DNA of 64,000 nucleotides from Escherichia phage CMSTMSU. This document shows, piece after piece, positions 1-64,000 of this stretch. The translations under genes were made by a program, and so were the position numbers. Every line of letters begins with the position of its first letter. Position 1 is the first letter of the stretch. Where the stretch lies: sequence record MH494197.1; one strand, given 5' to 3'. The notes under the pieces are model-generated. The model was not told the DNA's origin and ran no database searches. It saw only the letters and a program-made list of their open reading frames with translations.

Positions 1-12319: not shown

Positions 12320-13550
12320 TTAGAACATTTGCTTGATTGCTTCAATACGCAATTCAGCAACAAAATCACGAATCTCCGATGTTTGGAGTTCACCATCTTT
12401 CACTAACTGCTGAATATCAGGTAATTCAACATCAGTATAACGATCATAAACTTTAATAATCAAATCTTCAAGTTCAGAATCAATTTCTTTGTTCAAAATG
12501 AAGTTTTCCAGTACTTTGTAAAGGAAATCTTCACCACCATTGTTTTTGATATTCATATCCAGTAAGATTTGTCCCATTTCAACTGGGGTCTTCTTACGGA
12601 AGGTTTTAATATCTTCACGGAAACGCTTGATGTAATTACTAACTTCACGTACTTAACTGGAACCTTAATGGAACCGTTAAGTACTGAATCATTATTACTT
12701 CTTCATTTTCAAAGTACTGTCCATAAGAAATATGGTTTATATTCTTCTGTACAATTTACAGAGATAGAATCAATTAATTCCAGACGTTTCTTGGTAACTG
12801 GAACTGTAGTAAATGCCTTTTCGTAATAACCAAATTGTACCAGAGTTTTGATAAACTTGGAAGGGTTTTCTTCAGAAAGTGCTTTTCGAATTCAACAAAA
12901 CACGATCTGGAACTAGATGGTCTAGTTCACCAGTACTAACCATATCTTTACACATTGTCATAGTATCATCATGGATTGTAAAGTCGGAGAACGCGTAGCG
13001 AAACGGGCCAAACGTAGAACACGCAATGGATCTTCTTTAAAGTGTTCTGATACATGACGAAGTACTTTGTTCTTGATATCAGCTTTCCCGCCATAAGGGT
13101 CGATGTGAATCTGGAGTACTGGATCATATGCAATACTATTGATTGTGAGATCACGACGATATAGATCTTGTTCTAGTGTCACACCTTTTGTATTCACTTC
13201 GAAACCACCATATCCAGTACCAGTTTTACGCTCAGTACGGGCTAATGCGTGTTCATTACCTTCTGGACTTAGATATACAGGAAATCCTTACCTACTTGCT
13301 TGTATCCAATACTTTGCAAGTATTTAATATCGGATTCGGTAGCACCGACAATAACATAATCTTTGTCTTTTGCACGGATGCCCATTAAACGGTCACGAAC
13401 GTAGCCACCAACCAAATACTTTTTCATATCATTCCCCATCAACCAATCACGTAGACGTTCCCAGAAGCCTTTTGGCTGATATTCTGGATATTCATATTCA
13501 TCTGTTCCTTGCTCGGAAACACCCCAATCTTCTTCTAATACTGTAATCAC
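12320..13550 (-). CDS. tRNA nucleotidyltransferase (CCA-adding enzyme), frameshifted
   Basis: [15 protein letters not shown]...KDKDY head-domain motifs in 13269..13550; [13 protein letters not shown] and [11 protein letters not shown] in 12958..13197; C-terminal fragment 12320..12577. Confidence 0.7.
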
Positions 13551-13608
13551 AATGCCTCCAATTAAATTAATCTATCACGTAGACGGTCGTAATATTTTGC
13601 ATGTATAT

Positions 13609-13983
13609 CTAGTATACACTGAAATGACGGATAGTCAATACTAAATGTATCATCAATGAACATGTACTGATCAAGTGTTTCAGGACCATTATCATAAACT
13701 GGCAATGAACCTTCTTTTTTAACAGTGTGTTCCACATCAAATCACATGTAGTATCGAAAATTGCGTATGCTAATTCTATCTTACTTTTTCTAAGTGTAAT
13801 TAATAATTCATCATTCTCTACTAACGCGTTTCGTATTTTTACACGTACTGTACCCTGAAATTTATTAGTGGTTAGTACTCTATATTGATTATACGAAATC
13901 ATGCCTCGTATTTCAGTACTGATTTCTTGTTCAGAAAAGTACCTTAATGTACTGTGGAAATTTGGTATTTTACGAATGTCCAT
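13609..13983 (-). CDS. hypothetical protein, tandem paralog 2
   Basis: Shares N-terminal and, in an alternative frame, C-terminal sequence with adjacent ORF 13970..14380. Confidence 0.3.
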   Translation of the reverse strand: MDIRKIPNFHSTLRYFSEQEISTEIRGMISYNQYRVLTTNKFQGTVRVKIRNALVENDELLITLRKSKIELAYAIFDTTCDLMWNTLLKKKVHCQFMIMVLKHLISTCSLMIHLVLTIRHFSVY

Positions 13984-14380
13984 TCAAATTCCTTTCGTAT
14001 ATATGGTATACGTTCATTATACTATTATATAGTTCAAAGTCAAATCCAAATGTGTCATCAATGAACTGATATTGTAGATACTCTTCATATGAAGCATCAA
14101 TTGGTAATGAGCCAGAACGAATATCATCTGATTTAAAATCGTCAATATATCTTAATGTTATTTCTTCATCAACAGTGATATCTATCATCAACGTATCGTC
14201 ACTGTACCAAAGGTTATGTATACGGATGTAAAGTTTCTTAGCACGATTAAAACTAGATACATTGGTATTGCGATGGAGTTTATCTAAGTTGAAGTAAAAC
14301 CGGCTCGTTTTACTTATGTTTTTCATATGTTCTGCAATCGAATCAATTATATAATCAATGTTGAATGTTCTCATAAACAA
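13970..14380 (-). CDS. hypothetical protein, tandem paralog 1
   Basis: 136 aa ORF; GSLP..D..Y.QYQFIDDTF region similar to neighbour. Confidence 0.3.
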   Translation of the reverse strand: MFMRTFNIDYIIDSIAEHMKNISKTSRFYFNLDKLHRNTNVSSFNRAKKLYIRIHNLWYSDDTLMIDITVDEEITLRYIDDFKSDDIRSGSLPIDASYEEYLQYQFIDDTFGFDFELYNSIMNVYHIYERNLNGHS

Positions 14381-14481
14381 ATCTCATAGCGGTTTGTGTT
14401 TGGATTGTAGCAATAGGTATCATTAATTTTAACACCGGTTTAAGTGTTATTGTTGTTCCTACTTCAGTACTGGGTTCTGCA

Positions 14482-14679
14482 TCACAATAAATCATCACAC
14501 CAACGCCACAGATTAAAGCTAAGATACAAATAATAGCACATATTATATATTCCATCACTCCCCATCAGCCAATCAAAGAGACGTTCCAAGAAGCCATTAG
14601 GCTTGTATTCTGGTTCTTTGTTCACGTCGGTTTCTTGTTCATAAACACCCAAATCTTCTTCAAGTATAATTGTATTCAT
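14482..14679 (-). CDS. small acidic ORF carrying a 40 aa segment duplicated upstream of the CCA-adding enzyme
   Basis: MNTIILEEDLGVYEQETDVNKEPEYKPNGFLERLFDWLMG closely matches [39 protein letters not shown] at 13430..13550. Confidence 0.35.
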   Translation of the reverse strand: MNTIILEEDLGVYEQETDVNKEPEYKPNGFLERLFDWLMGSDGIYNMCYYLYLSFNLWRWCDDLL

Positions 14680-15062
14680 TATATATTATACTCTATTATA
14701 CCATCATCACTTTCACCAGACAACCACTTAATGTAATTTACTTTGTAGAAATTAATCAATGCATAAGTGCTGTACTCAATCAACAAGTGATCTCTCAAGA
14801 ATTCGTCTTGAGCATATCCATCTTCATCCAAATCTGTTGGAATATCAGTTTCTTTGTCTTGAATGTGTAAAGTTATTGTGTCTTTTGTTATACAAATTTT
14901 TATATGATTACAAATAGTAATGATGATTATGCTATATGTTCTATTGAAATATATTGTGAAATCTTCATTAATATTATATCTTCGACTTTCTTCATATTTC
15001 TGATATGGGTCGAAATGTGATAAATTAACTTTAATTAATGTATTTCTCAACTTACACCTCAA
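14679..15062 (-). CDS. hypothetical protein
   Basis: 127 aa ORF. Confidence 0.3.
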   Translation of the reverse strand: MRCKLRNTLIKVNLSHFDPYQKYEESRRYNINEDFTIYFNRTYSIIIITICNHIKICITKDTITLHIQDKETDIPTDLDEDGYAQDEFLRDHLLIEYSTYALINFYKVNYIKWLSGESDDGIIEYNI

Positions 15063-15575
15063 TCATATAAAGTAATTATACATTTTATTGTACAATATAA
15101 AAGGTCTTTCACATTATCATAAGTAATATCAGATATATCATGAATTAATGATAACTGAAAAATGAAGCTTCGTCTATCTCTACTGGGATTATAACATCAT
15201 AGTCTTCGTCAATTTTATGGGTGTAGTATTTTATGTGATCAGCATTCAACACAAGGTTGTATTTTGTATCATCTTCAATTAATCCGACAAATTGAGATTT
15301 TTGATTAATAAAAATCCAATCCCAACACAACGGTTATCTGGATATGGATAGTACCATCTATTAATAACTAGGTGTTCAGGTAAGTCCATATCATGTGTTG
15401 ATATTAAAGATTTTACAATTCCCATCCGAGAATAATTCATAATTAAAACTCCATAAGAAAAGGGACAGAATAATCTCTGTCCCTTTATTATATCTTACTC
15501 TTCGTCTTCAGTCAAGTCTTCTTGAACTGGATGTTCGGGTGTTACGGCGATGCAATTTGATGCTTTTGTCTTTAC

Positions 15576-15824
15576 CTAAGACAGTTTCCATTTTTCAAAT
15601 GAATCACCAATTGCTTTGTATAAATCTGCATCATCGGCGGTGACAATCTTACCACCTGATGTTAAAGTTACGGAATATTGATTCTTATGCTCTTTCTTCA
15701 CATGAACACCGATATAAAGTACTGAAGAATCACTAAATTTCGTTAGTACATTTGCTTCTGCATGAATCGCGTCATTGATTGCTGGAGTAATATCAACATT
15801 ACCTTGGATAACTAAATCTAGCAT
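15576..15824 (-). CDS. putative ribosome hibernation promoting factor (HPF/RaiA-like)
   Basis: MLDLVIQGNVDITPAINDAIHAEANVLTKF...VTLTSGGKIVTADDADLYKAIGDS follows the HPF pattern (L.ITG.N.EIT.AL...V..K..KL ... GG.I.A...DMY.AID). Confidence 0.4.
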   Translation of the reverse strand: MLDLVIQGNVDITPAINDAIHAEANVLTKFSDSSVLYIGVHVKKEHKNQYSVTLTSGGKIVTADDADLYKAIGDSFEKWKLS

Positions 15825-15839
15825 AATTTACCTACCTTT

Positions 15840-16457
15840 TTAGAGTGAGCTTAACAGCAAATCCGCTCTGTTTGTAACTTGGCGATACCACAAGGAATTC
15901 ATGATTTCTTTCTTGAACTTCTTAGGGTTATCCATTTTAACACTTTTCCAAAGTTTGTCAAATGTTGCCAACTTATCAACGCCCATTGTGTATGACATTT
16001 CAAACAGGATACGCTGCTGTTCTTTTGTCAGATTAACTGCATCTTTCTTCTGCATCAATAGTGTAAAGTCCTCGTAAGTCCTTTTCATATCTTGCATTAA
16101 AAGTTTGTTGGCCTGTGCTTTGGTAATCCCGTTTCTGTACTTCATTGCATCAGAATCTTTCTTACCCAAATAATGCCCATAACCAATTGTATAATTACCT
16201 TTCATGTCCTTATAGGGATGAAATTTAGAATTGTGGAAAGGAACTCCAACTTTCCCACCAAGTAATTTACGTTTGTTCTTGGACTGAAATTCAATAGAAC
16301 CTTCAGCTTCTTTGATGTGATCGACAATTTCTGGATCTTTATAATCAAACAGTACAGTCACATCTGGTAACAATACGTTCTTCAAATCCTCTTTTGTTGG
16401 GATAAAGATACCCTGAGAAGTATGAAGAGTTGCATTTAAGTTGATATTCTTCAACAA
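15840..16457 (-). CDS. T4-type lysozyme (glycoside hydrolase family 24) with about 100 aa N-terminal extension
   Basis: TIGYGHYL and SLWYRQVTNRADLL match T4 lysozyme TIGIGHLL and SRWYNQTPNRAKRV. Confidence 0.8.
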   Translation of the reverse strand: MLKNINLNATLHTSQGIFIPTKEDLKNVLLPDVTVLFDYKDPEIVDHIKEAEGSIEFQSKNKRKLLGGKVGVPFHNSKFHPYKDMKGNYTIGYGHYLGKKDSDAMKYRNGITKAQANKLLMQDMKRTYEDFTLLMQKKDAVNLTKEQQRILFEMSYTMGVDKLATFDKLWKSVKMDNPKKFKKEIMNSLWYRQVTNRADLLLSSL

Positions 16458-16517
16458 AATGACATAATCTTCAATCTGTACATTTTAGGTTTAAATTTCT
16501 GTGCAATAGAATAATAA

Positions 16518-16718
16518 CTATCTCGGTTGAACCGTATAATGTTTCTCGCTGCTTGGAACTGCCTTTGGTACTGATACCTTTAGTAGTTCCTGCTTTTGAA
16601 TTTGTACAACTTGTGGTTTTAAATTATGCACCTGACTTTCGTCTAATGATGATGCACGATCACTTTGAGAAAAACCATAAAATCCAATCGCAGCGAATAG
16701 GGCTGATGAAACTAACAC
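16518..16718 (-). CDS. small membrane protein upstream of lysozyme (holin or signal-anchor candidate)
   Basis: N-terminal hydrophobic stretch LVSSALFAAIGFYGF; position next to lysozyme. Confidence 0.25.
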   Translation of the reverse strand: MLVSSALFAAIGFYGFSQSDRASSLDESQVHNLKPQVVQIQKQELLKVSVPKAVPSSEKHYTVQPR

Positions 16719-16928
16719 GCCTATGGCAATTTTAGTTTTCAGTGCTTTTTCGCTTTTTCAAAACGCCTCCTTTGTTGGTTGTTAACAATGAGCAATCACA
16801 AAGAGGGCAAAGAGGCCATTTGCAAAAGCCTCATTGGACTTTCTACAGTACTCATTTGTTCTTTGGAACATTTAAGTAGTATAGCATACTTTTTAGTTAT
16901 ATCAAGACCTATTTACCAAATAACCACA

Positions 16929-17320
16929 TTAATCGTAGTATGTTCTACCAATGGTGATGTGATATTTGAAATATTTAGATGCCAAACCCAGTTCATTACG
17001 AATATGTGCAATGAAATCATCTTCAAACTCTATGATAAAGAATGACCGTTTCTTATTGTCTTTTACTTCTTCGATGAAAGGATCGAACTTAATCTTAACT
17101 TTCATACCATCGTACTTTTTCCAGTACTCTGGATTTGGTGGCACTTCACCACGAACGATACTGACATGTGCTCCCCATTGTGGGTCTTTAATATCAATAT
17201 GTAAGTCAGTTCTGATGAAGTACTGGTAGTATCGAACCAACTGTAATGGAAGTTGCAGTACTAACCAGAAGTCCTTCTTCTTTTCATAGTGCCACGATCT
17301 GGATCATACACCAGAGTTCC
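16929..17320 (-). CDS. putative 2H phosphoesterase (LigT/Acb1-like)
   Basis: Two H-x-[ST]-x motifs (HVSIV and HITIG) about 80 aa apart in a protein of about 130 aa. Confidence 0.35.
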
Positions 17321-17692
17321 TTCCATTTCAATCATATTTTACCTATAAATTTACATATATATTTTTATTTTCAATACGAACATAAGTTTCTAAAACATCT
17401 TTCGGAATTTTATTACTTGTTTTGTACCATGTAGTATTATCTACTAAAACAAAAGTTTCACCTTCAGTTTCACCAAATGTACTTAGTGCATAAATGAAGT
17501 AGTTTGGTGATGCACTACAATAAACATCAGCATTAATTTCAATCATATTTTACACCACAATAAAGCTTAATACAACGAGTGTAATAAACACACCCACAAT
17601 GGCGGTCATTTCAGGGTTAGCATCGTATGTATAACGGATGCACTTTAGAAAATCTTTACCAAACTTTTTTAGTCCATTCATATATTTTCCTT

Positions 17693-18049
17693 TCATTTCT
17701 TGTGTAAAGGGTCGGCACTTTCATAATAGATTGTATCATTGTTTCGCTCAATAGTAAAACTCTTTTGACACAACTCTTCAGCTAAACCCTTAGCATAGTT
17801 TAATACATCTCGGTTGAGATATACTTCTTCTTTTGGGAAGCGTGGGTACTGAATAATACGAGCACACATTCCACTTTCAAGACCACCCGTGTAGATGTAT
17901 TCACACGGAATCAATTGTACACAAAATCCAAGCTTGAATGCAAACTTTCGTGTGTACTCTCTTGCTGTTTGGATATCACCAGCAATATGAATATTCCAGT
18001 ACTGTGTTTCAACTGTACCTTTGTCGATGTATTTCATACTCATCTCCAA
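17693..18049 (-). CDS. hypothetical protein
   Basis: 118 aa ORF. Confidence 0.3.
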   Translation of the reverse strand: MEMSMKYIDKGTVETQYWNIHIAGDIQTAREYTRKFAFKLGFCVQLIPCEYIYTGGLESGMCARIIQYPRFPKEEVYLNRDVLNYAKGLAEELCQKSFTIERNNDTIYYESADPLHKK

Positions 18050-18435
18050 TTATAGCATAAAAATCCTACTTGCCCAAATCTTCTATAATTCTTTTATGAT
18101 ATCATTGTTTTCCAGACATAAAGTACTGAAATTTCTACCTGTTTTTTCATTGAGTTCATTAATCTCAAGCATAAGATAACCATAAGTGATATCTTGAACC
18201 CTACTTCGTTTTACCCTTGAGTACAGTCTGATGGGTACAGATACGCGAGTATTCAAAAGAATTCTGATAAATCATAACGATATACGGTATTCATTCTTGT
18301 AACGTTTACGACTGTACGATTCTAAACACTGTGGGAAACGTCTATCAAACATACTACTTCTTAGTTGAAGTATGATTGATCTAACTTATGCGAGAAATAC
18401 TTTTGATTATTTTATTAAATCTTGTTACATGTCGT

Positions 18436-18891
18436 TTACGCCATCTCATAATCAAACCTTAAAAATATAATAGGAAAGTATTTTGTTTCCGAATCTGAAA
18501 TACTGTTACAGTAATCTTTCAATTCATCATGGATAACATTCAAATGAATAGTAGGATAGTTCATAGGTTTCTGTACTGGGCCAGTGGCATATACGCAATC
18601 TGTTCTATCCCAACTTACATATTGGGTTGGGTAATTATCTTTAGTACGTTCTTCAATAATAATATTATATTCTGGTGTATTGAATACATACATATCACAT
18701 TGTGAAATGTACTGAACATTAAAATCACCATCAGTTAGATGGATCATGTTCCCATCGCAATATAAGCATGATGGTTCAGTGTATCCTAAAATTGAAGATA
18801 AAGTTCTGAAGTTTGCTCGACCCAAATATACCAAATTCGTGTGTAAACAAATATCAATGAAACGTTTGAAGACTTCAGTTTCGTTATGCAT
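18436..18891 (-). CDS. hypothetical protein
   Basis: 151 aa ORF. Confidence 0.3.
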   Translation of the reverse strand: MHNETEVFKRFIDICLHTNLVYLGRANFRTLSSILGYTEPSCLYCDGNMIHLTDGDFNVQYISQCDMYVFNTPEYNIIIEERTKDNYPTQYVSWDRTDCVYATGPVQKPMNYPTIHLNVIHDELKDYCNSISDSETKYFPIIFLRFDYEMA

Positions 18892-19074
18892 ATAGATACC
18901 TTAAAAAGACCCCACATAGTGAGGTCAAACACTTTTAAACGTTATCATCATCCAAAGCTTCACGGTAAACATAATAAACATGCGTACCTAGAAGAACAAT
19001 GAGTACAATGAATACTAACCAGAATGGTACAAAATGCAGTACAAGTGCAAATGCCATTACGGTAATAACCATCA

Positions 19075-19731
19075 CTACTGAACTAAAAATAAGACTAGTC
19101 GCTTTTTAAATCCAGATAGTACATCATTCAAAACGCGTTTCATAAATGAATCAACCATTTTATTCCTCATATAATCCATATAGCAAGTTCTGCATAGACT
19201 CTTGTATGATTCATCACCACCAATAAAGACTTTATCAGTACTTTCAACTATACGGGCATTCATAGTGGCTTCTTTGCCACACTTCTGATTCTCACACACG
19301 TTCTTAAGTTCATGTATGTCATCAGCTATTTCGAACAGTCTTTGTGAACCTTCAAAAGATTGGATTCAAAATCTGTTCGTATTCCATAACAGGAAACATC
19401 AACACCATAATTATCTGCTATATCAGCTAAATGGTCAATTTGTTCTCTGTTTAAAATTGACATTCATCAACATAGATACTGTTAATGTCAACGTCATTTT
19501 TGAGTGTTTCTTTAACTTTAAGAAGAACACTAATGTCATTTTTGGAATTACTTCAGCCACAGCTTCGATGCCAATTCTTGAAGTAATCTTTCCTGTTCCA
19601 TAACGATCATCAAGTGCACTGGTTAAGTAAATTACCTTCATTCCATTTTTCTTATGGTTATATGCTTTTTGTAAAAGATGAGTACTTTTACCACTAGACA
19701 TACTACCATAGTAATATACTAATTTACCCAT
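19075..19731 (-). CDS. tk: thymidine kinase (frameshifted into two fragments)
   Basis: MGKLVYYYGSMSSGKSTHLLQ P-loop, YLTSALDDRYG, and C-terminal zinc motif CRTCY in 19075..19299. Confidence 0.85.
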
Positions 19732-20170
19732 TTTAATCCTTAAGTACGTGTGCTTACATTTTAATCTATTACCATAGGATGAAATTGGGATATTGAACAT
19801 TTCTATTTTACCCTCTTTTAAAAGACGTAAAATATCTGGATCGTTTTGGTTTGTACACAATGAAGACCATTGACTTGAATTTCTAAACCATTCTTCAGAA
19901 ATTCATAAATCTTCTGTCTACGCTTCCCACCGAAACTTTCATTTCGGATAACATCTCTTAGGTCTTTATATTCTTGTTTTAATTTCCTGTCAAAAGTGTT
20001 CCATCTTTCTTTCTGATTTCTTCAATACACTTATATTGAGTTTGTCCTCTAAGAGCCATATTTGACCTCGTTGGGATATTTCTTCATTAACTCATGTAAA
20101 CGTTGAATTTCCTGATTTTTCTTATGTTCTTCATCATACTTCTTAGAAAGATTCTTTCTTGTATTTGTTT

Positions 20171-20527
20171 CTAATAATCTAAAATTAGTACAGAATCTAT
20201 CATTTTAGCAACGTTCTTACGTAACGCATCAAAAACAGTACTGAAATAGTTATCCAATGGAAAAGAAGTATCAGTGTAATTATAAAAATCCATTACATTT
20301 GTCATGTTCACATGTTCAATTACCGCACCATTGTGCGTTACAATAAACATTATATCACCATAATTACAATTTGCATCAGTACGGTACAGATATAAATGAT
20401 CACGTAAATAATCTTTTAATTTATGTTCAATACCACTTTGTTCAGTACTTTGAAATACCAAAACTTCACCATAGATTGTATTACCTTCATAATCATTTGG
20501 TTCGCGGATAATTGTAAGGTTATACAT
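20171..20527 (-). CDS. hypothetical protein
   Basis: 118 aa ORF. Confidence 0.3.
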   Translation of the reverse strand: MYNLTIIREPNDYEGNTIYGEVLVFQSTEQSGIEHKLKDYLRDHLYLYRTDANCNYGDIMFIVTHNGAVIEHVNMTNVMDFYNYTDTSFPLDNYFSTVFDALRKNVAKMIDSVLILDY

Positions 20528-20535
20528 ATAACTCC

Positions 20536-20826
20536 TTATACCGGAGATACGGTACTCAGCATTAGTAGAGCAGTGTTTTCATCAATTTCATGTTGATTGT
20601 CGCACACTAGTGTTTCCAATAGGTCTGGATTGTAATAATAATGTTCATAATCTGTATCATTTGGAATATGGTGATAGGTGAATACAATGTCAAATACATC
20701 ATCATCATTTTCACTTTTGAAACGCTTTAATTCTTCTACACTTTCAACAAAACCATACTCTTCAAAAGCAGTAGTACCATCAGTAAGTTTCATCCATGCA
20801 CTTGCGACAATTTTCATAAATTTCAA
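20536..20826 (-). CDS. hypothetical protein
   Basis: 96 aa ORF. Confidence 0.3.
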   Translation of the reverse strand: MKFMKIVASAWMKLTDGTTAFEEYGFVESVEELKRFKSENDDDVFDIVFTYHHIPNDTDYEHYYYNPDLLETLVCDNQHEIDENTALLMLSTVSPV

Positions 20827-21097
20827 ATCCTTATTCTTTTGTAATGTTTAGTTTAGAAACGAAATGGTTTTTGCTTCTTCAAATGTCATTGAAGTATATA
20901 CTGGGTTCCAATTATCGTCAAGATCTGTAAGTACTTTAACTTCCATTACATCTTCAGGTGTGTAGAATTGCCATGTGTTATGATCTGGTTCATAATTAGG
21001 GTCTAGTGTGAAAACTGTTCCATTCTGACCATAAACTTGTCCATCCTCTAATAGCTCACGAAATAAGTCTTCCCCAGTTGTTGGGTCTTCGTATGCA

Positions 21098-21415
21098 TTA
21101 TAAAAGGAAAACAACATTCTCAACATCAGTTCGGGTAGTACCATCGTCTTCATCATATTCAACCAAACGGTCCTGATGAAATACTAGGTCAATAGCACCA
21201 ATGCGAGGTTTATTATGTGGAGTTTTGATTTCTTGCTGGGAATTGTAATCCATACGTTCAGTACTGATGAATACACCACTTGGTGTGATTTCAATACCAG
21301 ATACATTTTCTGGTGAATAATAAGAGTCACACATATCATCAATATGCATGTGCTCATGATACACTTCCATTTCAGGGTTCTGCATCAACAGTGCTGCTAG
21401 GTCTTTTGCTTTCAA
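21098..21415 (-). CDS. hypothetical protein, paralog of 22380..22805
   Basis: MKAKDLAALLMQNPEMEVYHEH...ITPSGVFIS vs MKSHDLAKLLLSQPNLDIYHYD...VTPSGIFTT. Confidence 0.35.
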   Translation of the reverse strand: MKAKDLAALLMQNPEMEVYHEHMHIDDMCDSYYSPENVSGIEITPSGVFISTERMDYNSQQEIKTPHNKPRIGAIDLVFHQDRLVEYDEDDGTTRTDVENVVFLL

Positions 21416-22004
21416 TCTTCAATCTCCATAGAGTCATCACTTTCGTAATCATCACTAGTGTACTTAGTTTTACCTCAATACCATTCTCATGAAGGTATGT
21501 GATAAAGCCATTACCATGAACGAATTGATTATAATATGTATTTTCTTCTACATGTGAGTCATAATCATCTTCGTAATATGTGGGCATTGTAACATCATGA
21601 CCAGCACTTTGCAAGTACTGGAACAATTCTTTCAGAACTACTTCGATATCACCTTCTTCTGTGCCATAACAATATGCAGGTTCACCGTGAGTGAATTTGA
21701 ATCCTTTACAGGAAACTGTATAAATGTCACTCATGTTCATACCACAATCATCACATTCATGTATAGAACAATGCTGGTGGAATTTAATCTTTTGATTTGC
21801 ATTTAGAAAATCCTGTAAAGATGTAGTAGACATTGGACTATCAGCACCATCATACCACAGTGATGTATATGGCTGAACTGAACTAATATCAATACAGAAT
21901 CCTTCACGCTCACATTTTCGAGCGAATTCTTCAGTAGTTAGTTTGTTACCAAAAGAAATCTCAAATTCATAACTAGACATATCAATATCAGTACTGTAAA
22001 TCAA
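21372..22004 (-). CDS. hypothetical protein
   Basis: 210 aa ORF with Cys/His cluster. Confidence 0.3.
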   Translation of the reverse strand: MIYSTDIDMSSYEFEISFGNKLTTEEFARKCEREGFCIDISSVQPYTSLWYDGADSPMSTTSLQDFLNANQKIKFHQHCSIHECDDCGMNMSDIYTVSCKGFKFTHGEPAYCYGTEEGDIEVVLKELFQYLQSAGHDVTMPTYYEDDYDSHVEENTYYNQFVHGNGFITYLHENGIEVKLSTLVMITKVMTLWRLKIESKRPSSTVDAEP

Positions 22005-22379
22005 TGTACCATCATATGTAATATGGAGTTTAGAATCTGCGTCAAAAGACGATCTGAAATAGCTTCATAATCATCTTCAGGAACTGCTTCAATAAGACGG
22101 GCCATTAGTCCAGATGTTACGCGGTAATCACTCATTTTTAATCCTTTTTTATTTTTCAAGTTTATCAATAATAGAAGGTGATACTTTTACATTGAATTCA
22201 GAATCAGGAAAATCTTTAGAAAATGAATCAATTTGTTCTTGTGAAAGTTCTTCTTTTGTGGAAATAACATTTTAACTAAATTTTTACCACATTCAATTGC
22301 TTCATCATACGACATAGTTTCCCATGTTCCATGCCAAGTACTAGGTTCATATTCTGTCAGTACAGAAATGAAATCAATA

Positions 22380-22805
22380 TCATCGGGTGTATACCAAACA
22401 GCATTTTGATTCCTGATGGTGCTGATTGATTTTACCTAATAAAACAATTGGCTTTTCATAAGGAATGTTAAATATCAACCCAGATTCTAAGTTAAGAACA
22501 GTTTGAATAGATGAACCCTCCAATTTTGGAGTAATAGTACCATCCTTAAAGAAAATTTGTACATGACCCAAGAGTGGGGTTTCATATGGTGTAAGTACAT
22601 TTTCAGAAACTGATGTGGGTTTTGCCGTTGTGAAAATACCAGATGGGGTGACCATTAATTTATTATCAAAATTCTGATAATGCAATTCACTATCCACATC
22701 ATAATGATAAATGTCTAGATTTGGTTGAGATAGTAGTAATTTTGCTAAATCATGAGATTTCATTTTATTTCTCCAAAGAAAAGGAGAGTCACAATGACTC
22801 TCCAT
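22380..22805 (-). CDS. hypothetical protein, paralog of 21098..21415
   Basis: Shared N-terminal and central motifs with 21098..21415. Confidence 0.35.
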   Translation of the reverse strand: MESHCDSPFLWRNKMKSHDLAKLLLSQPNLDIYHYDVDSELHYQNFDNKLMVTPSGIFTTAKPTSVSENVLTPYETPLLGHVQIFFKDGTITPKLEGSSIQTVLNLESGLIFNIPYEKPIVLLGKINQHHQESKCCLVYTR

Positions 22806-22829
22806 ATATTTTATTGTAAAACTTTGAGT

Positions 22830-23248
22830 TTGTAAAGCATTCCTTCACAAAAACTCATAATGTCTTCTAGCGTGTTAGTACTACCATAGTCTTCAGCCTC
22901 TTCTAGCATAGCATGAATGGCTTTACATTGACTAACATATTCTTCAAGAATTGGTACACAATCCTCGATAGGGTAAAACGATAACTGTTACCAGTACCTA
23001 CCTGCAATGCCCGCAGTGTTCATAATACCCTCTACAAATGCATCAACGTACTCAGGTAACTCTTTGTATAGTTCATCCAATTGTAGGTGCTTCGTGTAGA
23101 AATGGCTCTGTAAATGCCAGTTGTGAGCAGCAGCACTTAAAAATAAACTATTCTCAATAAATGTAAGTAGTACTTCATCATAAGAACTATCTTCTTCAGT
23201 ATCTCCGATAAAGTCCATTACATGTCGTAAATCATTAATATTTTCCAT
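22830..23248 (-). CDS. ferritin/Dps-like four-helix-bundle protein (tentative, frameshifted)
   Basis: AAHNWHLQSHFYTKHLQLDELYKELPEYVDAFVEGI resembles Dps signature (HWNV.G..F..LHE.FEE.Y.E....VD). Confidence 0.3.
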
Positions 23249-23424
23249 AAATCTCTCCTTAGAGTTATTCTATGGTATTTAGTTAATAATAAAGGTAACT
23301 TCAGGATTCATTTCTGAAACTGCATTTCTCTTACTTCTATTCCATAGTACTCTATTGTTATATAATGAAGAATCACAAATTATAAGTAAGCAATTCCTTA
23401 ATCTACTTACAGTACTTTGATTAC

Positions 23425-23706
23425 TTAAATCAGTTTCTGTAACAAAAATACATTATCAGGAACTTCTACAGGAATTGATTTATCAAAGAAGAAAACTACA
23501 ATAGGTCTGTTTGTATGAACTAAATTAATAAAGTCTAAAATACTGTTATAAAATTCAGTTCCTTTGTTTAAACTTAATGGATCTTTGATTCTCTTCAAAT
23601 AGGTCTGAACCAAATTATGATCGCTTTTGATTTGATACTCAAAATATTCTTTGAATAACATTTGTGTTAATTCAGATGTATTGGATATTTTCGTTGTGTT
23701 ACTCAT
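23425..23706 (-). CDS. hypothetical protein
   Basis: 93 aa ORF. Confidence 0.3.
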   Translation of the reverse strand: MSNTTKISNTSELTQMLFKEYFEYQIKSDHNLVQTYLKRIKDPLSLNKGTEFYNSILDFINLVHTNRPIVVFFFDKSIPVEVPDNVFLLQKLI

Positions 23707-23709
23707 TCA

Positions 23710-24555
23710 CTTCGTTCTCTCGTAACTCAAGAAGTCACTACGTTTACTTCGTAAACTAGTTCCTTCTGAAAATGATAATGTACTTTAAAAGCTTGACGGG
23801 ATTTGTTGAGGACTATTTCATCCCGCAGGAATGAAGGTAATAAAAAGAGACAATTAAGTCTCTCTTGACGATGATGGCATCGGATATTATCGAATTGAAT
23901 TTCTCAAATTTTGGACGGATCTTTCCTGTACCAAAATTTAGAGAGCGAAAGCGGGTTGCTCGGTTTCTCTCTATCGCAGTCATATGCAACGGTCGCTGGT
24001 CTTTTCATCAACAGCACTCAGTACTAAACTCTATTCGATCAAAGTAGTACCTGTTCTCAAATTTTGGACGCAACTTTCTTGTAAAATCGCGTCCACAATC
24101 CTTGAACTCCCTTAGCAAATTCGTAAGGTGCGAACCTTATACATCTATCTAGGAACTCTCTGTGTGCTTATTGGAGTTCTTTATACAGCCGTGTCGCCGT
24201 GATTCGTGGTCTTATCTCGTGTTTGTTTGATTGCCAGTACTCTAACAGGTTTCTTTTGCTGTTCGCTACAACGGTAAAGCTCATCTATCCTTTACATTTT
24301 CAAGAGAAGTAGGTTCTCATTATCCATTTTTCAATGTCCGTTGTCATTTTACAATATACATTATATCACTAGGATGTATTATGTCCCGTTACATGTATAC
24401 CTTTTTCAAATCCTTGGAACAACGGTCAAAATTGTGTTGATGAATTCGACATCCTCTTTGATATTGGAGTCTATAGCATCATTCTCGTTTCTTGTTGTGT
24501 TCCTGTATTTGTGTTCAGGGTGATTGTATACCACCTTGACTACATTATTTAGGTC
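23710..24555. other. ORF-poor, GC-richer island with direct repeat and hairpins; candidate structured ncRNA or regulatory region
   Basis: No minus-strand ORF over about 850 bp in an otherwise tightly packed region; 16-nt direct repeat tctcaaattttggacg twice about 160 bp apart; several stem-loops including a GNRA-type hairpin. Confidence 0.3.
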
Positions 24556-24784
24556 TACAAAAATGACGATTTTTGCGTATAGGAAGCCTGAAGCTTGATG
24601 AGTTTACCATCGTTTTGTAGATTAGTCTTGTGAATTAGTTCTTCAATACCATCTAAATGGCTATAGCTATCCTGTTCTTTGACGAATGTAACAGTTACCA
24701 GTACTGACTTCTCATCTCCAAAGTCAGAGATATTTTTAACAGCACTGATGATTTCTAAGTTTGAAAAATCTAATTCTTTTAGCA

Positions 24785-25111
24785 TTACAAATATTTCCAC
24801 AAAGTTCGATAAGTGATAATTTCTTCTCTGGTAACAGAAACTTCATAGCACTTAACACCATCAGTTTCATTTCTGAATGGTTCTGCTGGTCTATCTTCTG
24901 TTAAACCTCGTTCATACGTACAATGATAATATTTGTTCGTGTTCATGTCAAGAAAAACTAGATCAAATTCTTCTGTCCATCGTCTATGCCCTTTACTTTC
25001 ATTACTAATGATTTTGTACTTAACATCGGGATTGAATGATTCAGTACTGTCATCCCATGTACCATAGTCAGTATATTCATCATCTTCATCTAACTCTGCC
25101 AGATGCCACAT
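24785..25111 (-). CDS. hypothetical protein
   Basis: 108 aa ORF. Confidence 0.3.
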   Translation of the reverse strand: MWHLAELDEDDEYTDYGTWDDSTESFNPDVKYKIISNESKGHRRWTEEFDLVFLDMNTNKYYHCTYERGLTEDRPAEPFRNETDGVKCYEVSVTREEIITYRTLWKYL

Positions 25112-25149
25112 TAACTGTGGTAAAAGATTTTAGATTTCATTTATTTTCT

Positions 25150-25180
25150 CCAAAAATAGGGACTCGATTTCTCAAGTCCC
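25150..25180 (-). terminator. hairpin terminator
   Basis: atagggact...agtccctat inverted repeat. Confidence 0.4.
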
Positions 25181-25246
25181 TATCATAACATATTAATTGT
25201 GATTATTCAATTTCTTTTGTTCTTTTTAGAGCTTTCATATGTCGTC

Positions 25247-25800
25247 CAAAATCACGAACATGCCATATATGGTCGGTTTCCCATAGTTCTGTACGTAAAC
25301 GGCGTTCTTCCAATTCTTCTGGAGTAGGAATTTTAGATTTCTTCTTATCTTTATTGAAAAAATCATTCATATGTTCTTCCAGTAGATTTCTACCCTTAAC
25401 TTTTTCCGGAATTCATCTACTGATTCAGTTTTATTAGAACGAAGACTGTTACAACGTGAACACATGGTGTTGTAATTTGACTCTAAATCAGGTCCACCCT
25501 TAGATGCTAGTTGGTTATGATCTACTGTCATCAGTACTTCATATAGACCACAAACTGCATAGACATTTAAGTGAGGTTTACCATATACCGGATCAGTGCT
25601 ATGTGAACGCTCAATGCGAACTTCAGTGGCTTCAATACCACACGCAACGCATTTACAATTCTTAACGAATGTAAGTACTTTTGTGGGAAGTATCGGAAAG
25701 TAACACCGTTATATGTATAGCGTTTCATCTGTGTACTTCTTTGATTTAACTCATCAAGAAGTGATAGTTTGGCAACATAGTAGACCTGATATTTTGACAT
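25247..25800 (-). mobile_element. HNH endonuclease gene (frameshifted)
   Basis: Hand translation gives VDHNQLASKGGPDLESNYNTMCSRCNS, matching the HNH D-H...GG...N...C..CN pattern, preceded by CxxC. Confidence 0.5.
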
Positions 25801-25802
25801 TT

Positions 25803-26117
25803 TTAATCCTCGGATTTAATTTTAACCTTAACATCTTGATTTTGTAAATCACGAATAGTTTTAATTAATGCATCATGTTTTAGTGCACAGTCATTGTACA
25901 TTGCATCCCATTTTACGAGTACTGCAAGAATTTCAGCACCATCATATCCTCTGAACCCGTTTTTATCGACCATGATTTTACTTGGTAGTGGTGTATTTTC
26001 GTCACAACGTTCAAGTAAGATTTCTTGTTCTACAATTGGTTTAGGTTGATACTTAATTTCTTCAGCACAACCACTAATTAATAGAAAAGAAATTGCAAAT
26101 ACTAAAGCGTATTTCAT
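25803..26117 (-). CDS. putative outer-membrane spanin (lipoprotein)
   Basis: Signal peptide with lipobox LISGC; start overlaps stop of upstream ORF. Confidence 0.45.
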   Translation of the reverse strand: MKYALVFAISFLLISGCAEEIKYQPKPIVEQEILLERCDENTPLPSKIMVDKNGFRGYDGAEILAVLVKWDAMYNDCALKHDALIKTIRDLQNQDVKVKIKSED

Positions 26118-26490
26118 TTGAATTTATTCCTCGCTGCAAGGGAATTCTGTTTAAGTTCATTCAGAAGTTTAACGCCATCTTCATCTAGACATACGTTTTT
26201 GTAAACTTCTCTTTCTACTATAATAGGCACTTGTGTCTCGATAACTTTAGCATTATCTTGCATTATCTTTTGGTTTCTATATAGTTTTTGCATTTTCTTG
26301 CTGCATCTTAGCGAGTGCAGAATCAACTTTCTTTTCTATTTTTGGTCAATACTTTCTTTATAACCAGTATAATAAGTATTTGCTGACCATCCACCGTAAA
26401 CACAACCTGCCATTACTCCTACTACCAAAATTGGTTTCCAATATGGTATTAAAACTTTTGAAACAATAATTTCTAGTACACTCATAATAA
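26114..26490 (-). CDS. putative inner-membrane spanin (N-terminal TM helix, frameshifted)
   Basis: Hand translation shows N-terminal hydrophobic helix followed by charged helical segment in ORF 26114..26326; adjacency to lipoprotein. Confidence 0.35.
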
Positions 26491-26525
26491 CATCTCCTAT
26501 AGTTGGTAATATTATTTAGAGTGTA

Positions 26526-28198
26526 CTATATTATATGTTTACAACATTTTTGAATATGATCTACGAGTTTATACAGTTTAGTGTTTTCATTCTCGTATTC
26601 CAAATCAACTTCAACTTTGAATTCTTCTTCAAGTTCCATGATCATTTCAATCCAGTCAAGCCAATCGAATTTAAATTTTTCCACGACTTCACATTTAGTA
26701 AGATGGAAGTTCATTGATACATCTTTTTCGGATGCATTTTTGTCGCGACTTGTAATGAATTTGACAATTGCTTTTTCAACGTCAGTTAGTTCACGTGTGC
26801 GATATTCTGGTTCAAGATACCATTCGCCATTATTGATAGCTTCCAACGAAAGTCTAAGTTCATGCATTAGTTTATAACGATCAGTACTTTTATGGATGCG
26901 GTTAACTTCGCGATTCAGTACACGTAGTGCGTCTTTGATTTGTTCGTTTAGCATAACAATCCTCTTATTTTTTCTGTACCATTGCATTTCACGGATATCT
27001 AATAGTACCTTCGTAGCCAACTTTATGTTTGGTCGCTTCGGTAGATGGGTCTTATGATACGCCACATTTCGGATGTAGTCAACCTTTTCGTTGAAATAAT
27101 CCATAACTTCTTGATACAACCACTTCCCGTTACGAATGTCCATCAACATAGCAGCATCCGGTCGGTGAACTTGGATGATGCCAGTTTCAAGTGCTTCCTG
27201 TGCTGTATTCAGCAGCCTGATTGTATGCATAGCATGTTTGCAGTCATAACCGTGGTGTGATTCAAGAATAGCACGTTTGGCATTACGATTCTGCTTCCAT
27301 TTGTGATAACTCTTACGGTTCTCACTATTTTCTTTGTATTCCTTTTCATTGAATTTTACAATGAGTTCAGGACGAACTTTCAATTCTTCTGTAGTACGTT
27401 CTTTGTTGAAGTAACGTAGTGAACCATCAGCATTCACTGTACTTTCATTCGGGTTGATAATTACCCCAAAGATGTTTTCACCGTAATGGATTAGTTCATA
27501 TCCAGAATTGTAATTCAATAAATTGAAATCACGATCTAATACTTTATCAGTACTATAATTATGTACTAAACGTACAAAATGATATTGTTTCAATGCTTGT
27601 GTTGAAACTAATTGTAATGAAGTATCACGCATGTATTTTTCAAAATCAATTTTTGTAGCATTGAATGGGTGAAGATTGGATTTATTCAAACGGTCAACCA
27701 AATACTGCGGGAATGTATCATACATCCATGAAAGTACTTCGTCAACTGGATGTTCTTCTAAAATTTCATTTAGTTTACGTTCAGCAATTCGTTCCTTATC
27801 GAGCCAGCCGTGGTGATTAGACATACGCTTAACCTGATTGTATGCATATCCACTGTATGAGTGTGCAATCTTTGAACTCAATAATTGCTGATTGAATGAG
27901 CGTAGATAGTCATAGATTTCAGTACTTTCTACGATGTGTTCCGGTTTAACCCATAGTGATTCAAGAATGTTTGGGTTAGCTTCAGTATACAGACTTAAGT
28001 ACTGATTGATTTCATAAAATTTAGTATCTTCTTCAGAAGTATCTGAAACTTCCTTAACATTAAAAAAGGAGTTAGGATATATTCTTTGTTTGCAAGGAAG
28101 ATACCACGATAATCTGTATCACTTTCTGGTGTGCTTGTATACGCCTGTGAACCAGCTAAGTGTTTCACAATAGTTTGTTCTAGAAAATTGTTTTTCAT
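26526..28198 (-). CDS. Pol-beta-type nucleotidyltransferase fused to a degenerate ACP-like C-terminal domain (frameshifted near N-terminus)
   Basis: N-terminal fragment 27995..28198 has GS-x9-DxD (LAGSQAYTSTPESDTDYRGIF); ORF 26526..27881 has HHGYDCKHAMHTIRLL and a C-terminal DWLDWIEMIMELEEEFKVEV segment resembling acyl carrier protein DSLD...ELVMALEEEF but with Ser replaced by Trp. Confidence 0.4.
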
Positions 28199-28596
28199 AA
28201 GTAAATCGTTAACTCCTTTAGAAAACCATTATAGTATCGTTTAAAATCATGATCCAGTACTTGATAGTCATTGTAACTAAATCCAAGATTGATGATGGTA
28301 TCTTCTTGGAAGAATTTCTCTTCATTCATTACTTCGATGGGTTCGTATTCTTTCCCACCTTTATATACTTTAGTAAAGAACATACCATCATTGTTAATTT
28401 CAACGTACATGAAATTATTTTCTGGATCTCGTGGACACACAATGTTTAGTGAACTTGTCCCATTGTTATTATATTCGTATGAAATAATATCAAAAGAATC
28501 GATACCATAACATTTGGACTTTTCTTTGTCACCAAAGACTTTTCTATCTGTACTCATATTGCGTATAGTACTGTAGATATCATCGATTGTAGTCAT
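28195..28596 (-). CDS. hypothetical protein
   Basis: 133 aa ORF. Confidence 0.3.
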   Translation of the reverse strand: MTTIDDIYSTIRNMSTDRKVFGDKEKSKCYGIDSFDIISYEYNNNGTSSLNIVCPRDPENNFMYVEINNDGMFFTKVYKGGKEYEPIEVMNEEKFFQEDTIINLGFSYNDYQVLDHDFKRYYNGFLKELTIYL

Positions 28597-28993
28597 AATT
28601 AACCACCGTACTTTGACTTATATGTTTCTAAAGATAAAGAAATGCGATTTTGCTTTTAATTCTTTCATCAATATCCTTTGAATTCTTAACACTTCTGTAT
28701 ACATCAGCTAATAAATTATAATCTTCTTTATTTGAGCTATGTAATGCCCAACCTATATCTGTTTTGATTCGAACATATGCTTTATTTGATGTGAAATAAA
28801 AATTGAATCCGTTAGACCCATCAAAAATATCATAAGTATTTACCCAATCTCCATAAGGAAAACTCATTGGTACTGACTCATAATCAATGGTGATATCCGA
28901 TAAATTTTAGAACAGTACTTTACAAAGTGGTAAACAATCGGATCACATTTTGATAATTCGTATTTGTATTCAATGATAGTTTTTCTATTAGTA

Positions 28994-29470
28994 TCATTGA
29001 TGGCATATTCTTTTATCAATGGACTTTTTGATGATAAGAGTCCATAGAAACGATTCTAATCCAGTTTCATCAACTTTTTCTTTCTTTTGAAAAATGAAAT
29101 CATTTATATAAACCCTTAATTTTTGTCTATTATGTATATCATTTTGCTGAATTTTCAAATTAGTAAGATTGTGTCTTACACCTTCAACGCCACGCATTAT
29201 TTGTAACATAATTAGTGATTCGTCATATGTTAGAACATTGCTATTATTATCGATATATACTTTCACTCCACTTTCAAGATAATCATTTTCTTTGGAGTTA
29301 AAGTTTCTAATAGCAAACTTAACGCCATTTGTTGCATCACTGAATACATATCGTTCCGCACCGTAGAATGTTTTTCCACGAAATAAACCGCCTTCTTCAA
29401 ACTTCCAACGACTGGATTCATAATCATTAACGTAATCAATGATTAATGGTAGCAAAGGGTGTTTGCTCAA
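28994..29470 (-). CDS. hypothetical protein
   Basis: 158 aa ORF. Confidence 0.3.
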   Translation of the reverse strand: MSKHPLLPLIIDYVNDYESSRWKFEEGGLFRGKTFYGAERYVFSDATNGVKFAIRNFNSKENDYLESGVKVYIDNNSNVLTYDESLIMLQIMRGVEGVRHNLTNLKIQQNDIHNRQKLRVYINDFIFQKKEKVDETGLESFLWTLIIKKSIDKRICHQ

Positions 29471-29614
29471 TTTATATTTTGCTTCTAACAGAACACGACG
29501 ATCTTGATCTGTATTGATGATATCTTTAAGTGTGAAACTTTTGATATAATTTTAAAGATAATTTCATGCCAAATTAAAGTACTGTTTTGTTTTCCAACTG
29601 GGCCAAAAACATAT

Positions 29615-30189
29615 TCATTCCTCATTAGTATAAATCAGTAATGTCTTTGTATGCATTAATCTGTTTTGTTGTAATGAAAGTTCATTGAGTTTAGTTACCA
29701 TTTTATCTACACCAACACGTATATAGAAAATAATAAATGAATCTAACTTGCCTAGAGTAATTCTTGAACTGTAAGTTGAAAGTTTTCTTGCATAAACATA
29801 AATTTCTTCTTCACTTGGTAAACGTTTCTCAATCAGCAAGTTTTCCACACCATTCGGCTCATAATCAATTTCGAACTCTACGCCTATCACAGTATCTTGA
29901 ATGATATCAGTATATGAACCACCGAAAAATACTCTCTTGGTTTGGCTCTCCAACGAGGACTAAATGGGTCAGATGCGTATTCTTTAACAAATTTGTAAAA
30001 GGACATTTTACTGAGCATATATTTCATCTCAATTAGTGCTTTGCGGTCATCATCAGTTTTAAACTCTGCTTTGAGCGATGGACTTTTACACAGTAACTTA
30101 ACTAAATTGTTGTACATCTTTAATGTACGTTGGTCTTTCATTTCTTGGATTTTGTGACGCTTTGGTGGTGGTAGTAAAGATTTGACCAT
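29615..30189 (-). CDS. hypothetical protein (two overlapping fragments)
   Basis: ORFs 29615..29953 and 29887..30189 on same strand. Confidence 0.25.
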
Positions 30190-30221
30190 AATTTCCTCCT
30201 GTATTTTCTAGCATTATACAC

Positions 30222-30245
30222 ATAAAGAAAAGCCCGTCAATAGAC
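30222..30245 (-). terminator. hairpin terminator downstream of fibre gene A
   Basis: gcccgtc aata gacgagc inverted repeat with T-run on minus strand. Confidence 0.4.
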
Positions 30246-30257
30246 GAGCTTAAAATT

Positions 30258-32977
30258 TTAATGCCAACGTGTACCAGAGCTTGAAGGAACACCAGAACTT
30301 GCAGGGATAGCAGAACCACGCTTGGTTGTACTAGGTCTGTATGTCAAGAATCGTGTTACCTTTTCCGTATCAATTGACGTGATACTCGTACTTCCAGTAA
30401 CAATATCACCAACGTATACGTTTGTCAATGTCTCATCAAGAAGAGTTGTACTGATAACGTATGCCGCTTTTCTTGTGTTACGGTTCATTTGAATGTAAAG
30501 ATAAAAAGTACTGTTAGCTGGGTTAGTTTTAATAGTACTTAATTCTATGGTTTGAATCGCTAATCTATCAAACATACCACCAAGGAATACCGGAACTTCA
30601 CGGGTGAAGTACACCGTGAAACCTTCAGCAACATCTTGTGAAACTACTACGATTTTATCTTGTACAGTTCCTGAACCATCAATCAACCCATCCATCTGTG
30701 CTGATGTTGTCCCAAAGAGACTAAACACTGCTTTAGTTTGATAATCTGAATCTTGAAGATGATAGTATCCAAATCCAACACCGGTATAACTCCGTGCTGG
30801 AATGCATTGCCATTATCTATGTAGCTGGATGACATAAATCGGTTAGATGTAATCAAACCATTCACTGTTTTAGCAATCATCAATTTGAATTGAGCATTAC
30901 GGTTGTGAAAACTGATGAACTGCATCAACCCCAATATAACCAAATCCAGAATACTTTGCAACAGTTAGACCAGTACAGCGTTTCATATAGGCTTCAGTTA
31001 CAATACCTGTTACAGAATTAAGTGTTTCGTATCTAGAACTCACCATAGTCGCAGAACTAATATTGGTTCCTGAAATGGTAACATCAACTTCAGAATATAT
31101 TGCATAACCTTGGTTATTGCCTAAGTTATATGCAGAAACCACCGCAATAGATTTTGAGAAAGAACTATCTGGTACATAATATAAAGCAATTTTACCAGTA
31201 AATGCTCCTACTATTCCAATATTAGCAAGTATTTCTTGTTTTAATGTTTCCAGAACATTATCACCAATTGTATAAGAACCATCAAATTCTAAAGTATCTG
31301 GGTTAAACAAACCACCACTTGTTTTGTATACACCTTCAATGAATGATGTCCCATAGCATTTAACTGAACCGTCAGTGTCAATTAATGAAATCATACCTGT
31401 ATATTTGTAGTTGTCGCCGAGGCGAATTCGGTTGGCTTGTGGTGCAAAACCATTAAGTGTTGTATTGTTTTGTACTGAATTGAACTGGAAGGTTGGTTCA
31501 GTACCAATTTCAGAAAATACTGTATTGTTATAGCCATATGACTCATCTTCATATGTTCCAGAACATGCTAACAGTACTTTACGTTTATCAATAAAACGTG
31601 TTCCTAAAAGGTTTTCACCTACTGCACTACCATATGTTGGTGCAACGTTTACAAATTTGGAATTGTTCGCTTTACGAGTACTGGCAACCCAACTATCATA
31701 TGGTGTTCCTGTTACGTTATAAACCTGAATACCATAGGTTTCAGATGAACTCCAACGAGCACGTGTGCTGAATACTAAACCGTCATAGGTTTGGCATATA
31801 GAACCAACGTTACCTAATTGTGGAACACCTAACTGTGTACCCATGAAGTTATTCATCTCAATGGCAAATGGGTTTGTTAATGTGAATCCATCAACATCAT
31901 TATATTCCGCTGCTATTGGTGCTCTACTACTTCCATCAATTGATAATGATTTAGAGTTGATAGTATAAACAAAACTAAAACCACTAGCATAAACAGTACT
32001 AATATATAGATTTGATACTAAACGGTTAGTTGGGAATAATGTAATTCTAATCTTTGATAAATCTGGACTTACGTTTGCTTGTATATTATAATCTGTATAA
32101 TCTGAATATTCAACTCGTGTAACTGGTGAAGTGCATTCAAATAATGAATCATTACTAGTTCCAACTGAATATAATCTTTCATAAATTTTCAAATTATTAG
32201 CACTTGTGTAGTTAACACTTCTTAAGGTTTGACCAGAAAACCAGTAACCTTAGCAAAAGTACTCATAGTACCATCTTTAATACTACTTGTATTAACAGTA
32301 TATAATGTTAAAGCCAAACCATAGTTTGCTATAGTAGTGTCTTTGCACCACACAAATACTTTATCATTGACGATATGTGCATATAATGGTTTATCTGTAC
32401 CAAATGATGTAGCAGCGATAGAAGCGTGAATATGTGCAACTTCGTTAAATGTACCATTTGTTAAAGTGAAAATATAATTACTTGCACTAGATAGGCTAAC
32501 TAGTAATTCATAACCATTCGTTCCGATAAACTGTTTAACATTTTCAGTACTTGGAAGAATTCTAGGATGATATTTTGATGTAGTACTGATAACACTACTT
32601 TGTGTTAGTGCATCAATATTACGCAAATCACGAATGAATGCATAGTAATATCCTTCAGTACTACCATTTGTACCAGCACGTAATACCACACCAGTACCAT
32701 CATCTTCGACTATTGTTGGTTGCATACGGTATACATCTGAAAGCGACGTTGCCTTCGTATGAACCATTAACGTTTAATGGTAGATAATCCATTTCTATAC
32801 GGGAGATTGGTAACATATCAAGTATTTTTGAACTTCTGATCTTTTATAAATTGGATAGTCAACAATACCTGTATTTGCGTCTGGTGCTGTACCATTAAAA
32901 GTACGCATAGCGTACTTTCCACCAATTGCCAAATTTCCAAGTATAGCAGCACTACCAATGATGCGTTTGGATGACAT
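30258..32977 (-). CDS. tail fibre / receptor-binding protein paralog A (about 900 aa, frameshifted)
   Basis: Ser/Thr/Asn/Gly-rich fragments 30258..30728, 30897..32192, 32222..32767, 32795..32977; shares N-terminal and C-terminal modules with paralogs B and C. Confidence 0.5.
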
Positions 32978-33000
32978 ATTCTTTTCCTTTAATTACCAGC

Positions 33001-33590
33001 CTAATGTACCAGTTTGTGTTGGATTTCCAGTACTGACTGGGAAAGATGAACCTTTTGTGTTGTACTTGGTCTGTATGTATTGAATCGTGATACGCGTTCA
33101 ATGTTGATAGCAGTAATACCAGAAGTTCCAACGGTAATAGTCCCGATGAACATTATAATCTGTGATTCTTGTAATTGTGAAGTTGAGATTCTATAAATTG
33201 GCTCACCCAGTACTAAAGTAGCGTATACATATTGTGTTTGTGTGCCTGATGCCACTGTTGGTGCTGTCACTGCAACAACAGGGTAATTATAAAGATAGCC
33301 ACCGATGAATGCAGGTATCTCTCGGTTAAAACGTAATGAATAACCGCTTGATGTAATTGACAAACTAGATACATCATAAAGTTCACCATATTGTGATAAT
33401 GGTAAACCGTTAACAATAGAATCAACTTCATCTTTTGTTAAGAGGGGAATGTACATTCCCCATTTGCGTCTGTTCGATACGATACGTCATTAATATCACT
33501 AATAGATAGTCCAGTGTTTTTATTCTGGACTACGATTTGTGACATAGCTTCGATATCGGATCTTATAATATATGCCATAAGATTAATCCT
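33001..33590 (-). CDS. short fibre-like paralog B (about 195 aa)
   Basis: Contains both the shared N-terminal motif (LPLSQYGELYDV) and the shared C-terminal domain (ITAINIERVSRFNTYRPSTTQK). Confidence 0.45.
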
Positions 33591-36273
33591 TTACCAATTA
33601 ATTGTTCCTGTTTGTGACGGTAGACCATAACTAACTGGGAATGAAGAACCAGCAGCTTCAAGAGACGCACCGAAAATATCCAATCTTGAACGTTTTTGTA
33701 TGTTAACATTTGATATTTGTATTGAGTTTGTTTGTATAGTACCTATCCAGAAAATATTATATGCTGTAGTACCAGTCTCTGAAATAACATCAGTTGTTAT
33801 TACATATTTTGCATTACCTTGTTCCATTTTAACATATACATGAAATAATGTGTTTGCTGGATTAGCCTTAACTGTAGTTAAGTTTATACTAGTAATCGGT
33901 AATGTAAATGCTTTACCAGAAAGAATTACTGGAGTTTCTTCTGTGAAGTACACAATAAAACCTTGAGCAACGTCTTGTGAAACTACGTTAATCGGTGCAC
34001 CTTGAGCAGTCCAGTTATTATAATCAGCAATTGTAGTACCACATTTTGGAAAGTCATTTTGTTTACATAGTCTATTGCTTGGAAATAACCAAAACCAATA
34101 CCGTAAAGCTGCTGGTTGAATACCTTGCTCATAACTTGCATGTGAACCACTGATAATAAAACTATCAAATTGTGCAGTTGCTTTTGTTACATATGCTCTG
34201 AATTGGTGTGTGTTTGTATTACCAATAGTTGGGTGAGATAATGGGTCAGAACCACCTATGAAGTAGAAAGAACCACCATCATATATTGTTAAACCAACAG
34301 AAGACGATGCAAAACTACCATTACCATTTGGTGTAAAGTTACTTCCGTAAACGTTTTCTAGTACTAAACGCTTGAAGGTAATTGTAGTGATATTACCTGA
34401 ACGTGTATTCACATTCACTTCAGCAATTCTAATATAGTTCTGATATGTATTTGTAACTGTACTTAGCATTACAAATGCAGGTATATCAGTTTGTTGTGGA
34501 ACAAACAATGTCATATCTTTATAAGCAGCAGGAGATAAGTTCCAGTCGCTTAGTACTTTGGCGTATTCAGCATTTCTGAAATTATCAAGTACAGATTGAG
34601 TAACACTAATGATACCAGTTCCGTTCATATTTTTATCATATGATAGTGATTGGGAATATCTCTGACCTACCATGAATATCCCACCATTTGTAGTAACATT
34701 ATTACCACTAATGGAACTAATAAAACTCTGTTGTTCGTGTTATCTGTCACATTAGCACGTTCTGTTGTTGGCTCATAACCTTGTATGGTTCCACGTGATA
34801 AAGAATTAAACGTAAAGTTAGAGTACTTTTATGAACTGCATAAGATGGACGGAATGCACCAGAACCAGTTGAACGAGAATACTGTTTAGTACTGTTCCCG
34901 GAAGCAATTCTACGCCGTTAATAAAAGAACCAACTGCTGAACCAAATGAAGGACGAACTATGCCATTTCTGAAATCAGTTGAAATGTTCGCACGTACATT
35001 AATCATGCTATATATTGATTGTGCAGTAAATTTAGCTTTCTGCATAAGTAATGGTTCTGCTAAGTTTGGACATGCAGTACAGAATACTTCACCTGTATTC
35101 AAATAATAATATGAACTGTAAATGTTTCTTGCACCGCTATGGTCATATAACGGATCGTTGTTGAGAACATTACCAGTAGCAACCAATGCCGAACCTGTGT
35201 TTGTAACAACAAATGGTGCAGCAAATGTACCAATATCGTTCCCATTATCCAAGTTACATTGTTTAGTACTCATGTTAAAATTGAAACTATAACTATGCTG
35301 TGGTCGGGTATTGTAGTTTGCCATAGTGAACCATGCGTCACCATTCATTCTGAATCGGAAGTTCTGCGTTCCGGCTCCTGAGCAACATATAAATCGATAG
35401 ATGTCATATAAATCCCCATACCAGCCAAATTTTGTGGTACATAGACATAGGGCTTATCAGCAATATTAGTTGAGTTAACATGGTCAGTAATGATCATATT
35501 ATTCTGAGCAGTATATGTAGTATTGTAAAAGTTTTTGTTGTCCACCCCGTGATTCGGGTAGCAGTATAAGTACCGTTTGCAATATTCAACACAACACGAA
35601 CAACAACAATCTGTAGTTTGTTATTTTCATTAAGGACGTTGAATACATAAACTGAACCGTCTTCTGCCATCATAGCATACTCAATCCCACCTTCAGGTGA
35701 AATATCAGCTTGGTTCACAAAAGACCACTATGTTGAGTATCATCCAATGTACCATTCGTTACTGATATAAACAACCCATTAGTATTGGTAGATGTGTCAT
35801 TGTAACGACCTAACAGTATTTTTGAATCGGTATTGTATAAACCAATAGCAACACGGTTTGCCCCAAAATAGCCGGCTTATACTGACGGCTTGTATTAACA
35901 GTACGGCTCATATCGGTAACGGATAATGCGTTCGCTAGGTAAGAATAAAATAAACCTTCAACACTACCGTTTGTACCACTACGTAATAGTACTAATGTGC
36001 CATCGTTTTCTAAAAGTATTTTGTTTCTACGTTGGGATTGGTTTTCTGATGCACCATTAAAATCACCAGATACCCCAGCAGGTAGATAGTTATGTGTACC
36101 ATAATGCGAGATTGGAAGTAAACTAATTACATCAAGTAATTCTTCTTTGGAATATGTATCAATTTCCATATTACCATTAGCATCAAATACTTGATCATTG
36201 ATACCCTGTACTGTTCTTTTCCTTTAACTGTCACATTATGAGTGACGTCTAAGCCACCATATATTTTCTTTGA
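33591..36273 (-). CDS. tail fibre / receptor-binding protein paralog C (about 890 aa, frameshifted)
   Basis: Fragments 33591..34673, 34818..35348, 35345..35545, 35494..35718, 35810..36169; N-terminal LLPISHYG and C-terminal VVSQDVAQGFIVYFT module shared with A and B. Confidence 0.5.
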
Positions 36274-36334
36274 CATACATATCCCTTGTAATTTAGATAT
36301 TAGTTACTGTATTTATGAATGTAATAAAAAGCAC

Positions 36335-36358
36335 CCATTGGGTGCTTGTGTTTAAAAG
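36335..36358 (-). terminator. hairpin terminator at end of nrdG
   Basis: gcaccc att gggtgc inverted repeat flanked by A/T runs. Confidence 0.4.
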
Positions 36359-36820
36359 TCTTTATTTTTATATAAAATTCGTTGGTTATTTGAACCACGA
36401 AATGGTAATGTTAAATTCTTTTCTTCTGAAACAAATTTACCATCAACTAATACATCTAAGTACTGAAGAATGTCTTTAGCATGATTATTCATAATCTCTT
36501 CTAAAGTATATCCACTCCAGCACCAAATAGTTTTATTGGGATAAGTTTCTTTTACAATCTTACATAGTTCTAAAATTGTTTCTATGTTCTTTTTCATTAG
36601 AGGATCTCCACCAAGGAGGGATAATCCACTAACGTAAGGCTTACTGAGTTCAGCTAAAATTATATCAATTGTATCAGTACTGAACTCTTGTCCACTTCTA
36701 TAATCCCATGCTTCTTCGTTGAAGCATCCGGCACACCCATGACTGCACCCACTAACAAAAGGGAGCATCTTACTCCCTCCCATTAATAAGGTCGTCTTTA
36801 ATTATCGTCTGGTAATTCAT
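36352..36820 (-). CDS. nrdG: anaerobic ribonucleotide reductase activating protein (radical SAM)
   Basis: FVSGCSHGCAGCFNEEAW radical-SAM cysteine motif; N-terminus extended by hand. Confidence 0.8.
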
Positions 36821-38956
36821 CTAATATTGCACTCACTATCTCAACGAGAACATCACCATGACATGATTTCGGTTTACAGAAACAGCCAAGACGTTTCTGC
36901 TAACTCAAGTAAATCATCAATCTTAACTTCTCCATTAGAAATACGCTCAATAATGTATTCTCTGAACTTTTCGATTGATTCTTCCCTTGTAGCAACAATG
37001 AACTCGGCTTTGGTCTGTTTATCACTGATATGGGTAAATGGGTTTCCATTTAGACCCACGCCCGATATACACATCATACGGTTCTTTATATTTGTTAACC
37101 ACAATTGGCTTTAAATCCATAATGTACCTTATTTGTGTTGTATACGCTCACAACATTCTTGTTGTTTTCCTTTGTTGAATCCACGAGACGATGGGTTCCC
37201 AAATATCCAGAAACACGACGAATCACTGAGATTGTCTTCTCATTGCGATTATCACATACTGGACAATGAAAACCGTGTTTATCTACACTGAACTCACCTT
37301 TATACCCACACTCGTAACACTGGTCAATTGGCTGGTTGATGCCAAAATATGGAATCTTTGTGTAAGCGTAATTGACTAAAGTCTCAAGTGCTTGAATATT
37401 GTTACTTAGGTTGGGTGATTCAACATAACTGATGTTTCCACCATTACTGAGGTAAGCAAATCCCTCTTCGTAACTCCACTTATCAAATGGTGAACTTTCT
37501 ACCCATACTGGTTGATGGAAGGAATTTGTGATGTAATCACGTTTTAGTACTGAAGGGTATTTAGATTCGATGCAACGTGCAAATTTGTAGCAAAGTGACT
37601 CTGCTGGGGTTCCATATAGACTAAAAGCTATATTACTCTCTTTTTGAACTCATCGCATTTTACTTTCATATAATTCAGTACTGACATACAGAACTCCTTA
37701 CTGATAGAACCAGTCAGAATTTCTGAACATTCAACTAAACCAACGTAACCAATACTAATACTAGCATATCCGTTATAAAATAGCTTGTCAATCGTTTCTT
37801 CTGCCCCTAAACGTGAAAGTGCACCTTCCATGAACAAAATCGGATTCTGCTTCGCTTTTGTGCCTTTTAAACGCTCTACGCGGTTCATCTGAGCACGATA
37901 TGCAATATTCATATGCTCGTCTATTTTATCAAAAACTCTCCATCTGAGGCACTTTCAAGAGCAATTAGAGGTAAATTGATAGAAACTACGCCTAAGTTGA
38001 AACGACCGTTATATTGCTCATTTCCATTGGAATCTTCCCATTTTCCCAAAATGAACGACAGCCCATCGGGGTTACTGCTGTACTGCTACTTCCTGTAACT
38101 TTGTGATTTAACGGCACAGAAACGAAGTCTGGGTAGATTCTCTTCGATGCACAACGCATTGCCAACTGTTTCATGTCATAGTTGCAATCATCGCTATTCA
38201 TGTTGATTCCGTCCTGTAAAAAGAAAATTACTTTAGGAAACACAGGAGTAATCTTATCTTTACCTAAACCATTCTCATGTACTTTTAAGTACTGTTCAGT
38301 GATTAATTTGCCAAATTTTGAAGTATTCAGTCCTAAACTAAGAGAAATGAATGCTGCTTGTCCGTTTGTACTAATCATTGAATTTGTCTGGTAAAGTAAG
38401 GTTTGACACCCATCATAGACTTCTTTTCGTAATTCTTCCTCAATGTATTCAGTACTGAGATTATATGCCTTTTGCTTCGCTAATAGCTTATCCCACGACT
38501 TTTGGACGTAAGGTTCAAGACCAACGTCGATATGAGCCAACGATTGACCACCGTACTGGGAACTTGCAACAGCTTGTACAATTTGTGTCAGTACTGTACA
38601 TGCTACACTAAAACTCTTTGGTTCTTCAATTTTGGCACAACCAATGGTAAATCCATTTTTAGCATATCTGGATAGTTAACCAAGCAACAGTTAGTTAATG
38701 GGCTGATATAGTAGTCTAAATCATGAATGTGACCATAACCATCATTATGCCACTGCATTAGCTCCTTTGGAATAACATCTTGTGAATAATGCTTAGATAG
38801 GATACCAGCAAGTAAATCCCTGTGTGTATTGACGCATTTCGCATCTTTGTTTGCATTTTCATTTGTAAGATCAGTATTGCTCTGATTTAGGAAATTTGTT
38901 ACGTCAGTATATAATTTATCTAATTGCATTTTACTTTCCTTGTATTTTGAAATCAT
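36795..38956 (-). CDS. nrdD: anaerobic ribonucleoside-triphosphate reductase (class III), frameshifted into 4 fragments
   Basis: HNDGYGHIHDLD motif in 38603..38956; zinc-ribbon CYECG and Gly-rich C-terminal region; fragments 37992..38540, 37628..37912, 36874..37104. Confidence 0.85.
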
Positions 38957-39062
38957 CTGGGGTGAAGTTATTTAACATCACCAGACACCATTATAGCGTC
39001 AGAACAGGGTATTTCTATTGATCTATATCAAGGAAAGGTCACATTGCTTTTATTTGCACAAA

Positions 39063-39084
39063 TAGAAAAAGCACCTCTAGGTGC
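39063..39084 (-). terminator. hairpin terminator
   Basis: gcacct ctag aggtgc perfect inverted repeat with flanking A/T. Confidence 0.45.
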
Positions 39085-39179
39085 TTTAAAGTACTGCTAA
39101 TATAAAACTGCCCAAATTAGCAGTACTACATTGGTTGGAGCGGCAAAAACATATATGCAGCAATAGCACTGCATCCGAT

Positions 39180-39770
39180 TACAAGTTTAGCTAGTCTCAT
39201 CTGGACTCCATGTAATAGTCACAGTAAATGTGCCTTCTTGGAAACCAAACTCATCTTGTGGGATTTGACCAGCTAATGGGTTAAATCTTGAATCGAATGC
39301 TTCATGTACGTCTCGCTGAATATCATAGAGACTTTCACCATCGTATTCTTTTTAAAGATTTCATTCTGCATTTATACGTAACGACCCTCGTATTCTGTCT
39401 GGATATCCATCAAATAGATCAATGAATTGGTTTAACGCATAAGTACTGATGAATGGATTATTCTTTGCAAGTTCTATGCGTTTTTCAAAATCCATTAATA
39501 TAATCTCTGGTCTACTGAAATTTCCTTTACGTCTATATGTTAGTAAACGCTCGGTATGACCACTGAACTGAAATTCAAAATATGTTGATGCTGCATAATC
39601 ACTTCCATCAGGAACCGGAATTGAAAAATCAACATTGAACTTATTACCAAATGCGAAAAATACCCACCATCTTCGTGTGGTATAGTTTTATCATTTAGAT
39701 GGAAATCTATTTCATCACCTAATATATCAAATATCTTGATACTTAGAGACATAAAATCATCGGCTAACAT
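39180..39770 (-). CDS. hypothetical protein (frameshifted)
   Basis: ORF 39540..39770 plus downstream frame by hand translation. Confidence 0.25.
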
Positions 39771-40578
39771 TTTTTTACCTTATTTTATAGCTCTACAATA
39801 GAAATGAATAATATACGGAAATATAGGATTATCGACGTATGTTGCAAAATTAGCTATGGTAATTTTTTATAGTACGAGTTATGTATGGATATAATGGTTT
39901 GTGGGTCGATTGCTTCTCTATTTGATAGTTCAACAAAACGACCACACTTCATATAAGCCTTACCATAATAATCGTAAGTTATCTCATATTGATCCATTTA
40001 TTCTGGTTCTTTGTTTTATCTACAGTATTGTTTTGTTTAGATCAATTTGTAACGCCATTGCAGCTTCAGTATTTTCTTCATGTGTACCATTGAATTTATA
40101 CCCATTCTTGATGAGATTCACAGTGTAGTACTTATTATAAAGAAATGCCCACGACCATTGCAATTGTACCCACAATCCAAAAAGACACTGCGTTGAGGAT
40201 GAAGTAAATTACAAATGCACCGATGAACGTAATAAAGTCACCACGAAACAATGCAGGAACGGACCAAAGAACAATGTTGTCCATGAGAATCCAAAGAACC
40301 CATCTTTGCGTTGTCCTACATTTTCATTTTTAAAGAAATAGTTTTAGCCATTGTTGACTCCTTACATGTTATGATTTGGTATACAGTACACAAATACTAA
40401 ATTGGAAAAGTGTTCAGTACTGGAATATTTTGCTAAATCTGTTATATGGAAGTAGACATCTTTGAAATTATCATTCTCAAATGTCGTTATTTGTAAACAG
40501 TGTGTGGGTCTGAAAATATAATAATAAAATATATCATCTTCAGCCACAACTGTATGGTTTTGTAGCGTTCAATTTTTT

Positions 40579-40950
40579 TCATGTGTGAATAATTTCTTTG
40601 ACCCCATATTCCATAATTGCCAACGTACAAATCTCACAAGGCTTGGCAGGGACTGGAATACCATCTTTACTTACCCGTGCAATCAACAAAGTATGAACTT
40701 CAGCACGAGAAGCCAGCAAACATGAGATTTCAGCATGAAGAAATTCACCTTGTGGACGACCAGCACGGATTGCAAAACCTTTCTGTACTGGGTGAGTATG
40801 TGTGTAAGAATTAGTACGTGTTGCCAATACACGACCTTTCTTATCTAGTGCACGAGCAATCACACGATAACGTTTGTAGCTCCCACTTGCTCGATTGGTG
40901 GCATCCGTCGCAATTCTTCAATTAGTTTCTCAAGTTTACGATTCATAAGT
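40579..40950 (-). CDS. small cytidine/deoxycytidylate-deaminase-fold zinc enzyme
   Basis: HAEISCL and PCEICTLAI zinc-binding motifs of the CDA superfamily. Confidence 0.5.
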
Positions 40951-41135
40951 CTAAGTCTATACCCTTTTCAAATGATTTCTCTAGAACCCAAAGTTTACAT
41001 TCTTCACTCTCCAAATGCATCTTTGCCTCTTTCTGTTGTTCTATTGTACAAGACTTTATAAATTCACGCAAGGCTTCTATTGTACTTTTTATATTTTTAT
41101 GTCTTCCAGAATTGTTTCTTTGGCTTCAGCATCAA

Positions 41136-41459
41136 TTACAGATGAACTCCACCCGTGACGTTCTTCCCAAACTGTTTTGCTGGATTGTAAATTGATGATG
41201 TAGAAATGACTGCATGGATCTTATTAAACGTATCGTCTGCTTCTTGTTGGGTGTAATCACCATAAGTGTTTAGCACATTTTTGTATAGTTCATCGATTGC
41301 CTCATCATAAGTATCACCACCGCAATCTAACTCATAATCATGTGCTTGTACCCATTCATCATCTTGCTCAATGTACATAGGTGAGATGAATTCTACCCAA
41401 AATTGTGTCTTTGTATTCAGAGCTTTAAATGATTCAATGCGGTTTGTGATTGGACACAC
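41136..41459 (-). CDS. hypothetical protein
   Basis: 107 aa ORF. Confidence 0.3.
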   Translation of the reverse strand: MCPITNRIESFKALNTKTQFWVEFISPMYIEQDDEWVQAHDYELDCGGDTYDEAIDELYKNVLNTYGDYTQQEADDTFNKIHAVISTSSIYNPAKQFGKNVTGGVHL

Positions 41460-41540
41460 ATCATGTGGTTCGATATCAATCCTTGGGGAACCATATCTCT
41501 GTTGATGAATTTAGGATGACCCAAAATCCACCAGTACTTT

Positions 41541-41956
41541 TCAGATGTAGTCATAGTAATCTCCAATTAAAAGTACTGCCACTATAACAGTACTGATATT
41601 AAATGTAACGTTTCTTTTATAATCATACCCTACTGCTTTGTAAAAGTCAAACAAAGAAGCATGTTCAAATGTAGGTAATAGATCATATGGGTGCTGATAG
41701 TTCGCAATACCAACAATAGCCATCATTGATTCAGCCGTTCTGGAATTTTCACTATCCCATTCATCTAAACGCCAAAGTGAGCAAAGTACCTCGCGTTCAT
41801 GTTGCTTACCCAGAAAGAATTCAGCTTCACGGTCACGAAATGCACCTGCACTGATAGTACTTTTGTACCAGTCTTCTTCACCATAAGCTGGCATACGGAT
41901 AATATGTTTTCTTGAGCTTCACCAAAGCGGTGAAGAAATGCCACATAATCACTCAT
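41541..41956 (-). CDS. hypothetical protein
   Basis: Overlapping fragments 41541..41894 and 41765..41956. Confidence 0.25.
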
Positions 41957-42117
41957 AATTTATAACCCATTACAGGTTTGGTATGATCCGGTTCGTAAGA
42001 CTTTTCAGTACTGAACCCTCTGAAATTACCACGACGGCTTCGGACAAGCCATCCCTTCTACACCGTGCTTACCCTGAACCTTTCCGCAGTTTTTGCATTT
42101 GTATCCAATAACTTCTT

Positions 42118-42351
42118 TCATTGTGCATCCTTTGGAATAGTGTTAAGGCGTGTACGGTTTACAATCTTCCTGCACATGAGATTAAGATCTTGCCCATGAC
42201 GCATCTCATGGCAAGCATACAATGTGCCATCATAGTTAAGTTTAGTCAAATTCTGGCGAATGAACTCTGCATCAGCCTCCTGAACTTTAGGTGCACAGCC
42301 TGTTACTAACATCATGAGTGCTGAAACAATTGCAATAGAAATAAATTTCAT
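42118..42351 (-). CDS. small lipoprotein
   Basis: Signal peptide with lipobox LVTGC. Confidence 0.4.
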   Translation of the reverse strand: MKFISIAIVSALMMLVTGCAPKVQEADAEFIRQNLTKLNYDGTLYACHEMRHGQDLNLMCRKIVNRTRLNTIPKDAQ

Positions 42352-42592
42352 AATTTAATCACCTATACATAAGTACTCGATTGATGGTTTACCATTAACT
42401 AACACAATACCAGTGTGAGTTAATACACAGTTCGTTGGTGCTTCTTCAAATACTGATACGTAAATGTATGAACCATTACTAACTGAACAAGATAATACCA
42501 TAAGAACGGCGATTAGTACAAGTAAAATTTTCATATGAACCTACTTTTTGATTTATGTAATGCAATTTGTACTCGCGTAATGAACTCACGCT

Positions 42593-43186
42593 CTACTTCA
42601 TCTGAATTAACACCATCATATTGTGTTTTGAATAGTTCCATAGCTTTGATAGCCATCTGAACTGAAAGATCAGCAATACTTTCAGTACTGGTACTTTCAA
42701 ATACATTTTGAGGCTTAGTTCACCATCATCAATACATTCTTTTGGTTTGTTGATTTCTGGTACTTGGATGTATCGCAATGCTTTGTATTCTGCTTTGGTC
42801 AGATTCCCAGTCCATCTTGGTTCATTGAACAAGTCATGCATTGTAATGCCAGCTTCACCCATTAGGTGTACTAACTCTTCATTTCGGCGAATATGCTTTT
42901 CTTCATCTTTGAAATTTTTGTAAGTGTAAGCACAACGCATGATAGCCAAACGTACTTCACCACTTTTAGTAATTGTATACGTATGAATTGCATTATCGTA
43001 GTCACTTTCCCATTGTTGACCCGCATATTCGTACCAAAGGTCATTTGTCTCCCAACGGAGCATTTTACCTTCTAGTAGCTCGTCAATCATTTTAGCCATG
43101 TTACCATGATATTCACAACTGGTAATATTAAATCCACCATTGTACTTTGCAAGGTATAGAATCTTTTCTTGTGATACATTTTTCAT
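42593..43186 (-). CDS. hypothetical protein
   Basis: 197 aa ORF. Confidence 0.3.
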   Translation of the reverse strand: MKNVSQEKILYLAKYNGGFNITSCEYHGNMAKMIDELLEGKMLRWETNDLWYEYAGQQWESDYDNAIHTYTITKSGEVRLAIMRCAYTYKNFKDEEKHIRRNEELVHLMGEAGITMHDLFNEPRWTGNLTKAEYKALRYIQVPEINKPKECIDDGELSLKMYLKVPVLKVLLIFQFRWLSKLWNYSKHNMMVLIQMK

Positions 43187-43524
43187 TACATGTAATCCTT
43201 GATGTATTTTAGCAGTTTAGATTTCTCTTCGGTACTTAATGATTTCTTGTTCATCAAGTGTTTCATTTCTTGACGTTCAATTTCTTCACATATTTTAGAT
43301 TCAGCTTCAATTCGTGCATGGTATTCTTCGTCAGTTTCTTCTCTGGTCCAAATTACATTGTATCCATGAAAACCGCCGTAACCACCGTCTGGTGTAAGAC
43401 TAATGTGACCGTTATATTCAGCACGATACTTATTAAGAGTGTCAATAAAGGTATCAATGCCACACGGTTCAATTTCAATATAACCAATCACTACAGTAAC
43501 TTCAATTTTGTTCATAAAGTTCAC
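43186..43524 (-). CDS. hypothetical protein
   Basis: 112 aa ORF. Confidence 0.3.
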   Translation of the reverse strand: MNFMNKIEVTVVIGYIEIEPCGIDTFIDTLNKYRAEYNGHISLTPDGGYGGFHGYNVIWTREETDEEYHARIEAESKICEEIERQEMKHLMNKKSLSTEEKSKLLKYIKDYM

Positions 43525-43911
43525 CTATAAAATTAGGAGCATTAGCTCCTTTGTATTGATGTTTACGTTTTGTACTGTATTTCCAGCCAGTACTGTGTCT
43601 TGTTCTGATATCGTCCCAATACGATGGTAATGAACGCATCTTACGTCTTCCACGTATTTCAGGTTCCCCTCATCCTTCAGTACTGCACAAGCCATACGAC
43701 GCTCTTGTTGGGTCTTAGGACGTTTGTATCGGGAGTGGTTATGTTTGTACATATACGAACGCTTGTGTCGCCATTCAGTGTCACGAGCATTTCGTTTATG
43801 CTCCCAGTACTCATTATAGAGTATCATGTATTCACCCATAAGTAAATCAGGAGATACAAGTAATCCTTTTTCAGTACAAAGATAATAACCTACGAACTTT
43901 TCTGGATACAT
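43525..43911 (-). CDS. hypothetical protein
   Basis: 128 aa ORF. Confidence 0.3.
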   Translation of the reverse strand: MYPEKFVGYYLCTEKGLLVSPDLLMGEYMILYNEYWEHKRNARDTEWRHKRSYMYKHNHSRYKRPKTQQERRMACAVLKDEGNLKYVEDVRCVHYHRIGTISEQDTVLAGNTVQNVNINTKELMLLIL

Positions 43912-44187
43912 TTCGTAATAGAAACGGTTCTTCCAAAATGTTTCACGATTCTTTTGTTGAATTCAGCTAAATCGAATTTCATCTTACTGTGGAAACGGTC
44001 TATACCATCATGTTCCGCAATGTACTCTAACAGATTATCAATAATCTCAACTTTACCTGAATCATGGTACAACGTAAATGTTTGGTCAAAAACATATATT
44101 TCTCCTTTAAGTTAAACTAACCTAATGGAATGTCATTCTTCCTTTACTACATGTTCTCATGGTTTAATCCTTTTGTCAATATCTAGA

Positions 44188-44212
44188 AAGAAAAATCCCT
44201 GCCAAAAGACAG
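44188..44212 (-). terminator. hairpin terminator
   Basis: atccctg ccaaaaga cagggat inverted repeat. Confidence 0.4.
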
Positions 44213-44569
44213 GGATGAAAAACTGAAATAACACATGGAGTTCTTTTAAATTAATAAAAGTATTATTATTCTTATGAAAGTATTTATCATGAACTCCAGT
44301 TTATTGCTTCAAATGAATCAATAACCTTTTTGTGCTACTAGCTCACGGTATTGAGCACGAGTTAGAACACCTTGTTTACGTAGAGCTTGAAGACCTGTTA
44401 GGGTTTCTGCTTTACGTAGTTCGAAAATACGTTGTTCTTTAGATTGAATAACTTTAACTTTCTTAACTTTTGCTACTGGTTCTTTTTCTTAGGTTGCTTT
44501 GCCATGAGTATTTCTCCTTTGTTGTTAACAATATTATTATATCATGTATGGGACGAATGTCCCACATTA

Positions 44570-45387
44570 TTACATATTTTCTTCAGCAAATTCTGCCAGT
44601 GGTGAACGAACAACACCTTCTAGTTCGATTACACGACAACCGTCCCAGTTCTTGAACTTCTCGGTAACATAAGTTAGACCGCTGTTTACTGGACTAATGA
44701 ACTTAGAGTCAATCTGACTCAAGTTACCCATAATAACCACTTTACAGTTCATTCCTGCACGAGTCAAGATTGTTTTGCCTGAGCAGGTGTGATGTTCTGG
44801 AATTCATCAACTACTAGGATAGTATTTGTGAAAGAACGACCACGAACGAAGTTTAGTGCTTTGAACTGGATAACATTGCGTTTCATGATTTCTTCGATAC
44901 TGCCTTGTGGGTTAGCATCATCTTTGTGTAGGAATTCCAACGCATCAATTGCTGCACCACAGAAAGGAATCACTTTCTCTGCTTCAGATCCGGTAAGAAA
45001 CCAATGTCTTCGAATTGGGAATCTTGTGTTTTGGAGAAGATGATACGGTCGTATTTTTCTTCTCTAGTACTAGCTCAGTGCAGTTGCAATAGTGATTAGT
45101 GTTTTACCAGTACCTGCTGAACCTAACAGTACTGTTAGATGAACATCAGGATCTAAAATACTGTTGATTGCTAGTGCTTGCTGAATATTCTTAGCCTTGA
45201 TATCCCACACTTTAGCACGTAAAGCAACTGATTGTCCAACGTCTTGGAATACAAGAATATCTTCTGGTGTTAAAGTACCATCATCTTCTTCAATTGCAGA
45301 TTGACCTTCGTACACAAATAGAACATCAGCATTATCATATAGGTAATCACCGATGCAAATATTTTGTGGCATGATATGTTCAATCAA
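44570..45387 (-). CDS. phoH: PhoH-like ATPase (frameshifted into 3 fragments)
   Basis: Walker A GSAGTGKT in 45070..45387; Walker B VVDEFQN in 44764..44973; C-terminal fragment 44570..44767. Confidence 0.8.
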
Positions 45388-46010
45388 GCTTTTGGAATGT
45401 AGTGGTACAAACGACGACCAACTTGTTCAGACTGAATAGATACATCAGTCAGATTACTATACACATCCCAGAAATGTAGATCAAGGTGATGTTGACCAAT
45501 GTGAATCAAATCACTATCACCAATCACGATATCATGACGGTAATCTTGAACTTCCACCCCGTAGCTTAGAGCCTTGATACGCATATTGATATCACGGGTA
45601 ACCAGTACTGAATCAGTTGCTAATGCTACTAAAATGATTTTATCATCTGGTACTGTGCTTTTTAGAAGAGTTTGAACTTTCTCTTCGTTACCAGCAGTAC
45701 GAATTAGTGCTTCCGCTTCTTCGCTTGTAATAACAAACAATTTGCTTTCAGGACTCATATTAGTATGAACATCAGCAATATTAACACCAGTACTACTAAT
45801 TTCTTCATGTGATGCATCAGAAAGGATAGCTTCAATGTTACGGATTGCAACACGAGCATCACGGGAAACATCCACATTACGACTTTTGATTGAATCCAAT
45901 TCTTCAAGTACTGTGAACGGTAGAATGATAGCTGCTCCATCAAAAGCAATGGTAGCATTTGGATCAGATAGTAGTACGTTTGTGTCAATTGTATATTTTT
46001 CATAAAACAT
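45384..46010 (-). CDS. PIN-domain protein immediately upstream of PhoH ATPase (YlaK-like arrangement)
   Basis: N-terminal IDTNVLLSDP...ILPFTVLEELD typical of PIN; ORF boundaries overlap by 4 nt. Confidence 0.6.
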   Translation of the reverse strand: MFYEKYTIDTNVLLSDPNATIAFDGAAIILPFTVLEELDSIKSRNVDVSRDARVAIRNIEAILSDASHEEISSTGVNIADVHTNMSPESKLFVITSEEAEALIRTAGNEEKVQTLLKSTVPDDKIILVALATDSVLVTRDINMRIKALSYGVEVQDYRHDIVIGDSDLIHIGQHHLDLHFWDVYSNLTDVSIQSEQVGRRLYHYIPKA

Positions 46011-46082
46011 CCTTGAGTTATGAGTACATCCTTGTACTCGACTAATGGTTAGTGACTCGAATATTACATGCTCGGTTCGTAT

Positions 46083-46364
46083 TCAACATAACATCTTGAA
46101 CCACGAGCCTTTTCCTCCCAGCATTCCGTAAACTAGTTGACCAATTGATACTGGATCTCTTGATAACCCATTACGAACTTCACCAGTACTGGTTTTATAA
46201 GTAAATGAGCATTTATTTTCATTACATTGACCTAATCCTGTTACAGTCGCTGTATTGTAATGAATATTGTAACGTTTAGTGTTCTCATGATATGAACTGA
46301 ACCATAGAACACCTATACCTAACAGTGTTGTGCAAATAAGACTCTTGATATGTGTTGAAATCAT
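46083..46364 (-). CDS. small membrane protein
   Basis: N-terminal hydrophobic segment LICTTLLGIGVLWF. Confidence 0.3.
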   Translation of the reverse strand: MISTHIKSLICTTLLGIGVLWFSSYHENTKRYNIHYNTATVTGLGQCNENKCSFTYKTSTGEVRNGLSRDPVSIGQLVYGMLGGKGSWFKMLC

Positions 46365-46833
46365 AGTGCATTAAATCCATTAGTTAAGTAAGTTTCAATA
46401 TTAACTTTCCTACTGGATTACTACTATGTACATAGTATTTAAATGGTTCTTTAATATTATGCTCAAACATATAATCAATTAGAAATTTGGCAAAAGTGTA
46501 TCCAGTTTTCTCATCTGTACTCAAGTCACCCAAGTCATGGTCAAATGAGACAAATGCTGGAATTCCATTTTGATTACGTATTCACATGCACTTTCGTAGT
46601 CACGACACAATACCATCTCTTGGTCAGGATAATATTTTGATAATCACGAATATCATCCAAGAACATTGAGTACGACATTTTAAACTCCTATAGATAGCTG
46701 ATTAGTAAGTTTTCTTTTTGTACAAGATACTCTAATTCTTGTTTCGCAGTTCCGATGAAGTTCTGTGTCATAAGATTATTATATCCTGCTTCTCGATTTT
46801 GTCCCTTCGAATAACGAGAGATGTGACATAAAT

Positions 46834-47238
46834 TTACACCAGCCACCTCTGCACTAGCATGTTTGCCATATGCATAATTATCACGAAGTTTTTAAGTTCA
46901 GCATAAGTCATTTCATAACTATAGCTATGTGAGTGACCCTCTGGAAACAATTCAAGTGATTTTAATGGAGACAGGCGACTTTTGTCAATGATATAGTTCA
47001 TTTCTTCTTGAACTTCACGCTGTAACGCATCTTCTAATGACTTATCAGTACTTTCAACTGTTCCACCACATGCACCCAACAATCCATCCCAACGCACTTG
47101 TAGGAGTACTAAGTTAACCACTGGGATATCATTTAGTTCATAACCAGCGTATGGGGTACATTCTTTTGCATAAAAGAAACAGAATACAAAATTTGCACGT
47201 TTCCCCATTTGCCCCAGTGGTACTTCCGCTTTACTCAT
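46834..47238 (-). CDS. Nudix hydrolase
   Basis: Nudix box GACGGTVESTDKSLEDALQREVQEEM. Confidence 0.65.
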   Translation of the reverse strand: MSKAEVPLGQMGKRANFVFCFFYAKECTPYAGYELNDIPVVNLVLLQVRWDGLLGACGGTVESTDKSLEDALQREVQEEMNYIIDKSRLSPLKSLELFPEGHSHSYSYEMTYAELKNFVIIMHMANMLVQRWLV

Positions 47239-47307
47239 CGCATTCGTTCCTTAATTATAGTTTCAACCTGTGGAATTGCTTTCGTCGCAGGTTTGATGAC
47301 CTTCTCA

Positions 47308-47900
47308 TTAAAAGAAAATCATTATCATTTTTCGGATGTTAACATTTACACTATAGCATGGAAGTGCACCAGCTAGTCTGGACCATACCAGTACTGTATC
47401 ACTACTTCCAATAACTACAACTGTATCATTTTCTGTGAGACTTTTCAACACTTCATTTCGTTCTTCATAAATGGGGAGACGTACCCCATCAACGTAGCGA
47501 TGATACTCACCAATCATCACTACATTTGGTTTTGCAAAAACATCAGCTTTAGGAATATATGGTTCATAACCACAATTAATGACATTGTAATCATCAGTAT
47601 TAATAGAAAAGTTCTCAATTACTTCACATAAATTGCCGTGTAGTTTGAGTTCGGTTCCACCAATTCTAGTATATAGATCATCCATATTAGAAGTCATGTG
47701 TAAAAACAATCACCATACAAATCTTCTAATGATTTAATAAAGTAATGCATTTCATTAGGATGACATTCACCTAATTTTACACGCAATGTATTATAAAATG
47801 AATGAACTACATGATACTTAGAACTAAGTCGTGCAATGTTACAAACATCATTAATTTTGAAATTGTCCCACAACCCATCATCAAAGCGGAATGGTTCCAT
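47308..47900 (-). CDS. hypothetical protein (two fragments)
   Basis: ORFs 47694..47900 and 47308..47709. Confidence 0.25.
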
Positions 47901-48214
47901 CCCGCTCTCAACTGAAAGACCTGCCCTGAAATTATAAGTAATCTTTTGTTCCCAGCATTTTGTATAAATTTATCTGATATCACATTTACTCCTTATATAA
48001 AAAGTATCAAGTTTAATACTAAAAATACAATGATAGCAATATGATAGACATACATCCACTTATTGTGTCCATGTTTATTACCATTCCTGAATTCTCGGTA
48101 TAAACATTTAGTGTGATTGTATAACACCACACAAATAAACACAACTATGAAACAAAAATCCACTCGTAAATTATGTATGCCATCAGATACACTCTCTCTT
48201 TATAATTATTATTC

Positions 48215-48804
48215 TCAGTATTTCAAAATATCAAACTCTGGACTAACACTTGTTACATTATCACTAACAATTTTGAAAATAGACTCAACACGTTCATGTA
48301 ACTGAACATTGGTTTCTTCTTGAACTTCAATATACGCTGACATGGATGCAATTGCATGATAAGTCCCACTTCCGACAGCAGTAATTTGTGTTTTAGGTTG
48401 CAGTACTGAAAAGTCTTCTTGAACTTCATAAATCGTATGATTATGAAGAATAATGAACTGACCACCACCAACATCTTGTGATGCATCACGAGCACCCATT
48501 CATCTTTAAACATTTGACGAATGATAGGAATAACTTTCAGTACTAGATACTGTGAAAAGGTTTCCTGCAACTTGTTCTGGTAGAGTTAGGTTGTAATTCA
48601 ACAACTGTCCCATGCGGAACGAGGTAGTATACCCAACGCCATTACTTCTTTAGTGCGAGAAAGACCATCCTCATTGAGTTTAATGAACTCTTTCTCAAAC
48701 ACTTTAGGCTCAGTTTGAACTGCTTTAGTGAAACCATTGCTTCCTAATTTATCACCAGCGATGAAGGAAGATGTGCCATTTGTGTGAGCGATAATACAAG
48801 TCAT
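48215..48804 (-). CDS. HslV/proteasome-like Ntn peptidase (tentative, frameshifted)
   Basis: N-terminal MTCIIAHTNGTSSFIAGDKLGS and later ITAVGSGTYHAIAS resemble HslV T...G..IAGD and GSG motifs. Confidence 0.4.
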
Positions 48805-49150
48805 GAAATAACTCCTTGTGCAAAAGTGCCGTATACAACCAGTATATCAGCAACCCTAGTGTAAGTAAACATGCTCCATAAGAAATTGATAGAACATAGT
48901 AAATTCCTGCTTCGAACTTGGATGCAAATTTGTGTGTACTGGAATCCATAAAACCACGTTTGTAGTCTTTATAGATGAAACATGTTAAAACTAATGTAAT
49001 GCAATATACTATAGTTGTTGCATAAAAACAAGAGATGTTAAGTTTTGTAAATTTGTCATAGTTTATACACTCTAGTGTATGTGAACTTATAACAAAGGAT
49101 GTACCACTTTATCATCCTCTTATTATAATATTATTATTTTGTATCTAATA

Positions 49151-49522
49151 CTAATGAATGATACTACCTAATTCGAGCAACTGATCTGGTGTAAGTCTCA
49201 CAACTTCATTACCACGAACCTTACTAACCTCCACTAACAATTCTGGAGGAATACCATTCGCTGCATATAACGCAAATAGAACACCAACCTTAGTTGATAG
49301 CTGTTCAGCAAAAATAGTCATTTGGCGAACTGATATGTATGTGTCATCACTATTTCGTGCTTTACTTTCGATTGACACATTATGTAGACCTAGAATTGAG
49401 TCCTTCATCATGTATCTGTTTTCTATATTAGCACTAAAGAATGCGATAGTGCAAGAAGAATTACAATATCTTTCAACAATAATTGTTAAATTGTTATCAT
49501 TGACAAAATTTCCTAGTGCCAC
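49151..49522 (-). CDS. hypothetical protein
   Basis: 123 aa ORF. Confidence 0.3.
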   Translation of the reverse strand: MALGNFVNDNNLTIIVERYCNSSCTIAFFSANIENRYMMKDSILGLHNVSIESKARNSDDTYISVRQMTIFAEQLSTKVGVLFALYAANGIPPELLVEVSKVRGNEVVRLTPDQLLELGSIIH

Positions 49523-50034
49523 TCCGCATCAAAATCACCACCGTGACGTAATGATGATAGTGTCAAATGGGTGTGTTTCTCTAAAACCATCAAACGGTTT
49601 ACAGTATTTTCAGTTAAAGTTGAAATGAACTGAACTGTCTGTTTAGATTCATCATATCTAATGATACTTTTCTTTCAACACCTGCACTTGCAGGAAAGTT
49701 AATTAAGAAAATAATAATAATAGATTGGATGATTTCTTTACATAATCGTACCACTGGTTAACCCTCTTAGTTGATTGTTGATTACATAAATAATATTATA
49801 GGAAGATTTAACTTAAGTCAAATTGTTTTTATATCACTTCACAAATTCCCTCACAGAATCACCCGCCTTTTTACCTTCTTTTGAATGATTATATCACACT
49901 AATGTATAATGTCTATGCTTTTGTCAACAAATAACGTGGTAGTACTGAACTCGTTGTTGGTTCTAAGAGTTTTCCTGAAATTCAAACAAGTTGTGTACTA
50001 ACAAAGAAAAAGGAGCCTTATGGCTCTTTTTATT

Positions 50035-50295
50035 CTACGTATTAAGTTTCTGACAAATCATGTCAGCTTCAACACGGTCTTTATAATAAATGGTAAAACC
50101 AAATTTACCAGTTACTTTATACTCTTTACAAGTTAAACAATTTACAATGTAGTACTTGTTGTTTTGTGCTGAAAATCGTACTTCATGATTACGCATCACT
50201 GGTGGAGTAGTATTATCATTTAATACCATCATCACTAAGAGTACAAGAATCACAACTGCAAATGGAATACCTAAAATCAAGAAAGTCAAAGTCAC
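50035..50295 (-). CDS. small membrane protein
   Basis: Hydrophobic N-terminus LILGIPFAVVILVLLVMMV. Confidence 0.3.
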   Translation of the reverse strand: MTLTFLILGIPFAVVILVLLVMMVLNDNTTPPVMRNHEVRFSAQNNKYYIVNCLTCKEYKVTGKFGFTIYYKDRVEADMICQKLNT

Positions 50296-50317
50296 AACCC
50301 CTTATCATAAATGCAAT

Positions 50318-50767
50318 TTACAATAATCCCAGCATCTTCCAGTACTTTAATAGCTTCTGGTGGAGTGCGAGGATAACTTTGTGATAAATCACGCGAGCAA
50401 TACCACTTCCCGCGATCAACTTAGAACAAGTATAGCATGGTTGCAGCGTTGTGTAAAGTGTTGCTCCCTGACGTTCGGTAGGTGAACTGTATAACAATGC
50501 ATTCATTTCAGCATGGATTTCATGGATATTACTCCATTCATGGTGTTCATGCTTTGCGTCATCGCTAACCCAGTCTTGGAAACGTCCACCATTAACTAAG
50601 TGCTCATTAGCGTCACAGCAGTTAGGTTGTTTAGATGGAGTGCCATTATAACCAGTACTCAATACTCGGTTATTTTTAACAATAACACAACCAACTTTCT
50701 GTGAAATGCATTTACTCTCTTCAGCCACGACTTCGGCTATCTTCAACCACGTCAAGTGTTTCATCAT
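50318..50767 (-). CDS. cd: deoxycytidylate (dCMP) deaminase
   Basis: VLSTGYNGTP, HAEMNAL and PCYTCSKLI zinc-binding motifs. Confidence 0.85.
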   Translation of the reverse strand: MMKHLTWLKIAEVVAEESKCISQKVGCVIVKNNRVLSTGYNGTPSKQPNCCDANEHLVNGGRFQDWVSDDAKHEHHEWSNIHEIHAEMNALLYSSPTERQGATLYTTLQPCYTCSKLIAGSGIARVIYHKVILALHQKLLKYWKMLGLL

Positions 50768-51246
50768 ATACTCCTAGGGATTGTAATTTGGTTTTACAGT
50801 TCGAATGTATTTTAAGAACACGAAGGTAGTTTAGCACATCTGATTCTTCAATGTCAAATGGTTTCGCTGCATAAACGTCCCATGCTCCCATTAATTCTGT
50901 ACAGAACTTGATATCACCCGAACCCAGCAACTTGTCACGGAATTGTTTAAACTCGATTTCTTCATCGGATAATGAAAACCCAAATCCATAAAGCACATAC
51001 CACCAGCACTGAAGCATGACCCAGATGATGTACCAATTAAAATATCATCCATCCCATATAAGCCGTAAAAATATTGGAGTACCAAGTACTAAGTTTACTT
51101 CGGTGATGATATTTAAGAACATTCTTCTTGATATTTACATCTAATGAATTAGCTGTTGATATCACTTTTTGGTTAAAATAATAGTTTTGTTCAAATTACT
51201 CAACCATACTTTAGTATCAGTTGGGCTAAGAGCAGTGTATTTCATA

Positions 51247-51612
51247 TTAATCCTCTAAATTCCATTCATCAACCATAGTTGAGCATAATTCCATGTGTCG
51301 GAAATATTTCTCATTAAGTGAATATGGACTCTTATAAAATTGTCTTACATCAGTGAATATATCATAGTTTCTATATATAAATGACATATTTTTATTCATG
51401 AATTCTATAATCTTCCATAACTTTTCTGTATCGTTTTGTATAGTTTCTGCACTCAATCCCGTCAATTTCATTAGACGCTTGATTTTAAAGCCAGACTCTA
51501 TTGACGTATTGTTATGCTTGGTTAAGTAACTATAGCCAATGGAACTATATATTAGTTCAATACTATCAGTACTGGTTATTGTTCCTAGAAATGATTTTAA
51601 ATTTCTATTCAA
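51247..51612 (-). CDS. hypothetical protein
   Basis: 121 aa ORF. Confidence 0.3.
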   Translation of the reverse strand: MNRNLKSFLGTITSTDSIELIYSSIGYSYLTKHNNTSIESGFKIKRLMKLTGLSAETIQNDTEKLWKIIEFMNKNMSFIYRNYDIFTDVRQFYKSPYSLNEKYFRHMELCSTMVDEWNLED

Positions 51613-51881
51613 CCAATACCATTTTTGTTCTTGTTATAGCAAGAATACCACTTTTAACTATAGCTATTGCCTCTGAATTTAAACTTTCGGCAAATTCATC
51701 AATTAAAACATGTGATTGTAAAATAAATCACTTTGATCTTCAGATAATTTATATTGCTGCATATCCACCTACCCTATTAACAATTACACCTTGGGTATTT
51801 ACCTTGTATGGATCAATTTTTGATCAATAATTTTTGATATACAGCAAATAAAATGGGAATCATTAAAGATTCCCTAAGTAA

Positions 51882-52330
51882 TTATTTCTGGAATGGAGTG
51901 TACTGGTACTGCTCACAATCAGATACAGTTAGTACACCTTCATCATAACCGTACTGGAGAATAAGATCAAATGCTTTATCAACCATAGCTACAACGTCTT
52001 TGTAACGAACGATGGTGTGTGCCTGTTTCTCAACTGCTTTCATAATACCCATCAGCATCCAGCGGCCTTCATCAGTGTGAAGTTTAGCAAAACGAGGACG
52101 TTTAGTTGCTGCCATAATGTCAGTCCATTCTGCTTTAAACACTGATGGACGTTTAGGAATATCATACAGAGTTGTTGGGAATGTTACGTTGTTTTTCTTC
52201 ATAGCTTCAGCTTGTGCAGCACGATAACCTTGACGGAATAGTGGGTGCTGTGATTTTAGCTGTTCATTGTTAAAAACTACTTTGTTTTAAACGCGTCATA
52301 ACCTTCTTTGTATTGTGCATTAGACATATT
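51882..52330 (-). CDS. hypothetical protein (frameshifted near N-terminus)
   Basis: ORF 51882..52202 plus upstream frame. Confidence 0.25.
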
Positions 52331-52635
52331 ATTCTTTCCCTCGTCAGTACTGATGAATTTTTTATCTGAGAATGTGCCGTGTTCTTGACGCATAGCTTCT
52401 GCGTGTTGAACTGCGTTAATTGGATTAATGTTCTTTTAATAAGAACTTCTTGCATTAATTCGAGAACAATAGAAAAACCATTGAGTACTCGTTCTGCCTC
52501 GTCAACACCTTTCAATTCAATAGCCACTGCACTAATCTGATCTAATGCGGTATTAATAAACTCTGAATCATCTAACACATCATTGACTTCAGTATTATTA
52601 CGTACAAGAACTTTCATATAATCTCCAGAAATAAG

Positions 52636-52662
52636 ATGCCCCAAATGAGGCATCAAATGAAA
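52636..52662 (-). terminator. hairpin terminator downstream of clpP
   Basis: gatgcc ccaaatga ggcatc inverted repeat. Confidence 0.4.
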
Positions 52663-52668
52663 TTCAAA

Positions 52669-53363
52669 TTAGACCCACTCTTCCACGCCACCGCGACGTT
52701 TGACGAGATACTTACCTTCTTCGTTGCGTGGACCAAGGATGATACCATCAATGAAACCATGTTCACCGTATTCGAGTGCTTCTTCAGCGTTCAACCACAA
52801 GTCACGGTCTGCATCTTTCAGTAGTTGTTCGTGCGATACACCAACTGCTTCAGCAATTTCTTTCGTCAATAGTGTGTTCAATGCGTCAGAGTGTTTCAAA
52901 GAAATCTTCTGATCGGTAATCAGACCCTGAGTACCGGAACTCACTTGGTGACACATGAAGTAAGAACGCTTACCACCTAGACGGAAACCTTTAGTTCCAA
53001 CTACTGATTGTGTATAGCAACCCATTGATGCTGCATAACCCATTACTACTGTACGGATAGGAGATACACAAGACTTAGCAATGTCAGCGATACCCAAACC
53101 TGCGTGTACTGAACCACCGGAGAACTAATGTAGAAGGTAATTGGTTCAGAACCCTGAGAATCCAACCACACCAATTGTTGCTTGATGATATGTGCCATTT
53201 GGTCATTGAAGTCAGTATCAAGGAAAATGATACGGTCTTGCATCATACGAGATGCTAGGTCATAAGTACGTTCTGCACCATTAACTTTTTCAACTACATA
53301 AGGAATAGAAATGTTGCGAACTTCACCACCAGCATAACCACCAAAATTGAATTGTTCAACCAT
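52669..53363 (-). CDS. clpP: ClpP-family serine protease (one frameshift)
   Basis: RIIFLDTDFNDQMAHIIKQQL, GYAASMGCYT (Ser), MCHQ (His), DADRDLWLNAEEALEYG; fragments 53046..53363 and 52669..53097. Confidence 0.85.
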
Positions 53364-53803
53364 TGTTATTTTCCTCTATTGTTTCATTGTTGTGAGTATT
53401 ATATCACAGTGTTCGTATTTGTCTACAAGTTTCTTAAAAATCTAGTAAACCGCAAATTGTATGTTTATTAAACATATCGTGGTCAATCTTTAACAACTTA
53501 ACCATAGCATTATCATACACCGTAGAGTCGGTAATGTCAAACAAAGAATTTGTGTAATAACGTTCATTTTCTACATAAATGTATAAATCATTTGATTTGT
53601 CAAGATCTTCATAGAAGTTAGCATCAAAGTACTCTGCATTTCCATCAATCCAAACCTCAACTGAATCATCATCTAAGCAGTAGTTTCTTGCTTCTTTGAA
53701 TATATTTCCAGCTTTCTGGCTGCACTGGAGTAATGTTTATAACCATTAATCACGTACTTGATTTCATCATTGTACTCAATTATATATACAACAACATTTT
53801 CCA

Positions 53804-54199
53804 TCAGTACACTCCTATTGACGCAAGAGCATGAAGAAATTCATATCGTATACCAACTGGGATGTCATCAAAATCAATCTCAATCATTCTTAGTGAATTT
53901 GAAAATTGTTCGTATTTAAAGAACATATTAATTGATAAAGTACTGAATGGTAACACACCACCACGTCTATCATCATTAATTAGAACATACACCTTTCCCA
54001 CAAATGAATCTAAATCGTCTGCTTGTTTTACATCACTGGTGAAGTGATGCCTATCTTTCATCACAGTACCAGTACCATCAGGATTGTAGTATTGGGTTTT
54101 GTCACAAGAGTATAGCATACGCATACCCAATCGTCGAAACATATGACAACTACCCAATATAACAAGCATTTTATCATCAATGTGAAGTGTATGTATCAT
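53804..54199 (-). CDS. hypothetical protein
   Basis: 131 aa ORF. Confidence 0.3.
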   Translation of the reverse strand: MIHTLHIDDKMLVILGSCHMFRRLGMRMLYSCDKTQYYNPDGTGTVMKDRHHFTSDVKQADDLDSFVGKVYVLINDDRRGGVLPFSTLSINMFFKYEQFSNSLRMIEIDFDDIPVGIRYEFLHALASIGVY

Positions 54200-54208
54200 A
54201 ACATTACC

Positions 54209-54990
54209 TTAGATTTCAAATACAAATTTAGGATCGTAATCGAAGTTCTCACATGCACCACTGTAAGATTCATAACCTCTTGGATTACAAATGATACGAG
54301 TTTTCCCAATGTTGTAGTCAAAGCTACTATGAACGTGACCATGAATCCAAACATCAGCACCCAAATCTTCGATGTACTGGTCCATATCAGAACAATAACA
54401 TCCATTCAGTGAGTCATTCTTGTATCTCGGAGATACACTCTGATAACTTGGTGCATGATGTGTTACCACCACAACCTTGAAATCATTATCATTCATTAGA
54501 CGAACTGTGTTAACTGAATTTTTGATAAATTGTTTATCCTGATGATGCATGAACTCAACATCATCAGGTTTGAGCTTACGTTTCCACGGTTCTGATGTTG
54601 TTCCATGACGAATGTGTTTATAATCATTCATCTTTTGTTGAGCATCAAACTTAACCAGTGCGTTGCCTTTATCAAAGTCAGTCCACAGTGTACTACCAAC
54701 CAGCAGTACACCATCCAGCCATACAAATTTGTTTTGTAAAAGATGAAATTTGGAATCTCATCTTGCATATCGGACAGTACTTTATTAGTCTTGTGAATGT
54801 TTGAACCGTAGTACTCATGATTACGGAACCAGTACTACATTCTTGAACTGCTTGCACAGGGATTCGATGCCAGTACGATAACGACTACGTTTAACTTCAT
54901 CAAAATCCCCAGCAATAATCAGTACTGTATCACTGTAATCACCACTATGGAGGTAATCAGTGCCACCGTGTACGTCTGACGTTACAACAA
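54209..54990 (-). CDS. calcineurin-like metallophosphoesterase (frameshifted)
   Basis: C-terminal fragment has VVVTHHAP and GADVWIHGHVHSS; N-terminal part by hand translation has DVHGG-type motif. Confidence 0.65.
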
Positions 54991-55016
54991 ATTTCATAAT
55001 TACCTCCTATAAATGA

Positions 55017-56252
55017 TTAACCGAGTGATTCAAGAATACTATTAGAGAACACCTCAACAGCACTATCACGAATTTCTAAGATACGAGTATAGTCGTCACA
55101 GGTGTTTTTGTCAAATCTAAATTCAATAAACACTGGTAAAAATAGTGATGGCTCACCAGTACGCTTATCGAATACAATATCATTGCACTCTACGGTCACT
55201 ACTTGACCAATGAGTTCTTGCATTCTTTCCCAAATGGTTTTAAACGTCCATTCTGCGTCTTTCTCTTTAATTCCAGTACCTACATTAACTTTCAATGTAC
55301 CACAAGCACTTTCCAGTTGTAAAGAACCAAGGCTACCTTTACGCTTACCTTCACCTTCATTGAAACCAACAATACGCAAGTCCAATTGCATTTTAAGTTT
55401 CATTTTCAATTGCTTAGGAGAAGTGTGAGATTTCCAGATACCATCTTCACATTTCAGTACTGAACCCTCTTCACCTTCGTTCATTAGTTCACTATTGTAC
55501 TCAAATGCTTCTTTGATGTTTAGAACTTTACGGAATCCAACCATACGAACAAAATCACTACCGAGTTCGTTAATTGCATCTACTAAGATCTCGCGGCGTT
55601 CTTTGCGTTTTACATTCCATACACCTTCACAAAATGCATCATATGGAACAACATCCCAGAGAACGAATACAGTACGCATTGCTTCATTCTGACTGATGCT
55701 ATCTTTACCAGCTTTCTGAATGATACCGTTACCAGTAGTGCGTGGGAGAATGGTTTCTCCATCATTGTCCAGTACTACACCTTCACCCATAAAGACTACA
55801 CCACTACTAAAACGTTCATCTTTACTTTGGATGATGTGAGCAAGACCTGCCATTTCACCATCACGACAACCCGAAGTCGTATAGTTTGCCATTACGGGAT
55901 GTAGAAGTTAATGAACCATTAATGACAACGTGGTTCAAGTACTGACCATCCATTTTAACTTCTGATATAGCATAACCATAATCTTTGAAGTTAATGTTCT
56001 TTGCAGTCTTTTGTCAATCAAAGAACAACGCATGTATGGTTCGTCTTTGATGAAACCTTTCCCGAACACATCATTACAGTTCTTTTCTTGGATACCACAA
56101 TCAAGGTTCTTCGTGAGCATTTTACGAAGAACTTCTTGGTCATCTTCTGATACAGAACCCAGTACTGAAGCAATGAAGTCACGTCCAGCATTTCCGGTCA
56201 CACCACGTTTGTAAATGCATTCTAGCTTATCAATTGCTTCGTCTAATGTCAT
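55017..56252 (-). CDS. ATP-dependent DNA ligase (frameshifted)
   Basis: EGSVLK (motif IV), KMKLK (motif V) and OB-fold region in 55017..55892; KMDG-type motif I found by hand translation near 55940; N-terminal fragment 55935..56252. Confidence 0.7.
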
Positions 56253-56442
56253 ATGTTGGTATAGATCATCAGCTTGTGGTAGCTTTTTATATCCACTTAC
56301 AATTGAAGGGTCTAGTGTATATTTCAGTACTTTTTGTAATGTTTGGTTATCTTTGTTTTGTTCAAGGATAGCTTTTTACCCAGAGTACTGCTAGTATTTT
56401 TAATGCTTTCAAGAATTGCTAAAATGCTCATTGTATATTCCC

Positions 56443-56856
56443 TTATAGATAATACTTTCCAATGTAAAGTTTATTACTTAGTGATAGCTGGACGTGACAA
56501 GGTTTTTCTTGGTAGTAACGAGTTGATGATGTTTTATTTTCAGTCGGTGGGAAGAAAGGAGAACGGTATCCGTTCCATGTACCAAATGATACATGTTCGT
56601 TTAAATCCACATCCATTGTCATAATACCATTAGCATCAATTTCAACTGGATACGCACTGTATCGTTCAAATACATCAGTGTATTGAAGAATATAATCACC
56701 ATTACGACCATAATAACTTCTGGTTGTATTGTTCTTTACACCAAAGAACACACGATATGCTTGGTCACCAACTTTAGACATGAACGGTACGTTCTCGTTG
56801 AATCGTCCATTACTCATTATATCATCAGGATTGATTTCTTCGTACTTTACTTTCAA
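56443..56856 (-). CDS. hypothetical protein
   Basis: 137 aa ORF. Confidence 0.3.
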   Translation of the reverse strand: MKVKYEEINPDDIMSNGRFNENVPFMSKVGDQAYRVFFGVKNNTTRSYYGRNGDYILQYTDVFERYSAYPVEIDANGIMTMDVDLNEHVSFGTWNGYRSPFFPPTENKTSSTRYYQEKPCHVQLSLSNKLYIGKYYL

Positions 56857-57011
56857 ATCTTGTGCTTTAAACGACTTATCACTTATCAGTACTGGAATAT
56901 TGCTTTCACATAATGGGTTACTGCGATTTCGTTGGATATTTTGCCAAAATGCATTAGCTTTAACAATTTCATCTTGAACTGTAGTTTTTACATTCAGTGC
57001 AGCACTTGGTT

Positions 57012-57643
57012 CTAACGCATAAGTTTCAAGACGAGCATTAAGAGCATATGTCCACGAGTAGTATTATATACTAAGTGATATTTGGAACTCTTATCAGAAA
57101 ATGAAAACTCTTTAGTTTTCTTGATACAAATAGCATTTACTTTACCACAATAATAGTAATCTTCTTTATTGTGTCTAAAACCATCACCTACTTTCAATTT
57201 AGAAACAACTTCTTTTTGTTGTTCTTTCTTATTCTCCTTCTCAACCAATTTAGCAAAGGTTTTAGTTTTACCGTTAATTAGTTCTAAACTATTATTGAAG
57301 AACATAGGTTCAACAAATACACCCTTAACAATATCATTGTTGATGATAAGGTCGTTCATGTTTTTAGCACTCACCAAGAACTCGAAACCTTCAGGGTGAC
57401 GTATGGTGAAGTATGTTTCATGAGCATGAACAGTGAGCTTATGTACCACAGAAAATCCAATTGTAGGCACATTATCAATCCACAGTGAAGGTAGATTGTT
57501 TTTCTTAGCCCAGTACTCGGCCTTTTCTTTTTAGTCTCAAACGCTTTTGTGTGTGATTTTGTAGCATCTATAATGTAACCAGTAACTTGGTTATGATTTA
57601 CATATGAACGAGCCACAAATAACTTCTCTGGAAAATCCATCAA
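57012..57643 (-). CDS. hypothetical protein (two fragments)
   Basis: ORFs 57371..57643 and 57012..57470. Confidence 0.25.
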
Positions 57644-57704
57644 ACAGTCCTCATTGTGCTAATTGCTTTTAATGTGTTAAACAATGCACCATATTTTACT
57701 TGCA

Positions 57705-58058
57705 TTAGTTGATCCCAGCAGGAAGATTCATACGCATAACAGACATGTCTTCAACCATTTCAGATGTACATAGTACTGCTACACATGTAGTTGCATCATT
57801 TAATCCGGCTTCATTGAATTTAGCGAATGGCACTTTTCCCTGCTTACAAAGGTCATCATAATAAGAATTTAACTTATCATGACCACCAGCATTTAGTACT
57901 ACAATAGTTTCGTGGTCATAATACCATTCATCAATAATAGTACTGAAAGCAGTACCTTCATATTCTTTAATTAGTTTTATGCCAGCATGAAATGCTTGAA
58001 TGCCAGCTTGTACACCTTGGCAGTACATGTTTGTTAAGCAATATAATTTCATTTCCAT
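57705..58058 (-). CDS. hypothetical protein
   Basis: 117 aa ORF. Confidence 0.3.
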   Translation of the reverse strand: MEMKLYCLTNMYCQGVQAGIQAFHAGIKLIKEYEGTAFSTIIDEWYYDHETIVVLNAGGHDKLNSYYDDLCKQGKVPFAKFNEAGLNDATTCVAVLCTSEMVEDMSVMRMNLPAGIN

Positions 58059-58557
58059 ACCTCTTGTTTTTCTACAAACCCTTTACCATCACAATGTGGA
58101 CAAGCATAATAACTGCGATAGTCTTCAGATGGAACTTGTTGTGTACCATTACATGTAGGGCACACTTTACGTGCTCCAGAAATAATACGTTCATGGTGTT
58201 CAGCTTGTTTTGCTGAATCAAAATACGACCATCTTCAGTTTGGTATTTTTCTACCATAACTTGAATTACTTTCATTTCTATTTCCTTATAAAAATGTTAA
58301 ATCTTCAGTACTTAATTGTAATAATTTACCATCATATTCAATTTCAACATATACATTTTGGTCATAAACAGCAACTACACGACTAATAACTCCACTCTTC
58401 ACCACATTCTTTTGTAGTTGAATTCAACTGAGCAACCAATAAGTTTCTTTGATAGAATCTCACGTATTTGATTAGCATGGTCTTTTAGGATAGAATTAAT
58501 AGATTTTTTCACAACATATCTATCATTTAAGTATTTTTAACTACATCATGCATATTA

Positions 58558-59350
58558 TTACCTTTTGAAGCGGTTAAATGAGTACTCATCTTTTTCTTTA
58601 CGTAAGTATCTCATCCCACCACTTTGGGGAGTTGCAAGAGTCAAATCACCAGTTAAGAACTGACTATCAATCCAGATACGATTACCATAAATGAGTGGGT
58701 CGGATACTGCGGTATGACCACTAAAGACGCAATGGATACCATCAAGTCTAGGGACGTAATATGTGTTATTTTTCTTGCAGTAGTCGAATGTATCACGTTC
58801 CCACAAGCACTTCTCAATTATATCAGCACTAAGTGATTTTGTCCCACTAACGAAACGTTCCCATGTTGTATATTCCAATGGAACACCAGCATGAACTAGT
58901 CCAATCTTCAATCCTCGGTGATTGATTTGGATAATCATAGGGAGTTCCTTTAAGTACTGACGAAAGAACTGTATACCTGTCTCACCAACTTCATCAAGAA
59001 ATTTATCACCACCATTACTTTGCCAGCAATGATACCAATCCCTCATTGTTTCGGAGTCCACACACATCATCTCGTGGTTCCCAGCAATCATAAAACGGTT
59101 TTCACCGAAAAGGAATTCAAACAGTAGTTTGGAATTCTGGTCACCACGGTCAATAACATCACCTACACAAAAACATAGTCATTATTGGTAATGCCAAATT
59201 CTTTCTTGGTAGCATCCCACAGTTTTCCATTACCGTGTAAATCACCAACGATATATAAATCTTTATCATCCGGTACTGTAACTTCCAAAAATGTTTCATT
59301 ATTGTTCCAACCATATAATGTTAGTGTGTTTTGTAACTTGTGTACCTGCA
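58558..59350 (-). CDS. Ser/Thr protein phosphatase (lambda PPase-like metallophosphatase), frameshifted
   Basis: LYIVGDLHGNG in 59163..59627; GNHE (MIAGNHEMM) and downstream His-containing motifs in 58558..59091. Confidence 0.75.
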
Positions 59351-60103
59351 AAAGAACCATCTTTAAGATACGTATTAACTTTGAAACGCCATTCACCACC
59401 GCTAATATACATATCAGCGATAATGTACTTCCCATAACCCTTGAGTTTATCAAACGTACTTCTTGTCCAATATACTTCGGCTTCAAATCATTAATAAAAT
59501 CATCAGCCAAAGACATAAGATATCGCAAATGTGAATAGTCGGTGTTGAACATTATTTCTTTCTCTTGAAGTGGGATATGATATCTTTTGTTATTGAGATA
59601 AAAAGATACACCATAGTTACAGGCCAAATTATAGCCATTAGTGCTGCTGATTGTAGACTCATTGCAGTTATGATTTCATCTTTGAAACATTTCCAATTCA
59701 GTACTAGAAAGTTACATATAAATGAGCAAAACGCAACAAATCCATATATTGCAAAAAGGTAGTCATTATTATTCCTCATCAACTTGAATAAGATATTCTA
59801 AACTTATTTCATCACCAAAGGCAGCGGCATCAATTGCATCGTGATTGATGTATTCTACTTGTGCAATTAAACGTATACCGTATTTCATAATTTCAATAAT
59901 TCTCATTCTTGTATTGGGATTTATGTACTGGTAGTATGATTCATACTCTGGATCATCGTCCATTTCCGCATATCGGTTGATGTACTCGTCAGTAAATTTT
60001 ACTATCTTACCGACGAGTTCTGTTTCTGCACTTTTATAGAAATCATCTTTCATTTGATGCAACGCAATCAAGTACTGATTATATTGTGCAAGATGTTTCA
60101 TTG

Positions 60104-60697
60104 TTAATCACAGCTACCGGAACTTGAACTAGAGCTTGAATCACAGCTAGAGCTATCATATGAACCAGTATCAGCAGAAGAGATATATGGCGTTACGATT
60201 GCTGCGGTGGTGGCTGCTGTAATAATATGGGAAGTATGGTCGTGTACCTTGTTGTGGTTCATCTTGGACTTTGTTTTATTCTTCCCTTTAGTATAGCGAG
60301 CTTTCTTTGTAGTTTTGGTGTTCTTTGGTGCTTTAGTACTTTTCGGTGCTGCTTTAGGCTTTACTTCATTAACTAAAGGAACAACAGTAACATTAACTTT
60401 AGGGTCAGATTCATCAAGTGCATTGTGAACATTCACTTGCATTTGAACTTCAACTTTAAGTTCTTCTTGTTCTTCAGGAATAACTTTTTCAGGTTCTGGT
60501 GTAACCTGATCACGTTTATCATTAATCATGAAGTTGATATTACGTTCACCTAGCACTAATAAAGTAACGATGGTGAGTACTGGGGTTAGTACTAGACTAA
60601 GTAGTACATAGCCGATGACACTACGATTGTAATTGTATGCAAGCATACCTGCAATAACTACACCAAGTACACTAATAACTGCTGCGATTGTTAACAT
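60104..60697 (-). CDS. membrane protein with Lys-rich linker and Ser-rich C-terminus
   Basis: Two N-terminal hydrophobic helices; low-complexity KxK and SSSS tail. Confidence 0.3.
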   Translation of the reverse strand: MLTIAAVISVLGVVIAGMLAYNYNRSVIGYVLLSLVLTPVLTIVTLLVLGERNINFMINDKRDQVTPEPEKVIPEEQEELKVEVQMQVNVHNALDESDPKVNVTVVPLVNEVKPKAAPKSTKAPKNTKTTKKARYTKGKNKTKSKMNHNKVHDHTSHIITAATTAAIVTPYISSADTGSYDSSSCDSSSSSSSGSCD

Positions 60698-62647
60698 ATT
60701 CTACTCCTTTGTATATAAATTTACCAATATCTTCGATGTATAAACAGATTCCACCTCGATCATTTAACACAAGCCAATCACCAAAACCACAACTGATGTT
60801 GCATATATTAAATTCTTCAATACCATCCGGTGAATACGCAATGAATGGACATATTTCATCTGATATACCATTTACATAGTTATTACATATTAAATCAAAT
60901 GTATGTGAACTATAAGAATTATCAGTACTGAAAATGTGCATTAATGAACTAGATAGAATTACTATTGTTTTTCCCACATTTTTAAAAATCGTTATTCACA
61001 ACAACTACTCCATGTCAGTGTTGTAATGAAATTATATCACCGAATCAAGATATGTCTCATGAGATTCGCATTTCATCCAGATATAAACTACATGCTTCGA
61101 AATTGTTGTCAGCACTTAAACCTAAATCAACCATCAGACCACAATGCGTTCCACAGAATTTCTTTATGTATAGTTTCTTATTGTTTGTACTTAAGTCGTA
61201 TACATATTCATTTTCGAAAATAGTTTTAAATCATTACAAATACTTTTACTATCTTCATTACATCATTATGATACTCATATGGTATTCCATCTAGTTCATC
61301 AATGATAATAGCAAAACCATTGTCATAGTACTTTAGTTTATTGAATGTTTGTATATCCATTTAATATATAATCTCACTTACTTCTATGGTGTAGACACCA
61401 TCATCAGTCATTAATCTAACTGCAACTTTAATATTACTAGACATTCGTGTAACTATCAATCCAATAATTATACCATTCTTTAAAGTACCATTATGGTATC
61501 TAACTTTTACTTCAGTTTTATTATCAATTAAGTATCTTCTAATTATGTGTATTTCCGTTCTAAACAGTTCTAAATAAACTTCACTATACTCCTTATCAGA
61601 ACCATCAGCACAGCTATACAATAAATGTACCTGTTCTAACAAAAGTTTTAAATTCATAAGAACCTCACAGATTTAATATTACTTGTTACATGTTTAAACA
61701 CAGTGTTATCGAACTTGTAAACAATTGTATTAAGTGATTTATGAAAATTAACCTCACACTAATGCCTTGGAACCATTGATTGTACAGACCGTGGATGGTA
61801 AGTTGTTTGCTAATATCTCTTTTCATCTAAACATAGTGAACTAATACAATCATAATAGAGAGGTTCAAGAACTTTTCAGTACTAAGAAAATCGAAAGCAA
61901 GATCATCTATTTGTTTTATGTAATTGAATAAATTTTGATAGTACTCATTCATTGTCAATCCTCTTGAATTTAGCATTATTCGAATAAGTATATGAATGTC
62001 CAAAATCATTTACACCATGCACATTCAATACACCGTCGATGAAATAGATTCGGTCAATGGTGAGTTCACGTTTATAATCCGAATCATCATACCAGCACAG
62101 AACACGAATACCTTTATACTTTGTAGTTAGCTCTTTTCTAATGTAACTAAGTACTCGATATAACTTTTGAATAGCTCTAAGTCCTGCTCAAACATCATTG
62201 TTCCTCGTATAATTCCATGTCATCAACTCCAACTTGGCGAATTGCAGTACTTCTTTTAAATGTACCTTTTTCATATAAACATACAGTTAAACGTATTTCA
62301 CACTTCAATGCACTGTAATAAATCATATCAATAACACCATATGTTTCATACATTTCTAAGTATACATTTCGTCCTAAGTACTTTTCTTCTAAATCAGTAA
62401 TTAGACTATTGATAAGATTACCTATCTGTGTTATATCTGTGTGAAATTTATCCATTACAATAATCCTCTCACATAAAACATTGATGAAAATAGATAATCT
62501 TCAGTACTGGAATTTAGTAGTTTATCAAAACTATAATTTTTATGCTTATTTTCATACAAAGACATTCTATAGTATCGTTCTATATTTTCTAAGTAGTCTT
62601 TTCGTAATAACATCTGTGTTGTTACATTCACTATAATGTACCTTAAA

Positions 62648-62680
62648 AGAAAAAGGGACCAATATATGATCCCTTTGTAT
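62648..62680 (-). terminator. hairpin terminator downstream of pnk
   Basis: aagggac caatatatga tccctt inverted repeat. Confidence 0.4.
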
Positions 62681-62711
62681 TAGAAATTTCCTTCAGCCAC
62701 TTGGAAAACTT

Positions 62712-63600
62712 TCAACCCAAGTAGCTTACGCCACATGAACACAACTTGATTGCGGTCATCATATACCTTTTAACATCGTAATGATCAACCACATTTTTCA
62801 TGTACAGGTCGAATTTGACAACATCATCAGGACGTTTATCATCAATGTCTCGCATAAACAATGCATCGTAAGGAATACCCCAATTCTTAAGCCACTGTTC
62901 GGTATCAGCACGACACCCTTCAGTACGCCCACTCATGACGATAATCTTGCGTTTATGAAAACTGCTTCTGCGATAATAGACAAAATAACTTCTTCGTCTG
63001 GTGTATCCGAGTACAGTACTTTCATCGAACGGGTTACGTCCCCATTTATGAGCAAGAGTACCGTCGATATCAACGATAATAGCAGCTTCTCGTGAATTAC
63101 CATAGTAACCAATGTGTAATGCCTTACTATAATAGTACGTATCTGCCATAGTGTCAATGATATTATCTTGTACTGAACGCTCACGCTGGAGGTTATATTT
63201 CTTACAAAGTTTTACGAACTCTTTAATCTTAAAGAATTCATGAACATCTGCACCACGGTCTTCATTAGGTACAAAATCATCATAGAAGTTCTTTTCTTTG
63301 TAATCATAACCATTATCTATAGCCCATACTTTCCATAGATTACGGAAATGTTGTTTAAGGTTTGTATCGGATATGATGATGTTCCAACCATTCTCTGCTG
63401 CTGAATTTGCTGCACTGAACTGTAAATTAGTTACGTACTGCTCATTAGCATCGTTGAATTTGTAAGCATCATGTGACCCAGCCATAGATTCACGAATATC
63501 ATCACGGTTGATGTTGATAGTCTTGGATTTGGCTTTTTAATCTCTTGCACTGCCCATGTAGTTTTACCACACCGTGCAATCCAACTGTTAGTGTGATAGT
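62712..63600 (-). CDS. pseT: polynucleotide 5'-kinase / 3'-phosphatase (T4 PseT-like), frameshift in P-loop region
   Basis: IIISDTNLKQ, IIVDIDGTLAHKWGRNPFDE, IIVMSGRTEG, DKRPDDVVK closely parallel T4 Pnk VIISDTNLNP, VIFDVDGTLAKMNGRGPYD, IVVVSGRESG, RKDDVVK; CGKTTWA P-loop recovered in shifted frame upstream. Confidence 0.85.
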
Positions 63601-63635
63601 TGGCATCCTTTAATCCTCTAAAAATTTAACATGCT

Positions 63636-63956
63636 CTATATTATGATAGGTGAGCCATTCCTGTGGTGTTCCTTGCGTATTAAAACACCAATATACGCAA
63701 TACCATTAATTAGACCATTACTATCAGTATTCACATCAACTTTCACAATCTCGGAATCGTACCAGTGTTTGAATGTGTAATCCCAACATCTGACTTTCTT
63801 TCCAATAAGATTGCTCTTGTATTTGTCAATCATTTCATCGACGATAGTTTGTACTGAATTTTTAATTTCATCTTCTACTGACTTTATATATAGTAAATTA
63901 CTTTGTGCATTGTTTATCATTGTATTTCCCAATCCCAAATCGCTTGAGATTTTCAC
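63636..63956 (-). CDS. hypothetical protein
   Basis: 106 aa ORF. Confidence 0.3.
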   Translation of the reverse strand: MKISSDLGLGNTMINNAQSNLLYIKSVEDEIKNSVQTIVDEMIDKYKSNLIGKKVRCWDYTFKHWYDSEIVKVDVNTDSNGLINGIAYIGVLIRKEHHRNGSPIII

Positions 63957-64000
63957 AAGTACAGATTCATCACAACGAATACTAGCAGTATCATTGGATG

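Follow-up and report, generated by a model that had tools for sequence, protein, structure and literature searches.

The nucleotidyltransferases (NTases) of the RlaP family are represented by PfRlaP and PaRlaP of Pseudomonas and by NrdC.11 of phage T4, and the addition of one or two NMPs to RNA 3'-OH ends has been shown for PfRlaP and PaRlaP only (PMC12776372). The acyl carrier proteins (ACPs) are represented by E. coli AcpP of type II fatty-acid synthesis, and among RaK2-like jumbo phages by a family of 129-141 aa that includes CBB_163, the GAP32 ACP and the 'acpP' products of phAPEC6 and Sharanji. An ACP near the spanins has already been described in Eneladusvirus phages, and an 'acyl carrier protein' has been detected in their virion proteome (PMC7760394). 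RNA ligases have been reported in CBB and UE-S1, and both an RNA ligase and a polynucleotide kinase in RaK2 (PMC5259590, PMC3622015, PMC12805682).

The window analysed here is a stretch of 64,000 nucleotides from Escherichia phage CMSTMSU (MH494197.1), in which a sequence-only reading had described a single minus-strand protein of about 550 aa, an NTase fused to a degenerate ACP-like tail. That fused protein is almost certainly an assembly artefact, in which two co-oriented genes of an Asteriusvirus jumbo coliphage have been blurred by base-calling indels. The analysis shows the indel artefact, the organisation in two genes, the folds and families, and the variability of the Ser under purifying selection; the biochemical functions of both gene products are inferred. 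The features of the locus are collected in Table 1.

Table 1. Features of the NTase and ACP-like genes and their surroundings, in window positions.
Feature	Position	Strand	Remark
5' fragment of RlaP-family NTase gene, 67-aa ORF with GS...SDTD	27995..28198	-	final ~20 codons out of frame; product identical to AXC38774.1
3-nt gap deleting the GGC codon of invariant Gly21 (GSxAYG)	28138..28139	-	Gly kept in the record's second copy (P0174)
T6 homopolymer (A6 on the plus strand; T7 in relatives), frameshift splitting the NTase	28062..28067	-	gap at 28061
Rest of NTase coding sequence, -1 frame relative to the start	26965..28066	-	
Gene junction, one T missing at 26973/26974	26952..26974	-	
Relic NTase stop TAA, now out of frame	26965-26967	-	
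GAGG ribosome-binding site of ACP-like gene	26961-26964	-	
ATG of ACP-like gene	26952-26954	-	
ACP-like gene with its own start codon	26526..26954	-	true product 138 aa, stop ~26539-26541
N-terminal helical hairpin extension (predicted), residues 1-57 of ACP-like protein	26784..26954	-	specific to phage family, phrog_18343
Four-helix ACP-fold domain (predicted), residues 58-138	26539..26783	-	
TGG (Trp) codon where the DSLD motif has its phosphopantetheine-accepting Ser	26661..26663	-	
Spanin pair, downstream	25803..26485	-	
o-spanin lipoprotein	25803-26117	-	
i-spanin	26114-26485	-	indels in the window divide it into two ORFs
Upstream block of four unknown ORFs (phrog_22376 and three paralogues of phrog_7868/18641)	28195..30189	-	fragmented in the window

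The minus-strand interval 26526-28198 is 1673 nt long, which is not divisible by 3, and the deposited letters read as a 67-aa ORF and a 451-aa ORF in different frames. The single long protein is thus not an ORF: the first frame ends after 67 codons, at a stop at 27995, and the sequence continues in the -1 frame from a switch within a run of six T (28062-28067). All three peptide strings that had been quoted are nevertheless present on the minus strand, LAGSQAYTSTPESDTDYRGIF in the ORF 27995-28198 and HHGYDCKHAMHTIRLL and DWLDWIEMIMELEEEFKVEV in the ORF 26526-27881, and the homology is real and not a matter of chance. At 28138 three nucleotides are missing, and with them a Gly that all of 29 homologues share; this gap also alters the spacing of the GS-x9-DxD motif, where relatives read GSQAYGTSTPESDTD. 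In the deposited window D59 is moreover split from D28 and D30 by the frameshift; this split and the absent Gly21 are attributed to what are probably sequencing errors. The continuity of the NTase with the ACP-like tail hinges on a single T that is absent at 26973/26974, shortly before the position of the relatives' stop codon, and another T missing at 26546 changes the end of the ACP-like protein to ...QKCCKHII.

The window's ORFs encode exactly the phage CMSTMSU proteins AXC38773.1 and AXC38774.1, and the genome note of this phage gives MinION R9.4, Albacore and Canu and leaves a polishing step unreported (PMC6256653). When the window is compared with the 99%-identical relative WPEC5, 252 deletions and 17 insertions are found over 49 kb; they cluster in A/T runs of at least 5, and gaps of 2-3 nt are often at CCWGG. 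This corresponds to about 5 indels per kb, and nearly every one is a deletion of the nanopore type. The same GenBank record contains the region a second time, and in that copy the indels differ, with Gly21 kept and the NTase broken elsewhere. The T6 frameshift is found in both copies, which fits a systematic under-calling of homopolymers but also a real mutation, and at any single one of the sites a genuine mutation of this strain is conceivable. The 3-nt gap at 28138 and the one at the junction (26973) lie outside pure homopolymers. Putting back six bases at four sites yields ORFs of exactly 412 and 138 aa.

The same two genes are found in all of the 10 annotated Asteriusvirus relatives examined: the 412-aa NTase ends at a stop codon, and the 138-aa ACP-like gene is separate, behind a GAGG of its own. 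The fused architecture is confined to one copy of one unpolished nanopore draft. In the annotation of vB_Ec-M-J, WPEC5, ph0011 and Ecwhy_1 the NTase is 410-412 aa and the ACP-like product 133-138 aa, and the spacer between them is the stop codon plus 10 nt in all of these except ph0011, where it is 138 nt. Three unrelated small ORFs separate the two genes in RaK2 and CBB, at a distance of at most 1.5 kb. The gene immediately upstream of the ACP-like one codes for a tail protein in PBECO4, A4 and Turkey5, and there the adjacency of the NTase is not conserved. No fusion of the NTase with an ACP-like domain was seen among the 120 best NTase homologues, which carry PF10127 only, and the 38 matches to the ACP-like family are all 83-141 aa, with no protein of fusion length among them. 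The small ORFs near the two genes gave no Pfam match above the gathering threshold. A conserved module of NTase, small ORF and ACP was considered as well, and was rejected, because the PHROG families of the small ORFs are not the same in Asteriusvirus as in RaK2.

It could be argued that the fusion is real in the CMSTMSU strain, where a genuine deletion of 1 nt before the NTase stop would give a read-through protein with a new function. The deposited window does run from the NTase frame on into the ACP-like gene, and the resulting 432-aa fused ORF stands in GenBank as AXC38773.1, and as a chimera also in the viral BFVD fold library. Such a protein would however require a second frameshift 1.1 kb upstream, which severs the catalytic GS/DxD motif, and it would lack the invariant Gly21. 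The density and type of the indels in the window and their different positions in the second copy also speak against it, as does the finding that the fused protein occurs on 1 contig only, against more than 84 contigs with the exact 138-aa sequence of the relatives. In a scan of 1.84 billion representatives the tail was matched only by a standalone 139-aa protein and the NTase-ACP architecture was not found, and we consider a real fusion very improbable. Programmed ribosomal frameshifting could in principle produce a fused protein from the same letters, if ribosomes slipped by -1 on the HIV-like T TTT TTA (28061-28067) and by +1 on AAA AAA TAA ahead of the ACP-like gene. The T6 run with its zero-frame codons CCT TTT TTA is a canonical X XXY YYZ slippery site, and the ACP-like gene is in the +1 frame, 10 nt past the stop codon that follows an A6 run. 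The relatives, however, have T7, which keeps the NTase in frame, and therefore no slip is needed for it. The ACP-like gene has its own GAGG and ATG. The spacing and the neighbours of the two genes vary between phages (the longer gap of ph0011, three intervening genes in RaK2 and CBB, a tail-protein gene before the ACP-like gene in PBECO4, A4 and Turkey5), and there is therefore no visible selection for a fused product. With T7 in the relatives and the spacing not conserved, frameshifting was rejected as the source of the fusion, and we give it next to no credence.

The first of the two genes codes for an NTase, and the evidence supports that it belongs to the RlaP family of the Pol-beta superfamily and is a homologue of T4 NrdC.11. 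The intact NTase of the relatives matches Pfam RlaP (PF10127) at 59.8 bits (cut-off 23; E=4e-16), and the conceptually repaired NTase of the window reaches 46.6 bits; PHROG 388 is matched with E=5e-75, and the identity to T4 NrdC.11 is 29% (E=7e-13). G16, S17, D28, D30 and D59 are invariant across the 29 homologues, and the GS...DxD motif and the third Asp are shared with the RlaP family. An AF2 model (pLDDT 89.8) has an N-terminal alpha/beta domain and C-terminal helices, and the order that it suggests, with the NTase domain first and a helical domain after it, would be that of the family. What sets the phage NTase apart is an insertion that follows residue ~135: Pfam matches residues 14-131, and the alignment to T4 NrdC.11 resumes only at residue 308. 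Foldseek matches of the model in the PDB are HalB, kanamycin NTase, LinB and MNT, and these neighbours have helical domains. The nearest solved folds are Hailong HalB and the kanamycin nucleotidyltransferase ANT(4'), each with a Pol-beta core and a helical second domain; they are the best of these matches with probabilities of 0.8-0.99, but with E of 0.02-0.1, TM of 0.2-0.33 and identities of 10-19%, and they are fold neighbours only, a shared substrate not being indicated. The crystal structure of PfRlaP, known from a preprint, was not among the Foldseek PDB matches, a sequence search of the PDB gave no match, and neither did NCBIfam. The WPEC5 record already labels the protein 'nucleotidyltransferase, RlaP superfamily'. 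The Pol-beta signature of the sequence-only reading thus stands as to the fold, from Pfam RlaP, AF2 and Foldseek, but the GS-x9-DxD spacing as it was read is affected by the 3-nt gap.

The ACP likeness of the tail was well seen, and an ACP-fold domain is supported by predicted structure and profile alike. In an AF2 model residues 58-137 have a pLDDT of 86-95 and form four helices, all of the 50 best Foldseek matches in the PDB are ACPs (TM to target 0.51-0.79, and 0.65-0.79 for the top 25), and the family profile matches solved PDB ACPs over the whole ACP length with E=1.4e-14. The window clade does not reach the gathering score of PF00550 PP-binding (13.2 vs 20.8 bits), the ph0011 protein is at exactly 20.8 bits, and the CBB-clade members have precomputed PF00550 matches above the Pfam threshold; the protein is below every cut-off of the NCBIfam ACP models. 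It belongs to PHROG 18343, and more distantly to PHROG 5934 and 4154, and CBB_163, the GAP32 ACP and the phAPEC6 and Sharanji 'acpP' products are members of the same family. Compared with AcpP, the model predicts the same four-helix fold, at the TM of 0.65-0.79 to solved ACPs, and helix II is very similar with its acidic residues retained (DWLDWIEMIMELEEEF vs DSLDTVELVMALEEEF of AcpP). The domain is also acidic as in ACPs, the C-terminal 80 aa of the intact vB_Ec-M-J protein having a pI of 4.8. Unlike AcpP, the phage protein has an extra N-terminal helical hairpin of 57 residues, and at the attachment site the window clade has Trp instead of Ser, where other members of the family have S, T, N or R.

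The replacement of the phosphopantetheine-accepting Ser by Trp, which had been pointed out from the window, holds: the TGG codon is found also in independently sequenced relatives, including vB_Ec-M-J and PBECO4, and judged on the nucleotide sequences the change is genuine and not a sequencing error. As a conserved trait it holds in part, with Trp in the relatives of the window clade and in PBECO4, and S, T, N or R in other members, among them Ser in ph0011 and A4 and Thr in RaK2; the CBB clade has the canonical DSLD where the window clade has DWLD. The dN/dS of the protein is 0.18-0.31, with 0.215 for a pair that both have Trp, and the protein is thus under purifying selection. Since the Ser site is variable, the selection purifying and the acidic helix II kept, the ACP-like protein most likely acts without a prosthetic group, by protein-protein contacts. 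No paper describing the loss of Ser in jumbo-phage ACP-like proteins was found in a literature search, and neither was a functional study of a phage ACP-like protein or of an apo-ACP mimic.

The position beside lysis genes that had been noted is correct, with the spanin pair downstream, and so is the block of unknown ORFs upstream, which in RaK2 is not conserved beside the NTase or the ACP-like gene. It had been proposed that such surroundings would fit an accessory or counter-defence role, and the two proteins could be thought of as a functional pair of this kind, with the carrier-like protein as the substrate that the NTase nucleotidylates, or as its scaffold. In the window clade and in ph0011 the genes stand side by side in one orientation, in RaK2 and CBB they are close together, and no terminator-like site was found between them. 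The adjacency is however lost in PBECO4, A4 and Turkey5, the small ORFs between and around the genes are of different families in different genera, and the candidate acceptor position varies between S, W, T, N and R. Furthermore, the substrate of RlaP enzymes is RNA (PMC12776372), and the PADLOC defence models match neither protein. A functional pair is therefore also very improbable. Alternatively, the ACP-like protein could truly carry acyl groups in the service of the lysis cassette, for instance as their donor for the o-spanin lipoprotein. Its gene is directly upstream of the i- and o-spanin genes in every genus examined, its annotated counterparts in CBB, GAP32, phAPEC6 and Sharanji have this position as well, and the same position has been noted in Eneladusvirus phages (PMC7760394). 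In the CBB clade, moreover, DSLD is retained and the score exceeds the Pfam threshold for PP-binding. On the other hand, the window clade, PBECO4, RaK2 and Turkey5 have another residue in place of the Ser, and no relaxed selection is seen. The acyl chains for bacterial lipoprotein acylation (Lgt, Lnt) come from phospholipids rather than from acyl-ACP, and an acyl carrier for the spanins is very unlikely.

The 129-141 aa proteins beside the spanins of RaK2-like jumbo phages could be permanently apo mimics of ACP, several lineages having lost the phosphopantetheine Ser (W/T/N/R) under purifying selection and with the acidic recognition helix II retained. Such mimics would bind the enzymes of the host that are clients of its ACP, and inhibit or redirect them. 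This concerns the stand-alone protein and not an NTase fusion; it is a doubtful reading, and the specific role is only a guess. [quoted passage not shown] Were the reading true, the protein would have a function in host takeover or in the timing of lysis. The detection in Eneladusvirus virions hints, by analogy, at a different role that may be associated with the particle. What remains as mildly novel is a conserved, serine-independent ACP-like protein beside the spanin genes of RaK2-like jumbo phages, and a family that does not depend on the phosphopantetheine serine is a candidate mimic of host ACP that can be tested cheaply.

An unpolished nanopore assembly, with about as many indels as here, can fabricate 'novel domain architectures' by joining genes that lie side by side, and the public protein databases already contain at least one such chimera, AXC38773.1. 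To recognise the artefact spares effort on an NTase-ACP enzyme that does not exist.

For the NTase, the family suggests that the 412-aa enzyme would extend RNA 3'-OH ends by one or two nucleotides, and this could let the RNA-repair kit of the phage (RNA ligase, polynucleotide kinase) restore tRNAs that have been cut and trimmed by host anticodon nucleases. Around its gene lie unknown ORFs, the ACP-like gene and the spanins, with no RNA-repair gene among these immediate neighbours. Because an RNA ligase gene does not adjoin the phage NTase, a point in which it differs from the RlaP family, the role in RNA repair is proposed from family membership only. Real fusions do occur in this NTase subfamily, and there the partner is an RNase_T 3'-5' exonuclease. 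This partner, together with the site of a recurrent insertion, fits an enzyme that processes nucleic-acid 3' ends and for which the GYDxKHAMH motif is essential. The insertion, of about 330 aa, repeatedly interrupts members of the RlaP subfamily at one conserved motif, and in the one case inspected it resembles an intein.

The fusion of a nucleotidyltransferase (NTase) to an acyl-carrier-protein-like (ACP-like) tail, which the sequence-only reading had proposed for 26526-28198 (-), is not a real architecture. Two separate genes have been merged by indels; the exact fused protein of 432 aa is found on one contig only, and the separate ACP-like protein of 138 aa on more than 84. The single ORF of about 550 aa is not there, and ORF listing and three-frame translation give two ORFs in different frames. 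The frame of the longer one is open further upstream, up to a T-rich run, and the switch site is the T6 run at 28062-28067. All three peptides quoted in that reading are present, but the frameshift between them had silently been read through.

The closest kin of the window are Asteriusvirus jumbo coliphages (megablast; seven records at 98.6-99.3% identity and an eighth, TH47, at 96.6%). In the phages vB_Ec-M-J, WPEC5 and Ecwhy_1, a spacer of 10 nt separates a 1239-nt gene annotated as "nucleotidyltransferase" from a 417-nt gene downstream, called "acyl carrier protein", "D-alanyl carrier protein 1" or "hypothetical protein"; ph0011 has both genes with 138 nt between them. The NTase of the relatives ends in MQWYSKK and the stop TAA; GAGGATTGTT follows, and then the 138-aa protein begins at its ATG. 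Since one T just ahead of this stop is missing from the window, the NTase frame continues into the ACP-like gene. Restoring six bases at four sites (26546, 26973, 28061 and 28138) gives ORFs of exactly 412 and 138 aa.

Features of the locus and of long NTase homologues (window coordinates unless a genome region is named)
Feature	Position	Strand	Remark
67-aa ORF	27995-28198	-	begins MKNNFLEQTIVKHLAGSQAYTSTPESDTDYRGIFLANKEYILTPFLMLRKF, ends at stop
451-aa ORF	26526-27881	-	other frame than 67-aa ORF
HNH endonuclease, i-spanin	25203-25800 and 26114-26485		examples of indel-damaged genes
Unknown-ORF block	28195-30189; intact at 4802-6806 of L001 (Asteriusvirus region)		upstream of NTase; one phrog_22376 and three tandem paralogues (phrog_7868/18641)
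Sigma-70 promoter match, 11/12 (TTGACG-17-TATAAT)	L001 6830-6869, roughly window 30230-30270	-	just upstream of unknown-ORF block
C-terminal RNase_T/DEDD 3'-5' exonuclease (PF00929)			metagenomic homologues P0202, P0214, P0243, P0222, P0263
Insertion of ~330 aa inside GYD-xKHAMH			P0130, P0175, P0178, P0179, P0187, P0190, P0198, P0213, P0259

Indels of the nanopore type occur throughout the window and have broken many of its genes. Nearby, the HNH endonuclease now consists of three ORFs and the i-spanin of two. The alignment with vB_Ec-M-J and WPEC5 extends over 7.9 kb, and it holds dozens of gaps in the window where both relatives concur. Over 49 kb, the window differs from WPEC5 by 252 deletions and 17 insertions; the single-base deletions number 196, with 122 of them inside A or T runs of at least 5, and many of the 2-3-nt gaps are at CCWGG (Dcm) sites. 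Deletions in A/T runs together with gaps at CCWGG are an error signature typical of early nanopore base-calling. By exact-sequence look-up, the fused ORF from its first ATG is AXC38773.1 and the 67-aa fragment is AXC38774.1, both of Escherichia phage CMSTMSU. The record of this phage (386,442 bp) is flagged UNVERIFIED_ORG, and at 386 kb it exceeds all close relatives examined (352-384 kb). This greater length suggests that the assembly has an untrimmed terminal overlap. The same record (MH494197) has the NTase region a second time, outside the window (AXC39468.1, AXC39470.1), with another indel pattern: there Gly21 is kept (AYGTST) and the NTase is broken at HAMH instead. That two copies within a single assembly have different indels argues for noise rather than biology. 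The draft was built from MinION R9.4 reads with Albacore 2.1.3 and Canu, and the announcement mentions no polishing step (PMC6256653). Judged by sequence comparison, the differences from the relatives are here sequencing error, and odd ORFs in the window should first be compared with a polished relative, e.g. OQ718158 (vB_Ec-M-J) or PV654397.

No NTase-ACP fusion was present among the 120 best NTase homologues (287-686 aa), which carry PF10127 alone wherever a domain is on record, or among the 38 cluster representatives matched by the ACP-like family profile, all of 83-141 aa. When a 554-aa conceptual fusion was searched against 1.84 billion representatives (HMMER), just one of the 150 best matches hit the tail significantly, and that was a standalone 139-aa protein. 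The long NTase homologues form two groups. Five carry a C-terminal exonuclease, the natural fusion partner in this NTase subfamily, and such a trim-and-add architecture fits nucleic-acid 3'-end repair. Nine have an insertion within the conserved GYDxKHAMH motif, always at one position (equivalent to window ~27235). In P0130, the one homologue inspected, it carries LAGLIDADG-like motifs and resembles an intein, and the nine insertions look like inteins repeatedly targeting one NTase site.

The NTase itself had been recognised correctly. It belongs to the RlaP family (Pfam, 59.8 bits against a cut-off of 23; PHROG 388, E=5e-75), as already annotated in WPEC5, and G16, S17, D28, D30 and D59 are invariant across 29 homologues. 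The AF2 model (pLDDT 89.8) shows an alpha/beta NTase domain, then an insertion and, at the C-terminus, a helical domain; its closest solved folds are the Pol-beta NTases HalB, ANT(4'), LinB and MNT (Foldseek PDB). T4 NrdC.11 is homologous in both domains (N-terminal E=7e-13, C-terminal E=3e-5). RlaP enzymes of Pseudomonas extend RNA 3'-OH ends by one or two NMPs; a role before ligation has been proposed, replacing nucleotides cut away by "smart" ribotoxins such as RloC (PMC12776372). According to a review on jumbo phages (PMC7824862), RlaP and RNA ligases have mirroring distributions; RNA ligase is reported in the related phages CBB and UE-S1, and RNA ligase with polynucleotide kinase in RaK2. 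We infer that the NTase of the window's clade is an RNA 3'-end-processing enzyme.

The ACP fold of the tail also stood up in modelling: residues 58-138 are predicted with confidence as a four-helix bundle whose top Foldseek PDB matches are all ACPs. A search with the family profile also gave solved ACPs, aligned over their full length (E=1.4e-14). Residues 1-57 are a helical hairpin specific to the family (phrog_18343). In the window's clade and in PBECO4 the serine of DSLD is indeed Trp (TGG). Phages ph0011 and A4 and the CBB clade have Ser at this position; the RaK2 clade has Thr, Turkey5 and JNE01 have Asn, and a single metagenomic member has Arg. Both flanking Asp are invariant. Pairwise dN/dS is 0.18-0.31, and 0.215 between the two Trp-bearing lineages (dS=0.83), which argues that selection maintains a serine-less ACP-like protein. 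Most likely, by these comparisons, it works without a prosthetic group in most lineages. The acidic residues of helix II of E. coli AcpP are kept, and apo-ACP mimicry would be a plausible mechanism; ACP overproduction halts growth by inhibiting glycerol-3-phosphate acyltransferase, and apo-ACP inhibits more strongly (reviewed in PMC3896788). Both components are already known, the RlaP enzymes as a family and the phage ACP-like family from earlier notice; what is modestly new is that the attachment serine varies.

The locus does adjoin lysis genes, as was claimed, and the constant feature is the ACP-like gene directly upstream of the i-/o-spanin pair. In Eneladusvirus phages an ACP gene likewise lies beside the spanins, and ACP was detected in virion preparations (PMC7760394). 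Three small ORFs separate the NTase from the ACP-like gene in RaK2 and CBB, and from one genus to another the flanking small ORFs are of unrelated PHROG families. In PBECO4, A4 and Turkey5 (regions L004, L005 and L008) a ~2.8-kb tail-protein gene immediately precedes the ACP-like gene; the NTase match of A4 is ~3.6 kb further upstream, past two tail genes (megablast). Compared with the order in L001 and L003, this gene order indicates a local rearrangement within Asteriusvirus. The NTase and the ACP-like gene are probably functionally unlinked. None of the ORFs in the block upstream of the NTase has a Pfam match above the gathering threshold, and the corresponding place in RaK2 has unrelated small ORFs (two phrog_10375, one phrog_21561). 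Since a promoter is predicted ahead of the block and no terminator-like site was found from there until beyond the spanins, one transcription unit could extend from the unknown ORFs through the NTase and the ACP-like gene to the spanins. The predicted promoter overlaps a terminator-like hairpin.

Follow-up and report, generated by a model that had tools for sequence, protein, structure and literature searches.

Among the described zinc-dependent deaminases of the cytidine-deaminase (CDA) fold, the dCMP deaminases (T4 Cd, 1VQ2; S-TIM5, 4P9C; S. mutans, 2HVV; human DCTD, 2W4L) have the helix-4 division architecture, in which strand 4 is followed by a Tyr/Arg phosphate-binding loop, helix 4, and a parallel strand 5, and they also have a second zinc site and an allosteric insert, their deamination of dCMP being allosterically regulated by dCTP and dTTP. 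TadA and ADAT2 (2B3J, 1Z3A, 6VPC) likewise contain helix 4 and strand 5, and the C-terminal helices of TadA beyond this core contact the anticodon loop (PMC3239186). The tetrameric cytidine deaminases and blasticidin-S deaminase (3DMO, 1UX1, 2Z3G) have an NxEN ribose motif and a hairpin with a second strand, and the archaeal tRNA C8 deaminase CDAT8 (3G8Q) has a THUMP RNA-binding domain and acts where tRNA genes encode C8. Phage zinc-dependent enzymes of the "dCMP deaminase family" vary in phosphate specificity, as illustrated by the dCTP-specific Dcd of PBS1 and PhiR1-37 (PMC12697855). Viral zinc-dependent dCTP and bifunctional deaminases (PBCV-1 bi-DCD, 7FH4; Dcd of PBS1, DSS3_VP1, and PhiR1-37) retain a complete helix-4 architecture and are assigned to IPR016473. 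In phage CBB, a relative of the phage studied here, "two CMP/dCMP deaminases" have been mentioned (PMC5259590).

We analyzed a 64,000-nucleotide stretch of MH494197.1 (the window) from Escherichia phage CMSTMSU, an Asteriusvirus-like (121Q/Rak2-type) jumbo coliphage. Two CDA-fold genes lie on its minus strand, where the first-pass annotation had placed them, except that the canonical gene, once repaired, extends over 50292-50767 rather than 50318-50767.

40579-40946, minus strand: gene for the small CDA-fold deaminase; 122 aa once one G is restored
40729-40737, minus strand: H71-A72-E73, with the predicted zinc ligand (H) and catalytic glutamate (E), both invariant in the family alignments
40627-40641, minus strand: P103-C104-E-I-C107, two predicted cysteine zinc ligands, invariant across the family
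50292-50767, minus strand: gene for the canonical T4-Cd-type dCMP deaminase; 158 aa once one A is restored

The canonical gene (HAE codons 50515-50507, PCYTC codons 50440-50426) encodes what had been called a textbook dCMP deaminase, and this was upheld by matches to PF00383 (78.7 bits), PHROG 174 (4e-62), and ComEB (TIGR02571, 5e-19) and by 40 to 44% identity to the T-even Cd proteins. It retains the post-strand-4 "SYPR" segment, helix 4, and strand 5. The small protein, on the other hand, scored 26.2 bits against a cutoff of 25 for PF00383 (the CDA/dCMP-deaminase zinc-binding superfamily) and has the H/C-x-E...P-C-x-x-C pattern; both motifs quoted for it are exact, HAEISCL beginning with residue 71 (codons for HAE, 40737-40729) and PCEICTLAI with residue 103 (codons for PCEIC, 40641-40627). 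No NCBIfam model matched it at an E value of ≤0.1, including ComEB (TIGR02571) and TadA (NF008113), and it had no significant sequence match among solved structures. Profile matches in the PDB were to the S-TIM5 dCMP deaminase (4e-10), a Mycoplasma tRNA deaminase (6e-9), and the dCMP deaminases of S. mutans (2e-7) and T4 (1.6e-6). The AlphaFold model (pLDDT, 90.7) ends at strand 4 (E118-121 of 122 residues) and lacks helix 4 and strand 5. The description of an atypical small CDA-fold protein was thus borne out by the near-cutoff score, the lack of an NCBIfam match, and the truncated model, whereas the "short basic N-terminal extension" turned out to be the ordinary helix 1 (H3-14) and loop of the fold.

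Each known family was considered and rejected for the small protein. Membership in the canonical T4 Cd/ComEB group is contradicted by the ComEB failure, only sub-threshold matches being seen in 23 of 70 family members (the family is defined below), and the helix-4 division by a model that stops at strand 4. Compared with the dCMP deaminases listed above, the small protein has no helix 4, parallel strand 5, post-strand-4 Tyr/Arg segment, second zinc site, or allosteric insert. The TadA model (cutoff, 150 bits) did not match it and matched 13 of 70 family members weakly (best, 1.9e-5); the helix 4, strand 5, and C-terminal anticodon-loop helices of TadA/ADAT2 are missing. Placement as an ordinary free-nucleoside cytidine deaminase, which the first-pass annotation had named as the outcome that would count against it, did not appear: the tetrameric model TIGR01354 gave 12.8 bits against 113.65, the motifs are HAE rather than CAE and PCEICTL rather than PCxxCRQ, and strand 5 (the second strand of the hairpin) and the NxEN motif are absent. 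The small family has neither the helix-4 architecture nor the IPR016473 assignment of the viral Dcd enzymes, and the gene implies no dU-containing DNA. The polymorphic-toxin deaminases (MafB19, DddA, SsdA) were set aside because the protein is a stand-alone one of 122 aa that scored 13.3 bits against a PF14437 cutoff of 27. Across the family, only sub-threshold matches to dCTP/dCMP deaminase, CDA, and TadA models were found. The small gene therefore fits none of the curated families and coexists with a real dCMP deaminase.

Orthologues of the small gene are EcMJ_225 of vB_Ec-M-J, gp490 of 121Q, gp330c of phAPEC6, and CBB_135, and the repaired protein is 100% identical to the products of the Ecwhy_1 and fEgEco12 genes. 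In vB_Ec-M-J both genes are already labeled "dCMP deaminase," so the pairing of two deaminases is already annotated in relatives. We grouped the small protein with a family defined here (phiKZ gp260-like), which is not a curated one, of stand-alone proteins of 100 to 140 aa with a pI above 8 and the motifs N-x-Y-x-K/x-T/S-H-P-x-Q after strand 2, L-H-A-E-I, an R ending strand 3, and A-K-P-C-x-I-C. By alignment, by 34% identity to phiKZ gp260, and by a pI of 9.84 (charge, +9), the small protein belongs to it. In a search of representative sequences, 4,497 cluster representatives were found at an E value of <1e-3 and 1,072 at <1e-10 (best, 4e-51); IMG/VR contains at least 537 family loci, the members being stand-alone proteins of 96 to 166 aa from phages and metagenomes. 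Domain fusions were absent among the best 120 of 1,157 relatives, and no neighbor conserved across family lineages was found. H71, E73, P103, C104, and C107 are invariant in 70 diverse members, and N46, H52, P53, Q55, and R91 are conserved in at least 90%. Short-form relatives in viral loci are 44 to 51% identical to the small protein and share its architecture, and long-form relatives have a strand 4-5 hairpin in place of the helix-4 architecture. No biochemical or experimental characterization of any member was found in the literature. The genes carry the default labels "dCMP deaminase," "TadA," or "hypothetical" in thousands of phage genomes.

Our preferred reading, at a probability of roughly 0.4, is that the small protein works as a deaminase on a polynucleotide, with tRNA as the first candidate; deamination of free nucleotides is nearly as likely. 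From the motifs we infer catalytic activity, in which His71, Cys104, and Cys107 would hold zinc and Glu73 would shuttle a proton in hydrolytic deamination; the class of substrate, the base (C or A), and the edited position are matters of speculation. The protein represents a phage-restricted, stand-alone "minimal" branch of the superfamily, and the Rak2-type short form is predicted to run from helix 1 through strands 1 and 2, an inserted helix with the N-S-Y-x-x-T-H-P-x-Q motif of the family, the helix of HAE, strand 3, the helix of PCxxC, and strand 4, where it ends. Lost from it are the loop after strand 4, helix 4, strand 5, and the helices of the C terminus, elements that provide the 5'-phosphate grip of dCMP deaminases and the anticodon-loop contacts of TadA. 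The protein would deaminate a base in a polyanionic substrate, probably RNA, with phage or host tRNA foremost.

The basic charge and the context of short-form genes suggest RNA. The family median pI is 9.63, with 98% of members above 8, compared with 6.85 for phage canonical dCMP deaminases and 7.9 for neighboring ORFs of similar size; such a high pI hints at nucleic-acid binding but does not prove it. Among 80 short-form viral loci, tRNA genes occur within 6 kb in 40, invariably on the same strand; the nearest lies within 50 nt in 14 loci and within 500 nt in 24, and tRNA genes flank both sides in 17. After de-replication at 70% identity, 21 of 40 short-form clusters retained a tRNA gene (9 of 40 within 50 nt), and tRNA density peaks beside the short-form gene. 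In the controls, tRNA genes were found in 3 of 30 canonical dCMP deaminase loci (P = 1.3e-4 versus the short form), in 10 of 80 Hsp20 loci from similar phages (0.74 versus 2.96 tRNAs per 10 kb; P = 4e-7), and in 15 of 78 long-form loci, none of the last within 500 nt. The frequent position of short members inside phage tRNA gene clusters thus hints at an RNA target. Within the arrays, the deaminase gene is no closer to tRNAs than neighboring ORFs are (rank test, P = 0.23). Other unrelated small ORFs also occur in phage tRNA arrays.

The earlier proposal of a tRNA or nucleic-acid deaminase was supported only indirectly, by the basic family and by short-form tRNA arrays above control levels, and not by the phage itself: there is no tRNA gene near the gene or anywhere in the 64-kb window, nor is one near the gene in CBB, phiKZ, phiA019, S-T4, or ACG-2014f (by ARAGORN) or in SCTP-2 (by record annotation alone). 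The tRNAs near family members showed no systematic "errors" in need of editing at universal positions (U33, 99%; T-loops normal); unlike the genes that encode C8 for CDAT8, they have a normal U8 (92%). A34 is rare among them, occurring in 6 of 220 unique tRNAs, namely, tRNA-Arg(ACG) in five loci and tRNA-Ser(ACT) in one. An A34 tRNA, tRNA-Arg(ACG), is the substrate of TadA and is always present in the host. In one long-form lineage the context is one of RNA repair, the flanking genes being those for T4-type RNA ligase 1 and a PNKP phosphatase. As to expression, phiKZ gp260 has a mapped primary transcription start site (PMC8244752).

The more specific proposal that the short-form proteins, including the small protein, are phage RNA-editing deaminases acting on phage-borne or host tRNA, for instance in the anticodon loop, is possible, though less likely than not. 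If so, they would rank as the smallest nucleic-acid deaminases in nature (about 100 to 120 aa with a four-stranded core) and a new class of phage tRNA-modifying enzyme; their core of about 100 residues would be of biotechnological interest as a very compact base-editor scaffold. Editing of tRNA could change decoding, serve in the maturation of phage tRNAs, or allow escape from host anticodon nucleases, and base deamination would join the tRNAs, CCA-adding enzymes, RNA ligases, and synthetases by which phages manage translation.

The strongest alternative, to which we give somewhat more than one chance in three, is that the small protein is a second deaminase of free pyrimidine nucleotides (dCMP, dCDP, dCTP, CMP, or (deoxy)cytidine), an unregulated minimal enzyme that would supplement the allosteric T4-type enzyme and supply thymidylate synthase with dUMP in a phage whose DNA is AT-rich. 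Its relatives are annotated as dCMP deaminases, which also supply its best profile matches among solved structures, and the spacing from N to HAE resembles theirs; the deaminase domain of the anti-phage dCTP deaminase model has weak matches in 49 of 70 family members, and the known differences in phosphate specificity within the phage dCMP deaminase family are consistent with such a role. Nucleotide-metabolic contexts point the same way: in Limnohabitans phage DC31 the small-family gene has ThyX in its vicinity and a canonical dCMP deaminase two genes away, a class II ribonucleotide reductase adjoins one long-form lineage (17 loci), and other members neighbor NT5C, dUTPase (dUTPase_2), or MazG. 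Against this, the elements after strand 4, including the "SYPR"-type segment that the canonical enzyme of the same phage keeps, are gone, the ComEB model fails, and the pI is uniformly high (9.8 for the small protein, which shares its genome with a genuine T4-type enzyme, versus about 6.9 for phage dCMP deaminases). The two types of gene occur together in this phage, CBB, DC31, and two further loci (L037 and L045); this redundancy in at least four lineages argues that the small gene is not a simple replacement for dCMP deaminase, and we infer that its product does not duplicate the canonical enzyme encoded 10 kb away. Nucleotide deamination would also leave the embedding of short forms in tRNA arrays unexplained. 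If it is nevertheless correct, the protein would still define the minimal catalytic unit of the fold and would correct current views of how jumbo phages handle pyrimidines.

It is improbable that the protein is an early DNA cytosine deaminase acting on single- or double-stranded DNA of the host or a competing element, like small bacterial toxin deaminases. In favor of it, the protein is a stand-alone one of very small size and basic charge, the MafB19-deam Pfam threshold is exceeded by some family members (e.g., P0066, with 44.5 bits), and a primary transcription start site of phiKZ gp260 was mapped in an early-infection study (PMC8244752). However, the similarity to toxin deaminases is far weaker than that to CDA, dCMP deaminase, and TadA, the MafB19-deam score of the window protein is well below its cutoff as given above, no immunity-like partner is conserved beside the gene, and untargeted activity would threaten the phage's own unmodified DNA. 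Less probable still is a nonenzymatic or accessory subunit that partners the canonical deaminase or host TadA, as ADAT3 does ADAT2: a truncated sheet might require a partner, and the canonical enzyme does co-occur, but the family alignments show no variation at the catalytic Glu or at any zinc ligand, and a canonical deaminase is nearby in only 2 of 80 family loci.

Neither deaminase gene is an intact ORF in the window, each being frameshifted by one 1-nt deletion.

40882-40884, minus strand: G-run, GGG in the window and GGGG in vB_Ec-M-J and relatives; 1-nt deletion in the small gene
50378-50380, minus strand: A-run, AAA in the window and AAAA in relatives; 1-nt deletion that frameshifts the C terminus of the canonical deaminase

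The G-run deletion divides the small gene between a head of 28 codons (ATG at 40946) and a 94-aa GTG ORF (40579-40863), the only form in which the ORF list shows it. The assembly carries many homopolymer deletions: compared with vB_Ec-M-J, a 98% identical phage, there are 79 gap openings over 14.5 kb, all 79 are deletions in the window, most of them fall within homopolymer runs, and many genes are broken, including PhoH and the canonical deaminase. For these reasons we attribute the indels to sequencing error, and on this comparison the frameshifts in both deaminase genes are assembly artifacts. A dead, frameshifted pseudogene in this particular phage is hardly credible, since the frameshift 62 nt into the gene bears this signature of sequencing error and, that single base aside, the protein is identical to those of two other isolates. 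In view of the deletions, any reading of this stretch of MH494197.1 that relies on ORFs calls for caution.

The small gene overlaps both of its neighbors.

40943-41554, minus strand: upstream gene, homologue of EcMJ_224 and CBB_134, about 204 aa, no known domain; in several frames in the window
40362-40582, minus strand: downstream gene, 73 aa, homologue of EcMJ_226, without a known domain; its start codon shares nucleotides with the deaminase stop (ATGA)

The stop of the upstream gene likewise overlaps the deaminase start (ATGA), which suggests that these two genes are translationally coupled.

Two genes of the cytidine deaminase (CDA) fold lie in this region, every gene of which is carried on the minus strand. 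One is an ordinary dCMP deaminase gene, and the other, judged from sequence comparisons and structural models, is best regarded as encoding a minimal deaminase, uncharacterized and specific to phages, for which the labels dCMP deaminase, TadA, and cytidine deaminase are all inappropriate. Both genes proposed in the first-pass annotation exist, and the motifs it quoted from the small protein are exact, but the reading frames are not intact: each is frameshifted by an assembly error, and the coordinates were corrected as follows.

40579-40946, minus strand: small deaminase gene, ATG at 40946, 122 aa after repair
40882-40884, minus strand: run of G with one G missing, which splits the small gene
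50292-50767, minus strand: canonical dCMP deaminase gene, ATG at 50767, 158 aa with one A restored
50378-50380, minus strand: run of A with one A missing, which frameshifts the C-terminus of the canonical deaminase

The closest relative, vB_Ec-M-J, is 98% identical over an 11.5-kb stretch around both genes, and 121Q and PBECO4 are about 84% identical; all three are Asteriusvirus phages, jumbo myoviruses of the Rak2-like group. A BLAST comparison with vB_Ec-M-J across 14.5 kb (window 38400-53100) gave 79 gap openings, all 79 of which are deletions in the window, most of them in homopolymer runs. We attribute this pattern to homopolymer sequencing errors that went uncorrected and not to biology, and the whole window is probably affected beyond 38400-53100. 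Because of such single-base deletions, genes intact in relatives appear as strings of short ORFs; for example, the PIN-PhoH gene (1,440 nt, intact in relatives) at about 44570-46010 is broken into four. Since most genes are fragmented, ORF-based reading of the window needs frameshift-tolerant methods. In the small gene, the missing G leaves an ORF finder with only a 94-aa GTG ORF. A programmed frameshift there was ruled out, since the shift is one of the 79 mostly homopolymeric deletions.

The canonical protein matches PF00383 (78.7 bits, from profile position 3), PHROG 174 (4e-62), and ComEB (5e-19), is 40 to 44% identical to T-even Cd proteins, and keeps the post-strand-4 "SYPR" segment, helix 4, and strand 5. 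These matches and the kept architecture bear out its earlier description as a textbook dCMP deaminase, and the enzyme is of T4 type; its locus was also right, but after repair the gene spans 50292-50767 and not 50318-50767. In vB_Ec-M-J, the annotated start of this gene is an internal GTG, which leaves off 13 codons (11856-12299 in L001, the fetched vB_Ec-M-J locus; window 50729-50767). The ATG at 50767 is the better start, despite overlap with the upstream gene, because the Pfam match already begins at residue 3 of the protein read from it.

The small protein clears the generic Pfam deaminase model, PF00383, only narrowly (26.2 bits versus a cutoff of 25), has no NCBIfam match at an E value of ≤0.1, and has no significant sequence match among solved structures. 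When 70 diverse relatives were scanned, only subthreshold matches were obtained: 49 relatives matched the anti-phage dCTP deaminase domain, 28 the tetrameric cytidine deaminase model, 23 ComEB, and 13 TadA. This spread of subthreshold matches over several models does not place the protein as an ordinary cytidine deaminase, the outcome that would have made the earlier "atypical" label wrong; membership of the cytidine deaminase, TadA, or ComEB families was ruled out by curated models together with architecture. A profile-to-PDB search ranked dCMP deaminases first (S-TIM5, 4e-10), Mycoplasma tRNA deaminase second (6e-9), and cytidine deaminase far lower (3e-3).

An AlphaFold model built with 21 homologues (mean pLDDT, 90.7) predicts the order helix 1, strands 1 and 2, an extra helix (residues 53 to 61), the HAE helix, strand 3, the PCxxC helix, and strand 4; the chain ends there, without helix 4 and strand 5. 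In the model of a longer representative, P0066 (126 aa; pLDDT, 96.9), about 10 extra residues are predicted to form an antiparallel strand 4-5 hairpin, again without helix 4, whereas dCMP deaminases and TadA belong to another division of the fold. Based on these mixed affinities and the hairpin or truncated architecture, we infer that the family is a separate branch.

This family is large. Searching 1.8 billion cluster representatives with a profile yielded 4,497 relatives at an E value of <1e-3 and 1,072 at <1e-10, the best 150 all being 96 to 166 aa; a second search listed 1,157 relatives, of which the best 120 were single-domain proteins of 100 to 152 aa from metagenomic or phage contigs, none above about 390 kb. 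None of these top-ranked relatives (150 in the first search, 120 in the second) has a domain fusion that might give a functional clue. Short forms, ending 15 to 18 residues past PCxxC like the window protein, make up about half of the relatives listed, and the rest carry the hairpin extension. Cultured phages contribute 195 records, including Rak2-like, phiKZ-like, and Aeromonas phages, cyanomyoviruses, Salicola SCTP-2, and Limnohabitans DC31; phiKZ gp260 is 34% identical to the small protein. Invariant or nearly invariant positions are N46, H52-P53-x-Q55, A59, H71-A-E73, R91, P103-C104, and C107. Selection acts on the catalytic machinery, and the family proteins should therefore be active enzymes.

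A full-text literature search turned up no experimental work on any member and no study characterizing phiKZ gp260, the "second deaminase" of Rak2-like phages, or deaminase genes located within phage tRNA clusters. For gp260, all that is known is a primary transcription start site, which was mapped in a study of early infection (PMC8244752); the CBB paper mentions "two CMP/dCMP deaminases" in a listing (PMC5259590). The main text of a paper listing 62 mass-spectrometry virion proteins does not mention the phAPEC6 orthologue gp330c, a weak negative for a virion role.

We examined gene context in 80 viral-contig loci of relatives 46 to 63% identical to the representative protein P0053, which shares 44% identity with the window protein; every locus encodes the short form. 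ARAGORN found tRNA genes within 6 kb of the short-form gene in 40 of the 80 loci, always on the same strand; the distance is at most 50 nt in 14 loci and at most 500 nt in 24, and 17 loci have tRNA genes to both sides of the deaminase gene. One fetched locus, L081, serves as an example (ARAGORN; all on the same strand).

L081 1972-2048: tRNA-Pro
L081 2075-2380: deaminase
L081 2387-2461: tRNA-Cys

After dereplication at 70% identity, tRNA genes were present in 21 of 40 clusters, and their density was highest adjoining the short-form gene. Among controls, tRNA genes occurred at 3 of 30 canonical dCMP deaminase loci (Fisher P = 1.3e-4) and at 10 of 80 Hsp20 loci of similar phages (0.74 versus 2.96 tRNAs per 10 kb at short-form loci; P = 4e-7). 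Long-form loci had any tRNA in 15/78 cases, one within 500 nt in 0/78, and 0.41 tRNAs per 10 kb. In one long-form lineage (17 loci) the gene adjoins a class II ribonucleotide reductase, and in another (8 or 9 loci) it lies between T4-type RNA ligase 1 and PNKP phosphatase; a similar RNA ligase context was seen elsewhere. The 64-kb window contains no tRNA gene, and none was found near the small deaminase in CBB, phiKZ, phiA019, S-T4, ACG-2014f, or SCTP-2 (the last by record annotation alone). Besides, the deaminase was no nearer to tRNAs than other small ORFs of the arrays (rank test, P = 0.23).

The small protein has a pI of 9.84 and a net charge of +9, and the pI exceeds 8 in 98% of 198 relatives (median, 9.63). 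The corresponding medians for canonical dCMP deaminases of phages (30 proteins) and for neighboring ORFs of similar size are 6.85 and 7.9, respectively. Such uniform basicity is typical of nucleic acid binders and unusual for enzymes of small anionic metabolites. The small gene is accompanied by a gene for a canonical dCMP deaminase here, at a distance of 10 kb, and also in CBB (CBB_110 and CBB_135), Limnohabitans phage DC31 (two genes apart), and two metagenomic loci, so it is not simply the phage's sole route to dUMP. In phiKZ, gp260 may be redundant too, if a dUTPase-fold dCTP deaminase is encoded there. We tentatively favor action on a polynucleotide, with tRNA as the leading candidate (probability, roughly 0.4).

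A second free-nucleotide deaminase is only slightly less probable: nucleotide-metabolic contexts (dCMP deaminase with ThyX, RNR, NT5C, dUTPase, and MazG) agree with it, although the uniformly high pI does not. Phage zinc-dependent "dCMP deaminase family" enzymes can be dCTP or dCDP specific (PMC12697855), and therefore a substrate other than dCMP would also account for coexistence with the canonical enzyme. Deamination of DNA and an accessory role each seem improbable. A true pseudogene in this phage is likewise improbable, since the frameshift is one of the 79 deletions, an assembly error, and the repaired protein is 100% identical to those of Ecwhy_1 and fEgEco12 (99% to EcMJ_225).

With regard to tRNA as the candidate substrate, editing of A34 in the manner of TadA seems unlikely to be the general role, since just 6 of 220 unique neighboring tRNAs carry A34. 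CDAT8-like "repair editing" was rejected: the adjoining tRNA genes are normal at U8, U33, G53, the T-loop, and the D-loop GG, and those beside the deaminase encode no defect at universal positions that would call for C-to-U or A-to-I correction. Permuted tmRNA genes were predicted by ARAGORN in or beside phage tRNA arrays of viral contigs at 11 loci (L025, L028, L030, L034, L036, L056, L061, L070, L073, L084, and L111), with tag peptides such as ANDEVFALAA and ANDSVYALAA. Nine phage tRNAs (in L031, L038, L046, L052, L077, and L082; e.g., L038 7326-7398) have the T-loop ATCGTTA or ATCGTAA. Here A54 and T58 stand where T54 and A58 are universal, so that the two bases of the reverse-Hoogsteen pair appear to have changed places.

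The small gene overlaps both neighbors by ATGA (upstream stop with its start, and its stop with the downstream start), and neither flanking gene has a recognizable domain; the presumably coupled upstream gene (EcMJ_224/CBB_134), without a Pfam domain, is conserved among Rak2-like phages only. Clustering of neighbors at 64 short-form loci gave no conserved operon partner, no family occurring in more than 8 loci. In CBB- and GAP32-type Rak2-like phages, a tyrosyl-tRNA synthetase gene lies two genes upstream of the small deaminase (17748-20363 in L121, the CBB locus), where the Asteriusvirus window has small hypothetical genes, and a tRNA-His guanylyltransferase gene lies 15 kb downstream. The relative OQ718158.1 has an annotated tRNA nucleotidyltransferase (CCA-adding enzyme) at 121995-123110, corresponding to about 12 to 14 kb of the window, and thymidine kinase, dNMP kinase, and anaerobic RNR genes in the matching stretch; going by this annotation, the phage appears to put resources into tRNA maintenance and nucleotide supply alike.

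A homologue with 37% identity and 86% coverage in Synechococcus phage S-T4 (NC_048049.1 11297-11617; 6001-6321 in the fetched locus L119) was missed by the deposited annotation, in a gap between DNA endonuclease V and 2OG-Fe(II) oxygenase genes. A NUDIX hydrolase gene and a Sir2-like gene (EcMJ_212/211 homologues) adjoin each other at about 46830-47710, 6 kb from the small deaminase, and NAMPT and NMNAT/NUDIX (NAD salvage) genes recur 1 to 15 kb from family members in other phages (CBB_113, CBB_115, and CBB_120; loci L002 and L122 to L125). This may be a neighborhood of NAD-related counter-defense or auxiliary metabolism.

Follow-up and report, generated by a model that had tools for sequence, protein, structure and literature searches.

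Taken as a whole, the protease genes described here are best explained, with a probability of roughly 0.6, by a phage-encoded ClpAPS-like machine and a separate Ntn peptidase with a Thr1 nucleophile, neither of them devoted to prohead maturation. The phage ClpP most likely forms the usual barrel and receives its substrates from a double-ring unfoldase of the ClpA type that the phage itself encodes and that keeps a docking loop reading IGM, and substrate choice is probably tuned by a phage adaptor with a ClpS domain. Together, these three proteins would constitute a ClpAPS-like machine that may be transcribed by the host sigma-70 RNA polymerase, apart from the late morphogenesis programme, and that would break down cytoplasmic proteins, of the host or of the phage, during infection. 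Non-morphogenetic roles have already been proposed for these genes (Iyer et al. 2021, PMC7824862; Attai et al. 2018, PMC6102473), and annotations of related phages already include this set of Clp and HslV-like genes.

The window, meaning the whole stretch of 64,000 nucleotides that was analysed, derives from Escherichia phage CMSTMSU (MH494197), a jumbo coliphage of the Asteriusvirus (PBECO4/121Q) type. It is collinear with positions 70,994-135,547 of vB_Ec-M-J, the closest relative, whose genome is complete. The initial annotation had placed a ClpP-family gene at 52669-53363 and an HslV/proteasome-like gene at 48215-48804, both on the minus strand, and these coordinates coincide exactly with gene boundaries in vB_Ec-M-J. 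Neither reading frame is continuous in the window: a one-nucleotide deletion at 53118/53119, where CCGG is read in place of CCAGG, divides clpP into ORFs of 105 and 142 aa, and four missing nucleotides (48495, two at 48564, and 48632) divide the HslV-like gene into ORFs of 68 and 94 aa. Both interruptions are assembly artefacts, because indels occur throughout the window, fall in a pattern of homopolymers and CCWGG sites, and disappear on repair to leave proteins (231 aa for ClpP, 197 aa for the HslV-like peptidase) that are identical to those of vB_Ec-M-J, with no amino-acid substitutions, and because the record, flagged UNVERIFIED by NCBI, is a MinION/Albacore/Canu draft without polishing. 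The 327 indels in 63 kb amount to about one per 193 bp; 315 of them are deletions on the window side and 215 sit within homopolymers, each of the 29 CCWGG sites is misread, 61 of the 70 runs of six bases are too short and hardly any gene escapes. Although both frames are broken in the letters of the record, it is thus extremely unlikely that clpP and the HslV-like gene are real pseudogenes of CMSTMSU killed by frameshifts. Since the window comes from a raw nanopore assembly, the three protease genes, including a third one described below, can be taken with near certainty to be intact in the phage itself.

The product of clpP is a genuine peptidase of the S14 ClpP type, as judged from sequence comparison. 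It matches Pfam CLP_protease at 1.3e-41 and solved ClpPs in the PDB at about 3e-36, and is 38% identical to E. coli ClpP, against which its Ser, His and Asp, located in GYAASMG, MCHQV and DRDLW, align with Ser97, His122 and Asp171; the three also coincide with the catalytic residues of the solved ClpPs. The triad that the initial annotation had called intact is indeed untouched by the draft deletion, even though the frame carrying it is not. The protein also resembles E. coli ClpP in a propeptide-like N-terminal extension and in an axial-loop segment, IPYVVEK, and differs from it in falling below the equivalog cut-off and in carrying an additional C-terminal extension of approximately 20 aa. 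NCBIfam models of cellular ClpP give 153-156 bits, compared with 51 bits on the model for ClpP-related head-maturation proteases (NF045542), whose cut-off is 120 bits. The top PHROG match is nevertheless phrog_94, 'head maturation protease' (9.5e-44), a label carried by several relatives because the ClpP/crotonase-type fold and the serine-protease chemistry are common to both groups. Unlike those head-maturation proteases, which are encoded between portal and capsid genes, the phage ClpP lies outside the head module, keeps a cellular-type N-terminal region and shares its genome with another, dedicated prohead protease.

That protease accounts for the conclusion, already given as probable in the initial annotation, that ClpP is not the prohead protease: in vB_Ec-M-J, an S77 enzyme of the T4 gp21 type fills this role from between a gp20-like portal gene and a gp23-like capsid gene, in a portal, protease, scaffold and capsid block at 200,458-206,511 (Portal_T4 2.7e-112, Peptidase_S77 8e-21, Gp23 9.5e-90), whereas clpP lies at 81.7 kb, 118 kb away. 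Clustering of clpP with head-assembly genes, which the initial annotation had named as contrary evidence, is therefore not seen in the complete genome, and its statement that no capsid or portal gene is nearby agrees with a tblastn search of the window, in which the portal, capsid, scaffold, prohead-protease and terminase proteins of vB_Ec-M-J found no match. The slot of the T4 core protease (MEROPS S77, PF03420) is taken by EcMJ_335 in vB_Ec-M-J and by gp227c in virions of phAPEC6, whose published proteome of 62 listed virion proteins includes this gp21-type protease; the enzyme, encoded outside the window, is unrelated in fold and sequence to both ClpP and HslV. The HslV-like peptidase, likewise, is not the capsid-maturation protease.

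Candidate partners for ClpP, for which a search of the rest of the genome had been suggested, are encoded in relatives, outside the window. EcMJ_316 of vB_Ec-M-J aligns with E. coli ClpA in a single stretch (597 bits; residues 17-741 with 20-734) covering the N-domain, both AAA+ modules and the docking loop, which reads SIGM in the phage protein and SIGL in E. coli ClpA. On NCBIfam models it reaches 751.6 bits over the full length of ClpA (TIGR02639), compared with 637.5 bits in two stretches for ClpB, which lacks the docking loop and is not known to dock to ClpP. The family profile of EcMJ_400 matches E. coli ClpS at 3.5e-11 and covers the whole ClpS core, to which the phage protein adds an N-terminal domain of about 70 aa; in the profile alignment, it has DDP and Asn at the ClpS pocket positions, NDD and His66 in E. 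coli. Homologues of all three components of E. coli ClpAPS (the S14 peptidase, the unfoldase and the N-degron adaptor) are thus present in the phage lineage, with their genes scattered over the genome instead of forming an operon. They are co-inherited and diverge in parallel across the Rak2-like clade, with ClpP/ClpA identities of 70/75% in RaK2, 67/61% in Serratia BF, 46/47% in Vibrio 2.275.O and 40/39% in Atu_ph07, and all 71 records of the ClpS-like protein belong to this clade. Atu_ph07, a Rak2-like jumbo phage of Agrobacterium with orthologous ClpP and ClpA, reportedly carries seven Clp-family genes, ClpX and ClpB among them, for which virion assembly or the turnover of host or phage proteins was put forward as a speculation (Attai et al. 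2018, PMC6102473); the Asteriusvirus set consists of ClpP, a second ClpP-fold protein, ClpA, the ClpS-like protein and the HslV-like gene.

A putative sigma-70-type promoter with an extended -10 (TAGACA-N16-TATAAT including TGTGATATAAT) lies at 53398-53425 on the minus strand, 35 nt upstream of the clpP ATG, and matches 11 of the 12 consensus positions, together with the TG. Just one other site in the window shows the full pattern (two in all, 0.00 expected); it lies at 49888-49915 on the same strand, 134 nt ahead of the third protease gene. The 11-mer TGTGATATAAT is found at -43 of clpP and, in vB_Ec-M-J, at -47 of the ClpA-like gene, there with a perfect TTGACA; its nine occurrences in 300 kb are all on the coding strand. 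The assignment of this shared motif to the sigma-70 class follows from consensus matches and is offered as probable, and promoter-like sites as a whole are not enriched over the 8-kb region (38, with 36.9 expected from shuffles). In contrast, the scaffold and capsid genes bear a T4-type late motif, TATAAATA, at -55 and -52. Downstream of clpP, an intrinsic-terminator-like hairpin of eight pairs followed by a T-run (52635-52654, minus strand; a consensus match only) begins 15 nt past the stop codon, so that the gene looks like a self-contained transcription unit.

Two other ways of employing ClpP have to be weighed against the ClpAPS-like machine. It could be an accessory morphogenetic protease, perhaps with the second ClpP-fold protein, working beside the gp21-like enzyme on head, inner-body or other virion proteins, a role favoured by the phrog_94 match and by virion mass spectrometry of phage CBB, in which a ClpP homologue was detected from a single peptide (4.5% coverage). 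This is quite improbable in view of the low score on the head-maturation model, the distance from a head module that owns an S77 protease, the sigma-70-type motif in place of the late motif borne by the scaffold and capsid genes, the presence of a dedicated ClpA and ClpS, and the absence of the word 'Clp' from the text of the phAPEC6 virion-proteome paper.

It is also conceivable, although rather unlikely, that the phage ClpP works chiefly with host unfoldases (ClpX or host ClpA), or enters mixed rings with host ClpP, and so re-programmes or swamps host proteolysis, leaving the phage ClpA-like protein as a separate chaperone or translocase for a very large virion. Consistent with this, the N-terminal axial-loop segment of the phage ClpP has stayed close to that of the cellular enzymes, and the ClpA-like gene of vB_Ec-M-J lies on the opposite strand, inside a tail/baseplate structural block, a position that would fit an assembly chaperone acting without ClpP; a virion-assembly or translocase role has been suggested for phage ClpA and ClpX by Iyer et al. 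(PMC7824862). Retention of the SIGM loop in a protein that scores lower as ClpB, the co-inheritance of the three components and the strong promoter motif common to clpP and clpA argue the other way. The docking pocket bears on both readings. Of eight ClpP residues lining the pocket for IGF/IGL loops, three are non-conservatively changed in the alignment with E. coli ClpP (Y60T, F82S and L114G). Docking is therefore not assured for the phage ClpP, and this unlikeness to host ClpP makes it less likely that the phage enzyme uses the IGF/IGL loops of host unfoldases efficiently.

The HslV-like protein is, according to sequence and model evidence, a member of a distinct family of Thr1 Ntn peptidases that is spread across phages and related to HslV (ClpQ), BPH and 20S beta subunits (MEROPS T1). 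It begins Met-Thr-Cys, so that Thr would become the N-terminal nucleophile after removal of Met. Its recognition by profile search, proposed earlier as a check, came out divided: Pfam, including Proteasome, returned no match, the HslV equivalog gave 18.9 bits (cut-off 137) and every curated HslV and proteasome threshold was missed, but the protein matches PHROG 1040 at 2.6e-22 and its family profile matches HslV in the PDB at 7.6e-8. T2, D18, K34, G146 and G148, corresponding to Thr1, Asp17, Lys33 and the G-x-G (here G-S-G), are invariant in 34 homologues. The AF2 model (pLDDT 92.2) has the alpha-beta-beta-alpha Ntn fold common to these enzymes, to which the protein is only 13-20% identical, and Foldseek retrieves HslV at 1.8e-10 and BPH with TM-scores of 0.73-0.75. 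These resemblances, like those of ClpP to its own family, go well past what chance would give. The earlier identification of an HslV-like Ntn peptidase holds in this respect, with the reservation of the split frame. PHROG 1040 spans about 196 phage genomes, mostly T5-like, and the family extends to phages of Geobacillus, Moorella and Gordonia hosts; Asteriusvirus copies carry an insertion of around 20 residues.

The annotation of vB_Ec-M-J over 1-358 kb lists no HslU, ClpX or Lon, and no ATPase gene adjoins the HslV-like gene in any genomic context examined; EcMJ_295, a 442-aa AAA ATPase, was considered as HslU or ClpX and resembles neither. As no HslU is annotated there, the peptidase may act on its own, which seems to be the case for BPH and Anbu, or borrow HslU from the host. 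The second option, a hybrid HslUV degrading chosen host or phage proteins, gains from HslV being the top match by sequence and by Foldseek E-value, from the lack of an adjoining phage ATPase and from the presence of HslU in E. coli. It is nonetheless improbable, given an identity to HslV of just 17-20%, higher TM-scores to BPH (which has no known ATPase partner), the diversity of hosts and the Asteriusvirus insertion.

The initial annotation, whose interpretation is supported, with the host or phage regulatory proteins that it named as candidate targets, and whose observation is partly confirmed, had listed two protease types in the region; both are present, and a third protease gene between them was overlooked. 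This gene (49151-49754, minus strand; five nucleotides missing in the window, at 49524, 49543 twice, 49583 and 49668) encodes a divergent ClpP-fold protein of 202 aa, which scores 20.6 bits on Pfam CLP_protease (cut-off 20.2) and matches PHROG 26024 at 3.7e-70. SPGG, Ser101 and His126 are conserved, the Ser and His columns being invariant in the alignment with true ClpP, and the signal-peptide-like N-terminus (...IIIIFLINFPASA/G) suggests that the protein may be exported. It occurs only in Asteriusvirus-type sequences, and its AF2 model is poor (pLDDT 51.7). Between this gene and the HslV-like one lies a small ORF of 86 aa (48801-49059, minus strand; EcMJ_209 in vB_Ec-M-J, frameshifted in the window), which shows no similarity to the EPS7 membrane protein encoded at the same position and whose two hydrophobic stretches point to a membrane protein. 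Its stop codon overlaps the start of the HslV-like gene (ATGA), and the two are therefore probably translationally coupled.

The protease genes considered here are best accounted for, with a probability of roughly 0.6, by a phage ClpP/ClpA/ClpS-like protease that would work outside capsid maturation, accompanied by an HslV-like protein that would be a self-assembling Thr1 peptidase. The initial annotation had recognised two of these genes, clpP at 52669-53363 (-) and an HslV-like gene at 48215-48804 (-). Both are real and these positions are their exact boundaries, but a third protease gene, at 49151-49754 (-), had been missed. By megablast, window positions 47500-54500 are placed among the Asteriusvirus jumbo coliphages of the PBECO4/121Q type, with vB_Ec-M-J (OQ718158.1) as the closest record (98.7% identity), and the entire window is collinear with positions 70,994-135,547 of that genome, in reverse orientation.

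As deposited, these genes are broken. One base missing at 53118/53119 divides clpP into ORFs of 105 and 142 aa, and four bases missing at three sites divide the HslV-like gene into ORFs of 68 and 94 aa. Frameshifts of this kind hit most genes of the window, including those for PhoH, DNA ligase and a metallophosphoesterase. The window's source record, Escherichia phage CMSTMSU (MH494197; 386,442 bp), which carries the NCBI flag UNVERIFIED_ORG, was obtained from MinION FLO-MIN106 reads by Albacore 2.1.3 base calling and Canu assembly, without a polishing step (PMC6256653). Compared with vB_Ec-M-J, the window shows 327 indel events in 63.3 kb, of which 315 are deletions in the window and 215 fall in homopolymers; 61 of 70 six-base runs are shortened, most runs of at least 6 bases are affected, and all 29 CCWGG (Dcm) sites of vB_Ec-M-J are corrupted. 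Once the gaps are filled, all three protease proteins equal those of vB_Ec-M-J with zero substitutions. From this error pattern and the absence of substitutions in the repaired proteins, the frameshifts are taken to be sequencing artefacts, and the protease genes are therefore treated as intact. Real pseudogenisation is rejected in view of this error signature and of how the record was sequenced, and that the genes are true pseudogenes is extremely improbable. The window is an unpolished nanopore draft, so that features called "intact", "split" or "pseudogene" in it need checking against polished relatives, and any finding resting on ORF integrity within it is suspect.

The clpP product (231 aa; counterpart at 81,671-82,366 in vB_Ec-M-J) matches Pfam CLP_protease (PF00574) at 1.3e-41, with 142.9 bits against a cut-off of 20.2 and coverage of profile positions 2-179 of 182; the unrepaired fragments of the window score 75.6 and 37.1 bits separately. 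Solved bacterial ClpPs in the PDB match at ~3e-36, in alignments that start from the N-terminal axial-loop region, and identity to the host ClpP (E. coli K-12) is 38%. In the alignment with E. coli ClpP, the catalytic Ser111, His136 and Asp185 (precursor numbering; mature Ser97, His122 and Asp171) occupy invariant columns, and the triad is likewise aligned with the solved ClpPs. The intact triad reported earlier is thus upheld at the level of residues, although clpP is not an open frame in the window. The phage protein is extended at its N-terminus by a propeptide-like segment and, relative to E. coli ClpP, carries ~20 additional residues at its C-terminus.

Curated NCBIfam models refine this assignment. 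The cellular ClpP models TIGR00493 (153.3 bits against a cut-off of 308.6) and NF001368 (156.4 against 249) are not reached, and the model for ClpP-related head-maturation proteases, NF045542, gives 51.1 bits against a cut-off of 120. Since no equivalog cut-off is reached, the phage protein is regarded as a divergent member of the family and not as a bacterial ClpP equivalog. In the comparison of S14 ClpP with prohead-protease families that had been proposed earlier, the cellular models reach about three times the score of the head-maturation model (153-156 versus 51 bits). At the level of its sequence, the protein is shown to be a divergent but catalytically complete ClpP (MEROPS S14). Its best PHROG match is phrog_94, "head maturation protease" (9.5e-44), in a collection whose families have no curated thresholds; several relatives carry an annotation of the same name, and this label, given to ClpP by annotation pipelines, is probably wrong.

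The head module itself lies elsewhere. In vB_Ec-M-J, a block at 200,458-206,511, ~118 kb from clpP, encodes a portal protein (Portal_T4, 2.7e-112), a probable scaffold, a Gp23-type major capsid protein (9.5e-90) and, between the portal and capsid genes, a 206-aa prohead protease of the T4 gp21 family (Peptidase_S77, 8e-21). As tblastn queries, the head-block proteins find no match anywhere in the window, at whose far end, ~40 kb from clpP, neck and tail genes are present. The initial annotation had held that no capsid or portal gene is near clpP and that ClpP is probably not the prohead protease, and both statements are borne out, the latter by the S77 gene and by the NF045542 score.

In the relatives, not within the window, ClpP has a putative cognate AAA+ partner that bears a docking loop. 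In vB_Ec-M-J it is EcMJ_316 (762 aa), which contains AAA, AAA_lid_9, AAA_2 and ClpB_D2-small domains and aligns with E. coli ClpA in a single stretch at 597 bits (residues 17-741 against 20-734), whereas ClpB and ClpC score lower, in two-stretch alignments. Its best NCBIfam model is TIGR02639 (ClpA), full-length at 751.6 bits and below the equivalog cut-off of 993, compared with 637.5 bits in two stretches for ClpB. The protein has the architecture of a ClpA, with an N-domain, two AAA+ modules, no ClpB-type middle domain and an IGL-type docking loop, which reads SIGM opposite SIGL in E. coli ClpA. On the side of ClpP, the positions taken to line the IGF/IGL-loop pocket are Y60T, Y62Y, F82S, I90V, M92M, F112L, L114G and L189I in the alignment with E. 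coli ClpP. The ClpA-like gene forms an opposite-strand island in the tail/baseplate structural block (vB_Ec-M-J 168,677-170,965; 18677-20965 in the extracted context L006). Its neighbours are a virion structural protein gene on one side and a 9,972-bp structural gene on the other.

The second partner is EcMJ_400 (181 aa). As a single sequence it has no Pfam hit, and its PDB matches are all ClpS chains at non-significant E-values (0.4-0.7); a profile of 14 homologues matches E. coli ClpS residues 25-104 at 3.5e-11, from which EcMJ_400 is assigned as a ClpS-domain protein (core, PF02617) with an extra N-terminal domain of ~70 residues. In the profile alignment, DDP and Asn stand opposite NDD and His66 of E. 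coli ClpS, which are presumably residues of the N-degron pocket, and the substitutions may indicate an altered N-degron specificity. At vB_Ec-M-J 252,243-253,925 (2243-3925 in context L008), the ClpS-like gene is flanked by genes for an IF3 homologue (IF3_N, 3.3e-16; IF3_C, 2.2e-12) and a KTSC-domain protein.

ClpP and ClpA homologues co-occur and diverge in parallel across the Rak2-like clade, with ClpP/ClpA identities of 70/75% in RaK2, 67/61% in Serratia BF, 46/47% in Vibrio 2.275.O and 40/39% in Atu_ph07, and the 71 records with the ClpS-like protein all belong to this clade. The lineage is thus shown to combine ClpP with two co-inherited proteins, a ClpA homologue that has a docking loop and one with a ClpS domain, while clpP stands far from the S77-bearing head module. 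The suggested search for partner ATPases in the rest of the genome succeeds for ClpP and fails for the HslV-like protein: positions 1-358 kb of vB_Ec-M-J, beyond which lies a second copy of the 21.5-kb terminal repeat, contain no annotated homologue of HslU, ClpX or Lon. EcMJ_295, a 442-aa AAA ATPase, was considered as an HslU/ClpX-type partner and rejected, as its matches are weak and generic to AAA proteins, with no PDB or NCBIfam support; it shows no specific relationship to HslU, ClpX or Lon.

Predicted transcription signals set clpP and the ClpA-like gene apart from the head genes. A sigma-70-type promoter-like site with an extended -10 (TAGACA-N16-TATAAT, containing TGTGATATAAT) lies at 53398 (-), 35 nt upstream of clpP, and a terminator-like hairpin follows 15 nt past the clpP stop codon. 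The window has only two copies of the full TAGACA-N16-TATAAT pattern, where chance predicts 0.00, and the other one (49888, -) is upstream of the third protease gene; the 11-mer alone is found at 8713, 49888 and 53398 (- strand). Nine copies of it occur in 300 kb of vB_Ec-M-J (44737, 57728, 81626, 85155, 126740, 139079, 168628, 263091 and 291402), each of them on the coding strand and in front of a gene or tRNA. Their targets include clpP, the second ClpP-fold gene (the third protease gene of the window), an AAA ATPase gene and the ClpA-like gene, where the motif is 47 nt upstream and has a perfect TTGACA as its partner. Ahead of the scaffold and capsid genes, its place is taken by a T4-type late motif, TATAAATA, at -55 and -52, respectively. 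Over the whole 8-kb region, promoter-like sites show no enrichment. The 11-mer looks like the mark of a strong host-type promoter class of the phage, and these consensus matches fit a transcription of clpP and clpA by the RNA polymerase of the host, apart from the late morphogenesis genes.

The HslV-like protein is more remote from its cellular namesakes. It matches PHROG 1040, "peptidase HslV family", at 2.6e-22, has no Pfam match at E <= 0.1, including Proteasome (PF00227), and scores far below the HslV equivalog models (NF003964, 18.9 bits against 137; TIGR03692, 18.1 against 157.75), over residues 119-180 only. Among 34 homologues, down to 25% identity, Met1, Thr2, Cys3, Asp18, Lys34, Gly146 and Gly148 are invariant, and the MT-, AGD, KV and GSG motifs of the family align with those of E. 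coli HslV (N-terminal Thr, Asp17, Lys33 and Gly-Ser-Gly); removal of the Met would expose the Thr nucleophile. The 13 best PDB hits of the 34-homologue profile are HslV (down to 7.6e-8), followed by 20S beta subunits and BPH. The AlphaFold2 model (pLDDT 92.2, pTM 0.88) is matched by Foldseek to HslV at 1.8e-10 (TM 0.61-0.65, 17-20% identity), to BPH with a higher TM of 0.73-0.75 (13-14% identity) and to 20S beta subunits at ~1e-7. HslV and BPH differ in ring symmetry. On the invariant residues, the profile, the model and the Foldseek matches, the protein is placed in the HslV/BPH/20S-beta superfamily as a Thr1 Ntn peptidase, outside HslV proper: it shares with HslV the Ntn fold of the proteasome beta/HslV type but stays below the curated HslV thresholds. 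The HslV-like character noted at first sight fails on Pfam and equivalog cut-offs and holds on the family profile, the fold and the Thr, Asp, Lys and Gly residues.

In the favoured account, the phage ClpP would form the usual barrel, the phage ClpA would feed it and the ClpS-like protein would tune the substrate choice of the pair, so that the phage would possess its own ATP-dependent protease, which would act in the cytoplasm ahead of capsid maturation and without depending on it. The pocket changes Y60T, F82S and L114G, together with the IGM loop, could represent a co-adapted interface and could equally be a reason to doubt ClpA docking. A different arrangement, in which ClpP uses host unfoldases and the phage ClpA is an assembly chaperone, draws on the placement of the ClpA-like gene, on the opposite strand within the tail/baseplate block, and appears unlikely. 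For ClpP as an accessory morphogenetic protease, the more distant phage CBB offers a ClpP homologue seen in virions by a single peptide at 4.5% coverage (PMC5259590), which gives weak support to virion association; the virion proteome of the Asteriusvirus phAPEC6 contains a gp21-like "prohead core scaffold and protease" alongside scaffold, capsid and portal, in a paper whose text lacks the word "Clp" (PMC7247149). Such a morphogenetic role is considered quite improbable.

The HslV-like protein would most likely work as a Thr1 peptidase that assembles by itself and either lacks a dedicated unfoldase from the phage or uses HslU of the host. Neither the window nor any of six other gene contexts examined has an ATPase gene adjoining the HslV-like gene. 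Another jumbo phage has been noted to carry HslV genes unaccompanied by HslU (PMC7823757). That the protein depends on host HslU is very doubtful. Beyond the ClpP/ClpA/ClpS-like protease favoured here, it may tentatively be proposed that Rak2-like phages carry a self-contained ClpAPS machine, insulated from that of the host and used early to destroy chosen host proteins (for example, defence or stress factors), and that, separately, the orphan Thr1 family shared with T5-like phages is related to the proteasome, needs no ATPase and plays a conserved part in taking over the host. The apparently remodelled ClpP pocket paired with the IGM loop of ClpA, the extra N-terminal domain and possibly altered N-degron pocket of the ClpS-like protein, and the strong sigma-70-type promoter motifs before clpP and clpA all fit the insulated machine. 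PADLOC defence models gave no hits.

The HslV-like family is not special to jumbo phages, to judge from its sequence distribution: by tblastn, 196 phage records contain it, the majority being T5-like Epseptimavirus, plus Aeromonas phages, Vibrio phages and others, and in BFVD many uncharacterised phage proteins share its fold. In the window and in metagenomic contigs, the gene has dCMP deaminase and PhoH as neighbours, in agreement with the nucleotide-metabolism surroundings first described; in EPS7 (L016, 4594-5579) the neighbours are RNR, DHFR and thymidylate synthase, and Aeromonas phage 2L372X (L017, 4001-4963) has two tandem HslV-like copies with PhoH nearby. This setting recurs in unrelated phage groups. 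In the contexts L011/L012 (5020-6564 in L011) and L013 (5103-6555), the HslV-like gene is directly behind a ClpP-fold gene, whose match is at 4e-4 by BLASTP in L013 and non-significant in L011; as a general rule this pairing is rejected, being absent in contexts L014 and L015, in EPS7 and in Aeromonas phage 2L372X. A small membrane protein is encoded ahead of the HslV-like gene in both EPS7 and the window, and no homology was found between these upstream ORFs of Asteriusvirus and EPS7. Directly downstream of the HslV-like gene in the window, at ~46834-47900 (-), are Sir2 (NAD-dependent deacetylase-like) and NUDIX hydrolase genes, both frameshifted, which suggests a role in NAD metabolism or counter-defence. 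The PhoH-like gene at 44570-46010 (-) is broken into four ORF fragments in the window (479 aa in relatives), and its N-terminal part reads, by eye, like a PIN domain, as in a PIN-PhoH fusion.

The third protease gene, at 49151-49754 (-), encodes a 202-aa ClpP-fold protein that just exceeds the Pfam CLP_protease cut-off (20.6 bits against 20.2) and is found in Asteriusvirus-type sequences only. Aligned with true ClpP, its SPGG motif, Ser101 and His126 are invariant. All its orthologues begin with a basic segment, a hydrophobic stretch and PASA|G, a putative Sec signal peptide, and the protein is possibly exported. It diverges fast, with 52% identity between subgroups against 96% for ClpP, and its structure prediction, from only 9 sequences, is poor (pLDDT 51.7).

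The finding of the initial annotation is correct and its interpretation stands. The genes and the general idea are already known from annotation and comparative genomics. GenBank records of relatives annotate all four genes (ClpP, ClpA, ClpS-like and HslV-like) under mixed labels; the list for Atu_ph07 includes ClpP, ClpA and ClpS, among others, and most Rak2-like phages are noted there to have a conserved ClpA (Attai et al. 2018, PMC6102473); and the ClpP of group 1 and group 2.2 jumbo phages has been singled out as a peptidase of patchy distribution whose target is probably the host, in a paper that also mentions phage ClpA, ClpX and ClpS (Iyer et al. 2021, PMC7824862). The literature yielded genome descriptions and one comparative review, and no experimental study of phage ClpP or HslV proteins. 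The interest is in the biology to which these genes may point and not in novelty of the window sequence: the conserved ClpP, ClpA and ClpS-like set and the widespread orphan HslV-like family (~200 phage genomes) are both candidates for targeted proteolysis in infection, and their substrates, once identified, could reveal by what means very large phages reshape the proteome of the host or escape its defences.

Outside the window, 14 tandem paralogues annotated as "regulator of chromosome condensation" (RCC1-like) occupy positions 333,206-350,767 of vB_Ec-M-J, and RCC1-like homologues have been described in multiple copies in 121Q and PBECO4 (PMC5259590).
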